A stretch of DNA of 64,000 nucleotides from Spirochaetia bacterium (GTDB lineage Bacteria > Spirochaetota > Spirochaetia > UBA9216): the NCBI GenBank assembly GCA_963675665.1, contig OY776510.1:5086564-5150563 (forward strand), in the 5' to 3' direction. Both the position numbers and the translations under genes were made by a program. Position 1 is the first letter of the stretch, and every line of letters starts with the position of its first letter. Of this stretch, positions 1-64,000 are shown in pieces. The notes under the pieces are model-generated. The model made no database searches. It saw nothing but the letters and a program-made list of their open reading frames with translations, and had not been told where the DNA came from.

Positions 1-198
1 CAGGCTGTTACCACAGACGGAGAACAATTTCTGTTTTTACTCAAAGGAGAAATTGATTTTGAATATGGACGTGAGACAATACATATCGGCGAAGGAGACG
101 CTTTGTTCTTCGACGGAAGAATTCCCCATCGGCCATTTTGCAGAAAGGGAAAAGAAGCGGTCCTCCTTGCACTGTATATTTTAAATAATAAAACTGAT
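1..198 (+). CDS. C-terminal cupin domain, probably of an XRE-cupin transcriptional regulator (5' partial)
   Basis: Frame 1 reads QAVTTDGEQFLFLLKGEIDFEYGRETIHIGEGDALFFDGRIPHRP...* with cupin motifs; stop TGA at 196-198; not in the ORF track. Confidence 0.7.
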
Positions 199-221
199 CA
201 ATAATATACAGCTATAAATTA

Positions 222-1247
222 TTACAAACATTCATAGGTAATAATATCAGGTTCAACATAATATTTTTCATTCACAGGTTTAATTTTTCTGAAAACAAAT
301 TTGAACAACAACTGAATTGCCATGGAACCCTGTCTCAAAGGGTTATGACATATGGAAAATTTCACAATTCCCTCTTCCATCAGTTTGATAACCGATGGAG
401 ACAATTCATGGCTTATTACCTGAACCTGAGAGTGCATTTCACTGCTCTTCAAGGCTTTGCCAAGGCCTTCGGCTCCGGTGCCTGTTATATATATCCCTTT
501 TAAATCAGGGTATTTTTTACAAATTTCAGAAACAAGTTTAAAAGAAAGCAAATCCTGCCCCAGGTTCTCTGCTGATTCAACAACTGTAATTGATGAGCCG
601 GAACTCCTTAACCTGCGAAAAAACCCCTCTTCCCTGTACTTTTGGCAGATAAATTCAGAAAAATCGGATATTATCGCAACCTTACTGTTCCGGGGAAGAA
701 TCAAATCAAACAAACCCGATGAAATTTCACCTGCCTTGCTGTCATCCTGTCCGACATGGCAGATCCGTCTGATGTTATCAAGGTCCTGGTAAAATGTTAT
801 AACCGGGATCCCGTTGGCCATTAATTCATTCAGTTTTTCTGCAACAGACTTTTCGAATACCTGAGCAATTGCAATGCCGTCGATACCCTGCTTTAACAAA
901 CAGTCAAGCTGTTTAAGTTGTTCAGAAGCATTAGAGGCAGTAGTAACTTCAATATTGAGTTCAATACCCCATGCACGCAGTTCTTCCACCTGAATAAAAA
1001 CTTCTCTGCGAACTTCCTCAATCGAAGTTTGAATATTCGGCGAGATCATAACACCGAAAAACAGATTCCTTTTCCGGCAGACAAGAGCCTGCCCTGCAAC
1101 ATTCGGCGTATAGTCCAGGGCCTTAATAATATTATTAACCCGTAAACGTACATCTTTGTTTACACCCGGCCTGTTATGAAGTACACGGTCAACAGTTCCG
1201 CGAGAGACTTCTGCTATTTCGGCAATTTCCTCCTGGGTAATCCTCAT
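222..1247 (-). CDS. LacI-family transcriptional regulator
   Basis: N-terminal HTH ITQEEIAEIAEVSRGTVDRVLHNR, hinge YTPN, C-terminal sugar-binding fold. Confidence 0.9.
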   Translation of the reverse strand: MRITQEEIAEIAEVSRGTVDRVLHNRPGVNKDVRLRVNNIIKALDYTPNVAGQALVCRKRNLFFGVMISPNIQTSIEEVRREVFIQVEELRAWGIELNIEVTTASNASEQLKQLDCLLKQGIDGIAIAQVFEKSVAEKLNELMANGIPVITFYQDLDNIRRICHVGQDDSKAGEISSGLFDLILPRNSKVAIISDFSEFICQKYREEGFFRRLRSSGSSITVVESAENLGQDLLSFKLVSEICKKYPDLKGIYITGTGAEGLGKALKSSEMHSQVQVISHELSPSVIKLMEEGIVKFSICHNPLRQGSMAIQLLFKFVFRKIKPVNEKYYVEPDIITYECL

Positions 1248-1293
1248 AACCAATCCAAAACCATTTTATACGGCCTGTTGCTGAAGTTCATCG

Positions 1294-2154
1294 CTATGTG
1301 AGAAGATTCTTTACAAATTTCAGCGACTGTTTTATCTGCAAATCATAATCATCAATCTGCATTATTTCGTGGTACAGGCTGACGGCGGATCCCACTTCTC
1401 CTCCCGGTTTAACAAACGGTTCCATTGAAATCGGGTTCTGATAATTTACCAGTTTCAGGGTCTCAAATATGGTTTTCCACGGCATACTGCCGAGCCCCGG
1501 GAAATTTCTGTTGTTTTCACCTATGTGAAAATATCTCAGCCTGTCCTTTGCCTTGAAAATCGGAGATACCATATTACTTTCCTCAATATTCATATGAAAA
1601 GTATCCAGATGAATACCAAGCTGCGGAGAGTCAACCTCGTCTAGATACTGCAGTGCTTCATCACAGGTGTTTATCAGAAAGTTCTCAAACCGGTTTACAA
1701 CTTCAACATTAAAATATACTCCCTCGTCGGCAAACGCCTTTGACGCTTCTTTCATCGCTTCAACGCTGTTTTTCCAGTAAACCTGCTTCTCGCTGTAATC
1801 GCTTATTTTACCGTTCCAGGAACCGTGAATTATTCCGCTGCAGTCGCTTGCACCGACCTTTCTCATTGCTACGGCCAAATCCGTCAGTATTTTTTTCCCT
1901 GCATTTCTTATTCCGGTATCCGGTGAACCTATATCCTCATTGGGAGCAAGCCCCAGACTCATAACAAGGTCAATTTCATTTTCCACTGCGAGATCCTTAA
2001 ACCTGAAAATATCATCATCGCTCATATTTAAAAGATAACCTGCCCCAAACTCAAGAACATCAAATCCCAGCTCTTTAACTTTAGGAATAAGTGAAAACTG
2101 CTCGTCATTCCAGTTTCTGACAAAACTTCCGTAGTGAATTCCAATTTTATTCAT
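1294..2154 (-). CDS. D-psicose/D-tagatose 3-epimerase family (ketose 3-epimerase)
   Basis: Catalytic and metal motifs EVVNRFE, HLDTFHMNIEE, HIGENNR, MEPF; GGAGGA SD upstream of ATG 2154. Confidence 0.85.
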   Translation of the reverse strand: MNKIGIHYGSFVRNWNDEQFSLIPKVKELGFDVLEFGAGYLLNMSDDDIFRFKDLAVENEIDLVMSLGLAPNEDIGSPDTGIRNAGKKILTDLAVAMRKVGASDCSGIIHGSWNGKISDYSEKQVYWKNSVEAMKEASKAFADEGVYFNVEVVNRFENFLINTCDEALQYLDEVDSPQLGIHLDTFHMNIEESNMVSPIFKAKDRLRYFHIGENNRNFPGLGSMPWKTIFETLKLVNYQNPISMEPFVKPGGEVGSAVSLYHEIMQIDDYDLQIKQSLKFVKNLLT

Positions 2155-2207
2155 TTTTATCATTCCTCCTTTTATCAAATATACCGAACTGTAAAAACCA
2201 CATGATT

Positions 2208-3680
2208 TTATAAGCCTAAATTCTCTTTATATCTAAAATACTTATCCTGATAAATTTTCGTATCCCTCCCGATATGCTCCAGCTTTTTAATTTCTGAAGA
2301 ACATTTACCTGCCGCATCATCCGTATCTTTAAAAATACCGCTGCCGATACCGGCAAGCATGGCAGCGCCGACGGAGGACCCTGAAGACATACAGATATAG
2401 CCGTCTTTGCCCAGAACACTTAAGAGGATTTTAACCCAAAGACTGTTTTTCACTCCGCCGCCTGTCAATTTTACACTTTCCAGCTTTTCGAACTCCGGGC
2501 CTATAACGGTTGCGGCATCTTTAATAGAAAAAGAAACCCCTTCCATCACTGCCCGCGCAAGATGCCCCCTGCCGTGACTGCCCATCAACCCGGTAAAGGA
2601 ACCCCGAAGACCGGGATCCCAGTACGGGGCGTCTTCACCCAGCAGATAAGGATAGAACAACAGGTCCTCAGCGCCTGCATTTACCTTGGAGGCTTCTTCA
2701 ATCATTTTTATATAGGCATCAACCGGTTCCGGATATTCCGAATAACAGCATTTTCTCAACCATTCAATAGAATAGGCACATGAACGGGTGTTCAAATCGA
2801 TCATCCATTTCCCTTTCTGGAAATATGCCCAGGTGTATGTTTTGGGATTAAGTATATTGTTATAATTGTTTGTTATTGATGAAACAGCAGCCGATGTTCC
2901 AAGCCTGATTTTACATTCACGCTCATCGAGAATTCCCAGCGCCAGCATTTCTGCCGTTCCGTCGCTACAGCCGGCAATTACGGGAAGGCCTTCAGGCAGG
3001 CCTGTTATTACTGCAGTTTCCCTGTTAAGGCGTCCCAAGACATTAAATGAATCAAGGATCTCCGGAAGAAGGTTTTCAGGAATACTGTATTCATCCAGGA
3101 TTGCCTTTTCCCAGTTTCCGTTTTTAAGGTTGTAATATGAAGAACCGGAAGCATCGCTGTGATCTGTTTTTATTTCATCTGTAAGAATGTAATTAATATA
3201 ATCTTTCGGATACAGGATTTTGTAAATCCTGTTCCATAGTTCGGACTGATGTTTTTTAAGCCACATCAATTTCGGCAGTGTGCACATCGTATTTATTGGA
3301 TTACAGGTCAATTCCAGTATCTGCTGATGATAGTGTTTTTTTATCAATTCCACTTCAGCGGAACACCTGATATCATTCCAGAGAATCGCATCGCAAAGCG
3401 GCGTTAATTCTTTATTCAGAAGGACAACGCCGCGCATCTGCCCGGCTACGGCAAGCGCTGCAATTTCCGCGGGAGGGATGTTCCGTGTGCCCGTAATATC
3501 TTTAAGACAGGTAAAAACCGCGTTTACCCAGTCCGCCAGAGGCTGTTCCATATATCCGGGTTTTCTGGACACCGGTGAATAGGCGCTGTATGTTTCATTT
3601 AAAACAACACCTTCCGTGTTAATCAAACTGCATTTACAGCCGCTGGTTCCCAGGTCCAGACCTATTAAATATTTTTCCAT
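2208..3680 (-). CDS. FGGY-family carbohydrate kinase (xylulokinase-like)
   Basis: GLDLGTSGCK, AGQMRG, ILWNDIR, TDHSDASGS, PYLLGE, LTGGG. Confidence 0.88.
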   Translation of the reverse strand: MEKYLIGLDLGTSGCKCSLINTEGVVLNETYSAYSPVSRKPGYMEQPLADWVNAVFTCLKDITGTRNIPPAEIAALAVAGQMRGVVLLNKELTPLCDAILWNDIRCSAEVELIKKHYHQQILELTCNPINTMCTLPKLMWLKKHQSELWNRIYKILYPKDYINYILTDEIKTDHSDASGSSYYNLKNGNWEKAILDEYSIPENLLPEILDSFNVLGRLNRETAVITGLPEGLPVIAGCSDGTAEMLALGILDERECKIRLGTSAAVSSITNNYNNILNPKTYTWAYFQKGKWMIDLNTRSCAYSIEWLRKCCYSEYPEPVDAYIKMIEEASKVNAGAEDLLFYPYLLGEDAPYWDPGLRGSFTGLMGSHGRGHLARAVMEGVSFSIKDAATVIGPEFEKLESVKLTGGGVKNSLWVKILLSVLGKDGYICMSSGSSVGAAMLAGIGSGIFKDTDDAAGKCSSEIKKLEHIGRDTKIYQDKYFRYKENLGL

Positions 3681-3773
3681 ATCCTGTTCCGAGTATTTTT
3701 TCTGTGTCTTGAGCACTAAACTTCTAAACCTGATACTGCACTTTTCTCATTTATTTATGCAAAATAAATATTA

Positions 3774-4778
3774 TCAGACTGAATTTCTTTGTATCAGTTC
3801 GTCAGTCAGCTGCAGATGCGTAACTTCTGCAGGCTCATCAGAATTAATTGATTTCATTAAAAGCTCAACAGCTCTTTGCCCCATTTCCTGGGTAGATTCC
3901 GAAACTACTGTCAGCGGAGGGTCACACAAACTGCTCCATACAGAATCATCAAACCCGATCATTCTAACCTGATCAGGGATCCTGATCCCGCGCTCTTTCA
4001 GGACCTGCAATGCTATTGCGGTTTTCCCCTGGCTGGCTGCAATCAGACCGTCAAACTCTTTGCCGGAATCTATAAAATCGTTAAGAGCGATTACACAATG
4101 CTCCGTATCATGTTCATGAATTTTTATACAAAGATGTTCGTCAATTTCGGAATCAACAAGAGCCTGATCATAACCTTTTTTCTTTTCGAGGTTTGTCAGC
4201 ATGCGCTCATCGTAACCGAAATAGATAATCTTTCCGGAACCTTTATCCACTAACATTTTGGTAGCTTCATATGCCGCTCCGTAACTGTCGGACACAACCG
4301 AACTTATGTCCAGTCCGTCAATTCGCCGGTTGACCTGCACAACGGGCAGGCCCTGTCCTTTCACTCTCAGCAGCATTTCGGCATTTTGCGAACTGCATGG
4401 CGCAATCAGCAGTCCGCTGAATCTTTTTGCCAGCAGCATATTAATAAGTTTCAGCTCAATTTCCGGGTTCTCTTCACTTGAAGAAATTATTAAATCGTAA
4501 TCATTTTCCTGACAATATGAGTTTATAACCTTTATCAGGGGAGTAAAAAACTTGGACATTACGGGTATTATCAGGCCTATTGCTTTTGAATCCTGGGTTT
4601 TAAGCGCCCTGGCGAGAGGGTCCGGAATGTAATTCAAGTCGTCAATTGCTTTCTGGATCTTTTCAGACAACTCAGGCGACACATACCTTGTTTTATTCAG
4701 GTAAGCAGAGACTGTCGCCCTGGAGACTCCTGCAAGCGTTGCAACATCTTTACTTGAAGCCTTTTTAAGATTTTCCAT
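3774..4778 (-). CDS. LacI-family transcriptional regulator
   Basis: KDVATLAGVSRATVSAYLN HTH; IPDQVRMIGFDD; PPLTVV. Confidence 0.92.
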   Translation of the reverse strand: MENLKKASSKDVATLAGVSRATVSAYLNKTRYVSPELSEKIQKAIDDLNYIPDPLARALKTQDSKAIGLIIPVMSKFFTPLIKVINSYCQENDYDLIISSSEENPEIELKLINMLLAKRFSGLLIAPCSSQNAEMLLRVKGQGLPVVQVNRRIDGLDISSVVSDSYGAAYEATKMLVDKGSGKIIYFGYDERMLTNLEKKKGYDQALVDSEIDEHLCIKIHEHDTEHCVIALNDFIDSGKEFDGLIAASQGKTAIALQVLKERGIRIPDQVRMIGFDDSVWSSLCDPPLTVVSESTQEMGQRAVELLMKSINSDEPAEVTHLQLTDELIQRNSV

Positions 4779-4810
4779 ATCCTTCCCCTTGTACCGATTC
4801 AAATTAAAAT

Positions 4811-5635
4811 TCAGCCCTTAATCGCTCCCATTGTCAAACCCCGAACTATATATTTCTGCGTAAGAGAAATAAACAGCACCGCAGGAATAATTGCTATTAC
4901 CGACGAAGAACTTAATCTTGCCCAATCAAGTTGATAATATCCTAAAGAATTATATATTTCCACAGGTAAAGTGCGGGTCACCCTTCCTGTATTATAGAGC
5001 GCAAAAATGAATTCGTTCCATACCGAAATAAAGCCCAAAGTAGCCGATGCAAATATTCCGGGTCTTATTGCGGGTATAATTATCAACAGGAAGGATTTCC
5101 ACCGGCTGCATCCGTCGACCATCGCCGCTTCTTCCAGTTCTACAGGAACATCCTGAAAAAAGCTTCGCATCATCCAGACTATTAATGGTGTAGCAAGAAC
5201 AGCGTACATCAGTATCATGGATATATACGAATCCTGTAAACCAATCTTTCTCCACAGCAGAAAATACGGTATTACAAAAACAATCGGCGGAACCAATCTG
5301 AGATATAAAACAGAATAGGAAATCATCCGGTTTCCTTTAAAACGGAACCTTGCAAATGCGTATCCTGCAAAAACTCCTATTATAGTGGACAGCAACGTGG
5401 ATAACCCTGCTATAACGACGCTGTTAACAAGAGCTTTCAGAAACCTTGAGTCCAGAAGCAAATGAAGATAATTATCGAATGTGGGTTTGAATTTCCAAAC
5501 CGGAGGAGAAACGACTGACAGGTTAGTCGGTTTAATTGAGGTCAGTAACAACAATATAAACGGAATAAGTTCTATTGCAATAATCAGTATTAAAACGGCT
5601 TTCTTTCCGGTAATAATCAGTTTTCTTTTGTTCAC
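4811..5635 (-). CDS. Carbohydrate ABC transporter permease (MalG-like)
   Basis: EAA loop PVELEEAAMVDGCS, WNEF, C-terminal GLTMGAIKG. Confidence 0.92.
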   Translation of the reverse strand: MNKRKLIITGKKAVLILIIAIELIPFILLLLTSIKPTNLSVVSPPVWKFKPTFDNYLHLLLDSRFLKALVNSVVIAGLSTLLSTIIGVFAGYAFARFRFKGNRMISYSVLYLRLVPPIVFVIPYFLLWRKIGLQDSYISMILMYAVLATPLIVWMMRSFFQDVPVELEEAAMVDGCSRWKSFLLIIIPAIRPGIFASATLGFISVWNEFIFALYNTGRVTRTLPVEIYNSLGYYQLDWARLSSSSVIAIIPAVLFISLTQKYIVRGLTMGAIKG

Positions 5636-5648
5636 TTTTCCTCAACTC

Positions 5649-6542
5649 CTAGTTATCAAGTTTTTTCATAAATAGAGATACAAGAAAGATTATAAGGATT
5701 AAAAACAAAAACGTTGCAGCGCAGGCATACCCCATATGATAATAAACAAAAGCCTGTGTGGAAGCGAACAGAGAGATATTTTCCGTAACATGACCGGGAC
5801 CGCCGTTGGTTACTACATAAATCTCGTCAAACATTTTCAAGGCATCCATAAATCTGAGAATAAACCCGATAACGGCAACAGGTTTGATAATTGGTATAAT
5901 TATTGAAAAAACCTTTTGCCTCCAGTTTACACCGTCTATTGCTGAAGCATCAAACACGGAATTATCTATGCTGGATATTCCCGCATAAAAGATGATAACA
6001 ATAAACGGTGTTCTAAGTATAACTTCCATTACCAGTAATGCAACAGGGGCGGCTACTGCGCCTTTAAAAATCATAAATCCTTCCAACCCGAACAATTGAA
6101 GAAACCAGTTCAGATAACCGAATGTCTGGTCATAAATCAGGGTTTTAAACGCATAGGAAATTGCTACAGGCGGTACAACAAATGAAACAAGCAGCAAAGT
6201 TCTTATTACAGAAGAGAATCCATGTGAAATATCCTTATCGCTCAATAAAAACGCAACAATAAATCCTACTATTATCTCAAGCGATGTTGCGACAAACGCA
6301 AACAGAAACGTAAAAATCAACGCATGTATAAATCTGCTGTCGTTCGTAAGCAGGTTAATATAATTCTGAAGACCGATATATTTTGCAGGGGGATCTATCA
6401 ATTCATATTCCTGCAATGAAATAATAAAAGAATAGATAACCGGGACAATTCCAAGCAGAATAATCAGGGCAACCGCCGGGAGAATTAATAAATAAGGCAA
6501 TCTGTAATCATTCTTGCTTTTAGCAACTAATGTAAGCTCCAT
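5649..6542 (-). CDS. Carbohydrate ABC transporter permease (MalF-like)
   Basis: IGLQNY, DASAIDG loop, FDEIYVVTNGGPG. Confidence 0.92.
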   Translation of the reverse strand: MELTLVAKSKNDYRLPYLLILPAVALIILLGIVPVIYSFIISLQEYELIDPPAKYIGLQNYINLLTNDSRFIHALIFTFLFAFVATSLEIIVGFIVAFLLSDKDISHGFSSVIRTLLLVSFVVPPVAISYAFKTLIYDQTFGYLNWFLQLFGLEGFMIFKGAVAAPVALLVMEVILRTPFIVIIFYAGISSIDNSVFDASAIDGVNWRQKVFSIIIPIIKPVAVIGFILRFMDALKMFDEIYVVTNGGPGHVTENISLFASTQAFVYYHMGYACAATFLFLILIIFLVSLFMKKLDN

Positions 6543-6558
6543 ATTTCCCTCTTAATAG

Positions 6559-6589
6559 AAAAGCAGGGAGGCTTACGCCTCCCTTTTCA
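6559..6589 (-). terminator. Stem-loop between the SBP and permease genes (terminator or mRNA stabiliser)
   Basis: GGGAGGC-TTAC-GCCTCCC hairpin flanked by AAAAG/CTTTT. Confidence 0.55.
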
Positions 6590-6590
6590 C

Positions 6591-7955
6591 TTATTTTGCA
6601 GGCGTAAAGCCGATTCCCATTAAGGATTTATCAGCATCAGCAGCCGCTTCATCTACAGTTTTGATACCGGCAATGATATTACTCATTTCGGTAGAAACTA
6701 TATCAGCTGTTTCTCCATATTTTGCATCTACAAGTATATGATCGGGTTCAATACCCATAATCATCATCTTTTGTTGTGCATCAATAAATTCAGCGCTCGG
6801 CATTGCTTTAACATAGTCTGCAGTCTTGTAAACGGAACTTCTTGCCGGGCAGCCGTACTGAGGCGCAATTTTATTCATCAGAGTCGGGGATGTAGCCCAC
6901 TGTATGAACAGCCATGCAGCGCCTTTGTTCCTTGAATCTTCATTCATACCCCAGCCCCAAACCCAGAGCGGGTCCTTTCCGCCTTCAGCCATCGGAGGCA
7001 TAGCATATCCGACCTTGCCGGCAACCTTGGATTCTGCTTCATCTTCAAGAAAGGCATAGGATGCATTTCCGCCTGTTGTCATGGCGATCATTTCGGTTTT
7101 AAATGCCTGGGCAATTTCCGGCCAGGACCAGTTTCCTGACCCCGGAGGCGCATAATCAAGAACCAGGGAAGTATAATAATCAAGAACATTCTTGGCAGCC
7201 GGAGTACTTACATTGCTTATCATATTCTCAAAATCAAAGAAAGGAACTCCAAACCTGTAACCCGTACAAAAAAGGTTCCATCCGCTTTCTCCGCCGCCGG
7301 GCATCTGGCGTTCGATCCATGCGTATTCCTTGATTTTACCGTCCAGCCTGGCTTTATCCAGCTTCGCTGCGGTTTCCCTCAGCTCTACAAAATTGGTAGG
7401 AACTGATAACCCGAGTTTGTCAAAGATGTCTTTACGGTACCAGAGTAGAAAATATTCCGCCGTATATGGTATAAAAACCAGTCCGGAATCTATTTCCCCG
7501 GAAGCAAGAACATCGGCAGGATAGTCGTCGATATTGTACCATTCGGCATCGGTAAGCTTCGAATCATTAATAAATTTTGATAGATCGGCAAGATATCCGC
7601 CCTGTACAAATTCACCTTTGTTTGAGAAACCTACATTGCTTACATCATATTCACCTGTTCCGGAGTTGAAATCCACAACCTGCTTCTTCTTTCTGTCTGT
7701 ATCTGAAAGAAGTTCATAATTAACCTTGATTCCAGTGAGAGTCTCAAACTCTTTAAGCTGCTCAACATAAATTTCCGACACAGCCATGGAAGTCATAAGC
7801 ACGCTGATGCTTTCTCCTTCAAACTGACGCCAGTCTATACTTCCCCAATCGCCTTCAACAGCCGGGGCTTCGACACTTTCCTGTGCTCCGCCTGCTGTCG
7901 CAACCATCGGCAATAACAGCAGCAGAAAACACGCCAAAATCAGACCTTTTTTCAT
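6591..7955 (-). CDS. Sugar ABC transporter substrate-binding protein
   Basis: Spirochaete-type signal (ATAGGAQE), LWYRKDIFDKLG, AWLFIQWATS; GAGGAGG SD. Confidence 0.9.
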   Translation of the reverse strand: MKKGLILACFLLLLLPMVATAGGAQESVEAPAVEGDWGSIDWRQFEGESISVLMTSMAVSEIYVEQLKEFETLTGIKVNYELLSDTDRKKKQVVDFNSGTGEYDVSNVGFSNKGEFVQGGYLADLSKFINDSKLTDAEWYNIDDYPADVLASGEIDSGLVFIPYTAEYFLLWYRKDIFDKLGLSVPTNFVELRETAAKLDKARLDGKIKEYAWIERQMPGGGESGWNLFCTGYRFGVPFFDFENMISNVSTPAAKNVLDYYTSLVLDYAPPGSGNWSWPEIAQAFKTEMIAMTTGGNASYAFLEDEAESKVAGKVGYAMPPMAEGGKDPLWVWGWGMNEDSRNKGAAWLFIQWATSPTLMNKIAPQYGCPARSSVYKTADYVKAMPSAEFIDAQQKMMIMGIEPDHILVDAKYGETADIVSTEMSNIIAGIKTVDEAAADADKSLMGIGFTPAK

Positions 7956-8105
7956 TTTGTCCTCCTCAAATATTAAACCCTATCAACGATAGGGGGTTAA
8001 ACACAACTTGTCAAACGTTTCTGTATTTAGAAGAAACATATACAGAATGACTTCTGTTCAATCAGGTTTATTTAATATCTTTATATTAAATGCCCGTTTT
8101 TGACT

Positions 8106-8169
8106 AGACACGTGTAGCTACTCGTGTAGCTACACGTGTATTATAAAACCATCACTCATAATCTGTCAA
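8106..8169 (-). promoter_or_regulatory. Sigma70 promoter with three tandem CTACACGTGTAG-type operators
   Basis: Minus strand TTGACA(8169-8164)-N18-TATAAT(8145-8140), followed by three 12-bp palindromic units at 8106-8141. Confidence 0.75.
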
Positions 8170-8244
8170 GATATATCTTTTAGTATTTATTTCATTTCAT
8201 CTTTTATATTTGATTTATTCCGGCTTTGCATAATTTCCAGCTTG

Positions 8245-9624
8245 TTATCGATTCCTCTCGCGCAACTTTCTCTCAATATCCGCATGCACTTTCGCATCTA
8301 TCGGGAATTTTTGAACAACGACTATACCGGCTGCAATAAAACCAAAGGGTATCCAGGTCTGCAACAGCCGGATTGCATTTACAGCTTCAGGGATCTGGTT
8401 CATATTGGCAATGTAACCGGCTTTTGAGAGAACAGTCCCTACCAGAAATCCCGCAAATGCCGATCCAAGCTTAAAAACAAAGTAGAAAATGCCATAAAGC
8501 AGGCCTTCATTTCTTATCCCGGTATCAAGTTCCGAATATTCGACCGTGTCGGGAAGGATAGACCATGGTGAAAGCCAGTTGGTAGAGAGGCCCATCCCGC
8601 AGATAAAAAGAAACAGAAATATTGCCGGAATTTCGGTACCAAACAGGCTCAGTTCCTTTTCACCGAAAAAATAGATAAGGGCAAGCCCAGCGGCCACAAT
8701 TCCCATTCCGATATTATATGTGAATTTCTTACTTGTCTTTTTTGAAATTCTTACGTACATCGGAATGAAGGCTGCAGCGGTAACAAAAACAAACAAGAAT
8801 CCGACAGATGTCATAGCCTCATTTACAATAACATATTTAAAATAATAACTGATAATGACTGCAAGTATACTCATTGCAACAATATGCAGGGCTGTTCCCG
8901 CAGTTATAATAATAAACGGTTTGTTCCTGAGAACAGCCAGCAACTTCGGTTTGAAGGCAGTTTTCTCTCTGTTTACAGAAACGGTCTTCTCTTTGACGGC
9001 AATAAAACTGACCAGTGTTACAACAGTTACAATGACACCGTAAATCAACCCTATATATCTGAATGCCAGGATCTGGTTGCCGGAGACAAGACTGCCCAGA
9101 GATAAAGTAGCGCCCGCTGCAAGCAGTGTTCCAAGAATCCCGAATATAACCCGGTAGCCTGTTATAACAGCCCGTTCATGTGAATCTTTCGTCATTGCGG
9201 GAGTCAGCGCCAGGTATGGAACGTTAACCACTGTAATTGCCGTACAGAATAATATAAATGTTACGATTCCGTAGATGAACTTTGTTTCGCCCGGAATATC
9301 AGGGCCGAAAAATAACAGAAAAATGGTAATTCCAAGCGGAACCGCCCCGAAAAGCAGATAAGGCCGTTTCTGTCCCCACCTTGTATCGGTCCTGTCAACC
9401 AGGAAACCCATAACCGGGTCAGATACGGCATCCCAGATTTTCGCACAAAGAATTATCACTCCTGCAAGAGCAGGCAGTATTCCGAACACATCCGTAAAAA
9501 AGAACAGAAGATAGAAACTGGTCACCTGAAAAGCAAGGTTCGCCCCGAAATCGCCTATTGCATAACCGAATTTCGTCTTCAGATTTACTTTATCGGTTCC
9601 TGTTGGTTTTGATATGGAATTCAT
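8245..9624 (-). CDS. MFS glycoside-pentoside-hexuronide (GPH):cation symporter
   Basis: KFGYAIGDFG, WDAVSDPVMG..VDRTDTRWG.KRPY, NVPY.AL, PDTVEY. Confidence 0.92.
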   Translation of the reverse strand: MNSISKPTGTDKVNLKTKFGYAIGDFGANLAFQVTSFYLLFFFTDVFGILPALAGVIILCAKIWDAVSDPVMGFLVDRTDTRWGQKRPYLLFGAVPLGITIFLLFFGPDIPGETKFIYGIVTFILFCTAITVVNVPYLALTPAMTKDSHERAVITGYRVIFGILGTLLAAGATLSLGSLVSGNQILAFRYIGLIYGVIVTVVTLVSFIAVKEKTVSVNREKTAFKPKLLAVLRNKPFIIITAGTALHIVAMSILAVIISYYFKYVIVNEAMTSVGFLFVFVTAAAFIPMYVRISKKTSKKFTYNIGMGIVAAGLALIYFFGEKELSLFGTEIPAIFLFLFICGMGLSTNWLSPWSILPDTVEYSELDTGIRNEGLLYGIFYFVFKLGSAFAGFLVGTVLSKAGYIANMNQIPEAVNAIRLLQTWIPFGFIAAGIVVVQKFPIDAKVHADIERKLRERNR

Positions 9625-9627
9625 CTT

Positions 9628-10257
9628 TTATACCCACCCGAGAATTGAGGCAAAAACGATATGACATACAACTGCGGCTGAAAGCCCTGCTGCAGCGTAG
9701 ATTTTCTTCCTCCTGATGGAAAATCCGTCATGCATTCTTGCCAGCATAAAATACGGAACGGACCACCAGACAACCATGAAATAGATATTCGGCCAGCTCC
9801 AGAATTTATACTGCCACACAAGGATTCCCGAAAAGTTCAGCATTATTTCGATAAAAACAGCAAAAATACTCCACAAGAAAGGAATGACAATACGGTTTGA
9901 TATTCCAAAGATCTTCAAGCTTCGGTCTTCAGGCAGACTTTTTACAACAATCAATCCGCCCAGCGCTGCCAATACAAATATTTCAAAATTCCAACCGGCG
10001 TAAATGACGAATGCCGATCTGCCCGGAGTAGTCCACAGTGCTGAAAATTGCGTAAAATGCAGAACCAGGGCATTTACAATCTCGAGTATCCAGCCGCTTG
10101 CAAGCGAGTACAGGCCTATGAATACAGCGCTGAAGTTCTTTCTGCCTGTTTCCGAAACATAAATATAAATTATAAGAATCAGGAACGGAATAATATACCA
10201 TTGCAAATTATCAAAATTTCTCAGATTCGACAGCATTTCAATACTTGCGTTTGACAT
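9628..10257 (-). CDS. Uncharacterised integral membrane protein
   Basis: 209 aa with about 6 hydrophobic segments; SD GGGAG; 3 bp before the MFS gene. Confidence 0.75.
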   Translation of the reverse strand: MSNASIEMLSNLRNFDNLQWYIIPFLILIIYIYVSETGRKNFSAVFIGLYSLASGWILEIVNALVLHFTQFSALWTTPGRSAFVIYAGWNFEIFVLAALGGLIVVKSLPEDRSLKIFGISNRIVIPFLWSIFAVFIEIMLNFSGILVWQYKFWSWPNIYFMVVWWSVPYFMLARMHDGFSIRRKKIYAAAGLSAAVVCHIVFASILGWV

Positions 10258-10289
10258 TACTCTACTCCCTTTTTTGTTATCTTATCCCG

Positions 10290-10346
10290 CTACACGTGTA
10301 GGTTACACGTGTTACCCATAATAACACCGGTGTTTTTTTTTGTCAA
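10290..10346 (-). promoter_or_regulatory. Sigma70 promoter with two CTACACGTGTAG-type operators
   Basis: TTGACA(10346-10341)-N17-TATTAT(10323-10318); CTACACGTGTAG at 10290-10301 and TTACACGTGTTA at 10303-10314. Confidence 0.7.
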
Positions 10347-10453
10347 TTTATTATTTAATGCGTACGGATTGTAAGATATCAGGAATATCCGACAATATGG
10401 TTTTTAAAAAAGGAAAACCCGGACAAACAAAAAAATTGCCCGGGTTTCATTTA

Positions 10454-11680
10454 CTATTTTATTATTTCAATTCCCAAAGGATATTTGGAAAGGACTTCAC
10501 AATCATTTTTCCTTATAACTATGGGATTCTCATATCTGAAGCCGATATCCTCATCAGAACAGGCATACTGCATTGCGCAAATAAGCATTTCACCTTCCCT
10601 GTATGAATGATCAGGATCAGTCCAGTATGGAATCGGGCCGTCGTCTCTGCCTATGCGCCATTCATCACCCAGCATTCCGATGCCGTGTTCAAAACCCGGC
10701 AGCATATACTCGCCGAAACCTTTGTCTTCCGCTATTCCCAGCAGTTCCTCCGAAAGGATATCGGGAGTTACTCCGGCCTTATACCTTTTAAGCGTTTCCT
10801 GTACTATCAGAATGAAATTCCCGGCGTGCCACATCTGCCGGTCGGTGGCTTTTCCGATAAAGTAGTTATGTGAATGGTCACCAAGACCCAGCCTGAATGT
10901 CGCATGCAGATCCACCATCAGCGGGTCACCTTCAGACAGCTCTTTTCTTGACGGCGGGGTACATGCACATCCGGGAAGCCCGGTCCGGTACCCGCAGGCA
11001 ATTTCGTTACCGCCGGTAAACGACCATTCCCATTCGCTGCCCTGCTTCCGCATTGCAAGCGCCGCAATACCCGCAATTTCCGTTTCGGTAACGCCCTTCC
11101 ATCCGCCGCCGGAAAGCGCGGAAAAAACCGCTTCATGTCCTGCGTCAACCATACGTGAGGCTTCCCTGAAACGATTGACTGTTCCCTCGTCTTTAATGAC
11201 GGCAATACGGTCAACAATATACTGGGCGTTTACCAGCTCGGAGCCTTCAAGCGCATCCCTGAACCCCTGGTATTCGCGGCGGGTAAGATTTCCTTCGGGC
11301 GTGTAATTGCTCATACCGTCTTCAAAGCCAACCCGGCCTTTTCCTCCGGGCAGCGCATCTTTGATATAAGCAGAAACAAGAGAAATCTGATCCATTCCGC
11401 CCATCGAAACATAACCCAACACATGGTCTTCATCCAGCCAGGATTCATCAGCAATCCGGCCCGCATCGATCAGAAATGTAAAAACCCACGGAAGGCCTTC
11501 GGCCGGAATCACAACAAAGCTGCGCCAGGGGCAGAAAGCGTCTGTAGTCCATGATAATGTTCGGAGTCTCGACCCCAGATATACATCAATTCTTTCTTCA
11601 GCCATGGCTGCCTGTATTTTTCTGATTCGTTCGGGAAAATCAACATAGTACGGGCTGTTTTTATCTGTTATAGAAGGCAT
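10454..11680 (-). CDS. M24 (Xaa-Pro peptidase/creatinase) family hydrolase
   Basis: Creatinase-like N-domain; TETEIA, MVDL, GDHS, EHGIG, GFRYEN motifs. Confidence 0.8.
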   Translation of the reverse strand: MPSITDKNSPYYVDFPERIRKIQAAMAEERIDVYLGSRLRTLSWTTDAFCPWRSFVVIPAEGLPWVFTFLIDAGRIADESWLDEDHVLGYVSMGGMDQISLVSAYIKDALPGGKGRVGFEDGMSNYTPEGNLTRREYQGFRDALEGSELVNAQYIVDRIAVIKDEGTVNRFREASRMVDAGHEAVFSALSGGGWKGVTETEIAGIAALAMRKQGSEWEWSFTGGNEIACGYRTGLPGCACTPPSRKELSEGDPLMVDLHATFRLGLGDHSHNYFIGKATDRQMWHAGNFILIVQETLKRYKAGVTPDILSEELLGIAEDKGFGEYMLPGFEHGIGMLGDEWRIGRDDGPIPYWTDPDHSYREGEMLICAMQYACSDEDIGFRYENPIVIRKNDCEVLSKYPLGIEIIK

Positions 11681-12096
11681 CACTCGCCTCCTTCAAATAA
11701 AGTCGGAACCTGGGAAATAACATTGTTCATCCGATCACTTATGGTGACCAGTTTTAAAGCCTTGATCATATTTCCTTTCAGTTTCATTTTTCCGCTCATC
11801 AGGGCTTTTTGCGAACGCAGCTCACCTCTTGATACTTTCGCAAACATTTCATAATCAGCTGTAATAACAAATTCAGCATCAGGCCAGTTATCTCCTTCTC
11901 CCACAGAGACTTCGGCAAACAACCCTTCCTCCATTCTGGTATAGAAATAGTGTTTCTTGCCATCAGGACATTTTTCATATACATTTACCATTGAGGTAGA
12001 TGTATGTTTGTTTGTTTCTGCACTCAGTGTTGATGTAAGTCTTTCCCGGACCGCATCGCACCACTGTTTGCTCAGATACAACAGTTTTTCAGACAT
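11680..12096 (-). CDS. SCP2 sterol/lipid-binding domain protein
   Basis: ADYEMF...GEL...KALMSGKMKLKGNMIKALKL; AGGAGG SD before ATG 12096. Confidence 0.85.
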   Translation of the reverse strand: MSEKLLYLSKQWCDAVRERLTSTLSAETNKHTSTSMVNVYEKCPDGKKHYFYTRMEEGLFAEVSVGEGDNWPDAEFVITADYEMFAKVSRGELRSQKALMSGKMKLKGNMIKALKLVTISDRMNNVISQVPTLFEGGE

Positions 12097-12142
12097 ACTG
12101 AAATCCTCCTCTTTGGCCGGCAGCTGCAACTGTCGGCTTTAT

Positions 12143-12727
12143 TTAAACAAGCACTCCCTTAAGAATTAAATCGATTGCTTCGCTGTAGTAATCCTCAAAC
12201 AAATGCTTATTCGGCAGAATATAGGTTTTAACAATAAACATTACGTATATTGAATAAAACAGGTGACTGATATGGTCCGTATCAAAATCATTCCTGAACA
12301 CTCCCCGTGCTTTTCCCTCTTCAAGAATTGAAGCTATCATTTGAATTGATCTTCCGTGTATGTCGGAAAAAAGACCGCTGTTAATGGGATCTATCGGAAA
12401 AAGGGTTTTATCTTTTATAAAAATCTCTCTTAAAACTGAATCCTCAGCCAGATATCTGTATGACAGTTCGCACATGATACGAAATTTCCTGACAGGATCT
12501 GTTTCGGAGACAAGTTCCGAAAAAACCCGGCCCTGCCATTTCTTCAATCCCCAGGCAACCGCGTCCAAATACAGCTGCTTTTTGGATTTAATAAAGAAGT
12601 ATAGATTGCCTTTTGTCATTCCCAGTCTCCGGGCGATGGATGAAATGTTTGCCCTGCTGTACCCGAAACCGGAAAATTCTTCCAGAGCTGCCTGATATAT
12701 ATCTTCAATCCGTTTTTGTTTATCCAT
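12143..12727 (-). CDS. TetR/AcrR-family regulator
   Basis: AALEEFSGFGY..ANISSIARRLGMTKGNLYFFIKSK. Confidence 0.92.
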   Translation of the reverse strand: MDKQKRIEDIYQAALEEFSGFGYSRANISSIARRLGMTKGNLYFFIKSKKQLYLDAVAWGLKKWQGRVFSELVSETDPVRKFRIMCELSYRYLAEDSVLREIFIKDKTLFPIDPINSGLFSDIHGRSIQMIASILEEGKARGVFRNDFDTDHISHLFYSIYVMFIVKTYILPNKHLFEDYYSEAIDLILKGVLV

Positions 12728-12764
12728 AATTGACCATTTTACCTAATTGTTCAATTAGTCAATT
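12728..12764. promoter_or_regulatory. Nested inverted repeats, likely TetR operator/promoter
   Basis: AATTGAC...GTCAATT enclosing CTAATTG-TT-CAATTAG directly upstream of the tetR ATG. Confidence 0.55.
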
Positions 12765-12878
12765 ATAATGCATATTTTTATATTTACAAGATCTTTTTTA
12801 CATAATCAGATCAACTCATTCAGGATGTATAAGAATATGCTTAATTACTTTATTACTATACCGTCAAAATATCTGCAA

Positions 12879-13619
12879 CTAATTCCCAAGCAGATATCTG
12901 ACGGCTTCTTTAACCGCCATATGGATATTTTCGTTCTTTTTTACAGCTTCTGTAATCCTGTTAACTATATATGATCCGACAATTGCCGCATCACAATGAG
13001 GCTGCAGAGTTTTGACCTGTTCGGGCGTTCTTATACCGAAGCCGGCCATTATCCTTGAATTATATTTTTTCAGCCTGTCGAGAAATCCGAGATTAGTGAC
13101 GTCCAGATCGGTATAGCTCCCGGTTATTCCGCTTCGAAGGGCCAGGTACACCCATTCGGGCTTTTCAGTCATTATCTCCGACAACCTTTCATCATCTACA
13201 TCCGGAACGATAACTGGCACTATATCAATTCCGGCAAGTCTCCCGGCTTCATACAGCCCTTCATCACTGCCGGGCGTAAGGTCGGGAATAATCAGCCCTT
13301 TCACTCCGGAGCTTTTCGCACGCTCAACAAACAGTTTCACACCCATATTAAAAACAATTGCCGAATAGCTCATTATATAAACCGGAACGTCGGCGTATTC
13401 CCTTATTCGTTCAACAAGCCTGAACCCGTCGGCTACCCGAAAACCCGCTTCAAGAGCTTTGCGGCAGGCTGATTCAATAACCGGTCCGTCGGCGGAAGGG
13501 TCAGAAAAAGGAATCTGCATTTCAAGAGCGTAGGCGCCGCCGTCGATTAAACCTTTTGCCGTTTCAAATGATGATTCAAGGTCCGGATACCCTGCTATAA
13601 AATGTGTTACAAGTTTCAT
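12879..13619 (-). CDS. trpA: Tryptophan synthase alpha chain
   Basis: AGYPD, EMQIPFSDPSADGPVI, GITG, GFGI, IVGS. Confidence 0.96.
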   Translation of the reverse strand: MKLVTHFIAGYPDLESSFETAKGLIDGGAYALEMQIPFSDPSADGPVIESACRKALEAGFRVADGFRLVERIREYADVPVYIMSYSAIVFNMGVKLFVERAKSSGVKGLIIPDLTPGSDEGLYEAGRLAGIDIVPVIVPDVDDERLSEIMTEKPEWVYLALRSGITGSYTDLDVTNLGFLDRLKKYNSRIMAGFGIRTPEQVKTLQPHCDAAIVGSYIVNRITEAVKKNENIHMAVKEAVRYLLGN

Positions 13620-14851
13620 TCAATTCTCCCGGCTTCTTCCAAAAGATAAGCCTTCCAGTTTTCGCCGTCGAGTGCGGCAGCCGAAATAAAAATATCCTTG
13701 TCTCCGCGTCCCGACATATTAACGACAAGCGTTTTACCCTTGCCCAGTTCCTTTGCAAGCTCTATAGCAGCCGCCCCGGCATGGGCCGACTCCATTGCAA
13801 AGATTACGCCCTCGGTCCGGGCAAAAAACTTCAACGCCTCAAGGGCCTGCTCATCCGTGGCCGCCTGGAACTCGAGCCTGCCGGTTCTTCCAAGCTCCGC
13901 AAGCTGCGGGCCGATTCCCGGGTAATCAAGTCCCGCCGATATTGAATGGGTCGGCATTACCTGTCCGTCTTCATCAAGCAAAAACCGGCTTTTATATCCC
14001 TGAACAATCCCCGGCCGGCCTGCATCATCCATTCGAACGGCATTGTTGCCCGGTCCGGTTCCGCGGCCGCCTGCTTCAACACCGATCAGCCGGGGTTTAT
14101 TCTCATTTATAAACTGGCTGAAAAAACCTATTGCGTTCGAACCGCCGCCCACACAGGCAACCATTGCATCGATTCCGGCCCCGCCGGCATCTCCGGCATC
14201 TGCCAGCTGCTGTTTTACTTCCCTGCCTATAACCGACTGAAACTCGCGGACCATATCAGGGTACGGCGACGGCCCGAGGGCCGACCCGAGAAGATAGTGG
14301 GTGTCTTTATAGCTTGCAGTCCAGTCGCGGAATGCTTCATTGACGGCATCCTTGAGAGTACGGCTGCCGGATTCAACTCCACGAACCTCGGCTCCGAAGA
14401 GTTCCATCCAGTAAACATTCGGCCGCTGTCGGCGGATATCCTCGGTACCCATATAGATAACACATTCCAGCCCGAGCTTTGCGCAGGCGGAGGCAGTTGC
14501 AACACCGTGCTGGCCGGCGCCTGTCTCGGCTATAATTCGGGTTTTTCCCATTCTTTTTGCAAGCAGGGCCTGGCCAAGCGCGTTGTTTATCTTGTGTGCG
14601 CCGGTATTCGCCAGCCCTTCAAGCTTGATATATATATCGGCCCCGCCCAATTCGGCAGTTGCATTGGCTGCATGCAACAACGGCGTAGGACGCCCTATGA
14701 ATGTTTTCTGAAAATCAGCAAAGGCCGCAATAAAATCAGGATCTTCAATTGCTTCACAGTATGCTTTTTCAAGTTCAATCAACGGAGCCCGCAAAACTTC
14801 AGGAACATATCTTCCGCCGAACTCACCGAAATAGTTATTGTATTTCTGCAT
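13616..14851 (-). CDS. trpB: Tryptophan synthase beta chain
   Basis: FGEFGGRYVPE, TGAHKINN (PLP lysine), AETGAGQHG, SAGLDYPGIGP, SGRGDKD. Confidence 0.97.
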   Translation of the reverse strand: MQKYNNYFGEFGGRYVPEVLRAPLIELEKAYCEAIEDPDFIAAFADFQKTFIGRPTPLLHAANATAELGGADIYIKLEGLANTGAHKINNALGQALLAKRMGKTRIIAETGAGQHGVATASACAKLGLECVIYMGTEDIRRQRPNVYWMELFGAEVRGVESGSRTLKDAVNEAFRDWTASYKDTHYLLGSALGPSPYPDMVREFQSVIGREVKQQLADAGDAGGAGIDAMVACVGGGSNAIGFFSQFINENKPRLIGVEAGGRGTGPGNNAVRMDDAGRPGIVQGYKSRFLLDEDGQVMPTHSISAGLDYPGIGPQLAELGRTGRLEFQAATDEQALEALKFFARTEGVIFAMESAHAGAAAIELAKELGKGKTLVVNMSGRGDKDIFISAAALDGENWKAYLLEEAGRIE

Positions 14852-14887
14852 TTTATTCCCCCGTACCGACAATACCGGCAGCACGTT

Positions 14888-16306
14888 TTATTTCATCAAA
14901 AGCCTGATCATTTTAAAATGGTCTTTTATCCCCGGAGCGGATTCAACTCCGCTTGAGATATCTATCAGTTCCGGAGAAAACCCGTTTATTATATCGTAAA
15001 TATTACCGGGATTTAATCCGCCGGCAAGCCAGAGCGACTGCTGTTTAGCAACCTTCCGAACCAATTCAGTTTCAATACGTTTGCCGGTACCGCCGTGAGC
15101 GTCCCGGCTGAATGCGTCAATTAATACAGCGGGACCGGGCAGACTGCCGGCTTCATCAACTGAATCTGCATCCTTAATTCGGACGGCTTTATAGCCGGGC
15201 CATTTCAAATATTCCGACGGCAGCTCATTTCCGTGGAACTGAACTGCATCCAGAGCGCCCGACTTAAGCAGCGCGACGATCTCACCCGGCAAAAGCTCTT
15301 CCCGGTCAAGAACAACAACTCCCACCTTCAGGATATCGTAACTGCGGCAACTTTCGATAAACTCAGGCTCAACTTTTCTCGGCGATTCGGCAAGAATGAA
15401 TCCTGCGACATCGCCGCCGAGACTGATTACAGCCTCAAGGTCGTCATGGTTTGTTATACCGCATATCTTTACCAGCGGCGCCCCTGTACGGACCCGGCTG
15501 TAAAGCTTTCGCCAGAATTTGAAACGGAAATCATCAGAACTGCGTCCTGATGTAAATGCCGCGGCAAGCTTTTCGGCAAAAGAGGCGTCCCTTACGACGG
15601 CCTCGCCGACAAGGACCGCGTTAAAACCGGAACCCTCAACAAAATCAATGTCGTATTCGGTTTTTATACCTGATTCATAGATTATCCGGCAATCCCAGTT
15701 TATCATGGTTCTGATTTTCAGAGGCTGCAACGGCTTAATTGTAAAAGATTTGAGATCACGGCTGTTAATTCCTACCAAATCGGGGCGGAACCCGGCCGCT
15801 TTTTTAATATCATCTGAACTGTGCAGTTCGACAACCGGCGTCATTCCCAGCTTCAGTCCGAGTTCATACATCGATCGCAGTTTTTCCGAATCAAGAAGCG
15901 ACGCAATAAGAAGAAAGGCATCTGCACCGGCTTTGTAACTGATCTCGACATCTTCTTCCGAAATCAAAAAATCTTTTCGCAGAATCGCGGTCTGAGGCAA
16001 GGCGGTTTTTATTTTAATCAGATCGTCAAGCGACCCGCTGAAATAATTCTGTTCGGTTAGAACGCTGATACTTTTAATACCTGCCGAGACATAATTCCGT
16101 GCCTGGGCAACCGGATCAAGCCCCGTATTGATATTATCAACCGACGGAGAGCGTCTCTTTACCTCGCAGATAACACCGGGCTGCTGTAAAAACGGGACAA
16201 GGGGAAGTATGCGCTCTGAAGGGATCTTTATTCCCTGTGCCGCCCCTTTCTGTTTTATATCCTCAGCACGCCTGGCTGCGATCTCCGCCCTGATATCCGG
16301 TTTCAT
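14888..16306 (-). CDS. trpCF: Bifunctional indole-3-glycerol-phosphate synthase / phosphoribosylanthranilate isomerase
   Basis: EVKRRSPS, LRKDF, GINSRDL, ESGI; then VKICGIT, VQFHGNE, GGTG, LAGGL, DISSGVE. Confidence 0.95.
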   Translation of the reverse strand: MKPDIRAEIAARRAEDIKQKGAAQGIKIPSERILPLVPFLQQPGVICEVKRRSPSVDNINTGLDPVAQARNYVSAGIKSISVLTEQNYFSGSLDDLIKIKTALPQTAILRKDFLISEEDVEISYKAGADAFLLIASLLDSEKLRSMYELGLKLGMTPVVELHSSDDIKKAAGFRPDLVGINSRDLKSFTIKPLQPLKIRTMINWDCRIIYESGIKTEYDIDFVEGSGFNAVLVGEAVVRDASFAEKLAAAFTSGRSSDDFRFKFWRKLYSRVRTGAPLVKICGITNHDDLEAVISLGGDVAGFILAESPRKVEPEFIESCRSYDILKVGVVVLDREELLPGEIVALLKSGALDAVQFHGNELPSEYLKWPGYKAVRIKDADSVDEAGSLPGPAVLIDAFSRDAHGGTGKRIETELVRKVAKQQSLWLAGGLNPGNIYDIINGFSPELIDISSGVESAPGIKDHFKMIRLLMK

Positions 16307-17925
16307 TTTCCTGCCTCTGCCCGTCTTCCCGGCGATTGCGATTTGCGTATAACGGCATTCAGTTTTTCCTTTACCAATCCTGAGTCCAGAGCCTGCCCGG
16401 CTATTTTGCAGCCGGCTTCAATAGTCCCGGTTTTCCCTGCTACCATGAGTGCGGCACCGGCATTAAGAATGCATGCGGCCCTGACGGCCTCAGGACCTTT
16501 ACCTTCAATCAGGCGCAGCGCGGTTGCGGCATTTTCAGCTGCATTCCCGCCGGAAAGGTCTTCGGTACTGTAACCTTCAAACCCGGCTTCAGACGGATCA
16601 AAAGTAAAGTCTGTTTCATTATCATTTTCATCAATCATGTATACACGCGCAGGAGCTGCGGGCGACAATTCATCAAGCCCGTCGTCGCTGTGAACTACCA
16701 TTACCCTTTTTACCCCGGTCATTTTCGCCGCCTTTGCCATGACAGCACAAAGATCTTTTGAGTAGACCCCGATCACCTGGTACTCCGCCTCAGCAGGATT
16801 TACAAGCGGTCCCAAAAGGTTCATTATTGTTTTAACTCCGAGCTCGGCCCTTACCGGTCCCGCGTGTTTCATGGCACCGTGAAATATTGGTGCAAACATA
16901 AACGTAAACCCCTCAGCCTCAAGAAGCTGTTCCGATTCGGAAGGGGTAAGATTATAGTTAATACCAAGTTCCGAATAAAAATCGGCGCTCCCGCTTTTCG
17001 AACTTACCGCCCTGTTGCCGTGCTTTGCAACCTTCACCCCGCAGGCGGAAGCTATCAATGCGGCCAGCGATGATATATTGAAGGTATGCTTTCCGTCTCC
17101 GCCGGTTCCGCAGGTGTCCAGTACCGGACTGCCCGTCTTTACCTGCAGTTTTTTTCGTTTGAGAACCGAGGCGCAACCGGCTATCTCTTCGGAAGTGATT
17201 CCCTTGCAGTTAAGCGCCGTCAGTATTGCAGATATAAATACGGGGCTGAGCGCACCTTCCGTAAGCTCATCCATAAAATCAGCAGCTTCTTCAAAACTCA
17301 ACGAACCTTTTTCCTGAAGCCGTGAAAGCATTCCTTTTCTGTCCAGCGGCTCCCGCTTATAACGGATAAAATTCTTCAAAATTGTCCTGCCGGCTTCTAT
17401 ACAGCCGATTGATTCCGGGTGAAACTGCACTCCCTCTACAATCATTTCCTTATGACGCAGACCCATAATCTCGCCGTCATCGCTTTCAGCCGTTATCTCA
17501 AGGCATTCGGGAAGGCTTGCACGCTCAGCCGCCAGCGAATGATATCGCGTAAACCCGGCTTCAGACGGCAGATTACGGAACAGTCCCTTTCCGTCCAGGC
17601 TGATCTTTTCCACCTTGCCGTGAACAATATTCGCAGCCTGTACTATTCTTCCGCCGAAACATTCGGCAATTGCCTGATGTCCCAGACATATCCCTAAAAT
17701 CGGGACCGAACCGCTGAAAAACCTGATAACCTCTATGGAAATACCAGCCTCGGAAGGAGCTCCCGGTCCCGGTGAAATAATAATCCTCGACGGATCTGTT
17801 TTTTTCAGTTCATCAACGGTAATTTTATCATTACGGTAGACTTTTATTTCCTCATCCGTGATGCAGGAAATCTCCTGAACTATGTTATATGTAAATGAAT
17901 CATAATTATCTATAACTGCAATCAT
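16303..17925 (-). CDS. trpGD: Bifunctional anthranilate synthase component II / anthranilate phosphoribosyltransferase
   Basis: IDNYDSFTYN, SPGPG, GICLGHQ, QFHPES; then DTCGTGGDG, KHGNRAVSSKSGSAD. Confidence 0.95.
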   Translation of the reverse strand: MIAVIDNYDSFTYNIVQEISCITDEEIKVYRNDKITVDELKKTDPSRIIISPGPGAPSEAGISIEVIRFFSGSVPILGICLGHQAIAECFGGRIVQAANIVHGKVEKISLDGKGLFRNLPSEAGFTRYHSLAAERASLPECLEITAESDDGEIMGLRHKEMIVEGVQFHPESIGCIEAGRTILKNFIRYKREPLDRKGMLSRLQEKGSLSFEEAADFMDELTEGALSPVFISAILTALNCKGITSEEIAGCASVLKRKKLQVKTGSPVLDTCGTGGDGKHTFNISSLAALIASACGVKVAKHGNRAVSSKSGSADFYSELGINYNLTPSESEQLLEAEGFTFMFAPIFHGAMKHAGPVRAELGVKTIMNLLGPLVNPAEAEYQVIGVYSKDLCAVMAKAAKMTGVKRVMVVHSDDGLDELSPAAPARVYMIDENDNETDFTFDPSEAGFEGYSTEDLSGGNAAENAATALRLIEGKGPEAVRAACILNAGAALMVAGKTGTIEAGCKIAGQALDSGLVKEKLNAVIRKSQSPGRRAEAGK

Positions 17926-17938
17926 GTCCGCCCTCGTG

Positions 17939-19339
17939 TCAGATTTCTATTCCGGCGGCCAGCGCCGCCGCCCTGAGTTTTTCATTGGTTTCTTCAAGTT
18001 CGCGCTCAGGCGTCGAATCGTAAACAACACCGCCGCCGGCCTGCAGGTACAACCTGTCCTGCTTTTTTAACCCGCTGCGTATTGTAATGCATGTATCAAG
18101 ATCTCCGGATGCATCCATATATCCTACCAGTCCGGCGTAAAATCCCCGGTTACAGTCCTCTATCTTTGATATCGTCTCGATAGCCTGGATTTTTGGCGCC
18201 CCGCTTACGGTGCCGGCCGGGAAACTTGCTCTTACCGCGTCGGTGCTGTCGCAGTCGTCACGAAGCTCGCCTTCAACCTGCGAAACAATATGCATGACCT
18301 TCGAGTATTTTTCGATCATCATGTATTCCGTCACCTTTACAGTTCCGGTTTTACATACCCGGCCGAGATCGTTCCGGGCCAGATCAATCAGCATAAGATG
18401 TTCAGCCCGTTCTTTCGGATCTGCCAGAAGCTCCTCTGAAAGAGCAAGATCTTCAGCTTCATTTCTCCCACGTCTCCGCGTACCGGCTATGGGCCTGAGT
18501 ATAACTTTTCCGTTTTTAACCTTCACCTGGACCTCAGGCGAAGCCCCGTACAGCTGGTAATTTCCAAAATCTATATAAAACAGGTATGGCGACGGATTCG
18601 CGGTACGCAGATTACGATATGCATCAAGCGCACTGATATCGGTTTTTATCTCCAGTCTTCTTGACGGCACTCCCTGCAGAAGGTTGCCTTTTATAACCTC
18701 TTCACGGATTACAGCAACATTCTTTCTGTAGGTTTCCGCAGCTTCCTCATTATTCAGCAATTGAGCAGGGGCGATCTCGGGGCGATCAGCCATGTAGTTG
18801 AAATTCAGATCAAAGATTTTTTTCTCAATTCTTGCCAGTTCGTATTCAAGATCAATTTCATAACCCGGATAGTTGAGAACAAGAATGTATATTTCATCAG
18901 TGTAGTGATCAAAAATCAGGAACGAGTTCCCGAAAATAAACGCCGCATCCGGCAGACCAAGCTCATCATGCCTTTCTTCAAAGACAATATCATCGCAAAA
19001 ACGGGCGAATTCAAATGATAAAAAACCGAACCCTCCGGCGGGGAACGGAAAATCGTGTTCGGCATTACTGTGAAACATTGCAAAACGTTTTACAGCATCA
19101 AGAATATCGCGACCGCAATTAACAATCTTTTTTCGGCGCCCGTCTGTTGTTATCAGAAAAGACATTTCTCCGTTTTGAATAATCCGGAATGCTTCGTTAA
19201 GCAGAAGCAGCGAATACCTTTCGCGTCCCTTGCTCAGCGATGACGATTCCAGTATTGCTGCAGCATTCAGCTTGCATGCCAGCGCAAAGGGGGTAAATTT
19301 TTCCCCGGGAATTTTTTTTACAAGATGATTTCGACTCAT
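17939..19339 (-). CDS. trpE: Anthranilate synthase component I
   Basis: NPSPY, GASPE, PIAGTRRRG, KERAEHLMLIDLARND, PAGTVSGAPK; likely start is ATG 19339 (SD GGGGAG), since the track's TTG at 19417 is the -35 box. Confidence 0.95.
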   Translation of the reverse strand: MSRNHLVKKIPGEKFTPFALACKLNAAAILESSSLSKGRERYSLLLLNEAFRIIQNGEMSFLITTDGRRKKIVNCGRDILDAVKRFAMFHSNAEHDFPFPAGGFGFLSFEFARFCDDIVFEERHDELGLPDAAFIFGNSFLIFDHYTDEIYILVLNYPGYEIDLEYELARIEKKIFDLNFNYMADRPEIAPAQLLNNEEAAETYRKNVAVIREEVIKGNLLQGVPSRRLEIKTDISALDAYRNLRTANPSPYLFYIDFGNYQLYGASPEVQVKVKNGKVILRPIAGTRRRGRNEAEDLALSEELLADPKERAEHLMLIDLARNDLGRVCKTGTVKVTEYMMIEKYSKVMHIVSQVEGELRDDCDSTDAVRASFPAGTVSGAPKIQAIETISKIEDCNRGFYAGLVGYMDASGDLDTCITIRSGLKKQDRLYLQAGGGVVYDSTPERELEETNEKLRAAALAAGIEI

Positions 19340-19376
19340 CCGATTCTCCCCGGACGGCATCCCGTCCGTTTCTGCA

Positions 19377-19417
19377 TATAGTAACGTTACTATAAAAAGA
19401 AACGTGAAAACTGTCAA
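19377..19417 (-). promoter_or_regulatory. trp operon promoter with an 18-bp palindromic operator
   Basis: TTGACA(19417-19412)-N17-TATAGT(19394-19389); perfect palindrome TATAGTAACGTTACTATA at 19377-19394. Confidence 0.8.
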
Positions 19418-19472
19418 GAGGAACGGTGGTGTTTCTTCACAAAGAAACGTATATTAATAAAAAACGAAATCT

Positions 19473-19660
19473 TTATATGCTGTTTCGCCGTAAAAGCACA
19501 TAGGTCCGATTAAACACTTCTGCTTCGGCACTGTCGTACACTACTACCGTATATGAATCGGCTGTCGCAATCGCCCCGGAGCTATCTGCTGTCCGGGAAT
19601 CGCCGGCGGCTGCATTCTGAAGCCAGGGAGAAAAGCGGGGGATTGCAAGCCTCAGGCCGG
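19473..19660 (-). pseudogene. Possible lipoprotein gene fragment with no start codon
   Basis: Open frame GLRLAIPRFSPWLQNAAAGDSRTADSSGAIATADSYTVVVYDSAEAEVFNRTY...* looks protein-like but has no in-frame start. Confidence 0.35.
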
Positions 19661-19722
19661 ACTCAGGTCTTCATGCTTTTCATCCCCGCTTAATAAACTG
19701 TAATTTCCAGGGTTCCGTTGCC

Positions 19723-22296
19723 TTAAGGGGCCTCCGTATCGGCGGTTAGCGGGTAGCTTTCGCTCTGCAGGTTAATCTCCGACAGGGCCGTTTGAAAATC
19801 GGCATTGCTCTGATAGATGCTGAAATCACTCGTGGTAGAAGCACCAGTAACCGGCTCGGTCCAGACAAATTTTGCATAGCTGTTTTCCTGACTCGGATCA
19901 GGATGATCATACAGGTACAAAACCGCTGTATTTAAGTCGCCGTCGATATAGGCCATTGAGGCGTGTCCTTCATATTCAGGAGTACTGAGGTTTGGTCGTC
20001 CCCAATGGAGTAGGGCCTGCGAGCCGTCGCTGTAAAATTCATATTCCTGGGTTCCATAGCCGTCATCAGGAAGATACCAGGTGCCGCCAAGTTCGATCAG
20101 GCTGGAATAATCCGGATGTATTGAAAAATTATAGACGCCGGTGCTGCTGTTTATCGAGACGGTAGACGCGCCGTAATATCCGGAATAATCTCCGGACAGG
20201 GGCTGCCCGAAGGTACCCGATGTATTCACGGCGCCGTAGAGGTAGTAGCTTCCTGACGGAACATTAGTAATCAGAAAACACATTGAGTTGCTGGTACTGC
20301 AATAGCCGCCGCCTGTTGCGACCTGGCCGTTGCCTCCGTCCTGATCAGTATCCAGGGCCGCCCAGTATGCAGCACCGCTCCAGTCAACACCTTCTGGCAG
20401 CGACATGGTCCCCCTGACAATATAACCGCTGGAGTTCTTCTCTCCACTCAGGACGAATGTTTCATCAATCGAGGAATCCGAGCCGTAGTCATAAGTCCCC
20501 AACCCTTCAACCGTTCCGTCTGAATCAACAACCCCGCAAATATCCGCCGTCACTACCTGCGGAGCAGTAAAATCATGATTAAGAGAAAAGTCTCCGGTAG
20601 AGGAGTTTAATGTACCGGTTGCAGTGTATTCTCCTGTAACAGTAAGAAAGGTCACTGTTGCGGTACTGCCGTTTACTTCCAGGGTCCATACTCCGGCATT
20701 TGAGTCTTCCGGATTGCCTGTGGTGGATGACAATATCTCAGTACTCCCCCCGTAAAGGCCGTTGTAATCAAGCGAAGCAACAACTTCAACCGTTCTTGTT
20801 ACCCAAACCGCGCTGTTTCCGTCGGTATCGGTTTCCGAATACGTAAATACATATGTGTCAGGCGTATCAATGTCGAATTCATCATCATCTGAAGCCGTGA
20901 TTGTATAGTCGTCATTTATTCCCCAGTCACGGACGGTTGCCTCCGGATCGGTGAAATCTCCGCCGACCTCCACGCTCATTGAAGCATCGCCGTTCAGATA
21001 AATGACGGGGGGCACAAGATCAGCCGAAATATAGGCAGTTGCAGTACGCTCATCAGCCGCGGCGGTACGGGCGGCATTAACTGTAAAATAACCTGCAGTC
21101 CAGCTCTGCTCAAAAACCCCGTCGACGGGCTCAGTCCATTCAACTTTGAAGTACTCTTCACCGCTCAGAGCTATCCCGTAATTGGCATCATTGTCATATT
21201 CAACCATTGTTCCGCTGTCTACTGTAGAACCGGAATTGGTAACCACTGAATATGAATCATCACCCGGATTTGACTGGTAAAGATAACCGGTGCTGTTATC
21301 CCAGAAATAATATGCTTCTGGAATTTCAATCGGGGGCGGATCAATTACCGTTACCGTTCTTGTTATCGACTCGGCCGCATTCCCGTCCAGATCAGTTGCG
21401 TTATAAGTCAGCGTATAATCGTCAGGCGTTGAAGTATCAACTTCATCTTCACTGTAAACCGTCCAGGTCCCGTCGACATTATCCGTGGCTGTTGCGCCCG
21501 GGTCGGTAAAGTCGCTTCCGTATGACACCGTCATCGGATCATCGCCGAGCAGGCTTAAAACCGGGGCCACGGCATCGGCTGCAGCGCGTCTTTCAACATC
21601 AATTGTGTATGTTTTTAAAGTTTCGCCGTCTTCCGCAGTTACTTTCACTGAAACAATATTGCTGCCGGTTACAAGCGCTACCGGACCTGATTCTGCGCCT
21701 GAAACAGCAGCAGCGCCGTTTACAGTCATTGAAGCCGCCGAATCGCTGAGCACAGCTGTTACGGTTATTGATTCCGTATCATCCGGAACGCTTGATTCGT
21801 ACGAGATAACCGATGAGGCAAATTGAGGATCAAGATAGCCGACGCTTAATTCAAGAGCGGTTAAATCCGCATTATCCGAATATACCGGTTCCGGTCTTGT
21901 TATTTTCAATGTATACGAAACAGCATCGCCATCATCCGGAGTGACAACAACCGCAACTGTTGTTGTTCCGTAGGATAAATCAATGCTAATACTGCTGCCG
22001 CTTGTCAGCGCCTGCCCGCCTACCGAAAGGCTTGCTCCGCTTAATTCGGCCGCGAGTTCGATGAAAATGGAAGAAAGGGCTGAATTCACGGTTACTTCAA
22101 CAGTCGCGGTTTCGGCTGAAAACGAGACCTGTTTCACATAGGGTTCTCCGCCGGCATTTCCGCTTAAAGAAAGCGATACGGAGACTGATCCCGCAACCGG
22201 AGGGAGCGTTTCAGGACAGCCTGAAAAGAACATAACACTCATCGTAACCATCAATAATAGAACAATGTACTTGATTGACTTTCTTATTCCAAACAT
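19723..22296 (-). CDS. Large acidic surface lipoprotein with cadherin-like beta-sandwich and DUF5011/Ig-like repeats
   Basis: Lipobox FFSGC; NADLTAL...VTAEDG.T.KTYTI cadherin-like unit; two P(V/I)..L.GD..M.V..G.DFTDP.AT..D repeats. Confidence 0.8.
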   Translation of the reverse strand: MFGIRKSIKYIVLLLMVTMSVMFFSGCPETLPPVAGSVSVSLSLSGNAGGEPYVKQVSFSAETATVEVTVNSALSSIFIELAAELSGASLSVGGQALTSGSSISIDLSYGTTTVAVVVTPDDGDAVSYTLKITRPEPVYSDNADLTALELSVGYLDPQFASSVISYESSVPDDTESITVTAVLSDSAASMTVNGAAAVSGAESGPVALVTGSNIVSVKVTAEDGETLKTYTIDVERRAAADAVAPVLSLLGDDPMTVSYGSDFTDPGATATDNVDGTWTVYSEDEVDTSTPDDYTLTYNATDLDGNAAESITRTVTVIDPPPIEIPEAYYFWDNSTGYLYQSNPGDDSYSVVTNSGSTVDSGTMVEYDNDANYGIALSGEEYFKVEWTEPVDGVFEQSWTAGYFTVNAARTAAADERTATAYISADLVPPVIYLNGDASMSVEVGGDFTDPEATVRDWGINDDYTITASDDDEFDIDTPDTYVFTYSETDTDGNSAVWVTRTVEVVASLDYNGLYGGSTEILSSTTGNPEDSNAGVWTLEVNGSTATVTFLTVTGEYTATGTLNSSTGDFSLNHDFTAPQVVTADICGVVDSDGTVEGLGTYDYGSDSSIDETFVLSGEKNSSGYIVRGTMSLPEGVDWSGAAYWAALDTDQDGGNGQVATGGGYCSTSNSMCFLITNVPSGSYYLYGAVNTSGTFGQPLSGDYSGYYGASTVSINSSTGVYNFSIHPDYSSLIELGGTWYLPDDGYGTQEYEFYSDGSQALLHWGRPNLSTPEYEGHASMAYIDGDLNTAVLYLYDHPDPSQENSYAKFVWTEPVTGASTTSDFSIYQSNADFQTALSEINLQSESYPLTADTEAP

Positions 22297-22396
22297 ACTC
22301 TTTTCCTTGATATATTTTTCAAATGGGACTTATTTCTGTTTGAAGTATATCATTTACAGGATGATTAACCCGGATTATTGGAGCACGTGCGCCAAA

Positions 22397-23341
22397 TCAT
22401 GAACGGTAGCGAACATCGTCAAACAGCCGGAGCCGCCATCCGCGCGTCTTTATATCTCTGGGGTTTTCGGAAACAGGCACAATTGTGCCAATCTGGATCA
22501 GTTCAAGATACTTTTTTATATCATTTACCCGGTTTTTATAGTTGCGGTAATTAGCGCATGAGGTAGCCTTCCAGTTCCCGGCAGTACACTCCCTGCAGTG
22601 CGGATCTTCCGTCCCGTCCGCTTTCAGCCGGCTGAAAAGCTCACTGCAGTTCTGAGAATTGTTTTCCGCTGAAAGAAACGCATGTATAAAATCACATTCC
22701 TGGGGACTGAGCATTGACGATATGTTCCTGTCGTCGAAATAAAGACTGTCGTCGAAATAAAGACTGTCGCCTGAATAGTGAAGCCTGTGGTTGGCCCTCT
22801 CCCAGAGGTTCGCTGCCGCAAAAATCATAAGCAGACCGATTACCCCGTTGACCAGGTTATAGGCTGTAGACTCAATCCACCGGGGCTCGGCTCTTGTTAC
22901 TATCGCATACGACATCATCATAAGCCAGGAAACCCACAGGATAACTATTACAATTGTGCCGATAGTAAGAGTCCTGTATACCGGAGTTCTTTTTTTAACC
23001 AGCCTGAGAGAATCTATTTTTATAATTAAGAGAATGTAATAAAGCAATACTGCCTGTGTTCCATATGTATGAAAATCACGATGGTATAATCTTCCTCCTG
23101 CACTTGCTGTTATTATAAGTACTGCAAGACTGAAAAAGAACACGGGAATGAAGACTCTTGCTTTTTTAAAACGTGAAGTAAAAAAAGGAAGAAAAAAAGC
23201 AGCAATTGCCGATATCAGCATGTAGAGGAATTCCGGAACACCCGCGGCAGCAACACTTATAGTGCCTGACGGATTTAAAAACACCATGAGTTCAATCACA
23301 ATCCATGCCACTGCCGAGATAATCGGTACAGAAATCGCCAT
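22397..23341 (-). CDS. Multi-pass membrane protein with a C-terminal winged-helix-like, Cys-rich cytoplasmic domain
   Basis: About 6 TM segments, then LSPQE...C..L...CxxC...C...RVNDIKKYL...GWRL. Confidence 0.65.
   Translation of the reverse strand: MAISVPIISAVAWIVIELMVFLNPSGTISVAAAGVPEFLYMLISAIAAFFLPFFTSRFKKARVFIPVFFFSLAVLIITASAGGRLYHRDFHTYGTQAVLLYYILLIIKIDSLRLVKKRTPVYRTLTIGTIVIVILWVSWLMMMSYAIVTRAEPRWIESTAYNLVNGVIGLLMIFAAANLWERANHRLHYSGDSLYFDDSLYFDDRNISSMLSPQECDFIHAFLSAENNSQNCSELFSRLKADGTEDPHCRECTAGNWKATSCANYRNYKNRVNDIKKYLELIQIGTIVPVSENPRDIKTRGWRLRLFDDVRYRS
22728..22769. repeat. 18-bp in-frame tandem duplication (2.3 copies)
   Basis: CTGTCGTCGAAATAAAGA x2 + CTGTCG, encoding DSLYFD-DSLYFD. 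Confidence 0.9.
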
Positions 23342-23444
23342 ATTGTTCTACATAATAAGGCATAATCCGGAACATGACCAATATTTTTTTGATTCCGATT
23401 TATTAATCATCCGTAAGAATGTAGAATATACAAAAGGAGAAGCT

Positions 23445-24317
23445 ATGCAGGAATTGTCAGCCGAGACGCTAAACGAAGTAATTGCAGATCAGAAAAACGA
23501 ACTTGACGCATCAATAATTTACGGCAAGATCGCGAAAAAAATGAAAGATGATAACAACCGGAAAATTCTTTCAAAAATTGCCGAGGATGAAAAAAAGCAT
23601 TACCTGATTCTAAAAAACTATTCGGGAAGAGATGTTAAGCCGCGCCGCTTCAAAATACTGATGTTCCTGTTCTTCGCAAGGGTGTTCGGTATAACATTCG
23701 CATTCAAACTTCTTGAAAACGCCGAAGGAGAGGCCCATACCGGCTACCGGAAAATTTCATCGGCACTCCCTGAACTGAAAAAAATTATTGATGATGAGGA
23801 ACGGCATGAGCGGGAACTTATCGATATGCTTAATGAAAAAAAACTCGATTACATAGGCTCAATTGTCCTGGGCCTAAACGACGCGCTTGTCGAATTGACC
23901 GGAGCGCTTGCGGGGTACACCTTTGCCATTCAGGACAGCAGAAACATTGCATTGCTGGGTCTTATCACAGGGATATCAGCTTCTCTTTCAATGGGAGCAA
24001 GCGAATATCTGTCCAAAAAACAGGAAAAAGAAGACAAGGCGTTCAGTTCAAGCCTGTATACCGGCATAGCATACATTATAACTGTTATGCTCCTGGTTCT
24101 CCCGTTTCTGCTGTTGTCGAATCCCTTTATAAACCTCGGAATAACAGTCGGAATAGCTGTCCTGATCATCTTCTTCTTCAATTACTACATTTCGGTTGCA
24201 AAAGACCTTTCATTCAGACACAGATTCCTGGAGATGGCCGCAATCAGCGTGGGTGTTGCAATTATCTCATTCCTTATAGGATGGGCCGTAAGAACGTTTT
24301 TGGGATTTGAGCTTTAG
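23445..24317 (+). CDS. Rubrerythrin-like domain fused to a VIT1/CCC1 iron transporter
   Basis: DE..H diiron motifs (DEKKH, DEERH); GSIVLGLNDALVELTG; SMGASEYLS; AGGAG SD before ATG 23445. Confidence 0.88.
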   Translation: MQELSAETLNEVIADQKNELDASIIYGKIAKKMKDDNNRKILSKIAEDEKKHYLILKNYSGRDVKPRRFKILMFLFFARVFGITFAFKLLENAEGEAHTGYRKISSALPELKKIIDDEERHERELIDMLNEKKLDYIGSIVLGLNDALVELTGALAGYTFAIQDSRNIALLGLITGISASLSMGASEYLSKKQEKEDKAFSSSLYTGIAYIITVMLLVLPFLLLSNPFINLGITVGIAVLIIFFFNYYISVAKDLSFRHRFLEMAAISVGVAIISFLIGWAVRTFLGFEL

Positions 24318-24419
24318 CTGGATTAGGATATAACGGCCGTCTGTTGTTATCAGCAAAAGCGGTGAGTTACCTTCGCGGCTCCTGCTCAGCGATGATGATT
24401 TCGACAAAAAGTAACGCTG

Positions 24420-25922
24420 TTAAATTGAAGTTTCTTCTTTATTCTTTCTTTTTTCCCTGTACATTTCAAAATCTGCGGTCTGTATCATCTTCTCAATATC
24501 TTTATCAGCGCTGCAGGATACACAGAACCCTGCCGACAGACTGAGGTTGTGAGTGGTTTTAATATTAATTTTTGCAATATTCTCCCGGAGTCGTTTTACC
24601 AGTTTTGCTGCAAGTTCATGTTCGCATTCAGTTATCAGAACAACAAACTCATCGCCGCCTATCCGAAAAATGTAGTCGGTTTCCCTGAAAGTATTTTTCA
24701 GAGTCTCTGCAGCCTGCTGTATGAGCACATCACCTTCAGCATGGCCCAGGGTATCATTCACAGTCTTCAACCCGTCGATATCTACAGAAAAAACGCCGCC
24801 CGGACGAAAATCCGTTTCACCCATGATAATCTTGTTAAAATATGCCCTGTTATAAACACCGGTAAGCGCGTCATGATAACTGGTATATTCATATTGATTT
24901 CTGGAAATAACCAATTCTTCATAACGCTGAGCATTTGAAATAGCCAGCGATGCAATTTTTATGATTGAATTAAAAAGATCAGTGTATTTATCAACATGTT
25001 TCGGGAAAAGAAAATCTCCAACCTCAATAATTCCGAATTTCTCGTCTCCGGATTTGAGCAATGCATAAAAGGTTTTATTTTCAGAGTCCATTATATACAC
25101 TTGCTCTTCTTTAAATTCCAGAGTTTTTATTTTCCGGGGCGCATCAGCCCAATCTTCGCTGTAATTCCAGAAACAGCTTTTTGAGGCACCGAAGAGGATC
25201 GTCCAGATATGATCAAGCATTGATATAACATCCCGTTTGTATTCAGCGCCGGCTATTCTGGACATGATATGCAAAACAGCTGAGTTTCTTGCATTCATAT
25301 CCATCAACGCACGCATGTCATCCTGCTTTTCAGTCTTCAGATTTCGGACCCTCCAATCGGTGACAATGCTTTTAAGAAGTGTTCTTATCGGCTCAAGACT
25401 AACCGGAATTGATCTGACCGGAAGGTCCAGATAAGCCGAAAGAGCTTTCAGCTTCTTGTCGGCCTCATCATAGATCCCGGTGTCGAGAAAAACAATTTTA
25501 CTGCAGCAGCTTTTGTAAAATTCCCGGGCTGTCCCGATAGTAAATCCCTGCCTCTTTATATGTTCTTCCCAGTTGACAAGCCAGCCTGTTGTTACGACAT
25601 AATATCCTTCCGCGGAAAAAAAACGGGCAAACTGGTCGCTGATCATGTGGGAATAGCAAAAAGCCGATTCGTAAACCGATAAAAACTTTTTATCATACTC
25701 ATCTTTTCTGGGGGCCCTGCAGAGGTGACTGCATACAAGTACGGCAGCTTCATCGGGATTCGGTTTTTCCGCAATGCCGTTCTGAGAATTAAAAACAGGA
25801 ATACCGCCGTCGCAAAAACTGTGAAAAGGAACAATATCCAGGTTTTCAGGCCCCTCATTTTCTACGAGATACCGGAATTCGGGGAGATAGTTCTCACATA
25901 CATATACTGATAATCGGTTCAT
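24420..25922 (-). CDS. Diguanylate cyclase with an N-terminal DUF1638-like Cys-rich domain and GAF-like linker
   Basis: DALTGVYNR, DIDGLKTVND.LGH.EGD, RIGGDEF with RETD I-site; N-domain GYYVVTTGWL and IVFLDTG. Confidence 0.85.
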   Translation of the reverse strand: MNRLSVYVCENYLPEFRYLVENEGPENLDIVPFHSFCDGGIPVFNSQNGIAEKPNPDEAAVLVCSHLCRAPRKDEYDKKFLSVYESAFCYSHMISDQFARFFSAEGYYVVTTGWLVNWEEHIKRQGFTIGTAREFYKSCCSKIVFLDTGIYDEADKKLKALSAYLDLPVRSIPVSLEPIRTLLKSIVTDWRVRNLKTEKQDDMRALMDMNARNSAVLHIMSRIAGAEYKRDVISMLDHIWTILFGASKSCFWNYSEDWADAPRKIKTLEFKEEQVYIMDSENKTFYALLKSGDEKFGIIEVGDFLFPKHVDKYTDLFNSIIKIASLAISNAQRYEELVISRNQYEYTSYHDALTGVYNRAYFNKIIMGETDFRPGGVFSVDIDGLKTVNDTLGHAEGDVLIQQAAETLKNTFRETDYIFRIGGDEFVVLITECEHELAAKLVKRLRENIAKINIKTTHNLSLSAGFCVSCSADKDIEKMIQTADFEMYREKRKNKEETSI

Positions 25923-26974
25923 TTCCTTTTTCCGTAGCCACCAGGCGGGTAGCGTCCGTATTCCTCTGCAGCCATGGATACAGCAAGAAGAGTTTTTTCC
26001 GGTACCTGCAAAGGTATTTCTCCATGAGAGTCCGACAGGATGAAACCGCCTCCCGGAGCTGCAGTTTTAACCAAAGCCCTGACTTTTTCAACGGCTGTTT
26101 CTTTATCCCATTCAGCCATTTCTATTCCGTTTAGGTTTCCCAATAACGTTATTCTTCCGGTCGAGACGTCTTTTATATGCTTCAACTCTTCGCCTGTCCC
26201 TATCCCGACAATCGGGCTGCCGAGGTTAATTATATCTTCCATTACCTGCAAAACCCTTCCGGAAGCAAGATGCACAGCAACCGGACCTTCTATTCCGGTA
26301 ATTGTCCGACTGTCTACAGGGTAACCTGCAGACAGATACAATGACCTGTCGATCATATCCGGAGACATCAGCGGATTAAAATAGCCGATGGCTGTTGCAC
26401 CTGCCTTGAATTGTGCATTTGCGTAATTTATACAAAACTGTCGGTTAACCTGCATCAAACGGTCAAACCTCGGCCTGTCAAAATATAATAGTTTCAGATA
26501 TTTCTCAAATCCCATCTGCATTACGGGCAAAGAAAAAGGAGACATTACAATTCCGATAACAGGCACTTTTCCGTTTGAATGAATCGCAAGTTCTCTGGTT
26601 ACCTCAAGCACCTGTCTGAGGACAGGTACATCATCGATATCAGGTACTTCCATTGAATCAATATCGCTGCTTTTCCCGATGATACCTTCTCCGGCATTCG
26701 GAGGGGTTTCCGGTTGAAAGAGTACTTCTCCGCCCCACGCCTGTACTTCAACAGCAGCATAATGAAATGTATAATAACAGTCGGTCTGATACTTTTTCTG
26801 CATATGAATCTGTGTTTTAATAACATTTTCAGCCACTGAAAAGTAATTTTTAACCGAACAGCCCATTTCCTTGGCACCGTAGTGTGAAAACAGGAAGAAG
26901 ACTGGTACTCTGTCGGGCTCCTTGTGGCCAAGCGTTTTCAGAACCCTTTCCATCGACGTCATATCACTATTCAC
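25919..26974 (-). CDS. MtaA/CmuA-like methylcobamide methyltransferase (uroporphyrinogen decarboxylase family)
   Basis: MTSMERV...EPDRVPV, AVEVQAWGG, PFSL, LLGNL, GGGFILS; GTG start at 26974 after GGAGGGG. Confidence 0.85.
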   Translation of the reverse strand: MNSDMTSMERVLKTLGHKEPDRVPVFFLFSHYGAKEMGCSVKNYFSVAENVIKTQIHMQKKYQTDCYYTFHYAAVEVQAWGGEVLFQPETPPNAGEGIIGKSSDIDSMEVPDIDDVPVLRQVLEVTRELAIHSNGKVPVIGIVMSPFSLPVMQMGFEKYLKLLYFDRPRFDRLMQVNRQFCINYANAQFKAGATAIGYFNPLMSPDMIDRSLYLSAGYPVDSRTITGIEGPVAVHLASGRVLQVMEDIINLGSPIVGIGTGEELKHIKDVSTGRITLLGNLNGIEMAEWDKETAVEKVRALVKTAAPGGGFILSDSHGEIPLQVPEKTLLAVSMAAEEYGRYPPGGYGKRK

Positions 26975-27620
26975 AGCCGCCCCTCCATGAATCCAGGTTT
27001 CCTGATAAATTCTCCAGAATCCCGAATATTTCTCCGGCATTCCCGGCACCCCGGCAGGCGCCTACTTTCTTATACAGATTCCGATCAAGCCGGAACGGCG
27101 CTCCGCCGACGACAATCGGTACTTCAGGACATTCCCGGGACATCCGGGAGGACAACTCCTGTACAGCCAGGGCAGAAGGAAACATAAGCACTGATACAAG
27201 AAGAATCTGTATCTTGTACTCACGGATTTTAGAAATGATCTTTTCCGCATCAACTCCTGTACCAAGATCAAAAACAGGATACCTGTAATTTCTTACCAGG
27301 CTGGAGACAATCTTCATTCCAAGGCTGTGATGATCAAGATAGACTGCAGCCCCGATAACGGGAAGAGACTCATCAGTCCTGTCTGATTCAGATAAAAGCG
27401 TCTTCAAAATCTCCTCACATATAACACCGCTCATATACACCTGAGCAAGAGATACTTCACCGGATTCCCAGTTTGCCCCGACCTTTTCAAGCGCATACAT
27501 CAGAGTCTCTCCCATACCGGTAATACCCTTCTCTTCTACCGCCTCTCTTAAAATTTTATCTACGCCGGTTCGGTCAACCGAAACAAGCCCTTCATATAAA
27601 GCCTGAACTGAATTATCCAA
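26967..27620 (-). CDS. Cobalamin-binding corrinoid protein (cap domain + B12-binding domain)
   Basis: ALEKVG..WESGEVSLAQVY cap; DHHSLG (DxHxxG), DLG, VSVLM, VGGAPF. Confidence 0.88.
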   Translation of the reverse strand: MDNSVQALYEGLVSVDRTGVDKILREAVEEKGITGMGETLMYALEKVGANWESGEVSLAQVYMSGVICEEILKTLLSESDRTDESLPVIGAAVYLDHHSLGMKIVSSLVRNYRYPVFDLGTGVDAEKIISKIREYKIQILLVSVLMFPSALAVQELSSRMSRECPEVPIVVGGAPFRLDRNLYKKVGACRGAGNAGEIFGILENLSGNLDSWRGGCE

Positions 27621-27833
27621 ATCCGATACTCCTTTGCCAGTTATTTAAAGAAAAGATCATCAGAGATCATTTAATGATAATTCATTCAGAATTGTAATGC
27701 AAGAAAGATCATAAACCGTTATGAACAGAGAAAAATCATCCGTAAGAATGCAGAGTACGGGCACCTCTGATAACCCTCGGAATAACGGCCGTCGGCCCTT
27801 CACAGAATCTTCATGCTCGGATAAAATACTGCG

Positions 27834-28877
27834 ATGAAACATAGACTTACAGCACTGATGCTTTTATCAGTAATAACTATAACCGGCCTTTCTGCACTGG
27901 GAACAAAAGAACAAAAGCTTGAATCGCATACGTTTTTCGCGCTTGGAACAACCTGTACCGTCAGCATTTACGGCGGAACAGAGCAGAACTTTTCCGAAAT
28001 TGAAACGATTATAACAGGCATCGAGAACCGCATGAGCGTCAACATTGACGACAGCGAGATCAGCATGATCAATAAAGCCTCGGGCAGCAATGCCGTTACT
28101 GTATCTTCCGACGTTTACAGCGTTATAGCAGCCGGTCAGCACTTTTCCGAACTCAGTAAAGGCAGATTCGATATCAGCATCGGGCCGCTTGTTCAGCTCT
28201 GGGATATCGGAGGCGGCGGGAACACAGTTCCTTCCGAAGAAGCAATAAAAGAGGCTCTTGCGCTGGTTGATTATTCCGGGGTTGAAATTGTTCCGGCAGC
28301 CGATAACAACGAGGGCGGAAGCATTTACCTGCCGAGAGCGGGAATGGCTCTTGAACCCGGCGGCATAGCAAAAGGGTATGCCGCGGATGCGGCGGCGGCT
28401 TATCTTCGGGACAACGGAACAAGTTCAGCCTTAATAAATTTCGGAGGGAATGTCCTTGCAGTCGGTTCCAAAAGTGACGGCTCAAAATGGCGTATCGGGA
28501 TTCAAAATCCCGACTCCAGCCGCGGCGATTATATCGGTATTGTTCCGGTAGAAGAAAAAGCCGTTGTTACATCGGGCAAATATGAACGGTTCTTTATAGG
28601 AGCCGACGGGCTGCGTTATCACCATATTTTGAGCACTGAAACCGGCTATCCGGTAGAAAACGGAATTGCGCAGGTCAGTATTATAGCTACCGAATCAATG
28701 ACGGCAGACGCCTTGTCGACAGCCGTATTCTCACTCGGCCTTGAAGACGGCATGGCTCTTGTTGACAGTATTTCCGGTGTTGAAACAGTTATAGTCATGG
28801 AAAACGGAAATATTTACATAACAGAAAATCTGAAAGCTGTTTTCCAGCTGACGGACAATAATTTTTCAGTACAATAA
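27834..28877 (+). CDS. apbE: FAD:protein FMN transferase
   Basis: ALGT, FDISIGPLVQLW, GGIAKGYAAD, NFGGN, TSGKYERFF, YHHI, ADALSTA. Confidence 0.93.
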   Translation: MKHRLTALMLLSVITITGLSALGTKEQKLESHTFFALGTTCTVSIYGGTEQNFSEIETIITGIENRMSVNIDDSEISMINKASGSNAVTVSSDVYSVIAAGQHFSELSKGRFDISIGPLVQLWDIGGGGNTVPSEEAIKEALALVDYSGVEIVPAADNNEGGSIYLPRAGMALEPGGIAKGYAADAAAAYLRDNGTSSALINFGGNVLAVGSKSDGSKWRIGIQNPDSSRGDYIGIVPVEEKAVVTSGKYERFFIGADGLRYHHILSTETGYPVENGIAQVSIIATESMTADALSTAVFSLGLEDGMALVDSISGVETVIVMENGNIYITENLKAVFQLTDNNFSVQ

Positions 28878-28920
28878 CCGGAAACTTCAACAATACCGAC
28901 TACGGTTTCAATTCAAAACC

Positions 28921-29153
28921 TTGATCTCATGGTATTTATCGGGTATATTTGGAAGAAAGAACAGGAGTGTCCTTGTAAGATGAAGAGATAGAAATAGAGT
29001 TTACAGATTATTCGGGTTTACCGACTGTTTTACTCTTTTTCGATCACAGATTCATACAGAGGGCATTTTTTTGTTTGCATAATTTTCATGCTTATTATTC
29101 CGTATTAATTACAATTGATGCCCTGACATATCCCAAAATACCGGAGGCATCAA
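28921..29153 (+). promoter_or_regulatory. ABC-F promoter and attenuator-like leader (short uORF, terminator, RBS-sequestering hairpin)
   Basis: TTGATC-N17-TATATT; AGGAG; ATG AAG AGA TAG at 28980-28991; long stem 28967-29066 followed by T7; TTGATGCC/GGCATCAA stem over the RBS. Confidence 0.65.
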
Positions 29154-30629
29154 ATGAGTATACATTTTAACAATCTTACGTTCGGTTATTCCGAACTATT
29201 AATTAAAAACCTTTCCTGCTGTTTCGAACCGGGATGGACGGCTGTTACCGGCACAAACGGAGCAGGTAAAACAACCCCGCTTGATATTATTTCAGGGGTT
29301 CTGTCTCCGGATTACGGGTCGGTTTCGATATCAGGCGGCCATATCTACTGCCGGCAGGTACCTCATCATATACCAGATGAGGCAGAACTGTTGTTCAGCG
29401 ACGATTCGTCCGAGGCTTACCGGACAAGGCTGAGTTTCGGACTTCAGGACGACTGGCTGCCCAGATGGGATACCCTGAGTTTCGGAGAACAGAAACGGAT
29501 TCAGATTGCTTCAGCATTTCACCTTCAGCCCGAAATACTGCTCCTGGACGAACCTACAAATCATCTTGATTCGGAAAGCAGGGATATTCTGCTTAATGCG
29601 CTGCAGACTTTCCGCGGAACAGGCGTTATTGTAAGCCATGATCGCAGCCTGCTTGATCAGCTGCCTTACCAGGTACTGTTTCTCGATCCCCCTGAACACG
29701 ATCTTCGCTCCGGAACATATACACAAGCAAACCTGGAAAGACAGCAGGAAGCCTCTTTCCGAAAGGACCAGCGCGAAAAAATAACCAGAGATATCAGAAA
29801 ACTTGAAAACAGGGCATCGGGATACAGGAACCTTGCAAAATCGGCAGACTCAAGACGCTCGAAAAAAAATATCGGAAGAAAAGATCATGATGCAAAATTC
29901 AAAATGGACACGGCACGCATACTCGGCAAGGATGCTATTCACGGCAAGCTGATGAACCAGCTTCAGGGACGTATAAAACAGGATAGGGCGAAACTGGACT
30001 GTATTAAAACCGACAGGAAAAAAACATTTAATTTCGCCCTCAGCTTTGAACCGGGCCGAAGAAAGACCGTTTTTTCAATACCGGAAGACAGACTTTCGAT
30101 GGGAGAAAAGGTATTAAGCTTTGATACTTTTGAGCTGCGAACCGAAGATAAAGCAGGGATTACAGGTGTAAACGGAAGCGGTAAATCCACACTTCTGAAC
30201 CATATATATCAGTCCTGCAGGAAGGAGCGGACGCTTTATATTCCGCAGGAACTGGAGAAACAGCAAATCCGCAGTTTTTTCAACATGATTAACGAGCTCA
30301 ACTCATCAGAGAAAGGCGAAATTTATTCAATTATGGCAGCGTTAGGTTCGGAACCGGAAAGGGTTCTGCTGGGCGAAACCCCCAGTCCGGGAGAAATACG
30401 AAAACTTCTGATTGCCGACGCAATCAGAAAAAAGATTGAGCTATTAATTCTGGACGAGCCTACAAATCATCTGGATTTGTATTCTATTGAGGCGCTTGAG
30501 TCCGCGTTACATGATTACCGGGCCGCCATGGTTCTGGTCAGCCATGATCACTATTTTCTAAAAAACACGACAACAATACAATGGAGTATTACTGAAAATA
30601 AAAATAATAAATTTCATCTGAATAATTAG
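29154..30629 (+). CDS. ABC-F family ATPase (ribosome-associated, possibly antibiotic resistance)
   Basis: Two NBDs (GTNGAGKTT, LSFGE, LLDEPTNHLD; GVNGSGKST, SPGE, LDEPTNHLD), charged linker, no TM segments. Confidence 0.88.
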   Translation: MSIHFNNLTFGYSELLIKNLSCCFEPGWTAVTGTNGAGKTTPLDIISGVLSPDYGSVSISGGHIYCRQVPHHIPDEAELLFSDDSSEAYRTRLSFGLQDDWLPRWDTLSFGEQKRIQIASAFHLQPEILLLDEPTNHLDSESRDILLNALQTFRGTGVIVSHDRSLLDQLPYQVLFLDPPEHDLRSGTYTQANLERQQEASFRKDQREKITRDIRKLENRASGYRNLAKSADSRRSKKNIGRKDHDAKFKMDTARILGKDAIHGKLMNQLQGRIKQDRAKLDCIKTDRKKTFNFALSFEPGRRKTVFSIPEDRLSMGEKVLSFDTFELRTEDKAGITGVNGSGKSTLLNHIYQSCRKERTLYIPQELEKQQIRSFFNMINELNSSEKGEIYSIMAALGSEPERVLLGETPSPGEIRKLLIADAIRKKIELLILDEPTNHLDLYSIEALESALHDYRAAMVLVSHDHYFLKNTTTIQWSITENKNNKFHLNN

Positions 30630-30641
30630 AATAACAATCTG

Positions 30642-31394
30642 TTATACCGGAACAACAAAGGGAAAACCACCGGCGTCCAGAACCATGACATCCAGACCAT
30701 AAACCTCTTTCATGTTTTCAGGTGTTATAATGCTTCTGTCTCCCGCGGCATATATCAGACCGTCTTTCAGAAGAACAAATTTGTCTGAATACCTTAAAGC
30801 CAGATTGATGTCGTGCATGGTCATTACCGCGGCCCTGAAGCCGGCATGAATAAGATCCCGGATCTTTACCATAAGGCGATGCTGGTTACTTATATCAAGG
30901 CTGCTGGTTGGTTCGTCAAAAAGGATTACACGGGGGTCCTGAGCCAAAGTGCGGACTATCTGTACCAGCTGAAACTCTCCGCCGCTTATTTCATCCGCAT
31001 ACCGAAGAGAGAGGTCTTCAATACCCAGAAGCTTTATTGCTTCTTCTATCTTGTCATAGTCTTCCCTGGCCGGCTCCCACCTGAAATAGGGTTTCCGGCC
31101 AAGAAGGATAAGGTCGTATACTTTCATCCTGGAAATCTCACCCTGTTGAGGTACCCAGCCTATCTTTCGTGCAACTTCCAATGATCGCATATCCTCAACA
31201 TCTGTACCGTCAATCCGTACAGAACCTCTCAGGGGAGAAAGGACCCGGTTCAGGCATTTAAGAAGGGTTGTTTTGCCGCTGCCGTTAGGCCCCAGAATGG
31301 ACAGGATCTCTCCCGCCGCCACTCCGAAGGATACATCCCTGATTACGGGCACGCTGTTATACCGGAATTTAAGGCCGTGAACATTGAGGATCAT
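30642..31394 (-). CDS. FecE/BtuD-type ABC transporter ATPase
   Basis: GPNGSGKTT, ISGGE, FDEPTSSLD, HDINLA. Confidence 0.92.
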   Translation of the reverse strand: MILNVHGLKFRYNSVPVIRDVSFGVAAGEILSILGPNGSGKTTLLKCLNRVLSPLRGSVRIDGTDVEDMRSLEVARKIGWVPQQGEISRMKVYDLILLGRKPYFRWEPAREDYDKIEEAIKLLGIEDLSLRYADEISGGEFQLVQIVRTLAQDPRVILFDEPTSSLDISNQHRLMVKIRDLIHAGFRAAVMTMHDINLALRYSDKFVLLKDGLIYAAGDRSIITPENMKEVYGLDVMVLDAGGFPFVVPV

Positions 31395-32449
31395 CTTTTT
31401 CGTCCTGCTATAAGCAGATAAATAAACAGAGGCCCGCCCGACAGGGATGTCAAGATTCCTACAGGAAGAACCATAGGAGAAAGAACTGTTCTTGCCGCTG
31501 TATCCGCCGCTAAAAGGATTATTGCTCCGACCAGCGGAGAAGCAACCAGTAAAAAGCGGTGGTCTCCGCCAAGGATTTTCCTGGCGATATGCGGCCCCAG
31601 AAGGCCTACAAATGCTATTGTTCCAAAAAAGGACACTATTATTGCCGAAAGAATGGAGGCTGACAACATCCCGATTATTCTGACGACCCCGGTTTTTACA
31701 CCGAGTCCCCTGGCCGTATCTTCTCCCGTATCCAAGGCATTAAAATTCCATCGAAAGTAAAAGAACAAAATATATACGGGAACCAGCACCAGAGCAATAA
31801 TCAACAGAAAGTGCCGGTTTGCCCGGCCGAGATCTCCAAAGGTCCAGGATATTATGCCGGCCAGCTGAATACTGTCGGCAAGATACTGCATGAGGGTAAG
31901 ACCGGCCGAGAAAATTGAGCCGATCGCAATGCCCGCCAGCACCATACTTTCAGCCGAGATTTTGGTTAAAACGGTAAGCAGGAGAATCGCTGCTGTTGAC
32001 AGGGAAGAGAAAACAAAAGCTGAAAAAGCGACTGTAAAGGAATCGCTTATAATAATAGTTGATGTAGTGCCGGTTCCTGCTCCAAAAAAAACGATGGCAA
32101 ACGACGCTCCAAAAGCTGCAGCGCTGGAAAGGCCCAGCGTATATGGAGATGCCAGCGGATTTCGAAGCACCGACTGCATGACCGTCCCGGAAAGGGCCAA
32201 CCCTGCCCCTACAAGAAGTGCGGCAATTATCCTGGGCATCCGGACATCCCGGATAATCCTTCCGGCACCGGTCATATCGAACCCGAAGATACCTGAAACC
32301 ACCTCTTTCAGAGGTATTCTGATAGTCCCCGTCGAGACGGATATAATTACAAGCAAAGCAAGGAGCAGTCCTGTAACGATAAGAAAAACAATCTTTCTTC
32401 TTATATATCCCCTGTAATGGTAATATATCGAAGAGCCGTTATGAAGCAT
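31391..32449 (-). CDS. FecCD/BtuC-type ABC permease
   Basis: RMPRI, MQSVLRNPLASPYTLG, GTIAFVGLLGPHIAR, PVGILTS. Confidence 0.92.
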   Translation of the reverse strand: MLHNGSSIYYHYRGYIRRKIVFLIVTGLLLALLVIISVSTGTIRIPLKEVVSGIFGFDMTGAGRIIRDVRMPRIIAALLVGAGLALSGTVMQSVLRNPLASPYTLGLSSAAAFGASFAIVFFGAGTGTTSTIIISDSFTVAFSAFVFSSLSTAAILLLTVLTKISAESMVLAGIAIGSIFSAGLTLMQYLADSIQLAGIISWTFGDLGRANRHFLLIIALVLVPVYILFFYFRWNFNALDTGEDTARGLGVKTGVVRIIGMLSASILSAIIVSFFGTIAFVGLLGPHIARKILGGDHRFLLVASPLVGAIILLAADTAARTVLSPMVLPVGILTSLSGGPLFIYLLIAGRKR

Positions 32450-32451
32450 AT

Positions 32452-33600
32452 TTAATTAAACCAGTCCACTCTTTCAGGGCCGGCTTTCTGCCGGGCAACA
32501 ACAGTATCGTAATCCAGCGGCACTCCGAAGAAAAGGTTCCAAATCTCCTCAGCCTTATCTTTTATTGATACATCACCGTACAGCTCCGGATAACATACCT
32601 TACCGGTATAATAGACATTAATAAGCTGATTTTCCCAGTTGGTTCCGTAATATTTATATACAAAGGTTGTATGAACTTCACGGTTTATAAATGCCGGAAC
32701 CTGCTCTTCAAGGACCGTCCGGTTTGTCATAAACCCGGCTTTTGAAAGATTTACATTTGCCGCGTCGATAAATATATAATCCGGGGAAGCCGCTATCAAA
32801 TCTTCAAGCGACGTCATATATGGTTGAAGGTTTCCCGCGGGATTTGTGGGCATTACATTTTCCGTACCCGTCAGTTCAAACGGAAGGTAGTCTCCTGTTG
32901 TACGGAGCAGATCGGCAGGCCCGTAGTACATCATACCGCCGGCATAAGCCTTTTGGGGAGCCTGTGATTTCACAGCCCGGGCTTCAAGATCCTTTATAAC
33001 AGCATCAATACCCGCTACCAGCTCTTCAGCTCTTTCTTCCCTGTCCAGCACCAGGCCCAATGTTTTAAGTTGATTATAAAACAGTTCCAGGTCAAAAAAC
33101 TCCACATCAATATTGACGCCGAATACAGGTATTCCCAAAACCTCCTGAAGATGATCCAGCTGGCCGGTATCTACGGCAGAGGATATAATGACATCCGGAG
33201 CCGCCGCAATTATTCCTTCATGGTTTTCCCCGCTTCCTATGCCCGGCAACTGCCGAAGTTCCGGAAAAGCCAAACGGTAAGTTGCCAGATAAAAAAAGTC
33301 ATGAACTGTTTTTTCCCTGCCGTGTCCCGAATCTTCAACAGCAATCACCTTGTCCGCAGCATTCAGATAACTTACAAGTCTTAAAGAGCCGGCATCAAGA
33401 GCAATAATGCTGTTGACTTCTCCCGGTACCGGGACATCACGACCCCTCATATCGGTAACAGTAAAAGTGTTACCGGGTTCTGATATTTCCTGCTGCGGCA
33501 TGGCAAAAAGACCCGAAAATATGCAGAAGACGAAAAGACCGATAAACAAAACCTTTATAATCGACTGTCGATATACCCTGTAATTGCGAGCGTTCAACAT
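32452..33600 (-). CDS. Metal-chelate/cobalamin ABC substrate-binding protein (Peripla_BP_2)
   Basis: Signal peptide; TVTDMRGRDV.VP, EGIIAAAPDVII, SLEDLIAASPDYIF. Confidence 0.88.
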   Translation of the reverse strand: MLNARNYRVYRQSIIKVLFIGLFVFCIFSGLFAMPQQEISEPGNTFTVTDMRGRDVPVPGEVNSIIALDAGSLRLVSYLNAADKVIAVEDSGHGREKTVHDFFYLATYRLAFPELRQLPGIGSGENHEGIIAAAPDVIISSAVDTGQLDHLQEVLGIPVFGVNIDVEFFDLELFYNQLKTLGLVLDREERAEELVAGIDAVIKDLEARAVKSQAPQKAYAGGMMYYGPADLLRTTGDYLPFELTGTENVMPTNPAGNLQPYMTSLEDLIAASPDYIFIDAANVNLSKAGFMTNRTVLEEQVPAFINREVHTTFVYKYYGTNWENQLINVYYTGKVCYPELYGDVSIKDKAEEIWNLFFGVPLDYDTVVARQKAGPERVDWFN

Positions 33601-33671
33601 AAAAACCTCCGGTGTTTAATCATCATTGCCCTTTAGATGTGTTTTGATTAAAGCAACAAGTGAATTTAACA

Positions 33672-33699
33672 GTGTTACGTTATTTTATTTTCGTGTTAC
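33672..33699. promoter_or_regulatory. Candidate NikR-type operator GTGTTAC-N14-GTGTTAC
   Basis: Exact 7-bp direct repeat with an AT-rich spacer between the nikR-like gene and the transporter. Confidence 0.55.
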
Positions 33700-33775
33700 T
33701 GGTATAGAAAATACTATTTTTTTGTTTTCAGGTCAATAGCCGTAAACAGTTCAAAAGGCTTTAAAGGTGCGAAAT

Positions 33776-34198
33776 TTATTTTTTTATCAATTCTCTGTAT
33801 AATTCATCCGTAGCAGAAATAGTAAGTTGGCCGATCAGATTTTTATTTGATAAAAGTTTTCGGGCCCAGGCATGGACCTCTTTACCCTTGCCCTTGATAA
33901 CCATAACCTTTACACAGATTTCCTTTTCCGCATGAAGCTGTAAATTGGCTGTGATTCGCACCGATGGAAAAGAACTTACCGATACGCGGGGAAGACGGGT
34001 TTCGTAATTATACAACAGGGTTACGGTTCCGATAACTTCCCGATCAGCATCATGGGAACCGACTTCGATCAGCTCCTGCCTGACCAGTTCCCGTATTGTT
34101 TCGGACCTGCTCTCATGTCCTCCCTGAGAGGTCAGCCTGTCCAAAAGCTCGACGAGCTCACTGTCCATAGATACACCGAAGCGTATTGTATCACCCAT
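33776..34198 (-). CDS. nikR: NikR-like ribbon-helix-helix regulator with a degenerate metal site
   Basis: IRFGVSMD.EL...SRSE.IRELVR RHH; VIGTVTLLY; LQLH...CVKV...KG. Confidence 0.75.
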   Translation of the reverse strand: MGDTIRFGVSMDSELVELLDRLTSQGGHESRSETIRELVRQELIEVGSHDADREVIGTVTLLYNYETRLPRVSVSSFPSVRITANLQLHAEKEICVKVMVIKGKGKEVHAWARKLLSNKNLIGQLTISATDELYRELIKK

Positions 34199-34304
34199 AC
34201 ATCCTCCAAAATTTAAAGTAGCATTAATAAAATAAATATATGCGGCTGAAACAAGGTGATCAGCAGATTTCGGCGGCCGCCAATCTTAAAACATGGAAAC
34301 TCTT

Positions 34305-34709
34305 CTATATCTTCTCCAGAAAAGCATACAACTCGGGCGCCCTGTTCTTCAGATTAATAACCTTCAGTTTGGCGTCGGTCCAGGCATGGGACGTTCGGCC
34401 CGTACAGAGAACTTCTTCCTCACCTTTTCGTCTTACCTCGTAACCCAGCACAAGCCGTGCAATTGACAGCTTCTCTACAAAACAATGAACAGTCACTGTT
34501 TCGCCGTAGCGTACTCCGCCTTTATAATCACATTCAAGGTGGGCGGCAGGCAGCATAATTCCTTCTTTCTCAATCCGGGCATACGGATAACCAGCCTGAT
34601 CCATCATGTCGGTTCTTGCCGCTTCGAACCAGACCGGATATACACAATGATGAACCACACCCATCTGATCTGTTTCTGCATAACGGACGACAATATCTGT
34701 ATAACTCAT
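34305..34709 (-). CDS. Acyl-CoA thioesterase (YbgC/4HBT family)
   Basis: VRYAETDQMGVVHH.VY..WFE.AR. Confidence 0.9.
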   Translation of the reverse strand: MSYTDIVVRYAETDQMGVVHHCVYPVWFEAARTDMMDQAGYPYARIEKEGIMLPAAHLECDYKGGVRYGETVTVHCFVEKLSIARLVLGYEVRRKGEEEVLCTGRTSHAWTDAKLKVINLKNRAPELYAFLEKI

Positions 34710-34770
34710 ACTTCAGGTTAGCATAAAGCCGTACTGGTCTTCAAGCAATGTTTAATGTATGATTGACCTG

Positions 34771-35148
34771 ATGGCAAGAACTGTTTTCAGACTGCTGGAC
34801 TTTATAATTATTGCCGCAGCAGTCGCTGTTGTAATATTATTATCTGTTTATATATACTCTTCCGACTCCGGAGAGGCTGTAGTAAAAATCACAGCCGCCG
34901 ACACCGAATATATTTACCCTCTTTCTCAAAACACTGAAGTATTTATTGACGGGCCCATCGGTCAGACCCTGGTAATAATCAGCGACAGTAAAGCATGGAT
35001 CTCCGAATCTCCATGTGAAAATAAACTGTGCATTTTAATGGGTCAGATTTCAAAACCCGGTCAATGGGCGGCCTGCATGCCGAACAGGGTATTCATCTCA
35101 ATTGAAGGAGGCAGCGATGATCAGGAAATCGACGTTCTCTCTTACTGA
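34771..35148 (+). CDS. NusG domain II-containing protein
   Basis: N-terminal TM; GPIG, SPCENKLC..MG.I...G...ACMPNRV. Confidence 0.88.
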   Translation: MARTVFRLLDFIIIAAAVAVVILLSVYIYSSDSGEAVVKITAADTEYIYPLSQNTEVFIDGPIGQTLVIISDSKAWISESPCENKLCILMGQISKPGQWAACMPNRVFISIEGGSDDQEIDVLSY

Positions 35149-36292
35149 TACGGCGGTACTCGCAGCCTTCTGCATGTTTCTGTCCATTATTGAATATATG
35201 ATACCCAAACCTATGCCGTTCATGCGCCTTGGTCTGGCACATCTGCCGGTTCTGCTCTCGCTGCTCATTTTCCCGGCGAGAGGTACATTGCTGCTGACTC
35301 TGCTTAAGATTCTCGGCCAGGGGCTGGTAAACGGAACCCTTTTCTCATATGTGTTTCTGTTCTCGGCAGCAGGATCGGTTTCAAGCACTCTGGCAATGCT
35401 TATCGTATACAGGCTTTTCCGAAAAAGAATCTCTCTGATAGGCGTAAGCGTATGCGGCGCAATGGTTTCAAACATTGTTCAGATTCTGCTTGCCAGGGTT
35501 TTTATTTTCGGCAGGGCGGCTGTTCTGATAGCGCCCCCGTTCCTTGCCGTCGGCATTATAAGTTCGGTTCTGCTCGGACTTTTTGCCGCAGGTTTTGCTT
35601 CCCGTTCGGAGTGGATAAGCAATCGTACCGACAGTGATTTTTCAAATTCCAACATTGCTGCCGACACCATGAATACCGGCAAAGTTTTTTACCGAAAATC
35701 GTTTTCCGGTTTATCTTTGCCCGGGATTACGTTTCTCTTCGGGCTTCTGTGCATACCAGCTTTTGTATTTCAGCATAATACAATTTTTATAATATCTGAA
35801 ACTGTGTTCTTTATTATTTTTTCTGTTTTGCGAGGAAAACATTTCAGGCTGCTGCCCAATCTGCTGATGGCCGCGGGCATAATCACGGCAAGCCTGCTGG
35901 TTCCTTACGGAAGGGTTATCGCTGAAATAGGGACTTTGAAAATAACACTGGGGGCTATTGAAGCCGGAGCCCGGAGAGCTGCTGTCATTATCGGGTTAAT
36001 CTACATTTCGAGGGCTTCGGTTATCAGGGGTCTTGTTCTGCCGGGAAAACTGGGGAATATGCTGTCGCTGGTATTTTATTACTTTGAAAAATTAACAGAG
36101 GGCGAACGGATAAGCCGCACAAATATTTTCAGCCAGCTTGATAAAAAGCTGCTGAGACTGTCAGGCCCTTTCGAAACTGAAAAGGGAAAACCGGTTCAGG
36201 ACGAATCAGCTGCAACATTACTGCAGTATATTGTTGCTGCGCTTCCCATGCTCTTTGCATGGGTTCTTTTTGCTCTTGAAACACTGTGTTAA
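35117..36292 (+). CDS. Gx transporter (HepS component I-like) fused to an ECF T-like membrane domain
   Basis: LSIIEYMIPKP.PFMRLGLA, FSYVFLFS, IGVSV.GA..SN..Q; C-half P.GRV....G.LKIT.GA...G; AAGGAGG SD before ATG 35117. Confidence 0.8.
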   Translation: MIRKSTFSLTDTAVLAAFCMFLSIIEYMIPKPMPFMRLGLAHLPVLLSLLIFPARGTLLLTLLKILGQGLVNGTLFSYVFLFSAAGSVSSTLAMLIVYRLFRKRISLIGVSVCGAMVSNIVQILLARVFIFGRAAVLIAPPFLAVGIISSVLLGLFAAGFASRSEWISNRTDSDFSNSNIAADTMNTGKVFYRKSFSGLSLPGITFLFGLLCIPAFVFQHNTIFIISETVFFIIFSVLRGKHFRLLPNLLMAAGIITASLLVPYGRVIAEIGTLKITLGAIEAGARRAAVIIGLIYISRASVIRGLVLPGKLGNMLSLVFYYFEKLTEGERISRTNIFSQLDKKLLRLSGPFETEKGKPVQDESAATLLQYIVAALPMLFAWVLFALETLC

Positions 36293-36299
36293 GCCGATT

Positions 36300-36950
36300 C
36301 TAAAAACGGTAGCGGATACCTGCCTGAGGATTAAGACCGGCATCTACCGGCATAATTGAGCCGAACTCCCATGTACCGCCTATGCCAATTTCAAAGGGCA
36401 CAGAGAAATGATCAAAAAATACCAGCTCAAACCCGAACCCCAAACCTCCAGCCAGTCCCGGCACATATACCGGCTCTGAAACACTGGTGTTACGGTACTC
36501 CTTGTACGGGCTGCCGTCTTCCGGATTAACCGTTACTTCTTCATAGTAATAGGTCGTTCTCATTACCCCTATATGCATACCGCCCAGAAACAGGTACAGG
36601 CAACCGTCGAACCAGTCGCCGTATGAATCTTCATAAAGCATATACTGGACTTCAACTCCGATGTTATAAGTAAACTCATCTACATTTACCGGATCAGCTG
36701 TATAATAGGGTGATATGGCATATAACTCCTGTTCCTCCGGATAATAGAACAGACCGGCAGCATACTGGAAGCCCACCTTGCCGAACCAATGCTGATGACT
36801 CAGCCCGCTTCCGGCGATTGGGCCGAAAAAACCGCCGAGTGCGTTATCATAGGTATTAAAAATGTTCTCATCATCGGCCGTTGCCGAAATCACGATAAAA
36901 AGCGAAAATAAAAGAAAAAGAAACAGTATTTTTGATAATTTATTTTTCAA
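36300..36950 (-). CDS. Hypothetical exported protein, likely an outer-membrane beta-barrel
   Basis: Signal peptide, Gly/aromatic alternating strands, C-terminal GIRYRF. Confidence 0.65.
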   Translation of the reverse strand: MKNKLSKILFLFLLFSLFIVISATADDENIFNTYDNALGGFFGPIAGSGLSHQHWFGKVGFQYAAGLFYYPEEQELYAISPYYTADPVNVDEFTYNIGVEVQYMLYEDSYGDWFDGCLYLFLGGMHIGVMRTTYYYEEVTVNPEDGSPYKEYRNTSVSEPVYVPGLAGGLGFGFELVFFDHFSVPFEIGIGGTWEFGSIMPVDAGLNPQAGIRYRF

Positions 36951-36967
36951 TATAACCCCCTCGAAGA

Positions 36968-37315
36968 TTATTCCGGGGCAAGCCCGGAAGCCCTCCTTTC
37001 CGGAATACTCGCAGGTTCCTCACCTGAGCCGGCAAATGATTCCGACATATAAAGACCGCAGTAACAGTGGCCGAATTCACGTACATCCTCGGCACAGTAT
37101 TTACACGGACAGATTACGTCCCGGTCTTTCTCACGTTCGCCCCATGCTTCCCTGCACGGGCACTGAAAATATCCGAATTGCTGATAGTTATTATAAAGCC
37201 CTTCTATGACAGAATCGCGAAAATCAGCATCAGGATTCAGAACCCATCCGTTTTTGTCCGCCGCATTTTCAGCAAATTCGGCGACATTTTCTATTGCAAG
37301 TTTTTTTTCTCCCAT
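36968..37315 (-). CDS. Ferredoxin-thioredoxin reductase catalytic subunit
   Basis: CPCR, ICPC, HCYC motifs. Confidence 0.9.
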   Translation of the reverse strand: MGEKKLAIENVAEFAENAADKNGWVLNPDADFRDSVIEGLYNNYQQFGYFQCPCREAWGEREKDRDVICPCKYCAEDVREFGHCYCGLYMSESFAGSGEEPASIPERRASGLAPE

Positions 37316-37317
37316 AA

Positions 37318-37614
37318 TCAGCCCAGCTTTTCAAGCCACTGGTCTTTTTTGAAACCCTTGATAAAATCAGAGTCGTCAATTATCAGAAAAGGATAGAGGA
37401 TATCCGGTGAAAAGCGGCTTTTCACATCATCCTTCAGCGTAATTCTTTCGTCGCGATCAAGCTTGTCGACATCAACAAAACTGTATGACCAGCCTTCTTC
37501 ATCAAGAAAAGCTTTAGCGCGTTTGCAGAATCCGCAGGTCGACAGCCCAAGAAAAACAAGTTCTTTGCCTGCTCTTGAACCTTCAATTTTTGTAAAATTC
37601 GTTAAATCAATCAT
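37318..37614 (-). CDS. Glutaredoxin-like protein
   Basis: LSTCGFCKR, YP cis-Pro, GF; 2 bp before the FTR gene. Confidence 0.88.
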   Translation of the reverse strand: MIDLTNFTKIEGSRAGKELVFLGLSTCGFCKRAKAFLDEEGWSYSFVDVDKLDRDERITLKDDVKSRFSPDILYPFLIIDDSDFIKGFKKDQWLEKLG

Positions 37615-37841
37615 TTGATAAATATACTATAAAATCACGGGTTTTCCAAATAAAAGCAGACCGGAAGAAAGAACAGTATAAACCATTCTTCCTCCCGGTC
37701 AATTTGATAAAGGAGAATTGAGCCAGCAAAAGCTCTCATGAAAAACTATAGAGCCGTTCCGTTAAATGTTGTTTTCGGAGGGGTTGGAACGGCTCCGAAA
37801 AATCAGGGATAACGCACTTGTCCTTACGTCCCCCCTGAAAC

Positions 37842-39308
37842 CTATTCCTTTACTATACCGATAATAGCCTCGCGGTTACCGCGATAGATTCTCAGCATAA
37901 CTTCATTATCATCAGCCGCATTAAGGTCCGTATAGAAATCATTCATACTCTTTATTCTTTTATTATCCACTCTGAGAATGATATCGCCGGGCCTTAAACC
38001 GGCAGCTTCTGCGGGGCTGCCTTTGGTTACATTGGCTACGATTACATTGCCTTTATTCGTCTCAAGATTTAAAGACTCACGAACATCTTCTGTTGCTTCG
38101 ACTACAGTAAGTCCCGGCCAGACGTTTATGCTTCCGTCCTGCGCAATATTCTTTTCGTCGTCACGGCGGCCGAGCCTGAGGCTCAGGGTTGTTTTCTTGC
38201 CGTCGCGGTAAAGCTCAAAAGAAGTCCATCGGTCGGGAGGCAGATTTCCAATTGCCTTTACAAGATCATTTCTGTTGGAAATTGTTTTATCACCTACCCT
38301 GGTAATGAAATCACCGGCAAGCAGTCCGCCTTCTTCAGCAGGCGAATCAATAAAAACATCATTTACAAAAGCGCCGTCCAGGTTCTCCAGTCCCATTCCG
38401 GCTTTGCTTTCGTCGGATATGTCGCGAACATTAACGCCGAGCCATCCGTATACAACACTTCCGGATTCAATAAAATCTTCTATGGCTTTTTTTGCATTAT
38501 TAATAGGTATTGCAAAACCCAGCCCGTTGCTTCCTCCCGACTGGGTGGCAATCCATGAATTGATTCCGATTACTTCACCCTGCAGGTTGACCAGAGCGCC
38601 CCCTGAATTGCCGGGGTTTATAGCAGCATCGGTCTGAATATAGTCGGTGAAACTGACATTCGGTGAAAAACCGTCCGTTTCGCGGCCTACTGCGCTGACT
38701 ATACCTCCGGTAAAGGTAGCTTTAAATCCCATCGGGTTACCTACTGCAAAAACCCAGTCGCCGACAAAAAGGTCATCCGAATTGCCAAGGACTGCAACCG
38801 GAACAGCTTCCGATGTTTCGATCTTGATTAATGCCAAATCACGTCTCTCATCGCTGCCTACAAGAGAAGCCTCAAATTCCCTTCCGTCATAGAAGGTTAC
38901 TTCTATCTCTTCTGCGCCGTTTACAACATGATGATTGGTTAATATATATACATTTTTTCCGGAATCTCTTACTATTACGCCTGAGCCTAATCCCTGCTGC
39001 CTTAATTCCCTCGGTTCTTCTTTTTCCTGTCCGTTTGAATCAGGGTTTCTTCCAAAAAAGAAGTTGAAAGCATCCGGAAATGCCTGTGTTTCAATAATAT
39101 TTACGGTATTTACTTCAACTACAACCGGTAATGTTTTTTCAGCTACTTCCCGGAATGTCATTTGATAGGCTTCAGCCAAACCCGCGGCTGAACTTCCTGT
39201 GCCGACACTGCCTGTTCTTTGCGCAAAAACGCTTCCTGTCGCAGAAACAGCCAGCAATACAGTAAGAACAACTGTCAATACTTTCCTGTTTGATAATTTT
39301 GCATTCAT
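37842..39308 (-). CDS. htrA: HtrA/DegP serine protease with two PDZ domains
   Basis: GLGSGVI, TNHHVV, DLALIK, IQTDAAINPGNSGG; two PDZ domains. Confidence 0.95.
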   Translation of the reverse strand: MNAKLSNRKVLTVVLTVLLAVSATGSVFAQRTGSVGTGSSAAGLAEAYQMTFREVAEKTLPVVVEVNTVNIIETQAFPDAFNFFFGRNPDSNGQEKEEPRELRQQGLGSGVIVRDSGKNVYILTNHHVVNGAEEIEVTFYDGREFEASLVGSDERRDLALIKIETSEAVPVAVLGNSDDLFVGDWVFAVGNPMGFKATFTGGIVSAVGRETDGFSPNVSFTDYIQTDAAINPGNSGGALVNLQGEVIGINSWIATQSGGSNGLGFAIPINNAKKAIEDFIESGSVVYGWLGVNVRDISDESKAGMGLENLDGAFVNDVFIDSPAEEGGLLAGDFITRVGDKTISNRNDLVKAIGNLPPDRWTSFELYRDGKKTTLSLRLGRRDDEKNIAQDGSINVWPGLTVVEATEDVRESLNLETNKGNVIVANVTKGSPAEAAGLRPGDIILRVDNKRIKSMNDFYTDLNAADDNEVMLRIYRGNREAIIGIVKE

Positions 39309-39396
39309 AACATACTCCTTCTGCGTGTTATTATGAATAGAATATATAACAGGATTATTACATCAGACTTGCCGGAGCATTACATTTTTGTAATGT

Positions 39397-42246
39397 TTAT
39401 ACAACAGGCAGACCGGTAATTTCAGCGCGGTAATCACGGCCCAGAAACACATAGTTACCATCGCTTGTCGGGCTTACCCGGTTCTCTGCAGTCCATACAA
39501 TACGGTTTTCATCAGTTCCGGCTTTCACAGCGTCTTTTCGCACTTCTATTGCGATATTCCGTTCCAGAAAATCACAGGCATCCTCATAGCTTTCAAACCG
39601 GACAGTATTGTCAAAACCGTTAACGATAAAACTGCCGTCGGCGCCGGGAATAACAGAGGCCTCACGCTGTACCGTAACCATACTGCAGACTGCGCCTACA
39701 GCATTCGCCACATCGCCGTCTTCCGGTATGATTAATTCGGTATCGAGGTGCTTTGCCAGTTTCGACAGAAGCCACGGCGCGGCAGCTCCAACACCCACCA
39801 GCCGGCTGTTCAGCGTCGGGGTAAGCCTCAGAGAGTGCGACTTGCCTTTAAGATTGCCCAGCAGGGCTTTAAAAGTCGAATTGTCAAAGACAGAATCAGC
39901 CAGATCTCCCGGAACTTCAAGCTCCTGCAGAACAAGGGTCTGCAACAGATTATCCGCGATCATATCCAGTACGGCCTCGCCCATATCACCTGAATCATCT
40001 CCCCATATGGTTCTGTACAGATTAACTATACGCCTGGACAGCTCCGGCGGCCACATACTGATGTCTCCCGAGGCAGTAAGCAAATCCGTAGGAGTAAGCC
40101 CGAACCTCTGAATTACTGCCGTGTTCTCAAGTCTTGCAGTGGCAAGAATTTTCCAGAGACCATGCTTCAGTTTTATCGCCAGTTCCTTGACCGAATGCGG
40201 GCGCTGTTTGAGTATATTAATAATGCTATCTTCATCATAACTCAGTTCCCAATCAGGGGGTCTGCCCGTCAGAGCAAGAATCTCCATTGCAGCTGTAGAG
40301 CCGCAATAATCCGAATGAATATCTTCAATAAAGGAAACAGCCTGTTCACAGCCTTCTGTTTCATTCAGCCGTCCGAAAGGCGCCACGCGACGGGGGCCCA
40401 CCTTCAGTTCACGATTTTCAATCAGGATACGGCTGTCCCCCCCGGCGCCCAAAGTATACATATCTACAGCCTTGATGTGGGTTCGCCATCGACCCACCCT
40501 GGCGCCTTCCGCGTCGAGGCGGATTCTGCCGTTTCTGATAAGTCCTATATCCGAGGTTGTTCCGCCTACATCGATTATTACGGCGTCTGAACCTTCAGGC
40601 CGGGTGCCCCCGGTTTTATCATGAGAGCTGATTAAAAACCTGGCGCCGGCAATACTCGCTGCCGGCCCGGAAAGGGTTGTTTCAACCGGATGAAGAACCG
40701 CCTTTTCACGGCTCATCAGCGCGCCGTCGCCGCGGACAATCATTATTCCGCCGCCGATGTGCATTACATGCAGGGCCTGCTCAAGTTCCCCGATAAACTG
40801 CTCAAGAAGCGGTATAATTCCGGCGTTCAGCACAGCAGTATTGGCGCGTACGAAGAAATTCAAGGTAGTGGAGAGTTCATGTCCGCAGCATACGCCAAGC
40901 CCGGTTTCAGCTTCAATTATGCGTTTAATCTGGAGCTCATGTACCGCGTTTACGGTACTGCCGTACCCCGATACGGCAAAAGCCTCAACATGCTCACGTT
41001 CAATCAATTCGGAAGCTACCCGTTTAATTTCTTTTTCATCTACATGCTCAAGTTCATCACCCATAATACTGAGCCGTCCGCTGACAATCCTCCATGGATC
41101 ATGTTCAATTTTACCTGTCGGAATTTCTCCGAGGGGCATTACAATAAGCCCTACTTTTCGGCCGCGGTCTTCAACGATGGCGTTGGTTGCAAGTGTGGTT
41201 GAAACAACTGTAATACCGATTTTCGACAACTTTCCGGGATCAAGCTTCTCAAGCGCTCCGGTGATGCCTACTGTGAAATCCCATTTTGTTGTAGGAGACT
41301 TTGCCTTTTCAACAACACAGTCGTTGTCGAAATCATAAATTACAGCATCGGTATAAGTCCCTCCGGCATCTATGCCGAGACCAAATCCTTTTCGAATTCT
41401 GTTTTCAGCATGTTCGCTCTCTGTTTCATCCTGGACAGGCAGCGCGCGCTCCCAGAGAGAAGTTGCGCCTATGTTCGGGTCGAATGCATAAAGCCCGTGC
41501 TTCAGCGGATCATATGCGGTACAGTATCGCGGTGGTACTACAAGGATCTCATCGTCAGTATAGATGCTGTTCAGCATCGCAGTAAAAAGATCCCTGCTTC
41601 CGTCCAGTTTCTCGTATTTCCAGCCCAGTTCTTCAGCAAGATCGCGGGCGTAGTTTTCATAAATATGGCCTTTTTCCGATCCCGTATCAATATAAACCGA
41701 ACGGTTATAATTCCGTTTCCAGGTATTCAGAAAATCGTAAATGTCTGCGGCATTTTCATCGCCGTATTTATTCTTTATATTCTCATAACCTACATTGATA
41801 TCCCAGTTTCCCTTAAACTGTTTATCCTTCTTCCTTTTGACTGAAAGAGGCTGGGTTTTATGCTCGTACCAGCCTTCGGTCATATAAAGCGTGCCGGGAT
41901 TCCCTGCAAATTGTTCCTTATACCGTTTATGCGAACCGAGAAACATTGCGATGCAGTCATGAACTCTGGGAATGATCAGCGGAAGACTACCGGCTTGTAA
42001 CCCGACCGTGCCGCGTCCGCAGAGTCCGTATCCGATAACAATTGCGTCATAATCAGCAAGTCCCGCATCAACTTCTTCCGAAGCCCGGGTGACAGCCTCC
42101 TGCAATTCCTTTCGCAGTCTTTCCGGTTCTTCATGCAGCCCTGCTGCAAGGTATTCTTCATGTATTATTAAATTATCTTTTACGGCTGCGGCTTTAATTT
42201 CATTTTCGAGTACACCGCAGGCGATAATCTTCAGGGATCGTCTCAT
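39397..42246 (-). CDS. DUF1638 domain fused to a hydantoinase/oxoprolinase A-like ASKHA ATPase
   Basis: ACGVL, LH..P, YGLCG, PRVHDCI, YIDTG; then GIDAGGTYTD, STTLATNA, LSGPAAS, DVGGTTSD, VANAVGA. Confidence 0.85.
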   Translation of the reverse strand: MRRSLKIIACGVLENEIKAAAVKDNLIIHEEYLAAGLHEEPERLRKELQEAVTRASEEVDAGLADYDAIVIGYGLCGRGTVGLQAGSLPLIIPRVHDCIAMFLGSHKRYKEQFAGNPGTLYMTEGWYEHKTQPLSVKRKKDKQFKGNWDINVGYENIKNKYGDENAADIYDFLNTWKRNYNRSVYIDTGSEKGHIYENYARDLAEELGWKYEKLDGSRDLFTAMLNSIYTDDEILVVPPRYCTAYDPLKHGLYAFDPNIGATSLWERALPVQDETESEHAENRIRKGFGLGIDAGGTYTDAVIYDFDNDCVVEKAKSPTTKWDFTVGITGALEKLDPGKLSKIGITVVSTTLATNAIVEDRGRKVGLIVMPLGEIPTGKIEHDPWRIVSGRLSIMGDELEHVDEKEIKRVASELIEREHVEAFAVSGYGSTVNAVHELQIKRIIEAETGLGVCCGHELSTTLNFFVRANTAVLNAGIIPLLEQFIGELEQALHVMHIGGGIMIVRGDGALMSREKAVLHPVETTLSGPAASIAGARFLISSHDKTGGTRPEGSDAVIIDVGGTTSDIGLIRNGRIRLDAEGARVGRWRTHIKAVDMYTLGAGGDSRILIENRELKVGPRRVAPFGRLNETEGCEQAVSFIEDIHSDYCGSTAAMEILALTGRPPDWELSYDEDSIINILKQRPHSVKELAIKLKHGLWKILATARLENTAVIQRFGLTPTDLLTASGDISMWPPELSRRIVNLYRTIWGDDSGDMGEAVLDMIADNLLQTLVLQELEVPGDLADSVFDNSTFKALLGNLKGKSHSLRLTPTLNSRLVGVGAAAPWLLSKLAKHLDTELIIPEDGDVANAVGAVCSMVTVQREASVIPGADGSFIVNGFDNTVRFESYEDACDFLERNIAIEVRKDAVKAGTDENRIVWTAENRVSPTSDGNYVFLGRDYRAEITGLPVV

Positions 42247-42327
42247 GATATTTATTATATAACAGATCTTATGCTGAAAAATTGAAAAATCCGGCTGTTT
42301 TTGGTAATTTCGAGCACAGAATCACAG

Positions 42328-42991
42328 TCAGAGCTTTTCAACCAGAACCCTGTAGCTTAAATCATCAGCAGAATCAATACAGAAAAAAAACAGATCGCCT
42401 GTATCCGAATCCAGCGTAAATTCCAGTGTATCAAAACTGATAACAGGACTGACAGGCGGTTCATAAAAATAATAATACTTGTTACGCAGAACTTCAGCGC
42501 CGTTACGATCTATCAGCTCAAGGCGAATACTGTAACTCAAACCTTCGGCCGCGCCGGCCACATACCAGGCATTGTCAAGTTCCATTGAAAACCTGTAATC
42601 ACCCGAGCCCCAGGCCTGTTATATAATCAATATTGCTCGTTATGGGAAGATATCTTGTATAGTCCCCAAAAGCAGAGAATATAAAAGATCTCATTGTCCC
42701 GGGTTCCAGTTCGGCGGTATTAACCCGAAAAGAATTGCTCTCAAAATATTTCAGCCTGAAATCAAACCGGTGCAGGTTATTCCCTCCTGCAAAGGAATCA
42801 TATCGACAACTCAAACTGTAGCCCGGCATAACAGTTCTGTACCAGAGTGAAGAATTAGTCAATTCGGCAATAGTGAAAAAATCAACCGAGACATCCGCAT
42901 TGAACAGCAGACCGTTCTTGCTGACGGGAAGAGAAAAGAGGTTGCAGGCAAGCAGTAGAAAAAAAAGACAGACGGTAAATTTTTTTTTCAT
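42328..42991 (-). pseudogene. Frameshifted exported-protein gene (two fragments)
   Basis: Signal-peptide ORF stops at ...GLGLG-TGA (42599); a +1 frame continues GDYRFSMELDNAWY with no RBS of its own. Confidence 0.45.
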
Positions 42992-43100
42992 AATCTATTT
43001 TAAAATTAAACCTGTATTGATAGGTTATTATATTATATATCTTTTTTTTTGACATCATCTTTTTTAATGTCTTCTACACATTATTTCATGTTGCACGATT

Positions 43101-44522
43101 TTATTCTCCCGGAAACCTTATCGTAAAGACCGAACCATGCCCGGCAACACTCTTCACTTCCGCCGTTCCTCCATGCGCCTTTATAATCGCGTTTACAAGG
43201 CTGAGCCCAAGTCCAAGCCCGTCTCTGGAAGACTTTCCCCTGTACAGTCGTTTCCATATTTCAGGAAGATCCGCTTCGGCAATTCCTTCGCCGTCGTCAC
43301 TAACCGTAACACATATAAAATCATCGGCTGTGGTTAATTCGACATCCACACGCCCGCCGTCGCGACCGTATTTTACCGCATTATCAATAAGGTTCCCCAC
43401 AGCCTGCCGAAACCTGTCTTCATCGGCAACAAGCGCCCCGTTCCATACAGGCTGTTTCAGATTGATGCTGATATTCCTGTCTTCCGCAGCATATTCGTAT
43501 ACATCGATAATTTCCCGAATCCTGTCCGCAGGGTTGAATTCAGTTTTACTCAGCCGTAATGTTCCGGTTTCAGCTTCCGAGATATCCATCAGAAGGTTCA
43601 TCATTCTAAGAACGGTATCCGACTCCTCAACAGCCTGGCCTAACGCCGATCGGAATTCAGAGATTGCCTCGGTATCCGTTTTAAAATCGTCACGGGTAAG
43701 TGCCTTTTCGGATACCATCCGAAACCTGGTAAGGGGTGTACGCAGATCGTGCGCTACAGTATCAAGAGCGCCTTTCATTCCGCGAACAAGCTCTTCAATC
43801 TTCTGCAGCATGTTGTTAAATGAAACAACAAGCAAATCAAGCTCTCCGGCTCCCTTGCGCTCAATTATCCGGCTTTCAATCCTGCCGGTTTCAATTACAT
43901 CCTTAACTGCCTTTTCAAGATCACGAACAGGAAGCAGAAAACGATAAGATACAAAAAAACCGGCAATCGAACTTACAGCAACAAGGACAAGAAGGGCAAC
44001 TGTAAAACTGCTGTACAAGAGTTCCATTATCCTTCTCCGGTTTTCATCCGAAATACCGACCTGCAGATAATGACCGTCCGATAGCGCAATACATCCTGTT
44101 TCAAGAATATACTTCATTGACTGGGATCTGAGAACGGTGAAACTGCCCGGCTTCGGGTGCTCATTTTCAAGCTTTTTAAAATTGAAACTGTTCCAGTTTG
44201 CAGGAATTTCAAGCAGAACCGTATTATTGAATTCATCTGCTATTCTTACAAAAAAAGGCTGTTCTCCCGAGAGAATCATATTCACATCCACGTTCTGTTT
44301 AAGCGATTCCAGCCCGTCGGACTGCACTATGGCCCAATAGCCCAGCATTCTGACCTGAATACCGCTGCGGGCGTCATCCCTGAGCGAAGAATAAATATAA
44401 ATAAAGACAAAAGCATACAGAATAATGGCCGTGATCCAGAATACTACCCCGAAAATCAGTGAAAACTTCAGATCCGCCTTGAATTTTCGCTGGCCTTGCC
44501 TTTTACCTGTCCCTGAAAACAT
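43101..44522 (-). CDS. HAMP-domain sensor histidine kinase
   Basis: Two TMs, HAMP, AHDLRTPL, NLIDNAVKY, DDGEGI, GLGLGL. Confidence 0.94.
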   Translation of the reverse strand: MFSGTGKRQGQRKFKADLKFSLIFGVVFWITAIILYAFVFIYIYSSLRDDARSGIQVRMLGYWAIVQSDGLESLKQNVDVNMILSGEQPFFVRIADEFNNTVLLEIPANWNSFNFKKLENEHPKPGSFTVLRSQSMKYILETGCIALSDGHYLQVGISDENRRRIMELLYSSFTVALLVLVAVSSIAGFFVSYRFLLPVRDLEKAVKDVIETGRIESRIIERKGAGELDLLVVSFNNMLQKIEELVRGMKGALDTVAHDLRTPLTRFRMVSEKALTRDDFKTDTEAISEFRSALGQAVEESDTVLRMMNLLMDISEAETGTLRLSKTEFNPADRIREIIDVYEYAAEDRNISINLKQPVWNGALVADEDRFRQAVGNLIDNAVKYGRDGGRVDVELTTADDFICVTVSDDGEGIAEADLPEIWKRLYRGKSSRDGLGLGLSLVNAIIKAHGGTAEVKSVAGHGSVFTIRFPGE

Positions 44523-45180
44523 AACCTACACCGCGAATTGTATGAATAAGCTTGCGTTCGGAATCCTTATCAATTTTACTTCTTAATCTTGAAACAAGAA
44601 CATCAACGACATTTGTCTGAGGGTCAAAATCATACCCCCAGACATGTTCCATTATCATTGTTTTTGATAATACCATTCCCTGGTTCCTCATCAGGTATTC
44701 AAGCAGGGTAAACTCCTTCGGATTCAGCTCAACCGGGATACCGTCCCGGCGGACTTCCCTGCTTACAATATCAATACTGATTCCGTAGGCAGCCATCTCG
44801 GTGGATTCGCTTTTAAAAGATGAACGTCTGAGCAGGGCCTGAAGCCTGGCCAGCAGCTCGGAAAAAGAGAACGGTTTTACAAGATAATCGTCGCCGCCCT
44901 TCTGAAGCCCCGCAACCCTGTCGTCAACTGAGCGTTTGGCGCTTAAAACAAGGATCGGGAGTTTGTGCCCGGAGCCGCGAAGCTGTTCAATTACCGACAA
45001 CCCGTCGATCCCGGGCAGCATTATATCAATGACGGCCGCGTCAAAATCGCCGTTTGCAATCAGCTGAAGACCTTCTTCTCCGGTTTCGCTGCATTCAACC
45101 AGGTATCCTGCTTCTTTCAGCCCCTTCGAAAGAAAACCCGAAATGGCCTCATCATCTTCAATTATCATGATCTTCATCAT
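44503..45180 (-). CDS. OmpR/CusR-family response regulator
   Basis: IIEDD, IDIMLPGIDG, DDYLVKPF, TNVVDV, TIRGVGY. Confidence 0.95.
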   Translation of the reverse strand: MMKIMIIEDDEAISGFLSKGLKEAGYLVECSETGEEGLQLIANGDFDAAVIDIMLPGIDGLSVIEQLRGSGHKLPILVLSAKRSVDDRVAGLQKGGDDYLVKPFSFSELLARLQALLRRSSFKSESTEMAAYGISIDIVSREVRRDGIPVELNPKEFTLLEYLMRNQGMVLSKTMIMEHVWGYDFDPQTNVVDVLVSRLRSKIDKDSERKLIHTIRGVGYVFRDR

Positions 45181-45247
45181 CTCAAAGAATAACATAGGCT
45201 TGAACATTTGTCTTGGACAGGATAAAAAAACGTTATATAGTGTAAAT

Positions 45248-46336
45248 ATGCAGATACTGGATTTTATTCTTGATATTGTTTTGATTGTTGTTCCTATCAT
45301 AATATGGTATTACAAGGGCAACAGCAACGAAGTTTTCCCGTCAACCGAGACGACCCCGCCTGATGAAATTCTTCCTTCCGAAGCCGGTTATATTCTTACC
45401 GGACGAGTAGAGAATTCGGCGCTTGGAGTAATGATAATAAACTGGGCCGAACGCGGTTACATTCGAATTAATACAAAAGAAAATTTCCAACTGGAAAAAA
45501 TTCATGATATTCCATACAGCTCCAGGAAGTACGAAATTTACCTTTTTGACAGACTTTTTTCAAAATACGGACATAACGGAATATTCGAATGGAAAAAGCT
45601 TTCGCCGGTGGCTAAAAACAGGCTGAAAGCGACAAAACGAAAAATTATAAAATATTTCACAACAAAACCTGAAAACAGGATATTTTCCGCCGACGGAAGA
45701 CCTTTTGTTTTACTGGTCGGACTGATTGCCACACTGCCTGTAGCAAAGCTGATCTTCATAGAATTATATGTACTGCGCGCCACCTACAGGTTTGGACCGG
45801 TAATCACAATAATAATAAATGCTCTCATCCTTATAGCGCTTTATTTTATAAGCGCAACTCTTGCCAAACCGAACCGGCTCAGATCAAGGGACTCGTGGAA
45901 GTTTATTCTTACAATATTCATCCTTATAACCGCCCTGGCCGTGGGGCTTACGGCATTCTGGATAATCGGCGGAGGAAACGGCGGGTTCAGGTACGTTCTG
46001 TCCATGATTTCTTCATTTATCATAATTATAGTATTAAACCTGATGACCCAGCGTACAAGCCACGGGGATCACCTTTTTGAGCATTGCACCGGTTTTAAAA
46101 ACTTTATTCTGAACGCGGAACCGTCACTGGTCAGAAAAGGCGCCGAAGAAAAGCCGGATCTTTTCACTGCCGTATTCTCTTATACCGCAGCAATGGGCGT
46201 ATCGGGAAAATGGGCGGAATGCTTTGCCGACAGTCCGGTAATGATTCCCGACTGGCTGATATGCTACGGCGGACCCGAAATAAATTCCGTAGACTATAAC
46301 AGGCTTATGCTTGGTCTTATGCGTCAAATTGATTAG
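45248..46336 (+). CDS. DUF2207-like membrane protein
   Basis: PP....PSEAGYI, WAERGYI, YEIYLF..LF, GFKNFI..AE, AMGV..KWA..F. Confidence 0.7.
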   Translation: MQILDFILDIVLIVVPIIIWYYKGNSNEVFPSTETTPPDEILPSEAGYILTGRVENSALGVMIINWAERGYIRINTKENFQLEKIHDIPYSSRKYEIYLFDRLFSKYGHNGIFEWKKLSPVAKNRLKATKRKIIKYFTTKPENRIFSADGRPFVLLVGLIATLPVAKLIFIELYVLRATYRFGPVITIIINALILIALYFISATLAKPNRLRSRDSWKFILTIFILITALAVGLTAFWIIGGGNGGFRYVLSMISSFIIIIVLNLMTQRTSHGDHLFEHCTGFKNFILNAEPSLVRKGAEEKPDLFTAVFSYTAAMGVSGKWAECFADSPVMIPDWLICYGGPEINSVDYNRLMLGLMRQID

Positions 46337-46345
46337 TATTAGCAT

Positions 46346-49144
46346 GTGAAGATTAAAATATTTTCACCGTTGATCATATTTCTCTTCAGTACCGTATTCG
46401 GGCTTTTCTCCCAGTCTATTAATAATATTCAGTTTCCTCCTTTCCTCGGATGGAAACAGATTGAAACAGAACGTTGTATTTTAATTTTTCCCGAAAGCCT
46501 TGAGGCAAAGGCATCGGAAATTGCCGGCATGATCGATTCATTCTACACTGCCGACGAAGCAAGCCTGGAGACTGAAACATCAAAATGGCCGATCATCATT
46601 AACAATACGCTTTTTTATTCAAATGCTTATGTTCTAGGAGCACCGAGGCATTCGCAGCTGTACACAACCCCCATACAGGATAATTCTTTCGGAACAGGCA
46701 ACTGGCTTTCACTTATCTGGAGCCATGAACTTCGCCACATCGTGCAAAACGAAAAAATGATTCGCGGGTTCACTGCTCTGTCCGACTGGATTGCCGGAGA
46801 ATACGGATCAAGCGGGATGACCCATTTTGCGCTGCCGAAATGGGTAATGGAGGGCGATGCCGTTCTGACCGAAACGCTCGTATCTCCCGGAGGAAGGGGA
46901 AGGCTTGCTGATTTTGAACGGGAACTTCGGGCAAACAGCCTGAACCGGATCAGGTACAGTTATTTTAAATCCAGCCAGGGTTCATATGCATCATATTCAC
47001 CCCGTACCCCAAGCTGGTATGTGTCCGGCTATCATCTGTGCACATACATCCGCAGGGAATTCGGAATTGACGCATTCAACAGAATTATGGAGATTGCCGC
47101 CGATTTCTCTTTTACTCCGTTAATCCTGAATATTGCCGTCCAAAAAGTAACCGGGGAAAAAATTGAAACCCTTTATAATAACTGCCTGGATGAACTGACT
47201 GAATTATGGGAAGCCCAGCTTGAACAAAGGGAATTTACCCGGGTTGATATAATAACATCCGGCAGAGAGGACAACGCTGATTATTATCCCCTGGGGAAAT
47301 TTGAAAACGGAAATATTGCGGCGTTAAGAACTTCCCTGTCGGCGCTTTATACTCTCGTCGAAATAAATGAAAACGGAACTGTAACGGAACTGAGAAAGAT
47401 CAATCCCTTCGACAAAAATATATCATTCAACGGAACAACCTTTTGCTGGGCCGAAACAAAAAAAGATATAAGATGGGGAAACAGATCATGGTCGAATATC
47501 AGAATCTACACCCCGTCATCCGGCGATTACAGGGTAATTACGGACAAAACAAGATATCTTTCGCCTTCAATAAGCCCCGATGGAAAAAGAATCGCTGCAG
47601 TGGAGATTACCGAAGAGCTGAACAGCTATATTTCAGTAATTGATGCAGAAAACGGAAAACTCATATCAAGATTTGCCGAACCTTCAGGGGCCTCGCCGAT
47701 GCAAACATGCTGGACGGACGACGGGACCGGTATTGTCTATATACGTCAGCAGAACTGGATGAAGTCTCTGCGACTGCTTGAGCCCGAAACAAAAATAAAC
47801 CGGCCTTTGACCTCCCCGGATATCTGGAGCATTTCTTCTCCTGATGTAAAGGACAATGTTGTTTATTTCGTTTCGGAAGAAACAGGGCTTGAGAATATAC
47901 ATGCTTTGCAGCTTCAGGATGGAAACAGGCTTCCCGAAAACCGGCTGATTGTATCCCGGCCGTACGGCACAGCCTCTCCGGCGGCCGAAGACGGAACGCT
48001 TTATTTTGCTGATTATACAGTCTCGGGGTTTAAGATCTCCGCTGTGCCTTTACCGGCAACCGCGACAAGTCCCGTTATACCTGCCGAAAGCGGGCATGTC
48101 GATTATTTCGGAGCTCTTGCAGACCAGGAGCCGTTCTTTGGGTTCGCCGGGGCGGAAACTCACTCAAAAACTGCAGAATATACGATTTCCGATTACTATC
48201 CTTTTACCGGTCTTTTCAATTTCCACAGCAGGAGTATTGTTACTTCGCTGAGCGGCACGGGAATAGCCGCAAGCCTTCAGGCCGACAGTATAATGAACGA
48301 CTCAAGCGGCCGGATATACTTCGGCTATGATCCGGACGAAACTGAACTCATGGCAGGTATGACCGGGGCTTACGCAGGGTTCTTTCCCGTGCTGCTTTAC
48401 GGAGCAGAACTGCAGTCCCCGGCTATCTCGCCGGGTTCGGCGTTCGAATCTTTCATCTACGGCGGCTTATGGCTTCCGCTGGATTTCTCAGGCGGCATTC
48501 TGAACCATACGCTCAGTCTGCAGGGATTATTTCTTATGGAGAACCAGCTCTACCCTGCAGAGTCGGCTGCAACAGCGCTAAAAGCGGATATTAACTGGAA
48601 ATTAACACAGGTCCGGGCCAGACGGGACCTTGTGCCGCCGCTGGGTATTACCCTGAAAGGAAGCTGGTATTACAGTCTTGAACCGTCGTATTATAATTTT
48701 GTATTCGGAGAATGCAGATTTTATATTCCGGGCCTTCTGGATAATCAAGGCTTCAGCTTTAAACTGCAAGGTAATTATAATATCGGATCAGGATTGCTTA
48801 ATAAAAGCCCTGAAACAGTCCCGAGAGGTCTTAATGAAGACAATTATGCCGTCCCGCTGTTATTCAACAGCAGTTTCGAGTACATACTGCCGCTGGCATA
48901 CCCGGATTTTGCTGTCGGCAGTATAATTTATATTCCGCGATTGTATATGAACTGTTTTCTTGATACGGCCCTCATTCCAGACTCGCAAATCCTGCAAACC
49001 GCCGGCGTTGAACTTTTTACCGACTTTCACCTTTTCAACCATTATTATCCGTTCAGCGCAGGAATAAGACTTATCTATAACACCGTGGAAAAGAAAATGA
49101 GGCTGGAAGATACCGCCTTCAGCATCGGAATAGATCTTTTTTAA
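46346..49144 (+). CDS. Large exported protein: gluzincin-like domain, TolB/PD40 propeller, probable C-terminal OM barrel
   Basis: Signal peptide; HELRH...PKW..EGDA; SPSISPDGKRIA; terminal SIGIDLF. Confidence 0.7.
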   Translation: MKIKIFSPLIIFLFSTVFGLFSQSINNIQFPPFLGWKQIETERCILIFPESLEAKASEIAGMIDSFYTADEASLETETSKWPIIINNTLFYSNAYVLGAPRHSQLYTTPIQDNSFGTGNWLSLIWSHELRHIVQNEKMIRGFTALSDWIAGEYGSSGMTHFALPKWVMEGDAVLTETLVSPGGRGRLADFERELRANSLNRIRYSYFKSSQGSYASYSPRTPSWYVSGYHLCTYIRREFGIDAFNRIMEIAADFSFTPLILNIAVQKVTGEKIETLYNNCLDELTELWEAQLEQREFTRVDIITSGREDNADYYPLGKFENGNIAALRTSLSALYTLVEINENGTVTELRKINPFDKNISFNGTTFCWAETKKDIRWGNRSWSNIRIYTPSSGDYRVITDKTRYLSPSISPDGKRIAAVEITEELNSYISVIDAENGKLISRFAEPSGASPMQTCWTDDGTGIVYIRQQNWMKSLRLLEPETKINRPLTSPDIWSISSPDVKDNVVYFVSEETGLENIHALQLQDGNRLPENRLIVSRPYGTASPAAEDGTLYFADYTVSGFKISAVPLPATATSPVIPAESGHVDYFGALADQEPFFGFAGAETHSKTAEYTISDYYPFTGLFNFHSRSIVTSLSGTGIAASLQADSIMNDSSGRIYFGYDPDETELMAGMTGAYAGFFPVLLYGAELQSPAISPGSAFESFIYGGLWLPLDFSGGILNHTLSLQGLFLMENQLYPAESAATALKADINWKLTQVRARRDLVPPLGITLKGSWYYSLEPSYYNFVFGECRFYIPGLLDNQGFSFKLQGNYNIGSGLLNKSPETVPRGLNEDNYAVPLLFNSSFEYILPLAYPDFAVGSIIYIPRLYMNCFLDTALIPDSQILQTAGVELFTDFHLFNHYYPFSAGIRLIYNTVEKKMRLEDTAFSIGIDLF

Positions 49145-49153
49145 CGGCGAAAA

Positions 49154-52120
49154 TTACACCGGCAAAACAATCGTATTGTCGCTTATTTCTTTCCCGTATT
49201 TTACGGACAATTCTTCTATTACTTCCGATGAGCCCATTACCACCGCGACCGAGTTTGAATAAACATTTCTCAACGCTTCTGCCGCCGCCCGGATATCATC
49301 CACAGTAGCTCCAAGCATGGCTTCTCTTTTATGCTGCCTTATCTCGTCGGTAATCCGGTATAAATCGCGTCTGAACCCGATAAGGCTTTTTTCGGCCGGG
49401 CTGAGCGGTTTTAAATCACGCCCTACAACTGTAATTATGGCCTTTTTAAGATCATTCTCACTGTACCGACCTTCTGCGGCGGCATCAAGGGCGGCTGCAA
49501 AGGCGTCAAGATTTTCACCGGGATTGGGATCCCTGTAAGTCGAGACTGTCATTAACCCTTCAGTTCCGTTAACCGAGGCGTAAACACCGTAAGCGCCGTT
49601 TTTCATACGGACAAATTCCCACAGGTCGTTTGTCTTCATCATATGCGCCAGAAGGCTCTGATGCGCATGCAGTTCCGAGCCGATAAACGCTGCAGGCAGC
49701 GTTCTGGCGGTAAAACAGACTGAAGACGGAACAGAAAGCGCACCGATTTTAAAAGACGGTGTTTTCTTGATATCTGTCCCCGCGGTTTCCACTGCAGCAG
49801 TACCTTCCGGAATCCTGCTTATAAATAATTCAAGTTTTTTCTGAACGTCATCAAACAGCTCCCTGCGGCAGGTAACGTTTAACACCAGCCTTTTTCTGAC
49901 CAGCAGCTTTTCCCGCAAAACATCAAGAGAACTGCAGATTTCAGGAATCGTCCTGTCGGAATTATTAGTCATTTCATTGAGATACAGCAACTGTCTGCTG
50001 CCGCGCCACTCGTCTTCCCTTTCAAGGACCCTGTCGAATTCTGCCGCCGCCCTGACAGCACAGAAAGAGTGTCCCGCAGGAACTATACTTGATTTAAAAT
50101 CGTTACGCATTTCAAAAAGCAGATCACGCACCCGTACAGGATCGGAGATCTCTGTTTCAAGCAGCATATCCGAAACAAGATTGAAAGCTTCATCAAGATC
50201 ATCTTCAAGCGTTTTGAGCCTGAAGAAAAGATAATCCTTGCGTTCCTCTTTTCCGTCGGCAGTTCGGCTGGACTCCAGAAAGGTGTATAATCCGCCGGTT
50301 TTATGCGCAAGCTCAAGCGCAACCTGGTCGTACGGTTTTCCTGGAAGTCCGGAAGAACATATCATTCGGCTCAAAAATGGTAGCAGCAGGCCGTCTTTAT
50401 CAGATACATCCCTGATATCAACTGCAAAATCGATATAAATTATTCCGTTGGTAAACAGATCATGCTCGTAACAGGGGATGTCTTTCAGTATCTTTCGCTC
50501 GGTGTTTATTGTACGAATACTGGCCGGTACATCTTCAATATCAAGCGACGGAATTCTTGCCGTCAATTCCGCCGGGTCCGGGGTGTCCTGGTATTTTCTG
50601 TAAGCTTCCAGCTTTATTCTTTCCGCCTCAAAATCATCTGCAGAAAAGTCTTTTCTTGCTTCAGCCACCGAATCCGAAATATTTCCTTCAATCTTTTTAT
50701 TATGATCCTTTGCGGGTTCAATTGAAAGCGAAAGTCTGTGCATGTTATTAATAAGCTGTTTCTCAATAAGCTGTTCAAAATGCCTGCTGTTCTCCGACAC
50801 CCTGTCTCTGAGAGTTTCCATCGGGTCCCTGAAAAATATTGTATCTTCAGGCGTACCTCCATGAAGCCAGCCCTTAAGCGATCGGTTCATAAGCCGCAAC
50901 CCGAACGGCGCGCCGCCCCTGATTTCCCGGTTTCGGAACTCAACCCTGTGCATCGCTCCCTCAAGCGAAAGTTCCGGAATACCGTCTGCAGCCAGTTTTT
51001 CAAGTTCATTGAATATCAGCTGCTCAAAATCTTCACGCTTGTCGGCAACGCTGCCCCTTACCCCTATTGAAAAAACTATCTCCCGAAGATCGGTATCAAG
51101 CCCGCTTACAGGGCTTAAATCCTCGCCCACTCCCGACTCTACAACAGCCTTGTACAGGGGCGAACCCATATTGCCCATAAGAGCTTCGGTAAGAACTTCA
51201 AATTCAAGAATATTCAGCGAATCTTCGGTAGAACCGCATTTCCAGTTCAGGGTATGAGTAACCCCGCTTTCGTCTTCCCCGTCGTCTGCAGCCAGCGGGC
51301 TCGTTACCCATTTGATGCAGGGAGAGTCCCAGTTTTCCTGATAACGGATCTCCTCAGCAGGTTCGGCCTGACCGTCAAAACGTGAAAGGGCCTCATTCTG
51401 CAGAAACAACAGCTGCTCTTCAGTATTGATATCGCCGTAGAGGAATATCCTGCAATTGGAGGGGTGATAAAACCGTGAATGATATTCCCTGAAAGCTTCA
51501 TACGTTAACCCGGGAATAGCGGAAGGCTCTCCACCGGAATCAAACCGGTATGGTGTATCGGGAAACATAAAACGATATGAATACTCGGAGGCGATCGAGT
51601 CATGATTGGAATAAGCGCCTTTCATCTCGTTAAAAACAACCCCGGAGGGAACAGCGGTTCCGTCAGCCTTAGGTTCAAATCTTATTCCTTCCTGCATAAA
51701 CATTTCTTCACGCAGCAGCGGAAAAAAAACGGCATCTGCATAAACGCTCATCAGATTGAAATAATCCTTCGGTACCGTGGATGCCGCGGGAAATACCGTT
51801 TTATCAGGATAGGTCATTGCATTCAGAAATGTATTCATGCTTCCGTTCATCATTGAAAGAAACGGATCCTTAATCGGGTATTTCTCCGATCCTGCCAGAA
51901 CACAATGCTCAAGAATATGGGCCGCTCCGGTATTATCCGTGGCCGGCGTTTTAAACGCAAATGAAAAGAAATTTTCCTTGTCGTCGTTATAAAGATGATA
52001 GATATCAGCCCCGGTCCGGTCATGGCTCAGCCTGATACCAATCCCCCTGTATTCAGGTATATCGTTTACCGAGATTACGGTGAACCCGTGGAGCCTGTCT
52101 CCAGGTTTGAGTTTATTCAT
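49154..52120 (-). CDS. M16C insulinase-family (PreP-like) metallopeptidase
   Basis: HILEHCVLAGS.KYP, NAMTYPDKT, GVVFNEMKG, GAYG, STYRDP. Confidence 0.93.
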   Translation of the reverse strand: MNKLKPGDRLHGFTVISVNDIPEYRGIGIRLSHDRTGADIYHLYNDDKENFFSFAFKTPATDNTGAAHILEHCVLAGSEKYPIKDPFLSMMNGSMNTFLNAMTYPDKTVFPAASTVPKDYFNLMSVYADAVFFPLLREEMFMQEGIRFEPKADGTAVPSGVVFNEMKGAYSNHDSIASEYSYRFMFPDTPYRFDSGGEPSAIPGLTYEAFREYHSRFYHPSNCRIFLYGDINTEEQLLFLQNEALSRFDGQAEPAEEIRYQENWDSPCIKWVTSPLAADDGEDESGVTHTLNWKCGSTEDSLNILEFEVLTEALMGNMGSPLYKAVVESGVGEDLSPVSGLDTDLREIVFSIGVRGSVADKREDFEQLIFNELEKLAADGIPELSLEGAMHRVEFRNREIRGGAPFGLRLMNRSLKGWLHGGTPEDTIFFRDPMETLRDRVSENSRHFEQLIEKQLINNMHRLSLSIEPAKDHNKKIEGNISDSVAEARKDFSADDFEAERIKLEAYRKYQDTPDPAELTARIPSLDIEDVPASIRTINTERKILKDIPCYEHDLFTNGIIYIDFAVDIRDVSDKDGLLLPFLSRMICSSGLPGKPYDQVALELAHKTGGLYTFLESSRTADGKEERKDYLFFRLKTLEDDLDEAFNLVSDMLLETEISDPVRVRDLLFEMRNDFKSSIVPAGHSFCAVRAAAEFDRVLEREDEWRGSRQLLYLNEMTNNSDRTIPEICSSLDVLREKLLVRKRLVLNVTCRRELFDDVQKKLELFISRIPEGTAAVETAGTDIKKTPSFKIGALSVPSSVCFTARTLPAAFIGSELHAHQSLLAHMMKTNDLWEFVRMKNGAYGVYASVNGTEGLMTVSTYRDPNPGENLDAFAAALDAAAEGRYSENDLKKAIITVVGRDLKPLSPAEKSLIGFRRDLYRITDEIRQHKREAMLGATVDDIRAAAEALRNVYSNSVAVVMGSSEVIEELSVKYGKEISDNTIVLPV

Positions 52121-52156
52121 TGTTATTCCTTGTAACGCCCCTTAAAAGTGTTCTAA

Positions 52157-53098
52157 TCAACAGGGGGTATTCTCTTTTATTCTTTTTATTAGTTTCAGAA
52201 ACCTTTCACGGTCGCATTTCATAATAACTTCAGCCGTTCCGTCGGCTTCATCGGTATCCGATACCCGTATTGAAGCCCCGCGTTTATTATCTTCACGGGT
52301 CAGATTCATTCTCAAATGCATTGTTTCGGATTCTGCCGCTACCTCCGGATCAATTACGCAGGCCATGGCAAGCGGATCAGGGAAATTAATCACCCTTTCC
52401 CCCGAAACCTTTTCCCTGAAATCAAAGTAAAACCTCTGAACATCGGTAAACAGGTCTGCAGACGGAGTTCCGCTCATACCCAGGCCCTTATATTCCTCCT
52501 CGGTAAGCGTAACAGACAGTGTAGCATCCCAGGTCAGGATCCTGATCGGCAGATTTATACCAAAACAGTAAGCTATAGATTCCGGATCAAAAAAGAAGTT
52601 GAATTCCGCAAACGGGGTAACGTTGCCGTCGCCTATTGCCCCGCCCATAATTATTATTTCCGAAACAAGGCTGTTCAGCCCGGGATGCAGATTAAATGCA
52701 ACTGCAATATTTGTCAAAGGGCCGAGAGTAACAAGCTTAAGCCCCGGATTGGCCTTTGCCGATTCAAGCAAACCGGAAACAGCATCAAGCTTGTCTGCCG
52801 ATTTCGTGCCCTGATTAAGCTCAACCCCGCCCAGACCGTTGCTGCCGTGAATGTGGTCCGCCCTGTGAGGATTTCTGAGAAACGATGTAGAACAGCCTTT
52901 GTAAACAGGAATATCGGTGCGATCAAAAAATGACAGCAGGCCGCAGACATTTTTAACAACATTATCCAGGCTTGTATTTCCCGCTACACAACTTATTCCG
53001 GCTATTTCAACTTCTTCGGGGCTTGAAAGAGCAAGCATGATTGCAACAGCATCATCGATTCCGCAGTCCGTATCAATAAAAATTTTCTGCGCCATCAT
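52157..53098 (-). CDS. Inosine/uridine-preferring nucleoside hydrolase
   Basis: DTDCGIDDA, HG.NGLG, LGPLTN, MGGA, AEFNFFFDPE. Confidence 0.92.
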   Translation of the reverse strand: MMAQKIFIDTDCGIDDAVAIMLALSSPEEVEIAGISCVAGNTSLDNVVKNVCGLLSFFDRTDIPVYKGCSTSFLRNPHRADHIHGSNGLGGVELNQGTKSADKLDAVSGLLESAKANPGLKLVTLGPLTNIAVAFNLHPGLNSLVSEIIIMGGAIGDGNVTPFAEFNFFFDPESIAYCFGINLPIRILTWDATLSVTLTEEEYKGLGMSGTPSADLFTDVQRFYFDFREKVSGERVINFPDPLAMACVIDPEVAAESETMHLRMNLTREDNKRGASIRVSDTDEADGTAEVIMKCDRERFLKLIKRIKENTPC

Positions 53099-53110
53099 AT
53101 ACTCCTTAAC

Positions 53111-55282
53111 TCAACCCTGTTTTATATCTTTCATGGAAAGCGAGATCCTTTTCCGCTGCAAATCAACCGACAGGACCTTGACCCGCACTTTTTGATTAAC
53201 CTTAAGTTCATCAGCCGGATCCTTCACAAAATGATCCGCAATTTCGCTGATGTGTACCAGCCCGTCCTGATGAACACCGATATCAACAAAAGCCCCGAAG
53301 GCTGTCACGTTTGTGACTATCCCGTTAAGGAGCATATTTTCTTTCAGGTCACCCATGCTGCTGACACTTTCGTCAAAACTGAACGACTGAAACACGGAGC
53401 GCGGATCCCGTCCGGGTTTCTTTAGCTCTTCTATTATATCATTGATTGTGGGCAGTCCGGCAGTATCCGTTACATAATCCTGAGCGTTTAAACGCCCTGC
53501 AAGCTCACTGTTTCCCGCCAGCTCCGCTACAGTTACCCCCGCATTCTTTGCCATTTTCTCAACAATTCCGTAGCTCTCCGGATGAACAGCGCCTGCATCA
53601 AGAGGGTTGTCTCCGCCGGTGATGCGCAGAAACCCGGCCGCCTGCTGAAAGACCTTCTCGCCGACTCCGGAAACCCCGAGCATCTGCTGAATATCTGTAA
53701 AAGGTTTTTTCTCCCGCTGTTTCAGCAGCTTGTCAGCTATTGAAGCGCTTAATCCTGAAACATACGACATAAGCTCGCGGCTTGCCGTATTCAGTTCGAC
53801 ACCGACTGAATTTACACATGAAATAACCGCATCGTCCAGGCTTTTCTTCAGAAGTTTCTGATCAACATCATGCTGGTACTGTCCTACCCCTATCGACTTT
53901 GGATCTATCTTTACCAGCTCTGCGAGCGGGTCCATCAGCCTGCGGCCGATCGATACCGCTCCGCGCACGGTAACGTCCCTGTCGGGAAACTCGCGCCTTG
54001 CGGTTTCAGACGCAGAGTATACTGACGCGCCGCTTTCATTCACCGGCTCAACTATAATACCGGATGGAAATACCTGCTTAACAAAAGCTTCAGCCTCGCG
54101 GCCTCCGGTTCCGTTTCCTACCGCTACAGCCTCTATGTCGTATTTTACAGCAAGTTTCTTTAAAAGTTCTGCAGCTTCAGTCTCTTTATTATGAGGCGGC
54201 AACGGATATATTACGCCGTCCTCAAGCAAATCTCCCTCGGCGCTTAAAACGACAATTTTGCAGCCGGTACGCAGTCCCGGGTCAACAGCCAGAAGGCGCT
54301 TTCGGCCCAGCGGCGGTTCAAGCAGCAGGTTGCGAACGTTTTGTGCAAAAACTTCGATTGCAGTCAGATCAGCCTGTTTTTTCGCCGCATTTTTAAACTC
54401 GGTCTCAAGCGACGGACTCAGCAGCCGCTCCCAGGCATCATCGACGGCGGCCTCTATAAACTCTCCGCCGGCCCGCGAACAGTTCCTGCCGGAATCCCCC
54501 TCCGGACTGCAGGCGCCGTCAAATACAATTCGGTCTATCAACCTGAGAGCGTCATCCTTTTCAGGCAGGATATGCCATTTCAGAAAGCCCTCTTCGGCGC
54601 CGCGCATTACAGCCAGAAACCGGTGGGAAGGCACGCGGGAAAGCGGTTCGAAATAATCAAAATAATCTTTATATTTTTCTGCCTCGTCAGCCTTCTTCTT
54701 TATAACGGCAGAACTCAGCCCGGCACGTTTTTCAAACAGCAGCCTCAACTCTCCCCGTATCTCCGCGTTTTCGCTGACACTCTCGGCAATAATGTCCGAT
54801 GCCCCGGCAAGGGCCGATTCAACGCTGTCTACGCCTTTTTCAGGATCTATATACTTTTCAGCTTCAAGCCCAGGGTCCGGGCAGTTGAAACCCATTATTG
54901 AATCGGCAAGCGGCTGGAGCCCCTTCTCTTTTGCGACCGAGGCGCGTGTCTTGCGTTTCGGTCGGTACGGCAGGTAAATATCCTCAAGAACATTCAGAAT
55001 TTTAGCCCCGTTCACCGCCTTTTCAAGCTCCGGCGTAAGCAGATCACGCTCTTTCAGAGACTCGAGTATCGAAGCACGGCGTTTCTCAAGCGCTTCAATC
55101 TCTTCCATACGGTCACGAATAGCAATTATCTGAACCTCATCGAGGTTGCCGGTCATCTCTTTACGGTACCGGGAAATAAACGGGACGGTTGCACTGTCGG
55201 CCAACAGGTCTGCAACGGCCTGAACCTGGCGTTCCCGAAGCCCAAGTTCGGTCGCAGTTTCTTTAATATATGCGTCTTTCAT
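53111..55282 (-). CDS. tex: Tex RNA-binding transcription accessory protein
   Basis: TVPFISRYRKE, LEDIYLPY, DPGLRTGCK, SIGVGQYQHD, C-terminal S1 domain. Confidence 0.95.
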   Translation of the reverse strand: MKDAYIKETATELGLRERQVQAVADLLADSATVPFISRYRKEMTGNLDEVQIIAIRDRMEEIEALEKRRASILESLKERDLLTPELEKAVNGAKILNVLEDIYLPYRPKRKTRASVAKEKGLQPLADSIMGFNCPDPGLEAEKYIDPEKGVDSVESALAGASDIIAESVSENAEIRGELRLLFEKRAGLSSAVIKKKADEAEKYKDYFDYFEPLSRVPSHRFLAVMRGAEEGFLKWHILPEKDDALRLIDRIVFDGACSPEGDSGRNCSRAGGEFIEAAVDDAWERLLSPSLETEFKNAAKKQADLTAIEVFAQNVRNLLLEPPLGRKRLLAVDPGLRTGCKIVVLSAEGDLLEDGVIYPLPPHNKETEAAELLKKLAVKYDIEAVAVGNGTGGREAEAFVKQVFPSGIIVEPVNESGASVYSASETARREFPDRDVTVRGAVSIGRRLMDPLAELVKIDPKSIGVGQYQHDVDQKLLKKSLDDAVISCVNSVGVELNTASRELMSYVSGLSASIADKLLKQREKKPFTDIQQMLGVSGVGEKVFQQAAGFLRITGGDNPLDAGAVHPESYGIVEKMAKNAGVTVAELAGNSELAGRLNAQDYVTDTAGLPTINDIIEELKKPGRDPRSVFQSFSFDESVSSMGDLKENMLLNGIVTNVTAFGAFVDIGVHQDGLVHISEIADHFVKDPADELKVNQKVRVKVLSVDLQRKRISLSMKDIKQG

Positions 55283-55446
55283 CAGATGACATTAAACAGC
55301 AGATATACGGAATTTGCAAGATCGTTAAAACGGGTCCTTAGAGGTAAATTTCATAAGAGCGTTTGATAGTTACGCTATGACATCCTTTCTCATTTTTATA
55401 TTTTCAAATTTTATTAAATATGATAATGTTTTTCAGAGGTAGATAT

Positions 55447-56007
55447 ATGAAAAAAATAAAAATAGCCTTCGTATTATTATCCTTATTGTTCATTCCGCTT
55501 TTCAGCTGTACAACAACGGAAACAAGTTCGGATGTCGCCTTGATTGAAAAGACTTCCAATTCAGATTATTTGGCTGAAGGTACAGTACTTGCCGCTTTTT
55601 TTGCTGAAGACGGAGGTTTCAGTGAGACCCGTTATTATCCTGCCGAAGTAGAAACACAGGCCGGCAACGAAACCAATCAGGAATATCAAGTCACTTCCGT
55701 TGTCGGTGATGCCGATGTTGCCGAAGGAGAAACTATATGGACGAAAAATGTAATAGTAAAATCTCATCCGGCGACAAAAGATGAATTGCTATCGGATATT
55801 ATTATATTATATACAACCAAACCCATAGAAGAAGGATTAACCGAAGCAAGGTGGAATCGTGGCATCATAGCTTCAACCGATGAATTATATAAAGGCTTTG
55901 TTGTAATAAATCATATCTGGTATCTGGATAAATCTGATGAAAGTGACCGCCGGATGGAAATTCCAATAGATAATATACGGATAATTGATTCTTCGACTAT
56001 GCAGTGA
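55447..56007 (+). CDS. Hypothetical lipoprotein
   Basis: MKK + hydrophobic core + LFSC lipobox; GAGG SD. Confidence 0.75.
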   Translation: MKKIKIAFVLLSLLFIPLFSCTTTETSSDVALIEKTSNSDYLAEGTVLAAFFAEDGGFSETRYYPAEVETQAGNETNQEYQVTSVVGDADVAEGETIWTKNVIVKSHPATKDELLSDIIILYTTKPIEEGLTEARWNRGIIASTDELYKGFVVINHIWYLDKSDESDRRMEIPIDNIRIIDSSTMQ

Positions 56008-56034
56008 ATTACCGCCTGCAAAGCAGGCGGCTTC
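56004..56034 (+). other. Hairpin resembling an IS200/IS605-family end, or a terminator
   Basis: GTGAATTA-CCGCCTGC-AAA-GCAGGCGG-CTTC. Confidence 0.4.
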
Positions 56035-56169
56035 CTTTGTAATAAGGGGCATAGATAACTAATCGGAAGAAAAATTATTTTCCCCCGGAATACTATATTA
56101 TGGGAATCTCTAAAAACTGTTGCAAATATGCTGATGACAGTTTACAGGAATATGGGATAATATTATCCG

Positions 56170-57195
56170 ATGGGCAAAAACATTACCGAGATATTACAAT
56201 TCCGGGCGTCGGTTCTCTCAGGTATAAGGAGTTTTTTCAGCAGCCGCGGTTACACCGAAGCCGATGTGCCGCTGCTTACACCGGGAGTTATTCCGGAGGC
56301 GTCTATCGAGCTGTTCAGAACGGAGAAGCTTGACCCTTACGGCAACTCCCGCAATTTATACCTGTTGCCGTCGCCCGAGTATTATCTCAAGAAATTGATA
56401 GCTGCAGGCTCCGGAGATATCTTCAGCCTCTCACACAGCTTCCGTAATTCGGAACAGTCCGGGCGCTGGCACAACCCTGAATTCACTATGCTTGAATGGT
56501 ACAAGATGGATGCCGGCTACATGGATTCCATTCAAATTGCCGAAGACTTTACAGGATACATGGTTGAAAACACCGCTGATATTACTGTTGATATCCGATC
56601 GGCATTGAGGCCTCCTTTCGAACGCATTTCCATGAATGAAGCGTTCAGCCGATGGACAGGCTTCGACTTATCCGACCACTGCACAGGCAGATTAAGTTCC
56701 GGCGAAGAGATCTCACAGCTTCAGAACCTGGCCACAGGGATGGGGCTTTCTGCTGCTGCTGAATCCGACAGCTGGGAAGAACTCTTTAACCTTGTATTCG
56801 TTCACCGGATTGAACCTAACCTTCCGACGGACAAACCTGTTGTGATTTTCGACTATCCTGCAGGAATACCCGCTCTTGCGAAACCGGCAGCTGCGCCAGG
56901 ACGCCTTGAGCGGTGGGAACTGTACGTAAAAGGAATTGAACTGGCAAACTGCTATTCTGAAGAAATTGATTACAATACAGTAAAGCGTTTTTTTGCACAG
57001 GAAGCCCTTGTAAAGAAAAAAGCCCTGGTGGACGTCAATGCTGATATGAACTGGTGCGGGATGTACAAAACAAGTTATCCGCGCTGCTCGGGAACTGCGC
57101 TTGGAGTCGATCGGTTAATGATGCTGCTGTCGGGAAGTAAATCAATAGAGGGGGTGATTTTATTCCCCGATTCTGATATACTTGCTGACCTGTAA
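56170..57195 (+). CDS. epmA: EF-P lysine aminoacylase
   Basis: YLLPSPEYYLK, FRNSE, HNPEFTMLEWY, ERWELY..GIELAN, GTALGVDRL; adjacent to efp. Confidence 0.93.
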   Translation: MGKNITEILQFRASVLSGIRSFFSSRGYTEADVPLLTPGVIPEASIELFRTEKLDPYGNSRNLYLLPSPEYYLKKLIAAGSGDIFSLSHSFRNSEQSGRWHNPEFTMLEWYKMDAGYMDSIQIAEDFTGYMVENTADITVDIRSALRPPFERISMNEAFSRWTGFDLSDHCTGRLSSGEEISQLQNLATGMGLSAAAESDSWEELFNLVFVHRIEPNLPTDKPVVIFDYPAGIPALAKPAAAPGRLERWELYVKGIELANCYSEEIDYNTVKRFFAQEALVKKKALVDVNADMNWCGMYKTSYPRCSGTALGVDRLMMLLSGSKSIEGVILFPDSDILADL

Positions 57196-57322
57196 AAAAG
57201 ATATTTGAGAATGCCTGTTTTACGGGTCAATTGGAGTTTTTAACGAATGAAGCATATATTTTTGTTAAAACGGCTTCGTTAAAAACTTCCGTAAATTATT
57301 CGGATTATTAAGGAAACACATT

Positions 57323-57886
57323 ATGATTAAAGCTGGACAAATAGATAAAGGGACGTTTCTTCTTTTAAAGAATGCACCCTATGCAGTTGCGGAGCGGGAA
57401 TTTGTTAACCCCGGAAAAGGATCCGCTTTCGTAAGGCTCAAACTGAAGAACCTGCTCGACGGCTCGGTGCTTAAAGAAACAATGAAGAGCCAGGACAATG
57501 TTGAGGATATAAGCGTTGAAGATAAAGACTGCCAGTATCTTTATTCAGACGGCGAGAACTTTCATTTCATGGATAATGAAACATACGAACAGTTCGAGAT
57601 TCCTGTTGTAAGCATGGAAGAAAAGGCCCTTTACATGAAAGACGGCGAAGTCTACAGGGTTGTTATATGGGACGGCAAACCGATCGATATTAAAATACCC
57701 TACAAGGTAGTCTACGAAGTAACCGAAGCTGCTGAAGCTCTCAAGGGAGATACCGTAACCGGCGCTACAAAGGTTGTCACAGTTGAAACCGGCCTGAAGG
57801 TAAAAGTCCCCATCTTCATCAAACAGGGAGAGAAAATCCTTGTTAATACCGATACCGGGGAGTACGTGGAACGGGTAAACAGCTGA
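57323..57886 (+). CDS. efp: Translation elongation factor P
   Basis: PGKG loop, YLYSDG, FMDNETYEQ, KGDT, ETGL, VPIFI. Confidence 0.97.
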   Translation: MIKAGQIDKGTFLLLKNAPYAVAEREFVNPGKGSAFVRLKLKNLLDGSVLKETMKSQDNVEDISVEDKDCQYLYSDGENFHFMDNETYEQFEIPVVSMEEKALYMKDGEVYRVVIWDGKPIDIKIPYKVVYEVTEAAEALKGDTVTGATKVVTVETGLKVKVPIFIKQGEKILVNTDTGEYVERVNS

Positions 57887-57930
57887 AGTTCGACAATAAA
57901 TATATAAACCGGCAGACAGACTTCCAGTTT

Positions 57931-59040
57931 ATGGGAGAAAAGCTGAGCTTTTTTCTGTCATTGGGACTATTCAGCAGTTTCGGGGTCGACTCCGGCACCA
58001 GGCTGCTGCTGAAGACCCTTGCGCAAAAGAATATCATTCCTGAAGAAGGCAGAGTCCTTGATGCCGGATGCGGTACGGGAGTAATTGCAGTCAGCCTTAA
58101 AAAGCGTTTCCCGGGACTTGATGTGACCGCAGCTGATCGGGACGCTTTGGCGCTGAACTTTACAGCGATGAATGCACATCTTAACAAACTGCCGCATGAA
58201 GGCTTTGGAACAGCAGCCGGCTTTCTTCCCGGCAGCCTCAGAACTCCGCTGATCTCGGGCAAGCAACAGTTTGATCTTATTGTCTCAAATATCCCGGCCA
58301 AGGCAGGCAATCCGGTAATAAAAGATTTTCTGCAGAACTGCAGCCTGCACCTTTCGGAAAAAGGAAAGGCAGCAGTTGTGATAGTAGCTCCGCTTGCAGA
58401 TTTTGCCGGGAACTGCCTTGTTGAAAACGGCGCAGAAATAACTTTCAGAGAAGCTGATAAACAATACACAGTTTTTCATTTCATTCCCGGCCGGTCCGGA
58501 GAATACAGTTCCTTAATTGATATCTATCGACGTTCGGAAGGTAAAACAGCCGGATTTTACGGGCTTCCCGAATTTGATTCTGTATCATACAGCACCCGTA
58601 ATACCCTTGAAACGCTTAAGAATTTCAATTGCCGAGGAGAAACCCTGATCTGGAATCCAGGCGTCGGTCATATTCCCTGCACATGCAATACTGCAGAAAA
58701 AATCATCCTTGCAGGCTCCGATCTTCTTCAGTTAAAAGCCTCCGCTTATAATCTCGCATCTGAGGCAGAGCAGCTGCACCTGCCGGGGTTCTTCGCTTTA
58801 TCAGATTATACTGAATTGCATCCTGATTACATAATTGCCGCCCCCAATTTCATCAGCGGAGCGGAGGTTGAATCGGAAATCCTTCAGACATCATCCGGGC
58901 TGCTTCAAAAACGGGGACGGCTGCTTATCTCAGGGAAAAGTTCGGATATTTCGAGAGTGGAGAAATACAAAAAAGGTTTTATAATAATGAATTCAATAAA
59001 ATTCAGAGGTTTCAGGTCTCTGCTGCTTGAGAAACTGTGA
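57931..59040 (+). CDS. RsmC/MTS-like class I SAM methyltransferase (true start may be upstream)
   Basis: LFSS.GVDSGTRLLL, VLDAGCGTG, FDLIVSNIP. Confidence 0.8.
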   Translation: MGEKLSFFLSLGLFSSFGVDSGTRLLLKTLAQKNIIPEEGRVLDAGCGTGVIAVSLKKRFPGLDVTAADRDALALNFTAMNAHLNKLPHEGFGTAAGFLPGSLRTPLISGKQQFDLIVSNIPAKAGNPVIKDFLQNCSLHLSEKGKAAVVIVAPLADFAGNCLVENGAEITFREADKQYTVFHFIPGRSGEYSSLIDIYRRSEGKTAGFYGLPEFDSVSYSTRNTLETLKNFNCRGETLIWNPGVGHIPCTCNTAEKIILAGSDLLQLKASAYNLASEAEQLHLPGFFALSDYTELHPDYIIAAPNFISGAEVESEILQTSSGLLQKRGRLLISGKSSDISRVEKYKKGFIIMNSIKFRGFRSLLLEKL

Positions 59041-59126
59041 TAATGTTATCGTTAAAACCTTTAACTTTTAGTGATTATCAACTATAATCAAACAGTACAT
59101 AAAAGGAATCATAAGGAGACAGCCCG

Positions 59127-59549
59127 ATGAGAGTTACAACAAAGGGACGCTATGGACTCAGAGCAGTACTGAAACTTGCGGAACAAAAAGATCGGAAACC
59201 TATTTCAATCAGCACGATTGCCGCAGAGGAAGATATTTCTCCTGAATTCCTGGAGCAGATATTCTATAAAATGAAACAATCCGGAATTATAAAATCCACA
59301 AGAGGCCCCGGCGGCGGATTCAGCCTTGCCAGGGACATGGCGCGGATAACGCTTGCGGATATCCTTGAAGCCGTCGGGGAACCGGTGACCCTTTCTCCCT
59401 GCAGCACCGAAGGCACAAAAAAAGACTGTCCAAGAACCGACAAGTGTGCAGCATATGGAATATGGCAGGATGTTTCTGTTCATTTGAATGAATATTTTAA
59501 CAGTCTGACACTTAATGACATTTTGGAAAAAGCAATAGTTATCCAGTAA
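59127..59549 (+). CDS. Rrf2-family regulator (IscR-like, three Cys)
   Basis: TTKGRYGLRA, FLEQI, S.RGPGGGF, C...C...C. Confidence 0.92.
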   Translation: MRVTTKGRYGLRAVLKLAEQKDRKPISISTIAAEEDISPEFLEQIFYKMKQSGIIKSTRGPGGGFSLARDMARITLADILEAVGEPVTLSPCSTEGTKKDCPRTDKCAAYGIWQDVSVHLNEYFNSLTLNDILEKAIVIQ

Positions 59550-59631
59550 AAATATAAAATTCAAAAGCTGCCGGTCCTGATATTTTTTATTTTTTGTGTT
59601 GACCAGAATCAACTGTGTATTACAATTAAAT

Positions 59632-60564
59632 ATGAGCTATCTGTTAGGCGTTGGAATCGACAAAAACCGTATAGCATGGATATTCAACTCTGAAAAAAAT
59701 ATTTTTAAACCAACAAAACTGACTACTGTCTCTGATAATCAGAGAAAAGCTGAAATACATATCTATCTCGGGAAAAAAGATCAGAAACATCTTCTGTACA
59801 CTGAAACAATAGAAAATATACCTCCGATGCCTGCTGAAGAACCTTCCATTGATTTTATTCCGGAAATCAGGAAACATTCATTAATCTATGAAATTTATCT
59901 TAACGGTAAATATATTAAACGCAATACAATTTCTTTACGCAGATATACAGGCGGTAGCAATCGGCTTCTTATAGTCATTTTATTACTGCTTGCAGTTGCA
60001 GCATTAGCGACAGCTGTATTTTTTCTTCTAATTCCTCAATCCAGGCCCGCTATTCAGGAAGCATTGCCTGAAACTGTAGAAAAACCGGAGGAACAGCCGC
60101 CTGCAACTTCTGTCGTGACCGAAGAACCTATCAAAGAAGTATCAGCCGTCGAAGAAATATCTGCTCCTCCTGCTGAAATCGTTTATACCGAAAACATGAT
60201 TTCCGACAGGGCCTCGGTATTTTTCCTCCCCGACAGCGCAAAACTCACCGATGAAACAATAAGAGGTCTTGAAATGTTTATAGACAAGCTTCCTTCACAT
60301 GACGACTATGAAGAAGGAAGCTTTAAACTGGAGATAAAGGGACATTGCGCACGCTATGGAACAGAAGAAGGCCGGGCGGAATTAAGCAGGGAACGCGCAG
60401 TGAATGTATATAATTTTCTTGAAACAGAATGGGGAATTGAAGCTGACAGCATGATTACAGGCGTAGGGTCCTCAGAACCCGCAACACTTGAGAGAAACCA
60501 GCAACACCTGAACAGGCGAGTTGATATAGAGGTAAAAGGAAAGATCAAAAAAATAGCTGAATAA
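59632..60564 (+). CDS. OmpA-like peptidoglycan-binding protein with one TM and an Hsp70-SBD-like N-domain
   Basis: TTVSDNQ...IPPMP..EP; TM; Pro/Glu linker; F.PDSA.L, GH, LSRERA, NRRVDI. Confidence 0.75.
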   Translation: MSYLLGVGIDKNRIAWIFNSEKNIFKPTKLTTVSDNQRKAEIHIYLGKKDQKHLLYTETIENIPPMPAEEPSIDFIPEIRKHSLIYEIYLNGKYIKRNTISLRRYTGGSNRLLIVILLLLAVAALATAVFFLLIPQSRPAIQEALPETVEKPEEQPPATSVVTEEPIKEVSAVEEISAPPAEIVYTENMISDRASVFFLPDSAKLTDETIRGLEMFIDKLPSHDDYEEGSFKLEIKGHCARYGTEEGRAELSRERAVNVYNFLETEWGIEADSMITGVGSSEPATLERNQQHLNRRVDIEVKGKIKKIAE

Positions 60565-60581
60565 ATTTGAGAGGTATTTTT

Positions 60582-61844
60582 ATGCACAAGAATGTAGGGT
60601 TTGTATCCTTCAGAATTGCAGGAACAGACGGGGTAAGCCTGGAAGTTAAAAAATGGGCTGAAATTTTCGAACGGAACCACTGTAAATGTTTTTATTTTGC
60701 CGAAGAACTTGATACACCGCCGGAGCGTTCATTCTATTCAAAGTATTCTCATTTCAAAAATCCGGCGATAGCGGAAATTAATGATCGTATTTACGGAACA
60801 TCAAAACGAGATCCGGATCTTACCGCAAAGATTCATCATTACCGAAAAAGAATTAAAGAAGAGCTGGAACGATTCGTAAAAAAATTCAATATCGAAATTC
60901 TTATTCCGCAAAATGCGCTGACTATTCCTCTGAATATATCACTGGCGCTCGCATTAACGGAATTCATAGCCGAAACAGAAATTAAGACCATTGCCCACCA
61001 TCATGACTTTTTCTGGGAACGAAAAAGGTTCCTGCGCAACTGCGTATGGGATTATTTCAATTCGTCATATCCGCCCCATCTGCCCTCAATTGAACATGTC
61101 GTTATCAACAGTTCAGGGCAAAACCAGCTTGCTCTCCGAACGGGAATATCATCAACCCTCATACCGAATGTAATGGATTTCGAGAAAGAAGCCCCCGGAA
61201 AGGACGAATACAATGCAGATATTCGTGAAGCTTTGGGTATAGCCGAGGATGAAATCCTGATTCTTCAGCCGACAAGAGTGGTCCAGCGCAAAGGAATTGA
61301 ACATGCTATCGAGCTTGTCAGCAGGTTGGGAGAAAAAGCGGTTTTTGTGATATCCCACGCCTCGGGCGATGAAGGACATGAATATGAAGCCCGAGTCAAG
61401 GATTATGCCAAACTGATGGGAATCAGGGCAATATTCGTATCCGAGATTATTGATGATCAGCGCGAAATTCGGAACGGAAAGAAGATATATACATTACAGG
61501 ACATCTATCCGTATGCCGATTTTGTTACCTATCCTTCATTAATTGAAGGATTCGGCAACGCCTTTCTTGAGACAATCTATTTCAAGAAACCGATCCTCGT
61601 TAATAATTATTCAATATATTCGACAGACATCAAACCAAAGGGTTTCGAAACAATAGAGATGGACGACTTTATCACCGATGAAACAGTCAGACAGGTCAAG
61701 GAAGTTCTGAAGAATACGGAACTTCGCAACCGCATGGTTGAAAAGAACTATGAGATTGCCAAACGTTTTTACTCGTTCAGTGTTCTTCAGGAAAAACTCT
61801 GGGACATCCTTACAACCTTTTGGGGGGCCAAAGAAGACGCTTAA
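60582..61844 (+). CDS. GT4 glycosyltransferase (mannosylglucosylglycerate-synthase-like)
   Basis: [44 protein letters not shown]. Confidence 0.85.
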
Positions 61845-61854
61845 GGAGAATAAA

Positions 61855-64000
61855 TTGAAGAACAGAGAACAGGTACAGATAGAAAACGAACTTGGCAAGC
61901 TTTACGACGCCCATGGACACGGCGATCTGAAAACCCGGTTAACATCAAAGAGTAAATCTTCTTCCAAAATAGTCAAAACTTTTAATATGGTTATTTCCAT
62001 GATGGATAACCTGATATTCAAACTTAAAAGTTCTGCTCTCGACAGTATCAGCACAAATAAAAAGCTTAATGATAAAGCTTCGGTTGTTGAAAACAATTCC
62101 CGTATCATTGCTTCCGAACTTAAAGAAATAGAATCAAGAATGCAAAATCTTATGGCAGTCGTAGCAGAGTCAGTCAAACTGGGAAACGGTATTTCAGAAT
62201 CATCAAACAAGATCTCCAATCAGATAGAAGCCCAGTCTTCGGCAGTTACCCAATCCTCAGCCGCGGTAACCCAGATGGTTGCTTCAATCAGAAATATAAC
62301 CGGGACTTCAAATGAACGTCTTTCAAGGATTAAACATTTAAAAGAAATAGCAAACAACAGCAGGGTAAAAATTTCGCGTAATGAAGACATAATAAAAACA
62401 GTTGCAGGTAATGCAGATCAGATTCAGACATTTATTTCAATAATTAATAATATTGCGTCCCAGACCAATCTGCTTGCAATGAATGCAGCAATAGAAGCTG
62501 CGCACGCAGGCGATGCAGGACGCGGGTTCAGTGTTGTTGCAGATGAGGTCAGAAAACTGGCCGGAAATACCGAGATAAATGCAAAAAACATTTCAGCGAA
62601 CCTTAAGGTCGTAACCGACGGTATCCGGGAGGCCCAGAATATTTCTGCCGACGTTACAGTTTCATATAATGAGATTCTCGAGGACGTCGAATCTTTTGCC
62701 GACAGCGTTGCAGAAATTACCAGGGGACTTGCAGAGCTTTCCGAGGGCACCGAAGAAATTGATAAGGCCTTGTCCGAACTTTTTGAAATCACAAATGAAG
62801 TTGAAAGCTCTTCACAGGATGTAAACAAAAAATCATCAGGTATTGCCGATTCTATTGATCAGATTGGAAAACTTGCAAATGAGAATACAACATTCATAGA
62901 AAGTATAGGAAACAAAGTCGAGGGTTCAGAAGTACTGATAAAAGATTTATCTGAAATATGCCGTAAAAACCAATATGAACTTCAGTCCCTGATGCAAGAG
63001 GTTGAAAAAGTCAAAATCACCGACTTCAGCAAACTACACTCTGTTGACAATCAGCCTCTGATCATGTGGAACTCATTTAAAAAGGATATTCCTCCAAGAC
63101 CTGCCAATCCGAAAGCACTTGGAAAACTTGATCCCGGTTTTTGGTGGGATGAGGAATTTGCATGTTTCAATATTAAAAAAGAGAGTATTCCCAAATCTCC
63201 GGGCAACGGGCCGAAAGGAAAAAGGATTGCTGCTTTCGTTGCCGGCAATCATCCCTATTACAAGGCATACCAGCAGGGAATGAAGAAAATAGCCGACATG
63301 ATGGGAATGCACCTTGAGGTTTCGGAGGGAGACTGGACTACAGGGCCGCAAAAAACATTTTTCAATAAAGCTTTAAACAGTCAATATGATATGGTAATTG
63401 CTATCCCTGCAGATCAGGATCATTTTGAACAGGCAGCTATTGAAGCATGGAAAAAGAAAGTTCCCCTTATTGTTTCACAGGAATCGCCTTCCGTACAGAC
63501 TTATAAGTATATTCTGAGTTTTACCGGATTTGATGACTGGGGCACTCACAGAATTTTCGGCAAACATTTTGCGAATACAATGAATAAAACCGGAGGTTAT
63601 GCGGTTGTAGGACATCAGGACGGAAGCGGCCATCACATTGCACGCAGTTACGCATTCTCTTCGGAAATTTACAGCTATGCGCCCGAAATGGACCTTCTTG
63701 AGCTTGAGCCGTCCAATCTTGACGGCGATAAAACCCGGACGATGGTCAGGGAATGGCTGAGGAAATACGGAGAAAAACTGAAAGGAATTTTCGTAGCCGA
63801 CGGTCTGGTTCCGTTAAAGGCCGTTATTGAAGTATGCGATGAATTCAGCAGAAATGATATAATCATCTATGCTACCGGAAATAACAAATATTCACTTGAA
63901 ATGGCAAAAGCCGGGAAATGCCGGGGTATAAGATGGGAATCTGCCGAAGCGGACGGCGCAATTGCGATCGAAACAGCAGTAAACTGGTTTAACGGGCTTA
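61855..64000 (+). CDS. Soluble methyl-accepting chemotaxis protein with a C-terminal periplasmic-type sugar-binding domain (3' partial)
   Basis: AAGGAG + TTG at 61855, frame open to the window end; [34 protein letters not shown]; RbsB-like tail (HPYY..Y..GM, TGFDDW); no TM; absent from the ORF track. Confidence 0.88.

Follow-up and report, generated by a model that had tools for sequence, protein, structure and literature searches.

On the minus strand of the 64,000-nucleotide stretch of DNA analysed here (the “window”), three genes encode a corrinoid protein, a URO-D/MtaA-like protein and a cyclase in which a DUF1638 domain, a GAF-like domain and GGDEF are joined; the same trio is conserved as a cassette and wired to signalling outputs in many phyla. 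Given that it stands ahead of many different outputs across bacteria, the trio is probably an undescribed B12-based sensor. Its role as a dedicated sensory input module is likely, and we moderately favour the more specific reading of a cytoplasmic cobamide-based sensor controlling c-di-GMP synthesis, for which we infer the signal, the chemistry and the sign of the cyclase response. A sequence-only reading of this DNA had proposed that folds of methyl-transfer chains may have been repurposed as a sensor, and comparative genomics supports this proposal well, through the survey of loci, the loss of zinc-binding Cys residues in 9/9 aligned proteins and the absence of a partner methyltransferase nearby. 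Our literature searches found no published description of a corrinoid/MtaA-like/DUF1638 sensor cassette, in keeping with the earlier statement that no characterised system of this kind was known.

Anatomy of the operon

The open reading frames and their Pfam matches define the three genes (Table 1), which form one tightly coupled operon: the GTG start of the MtaA-like gene (26974) has a Shine-Dalgarno sequence, GGAGG, 7 nt upstream and overlaps the stop of the corrinoid gene by 8 bp (GTGAATAG), and the cyclase ATG (25922) overlaps the MtaA-like stop (25919) by 4 bp. The longest MtaA-like open reading frame begins at 27049 (376 aa), and a short N-terminal extension of the protein read from the GTG start is common to homologues. 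Both overlaps reported earlier were borne out by the coordinates, and all of the motifs quoted with them are present in the sequence.

Table 1. Coordinates of the cassette genes, the cyclase domains and the DUF1638 paralogue in the window
Feature	Position	Strand	Basis
Corrinoid (cobamide-binding) protein, 217 aa	26967..27620	-	PF02607 1.5e-8, PF02310 8.6e-18
URO-D-fold MtaA-like protein, 351 aa from GTG	25919..26974	-	PF01208 7e-50
Soluble sensor diguanylate cyclase, 500 aa	24420..25922	-	Pfam; DUF1638 + GAF-like + long helix + GGDEF
DUF1638 input domain, residues 1-195	25338..25922	-	Conserved C9, C37, C68, C89; WLxxW; DTG
GAF-like alpha/beta domain (about residues 197-305) and signalling helix (307-349)	24876..25334	-	Model secondary structure
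GGDEF catalytic domain	24435..24878	-	PF00990 1.9e-33; RIGGDEF + RxxD I-site (RETD)
DUF1638-HyuA-like paralogue outside the operon, 949 aa	39397..42246	-	PF07796 1.1e-39, PF05378, PF01968

The corrinoid protein and its MtaA-like partner

The corrinoid protein combines a helical cap with a Rossmann-like domain for B12 binding, in which DxHxxG is of the His-on type, and is a putative cobamide-binding protein by family and motifs. DxHxxG was described earlier as intact; it reads LDHHSLG in the window, and D96, H98, G101, S143, G172 and G173 (the DxHxxG, SxL and GG motifs) are invariant in all nine aligned cassette homologues. The best score against a named family is 68.4 bits, to TIGR02370 with its cut-off of 215.3, which places the protein outside the named methylotrophic corrinoid families; it also falls far under each of the cut-offs of the MtgC, MtbC and MtaC models. 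The NCBIfam CarH model matches weakly (6.5e-8, 32.2 bits, cut-off 400). We take the CarH signature to be W-x9-E-H in the helical cap; the window protein has V-Y, not E-H, at 10 and 11 residues past the invariant W51 (positions 61-62), and the aligned homologues likewise have no E-H at these positions.

In the MtaA-like protein, PF01208 spans residues 31-364 of the 376-aa open reading frame and profile positions 1-346 of 346, a full-length URO-D (beta/alpha)8-barrel. Alignment to MtaA (4ay7), whose zinc-ligand numbering we take to follow His-x-Cys ... Cys, sets “hlasg” against “hi-cg” and “sdshg” against “apgcg”, and both of the zinc-thiolate Cys are absent from 9/9 aligned cassette MtaA-like proteins, a loss as consistent across cassettes as the sequence-only reading had anticipated. 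H235 is kept, and DSHGE occupies the former C-terminal Cys site. All 12 group-A homologues have H235 and S238, and at least 90% have D315, H317, G318 and E319. The earlier label “Zn-less” is therefore right in that both thiolate ligands are lost, but with the His retained and a conserved D-x-H-G-E at the site, the absence of the metal itself can only be presumed. MtaA is described as using a Zn-bound thiolate (PMC539065). Scores against TIGR01463 and PRK06252 are likewise low; the cassette protein would have given up zinc-thiolate chemistry and would not be a CoM-type methyl acceptor enzyme. The scores against TIGR01463 (73.8 bits, cut-off 235.4) and PRK06252 (95.3 bits, cut-off 244) fall far short of the cut-offs, and a canonical URO-D gene at 2.069 Mb in the same genome, adjoining the RACo gene, retains VCGN and APGC.

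Phylogenetic analysis resolved the cassette MtaA-like proteins into two cross-phylum clades (SH-aLRT 98 and 99), both separate from the genome's other URO-D paralogues, of which there are 11; as judged from sequence, the cassette corrinoid and MtaA-like proteins form a distinct lineage. The former zinc site differs between the two clades (DxHGE versus GAD), and so may not be a conserved functional centre.

The cyclase and its DUF1638 input domain

Pfam finds PF07796 (DUF1638) in residues 89-183 of the 500-aa cyclase (8.8e-8) and GGDEF in residues 349-496 (1.9e-33). The PF07796 match, at 32.6 bits against a gathering threshold of 27, covers only profile positions 60-161; the N-terminal half is also common to stand-alone DUF1638 members, with C9, E15, C68 and C89 aligned. 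Across 79 aligned rows conservation is high at C9 (77), C37 (69), C68 (67), C89 (78), W114 (76) and W118 (78), and Leu-His replaces C37 in eight rows, so that the conserved set is Cys-(Cys/His)-Cys-Cys. A confident alpha/beta model of the domain (pLDDT 90.8, pTM 0.87) places these four positions at or just past the C-terminal ends of strands 1-4, and their conservation suggests a metal centre, either Fe-S or Zn. Foldseek returned no match for the domain in the PDB at E <= 1e-3, and its best VIA Z score, 7.3 to receiver-type domains, is at a non-specific level.

Only two PF07796 matches occur in the 5.15-Mb genome, in the cyclase and in the paralogue at 39397..42246, where DUF1638 is joined to a hydantoinase-type HyuA-like ATPase. 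The two domains have C9, C68, C89, W114 and DTG in common; GTLYMTEGW and YIDTG of the paralogue align to GYYVVTTGW and FLDTG of the sensor, and W114 and D147-T148-G149 are invariant in 10/10 aligned DUF1638 sequences, in agreement with the likeness noted earlier.

The AlphaFold model of the full-length cyclase (mean pLDDT 83.5) has as its best Foldseek match the bacteriophytochrome-activated cyclase 5llw_B (E 1e-13), the GAF-like/helix region aligning to the PHY-helix-GGDEF part of 5llw. We take the label “GAF-like” from the model, since Pfam at E <= 0.01 finds no GAF in these residues. The cyclase resembles 5llw and other sensor-helix-GGDEF cyclases in its succession of alpha/beta sensory domain, long helix and GGDEF with I-site; the input in 5llw, however, is a bilin-binding PAS-GAF-PHY, whereas that of the cassette is DUF1638 together with two partner proteins. 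RIGGDEF is intact with the RETD I-site five residues upstream, and D381, K386, N389, D390, R413, D416, R420, G422, G423, E425 and F426 are invariant in 31 full-length homologues; the domain, described earlier as an intact cyclase with an RxxD I-site, indeed has the sequence features of active diguanylate cyclases.

The cassette is conserved and its outputs are swapped

The distribution of the cassette was addressed by two surveys, both seeded with cassette proteins and with ranked lists that favour relatives of the window's cassette. The first, anchored on DUF1638 (A2 profile, E <= 1e-10, three phyla), gave matches in 9/401, 8/401 and 30/401 genomes per phylum, and corrinoid and/or MtaA-like genes stand in the same order at 20 of the 47 fetched DUF1638 loci. 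A signalling output ends 18 of these 20 cassettes (six fused GGDEF, four fused kinases, one fused HD_5 and seven followed directly by a kinase gene); of the remaining two, one stops at a contig end and the other is short, with no output seen. The second survey, anchored on the MtaA-like protein, yielded at least 538 tblastn-confirmed relatives, and in the best 80 of these, which we examined, a corrinoid gene lies upstream in 76 and a DUF1638 module downstream in 75. As 13 of the 80 loci end at contig ends, 67 could be judged for output, and 62 of them have one: 29 GGDEF, 31 kinases and 2 next-gene kinases. At the other five (L183, L196, L235, L248 and L239) no recognised output was found, and L239 has neither a corrinoid nor a DUF1638 gene at the locus. 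Among the hosts, as titled in their records, are Spirochaetales, Desulfobacterota, Clostridia, Chloroflexota, Bacteroidota, Gammaproteobacteria, Planctomycetota and a Methanomicrobiales archaeon.

The DUF1638 plus GAF-like module has 934 cluster representatives at E <= 1e-30, and the 60 that were scanned include 29 with GGDEF, 24 with a kinase and one with SpoIIE. The question raised earlier, whether the trio recurs with other outputs, can thus be answered: it does so across many phyla, with GGDEF, histidine kinase, HD_5 (HD-GYP-type) and SpoIIE outputs. Conservation does not extend to the neighbouring genes at the cassette loci with annotated flanks.

Genome context

No MttB, MtaB, MtrH or pterin-binding protein was found in a scan of 38 ORFs of the window, from 222 to 55282, which bears out the earlier remark that no substrate-specific or acceptor methyltransferase gene is nearby. 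In the whole genome there are pterin-binding matches at 2.91 and 4.93 Mb, MttB matches at 2.41 and 2.76 Mb, and no match to MtrH. The genome's single RACo-type activator (RACo_C_ter, PF14574) is 3 Mb off, in a canonical cluster. Such an activator is present in 11 of 20 cassette genomes and absent from nine, among them five assemblies that are 94-99% complete; this would argue against a system obliged to cycle through Co(I), and a mechanism requiring Co(I) would need another reductant. The c-di-GMP network of the genome comprises 30 GGDEF, 7 EAL and 11 PilZ matches.

Co-folding of the corrinoid protein with DUF1638

Co-folding, which had been suggested earlier as a check on complex formation, gave a median of 0.46 for the corrinoid protein with the DUF1638 domain (runs of 0.30, 0.46 and 0.58) against 0.00, 0.00 and 0.21 for the controls, with at least 70% of contacts common to the runs and partner pLDDT of at least 73. 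The pair therefore passes the mark, which in calibration was reached by 116/157 solved complexes and 2/215 mismatched pairs, counts that hold roughly here as our own alignments were used. The pass is a weak one: just 18/157 solved complexes pass at or below 0.60, as do both of the passing mismatches, and by this calibration most such passes are false, except where there was prior reason to expect the pairing.

A proposed mechanism

In the mechanism we propose, the dedicated corrinoid protein would hold a cobamide whose relevant state could be that of cobalt oxidation, of alkylation or possibly of occupancy. The MtaA-like partner would dock the corrinoid protein, as MtaA docks MtaC, and would set or gate the state of the cofactor. 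DUF1638, with its Cys-(Cys/His)-Cys-Cys centre, would bind the corrinoid protein according to that state, and the change would be relayed through the GAF-like domain and long helix to a dimeric GGDEF, which may additionally be product-inhibited through its RxxD site. That DUF1638 acts as the reader of the corrinoid protein, presumably by direct contact, is evenly poised; to identify the signal with the redox or alkylation state of the cobalt, in preference to occupancy or light, is a tentative choice, somewhat short of even. For the two combined, with methylation or redox state of the cobalt read by DUF1638, the co-folding and the published genetics of stand-alone DUF1638 proteins point weakly in this direction.

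Relation to known systems

The closest known pair is MtaC/MtaA of methanogens (also MtbC/MtbA and MtsA), which has both folds, the gene adjacency and the His-on DxHxxG, and the cassette MtaA-like protein aligns over its whole length to the MtaA models and to 4ay7. Unlike that pair, the cassette has no zinc-thiolate Cys, scores far below the family cut-offs, is without an MtaB/MttB-type donor, and has its links not with a catabolic pathway but with DUF1638 and a signalling output.

Stand-alone DUF1638 proteins encoded beside a corrinoid protein are described as genetically required for corrinoid function together with a RamA-like activator (PMC5764234; PMC12478193; bioRxiv 10.1101/2021.08.30.458270). 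Such proteins belong to a methionine synthase of the split, B12-dependent type (PGA1_c13340 of Phaeobacter inhibens; SPO2162 of Ruegeria pomeroyi) and to the mec cassette (MecG/MecH); they are of the same Pfam family, and our likening is by family and description. The role proposed for them is cofactor reactivation for an enzyme, whereas the cassette DUF1638 is instead fused to a GAF-like domain and GGDEF; and while they have a RamA-like activator, no RamA-type gene adjoins the cassette and nine of 20 cassette genomes have none.

A further parallel is mecA-mecB-mecC, encoding a PocR histidine kinase, a corrinoid protein and, from the URO-D superfamily, a “methyltransferase of indeterminate function”, which is reported from anaerobic dichloromethane degraders and chloroform-respiring Dehalobacter, and as a trio also beside cfrAB without other mec genes (bioRxiv 10.1101/2021.08.30.458270; PMC9768040). 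Here too a corrinoid protein is found together with a sensor kinase and with a URO-D-like protein that has no assigned role, a likeness drawn from the descriptions; the kinase input, however, is PocR and not DUF1638, and MecB is read by the authors as the catalytic corrinoid carrier.

Alternative explanations

The cassette might instead sense cobamide availability, the URO-D fold serving as a tetrapyrrole loader or chaperone and DUF1638 reporting occupancy (apo versus holo) or which cobamide is bound; this variant of a sensor, with another signal, we consider unlikely. URO-D folds bind tetrapyrroles, as it would have them do; Co(I) is not required, in line with the nine cassette genomes without a RACo-type activator, and a FecCD/ABC/periplasmic-binding-protein importer lies 3 kb from the operon (30642-33600), with a Peripla_BP_2 gene flanking the cassette at another locus (L145). 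Yet an importer adjoins just 2 of 21 cassettes with annotated flanks, and Rfam finds neither a cobalamin riboswitch nor any other family at 22-36 kb of the window, so that nothing else marks the region as B12-regulated; nor would it account for why the whole MtaA-like barrel is retained, along with its conserved His, Asp and Glu residues.

It is improbable that the first two genes serve as a corrinoid methyltransferase pair of the ordinary, catabolic kind, and that the gene after them regulates the pair or is co-regulated with it while its cyclase or kinase senses something else via DUF1638/GAF. Methylotrophic methyl-transfer chains do use these folds, the genome is rich in corrinoid metabolism (13 B12-binding, 12 URO-D, 2 MttB and one RACo matches), a CdhD-like gene lies immediately upstream of the cassette at one locus (L094), and in the mec cassette a corrinoid protein is grouped with catabolic genes as well as with a kinase and a URO-D-like protein (PMC9768040; bioRxiv 10.1101/2021.08.30.458270). 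Set against this, no substrate-specific or acceptor methyltransferase stands beside the trio in the window or among the selected neighbours scanned at 19 other cassette loci; the zinc Cys are lost in 9/9 and scores are far under family cut-offs; DUF1638 and an output are linked at 62 of the 67 judgeable loci (among the best 80 of at least 538) in many phyla; and the fusion and translational coupling are tighter than usual for enzymes and their regulators.

DUF1638 might itself be the sensor, for example through an Fe-S or thiol centre that responds to redox state, oxygen or NO, with the corrinoid and MtaA-like proteins as clients or outputs. The four conserved Cys/His positions at the ends of strands 1-4 suit such a role; moreover, 26 stand-alone DUF1638 genes have no cassette-type corrinoid gene within the fetched flanks and 9/13 sampled stand-alone loci (Bacillota) adjoin Crp/Fnr-type regulators, often with FMN reductase or PNPOx-like genes, so that DUF1638 may sense or do something of its own. 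This view would nonetheless leave unexplained both the corrinoid/MtaA-like pair that nearly always precedes the sensor-type DUF1638 and the genetic tie of stand-alone DUF1638 to corrinoid proteins, and we regard it as quite improbable.

A B12 photoreceptor of the CarH/AerR kind, in which the loss of the upper cobalt ligand in light would be signalled to the cyclase, is highly improbable: the corrinoid protein has the two domains of the CarH light-sensing module and a weak match to the CarH model, CarH, AerR, PpaA and the photocobilins likewise use a cobalamin-binding cap and Rossmann module for signalling, not catalysis, and a photoreceptor role has been discussed for B12 domains joined to signalling outputs (PMC10979010), but W-x9-E-H is lacking in the window protein and its homologues, an MtaA-like partner that a light sensor would not need is obligatory here along with DUF1638, and the hosts are mostly anaerobes of sediments, digesters and groundwater, as labelled in their records, and mostly from dark, anoxic habitats.

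We return to the reading of the trio as a cobamide-based sensor. With a chance that we put at about one half, it represents a widespread, undescribed class of cytoplasmic input in which a protein-bound cobamide would be the sensing cofactor, the MtaA-like protein, of enzyme descent, the writer and a metal-binding DUF1638, derived from corrinoid-repair systems, the reader; such inputs would be coupled to outputs of the GGDEF, kinase, HD-GYP and PP2C types, in some archaea and in many more than ten phyla. If true, recognition of the state of a corrinoid protein would be the first molecular function for DUF1638.

The three-gene cassette and its surroundings

The cassette, formed by a corrinoid protein, a URO-D family protein related to MtaA and a DUF1638 sensor with a signalling output, is a real and conserved unit and is wired to signalling. 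In the ORF listing, three minus-strand genes occupy 24420-27620 of the window. The start of the MtaA-like gene was placed at the GTG because a GGAGG ends 7 nt before it, because the overlap with the upstream stop reads GTGAATAG, and because the short N-terminal extension of the protein is also present in homologues; with this start, the 8-bp overlap with the corrinoid gene described in the sequence-only reading is borne out, and the cyclase gene starts 4 bp ahead of the stop of the MtaA-like gene. Between 24200 and 27900 there is no excess of predicted promoters (8, vs 7.0 in shuffled sequence) or terminators (4, vs 3.3), and at gathering thresholds no Rfam family, hence no cobalamin riboswitch, was detected from 22 to 36 kb.

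Upstream of the binding-protein/FecCD/ABC importer genes lie 1.5 kb with no ORF of at least 150 aa; no Rfam match was found in this segment at gathering thresholds, so that a cobalamin riboswitch is absent from a place where one might be expected. On the other side of the trio, a gene flanked by those for a surface protein and for rubrerythrin-VIT1 encodes a predicted membrane protein of 314 aa; it has no Pfam family, its C-terminal part is rich in cysteine, and it repeats DSLYFD exactly in tandem ("DSLYFD DSLYFD").

Features of the window, and related loci in its own genome (contig G000:C1) and in other genomes (L-numbers)
Feature	Location	Strand	Description
Corrinoid protein	27620-26967	-	217 aa; cap PF02607 and Rossmann-like B12-binding PF02310 (Pfam)
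URO-D family (MtaA-like) protein	longest ORF from 27049; start taken as GTG 26974	-	PF01208, 7e-50
DUF1638-GGDEF cyclase	25922-24420	-	500 aa; PF07796 residues 89-183, GGDEF residues 349-496 (Pfam)
Flanking genes	either side of trio		convergent rubrerythrin-VIT1, divergent ApbE (Pfam)
ABC-F protein, then FecCD/ABC/binding-protein importer	29-33.6 kb		Pfam
Segment without long ORF	33601-35101		
Predicted membrane protein	22397-23341	-	
DUF1638-HyuA-like (hydantoinase-type) ATPase fusion	39397-42246	-	949 aa; His where C37 stands
Corrinoid methyltransferase cluster	G000:C1:2066550-2073188		
Permuted cassette	L186:4352-7750		
~250-aa proteins, Desulfobacterota	L235:6035-6808, L248:6002-6781, L249:6068-6799, L252:6076-6813		
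DUF1638-PAS-PAS-HD_5 fusion	L138:5919-8486		
Cassette-adjacent sensors	L143:496-4362, L091:10031-11911		
Crp/Fnr-adjacent DUF1638 loci	L140, L148, L150, L151, L154, L156, L159, L161, L168		stand-alone DUF1638 gene at ~6.0-6.6 kb of each locus

The corrinoid protein and its MtaA-like partner

The DxHxxG motif of the corrinoid protein is intact, as first read, in the form LDHHSLG, and D96, H98, G101, S143 and G172-G173 are invariant in the alignment of nine cassette corrinoid homologues. In the MtaA-like protein the zinc thiolates are indeed lost: the HMMER alignment to the solved MtaA structure 4ay7 sets "hlasg" against "hi-cg" and "sdshg" against "apgcg", so that both cysteines are gone and the histidine is retained. 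Both cysteines are likewise absent from all nine cassette MtaA-like proteins aligned, which answers the question of whether their loss is consistent. MtaA is among the enzymes that activate thiols bound to zinc, according to PMC539065. In the aligned sequences the absence of thiolates at the former zinc site is established, which says nothing against a metal.

The quick maximum-likelihood tree placed the cassette MtaA-like proteins in two short-branched clades, whose sister relation this search leaves undecided, with phyla mixed within each. The first (13 rows, SH-aLRT 98) accompanies the fused DUF1638-GAF sensors and has the motifs H-[LFM]-A-S-G and D-[NS]-H-G-E-I-P, H235 and S238 being invariant among 12 aligned members and D315, H317, G318 and E319 kept in at least 90%; the second (8 rows, SH-aLRT 99), which accompanies stand-alone DUF1638 and the PAS-HD_5 fusion, has H-H-G-G and G-A-D in the corresponding positions. 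The 11 other URO-D paralogues of the genome fall outside both, on long branches, and no NCBIfam model, whether for MtaA/CmuA or for a named corrinoid protein, scores anywhere near its curated cut-off. By sequence, then, the cassette proteins are a separate lineage.

Within the same genome, the sensor cassette can usefully be contrasted with a canonical corrinoid methyltransferase cluster at 2.066-2.073 Mb, where genes for a corrinoid protein and a URO-D protein are accompanied by those for a PocR/AraC regulator, a CobW-type GTPase and a RACo-type activator; this URO-D protein, of 453 aa, keeps VCGN and APGC and is extended at its C terminus by ~100 aa.

The cyclase and its DUF1638 input

The GGDEF domain is intact and has an I-site, as had been proposed (RIGGDEF, with RETD five residues upstream), and 31 full-length homologues show no variation at its catalytic and I-site residues. 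A model of the cyclase built from 31 sequences (mean pLDDT 83.5) has, in this order, two alpha/beta domains (1-195 and ~197-305, the latter with a five-stranded sheet), a 43-residue helix (307-349) and GGDEF; since its best Foldseek match is the bacteriophytochrome-activated cyclase 5llw_B (E 1e-13), the modelled output half looks like that of a normal dimeric sensory cyclase. Pfam calls no GAF in the middle domain, and the label "GAF-like" therefore rests on the model.

The isolated DUF1638 domain was modelled from 79 sequences with a pLDDT of 90.8 and a pTM of 0.87. Foldseek gave 0 matches in the PDB at E <= 1e-3; its weak rows are periplasmic metal-binding proteins, isochorismatase-like proteins and, at rank 50, CbiK, and the wide VIA search reached a top Z of 7.3 with receiver-type flavodoxin-like folds, rated by the tool as a common arrangement. 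For this model, the missing close fold relative does not establish a new fold. Four cysteine positions are conserved (C9 in 77/79 rows, C37 in 69/79, C68 in 67/79, C89 in 78/79), Leu-His replacing C37 in eight rows, and each stands in the model at or just past the C-terminal end of one of strands 1-4; from this conservation and placement we infer that they could form one metal or Fe-S site.

PF07796 has only two matches in the 5.15-Mb genome, the sensor cyclase and the 949-aa fusion protein near 42 kb, and the suspected kinship of the two holds, C9, C68, C89, W114 and a D-T-G motif being common to them. The best NCBIfam match of the fusion, caprolactamase subunit alpha, lies far below cut-off; the protein possibly assists corrinoid proteins at the expense of ATP. 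The large c-di-GMP network of the genome comprises 30 GGDEF, 7 EAL and 11 PilZ matches, among which the window's cyclase is the sole one with a DUF1638 input.

Recurrence of the cassette with exchanged outputs

Two surveys addressed whether the trio recurs with swapped outputs, and in both it does, with GGDEF or kinases and, in the first survey, also HD_5. The first was anchored on the DUF1638+GAF-like module (profile A2, 17 rows, threshold E <= 1e-10), with matches in 9/401 genomes of the window's phylum (its own included), 8/401 of a second phylum and 30/401 of a third. All 47 places were fetched and searched with profiles of the cassette proteins; corrinoid and/or MtaA-like genes lie directly upstream, in the same order, in 20, and in 18 of these 20 the last element is a signalling domain. 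As a fusion, this is GGDEF in six loci, a histidine kinase in four and PAS-HD_5 in one; in seven, a kinase is encoded by the gene following that of a DUF1638 protein of 190-310 aa. The remaining two are L171, which ends at a contig end, and L172, which has no output in the 1.5 kb left. A seed made from the full-length cyclase alignment gave 79 generic GGDEF loci (L001-L079), with patterns drawn from the GGDEF domain, and was left out.

The second survey, seeded with an alignment of 12 MtaA-like proteins, gave at least 538 relatives confirmed by tblastn. Of the best 80 of these, 76 have the corrinoid gene upstream and 75 the DUF1638 module downstream; truncation at contig ends accounts for three of the four loci that lack the corrinoid gene. 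Thirteen of the 80 loci end too early for an output to be called; the 67 judged comprise 29 with GGDEF, 31 with a kinase, 2 with a next-gene kinase and five without a recognised output, including L239, which has neither partner. The surveys overlap in three contigs (L190=L173, L236=L147, L240=L145), and the outputs of L190 and L240 were taken from the domain scans of the first. By record title, hosts of the MtaA-anchored loci include Spirochaetales, Desulfobacterota, Clostridia, Halanaerobium, Heliophilum, Acetobacterium, Chloroflexota, Bacteroidota, Atribacterota, Planctomycetota, Verrucomicrobiota, Gammaproteobacteria, Magnetococcales and one Methanomicrobiales archaeon.

A2 also matched 2172 proteins of a representative library at E <= 1e-3, and 934 cluster representatives at E <= 1e-30; 60 representatives scanned carry GGDEF (29), a kinase (24), SpoIIE with an anti-sigma-type ATPase (one), PAS only (three) or the module alone (three), the GGDEF share being biased upward in this as in all the survey lists, because they rank by likeness to the window.

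Several loci depart from the common arrangement. The permuted cassette, in a Eubacteriales MAG, has the order corrinoid protein, MtaA-like protein, GAF-like-HisKA-HATPase kinase and 191-aa DUF1638 protein. At four Desulfobacterota loci a ~250-aa protein directly follows the MtaA-like gene; these proteins score ~110 bits with the DUF1638+GAF profile, have no match to the DUF1638-domain profile nor to any Pfam family at E <= 1e-9, and are followed by a large PAS kinase in two loci and by an AFOR or DctP gene in the other two. L138 encodes a stand-alone-type DUF1638 (PF07796 1.5e-29) fused to PAS-PAS-HD_5; its output is likely of the c-di-GMP phosphodiesterase type, an enzymatic direction opposite to that of the window's cyclase on the same input. 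Two further sensors adjacent to cassettes have C1/B12-linked domains, one a PocR-PAS-HD_5 protein directly upstream and the other a divergent MEDS-PAS protein.

DUF1638 outside the cassette

In Phaeobacter inhibens, according to PMC5764234, a stand-alone DUF1638 gene adjoins the one for the B12-binding part of a split methionine synthase, and its fitness pattern matches those of the synthase and a RamA-like protein; DUF1638 tracks RamA across alphaproteobacteria, and no specific function was assigned to it there. In a later view, DUF1638 and RamA are part of the reductive recharging of cobalamin (PMC12478193), and the same role is proposed for MecG/MecH of the dichloromethane mec cassette in bioRxiv 10.1101/2021.08.30.458270. 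There, and in PMC9768040, mecA (kinase), mecB (corrinoid protein) and mecC (URO-D superfamily, role unclear) are found together beside chloroform reductive dehalogenase genes; likened by description, mecABC is the closest published analogue, among the sources searched, of a kinase travelling with a corrinoid/URO-D pair.

The DUF1638-anchored sample also contained 26 stand-alone DUF1638 genes without cassette-type neighbours. A Crp/Fnr-type regulator (cNMP_binding + HTH_Crp_2) adjoins such a gene in 9 of the 13 non-cassette loci sampled, L140 coming from the second phylum searched and the other eight from Bacillota, often with FMN reductase, PNPOx-like or radical-SAM genes nearby; the DUF1638 family is therefore not confined to corrinoid contexts.

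A candidate sensor of cobamide state

We infer, as a well-motivated reading, that the cassette senses the state of a cobamide. The corrinoid protein would be the sensing element; the MtaA-like protein would dock it as MtaA docks MtaC, and set or gate the state of the cofactor; and DUF1638, from a family acting on corrinoid proteins in need of repair, would bind the corrinoid protein in a state-dependent manner and so drive the GGDEF dimer by way of the GAF-like domain and the helix.

For the corrinoid protein co-folded with the DUF1638 domain, the median ipSAE was 0.46 (runs 0.30, 0.46, 0.58; controls 0.00, 0.00, 0.21), with at least 70% of contacts in common between runs and a partner pLDDT of at least 73. 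The mark applied is passed by 116/157 solved complexes and 2/215 mismatched pairs, and passes at or below 0.60 comprise only 18 of the 157 complexes plus both mismatches that passed, counts that hold only roughly here because our own alignments were used; the predicted contact thus weakly supports the proposed interaction. A RACo-type activator, which reactivates corrinoids reductively, is encoded in only 11/20 cassette genomes, and five of the genomes without it have assemblies of 94-99% completeness. Dependence of the system on that Co(I) route is therefore unlikely, which moves weight from steady methyl-transfer turnover to a reading of Co(II)/Co(III), alkylation or occupancy; DUF1638 itself may be an alternative electron source.

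Other explanations were weighed against this pattern. The cassette might report the availability of cobamide; the corrinoid and MtaA-like proteins might be ordinary catabolic partners whose regulator lies beside them; or DUF1638, with its conserved cysteines, might be a self-contained redox sensor. A photoreceptor is an unlikely reading. No rival accounts for the whole pattern as well as the proposed sensing of cobamide state by DUF1638.

Implications

Cobalamin serves as an enzyme cofactor, as a riboswitch ligand and as a light-sensing chromophore. No description of the cassette was found in the literature searched, and within it a chemical or redox sensor that combines DUF1638 with a corrinoid protein and a methyltransferase-like partner is undescribed. 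The module is common, and is proposed to control two-component and c-di-GMP signalling in anaerobes, from environmental as well as host-associated habitats. Given three small soluble proteins, the system is directly testable. Working it out would give DUF1638 a function, with a bearing on the unexplained reason why split methionine synthases and the mec dichloromethane cassette require it. It would also account for hundreds of "orphan" MtaA-like/corrinoid gene pairs currently annotated as methylotrophy genes, and would show how, in the hosts, the signal reported by the cobamide is coupled to behaviour such as motility and biofilm formation.
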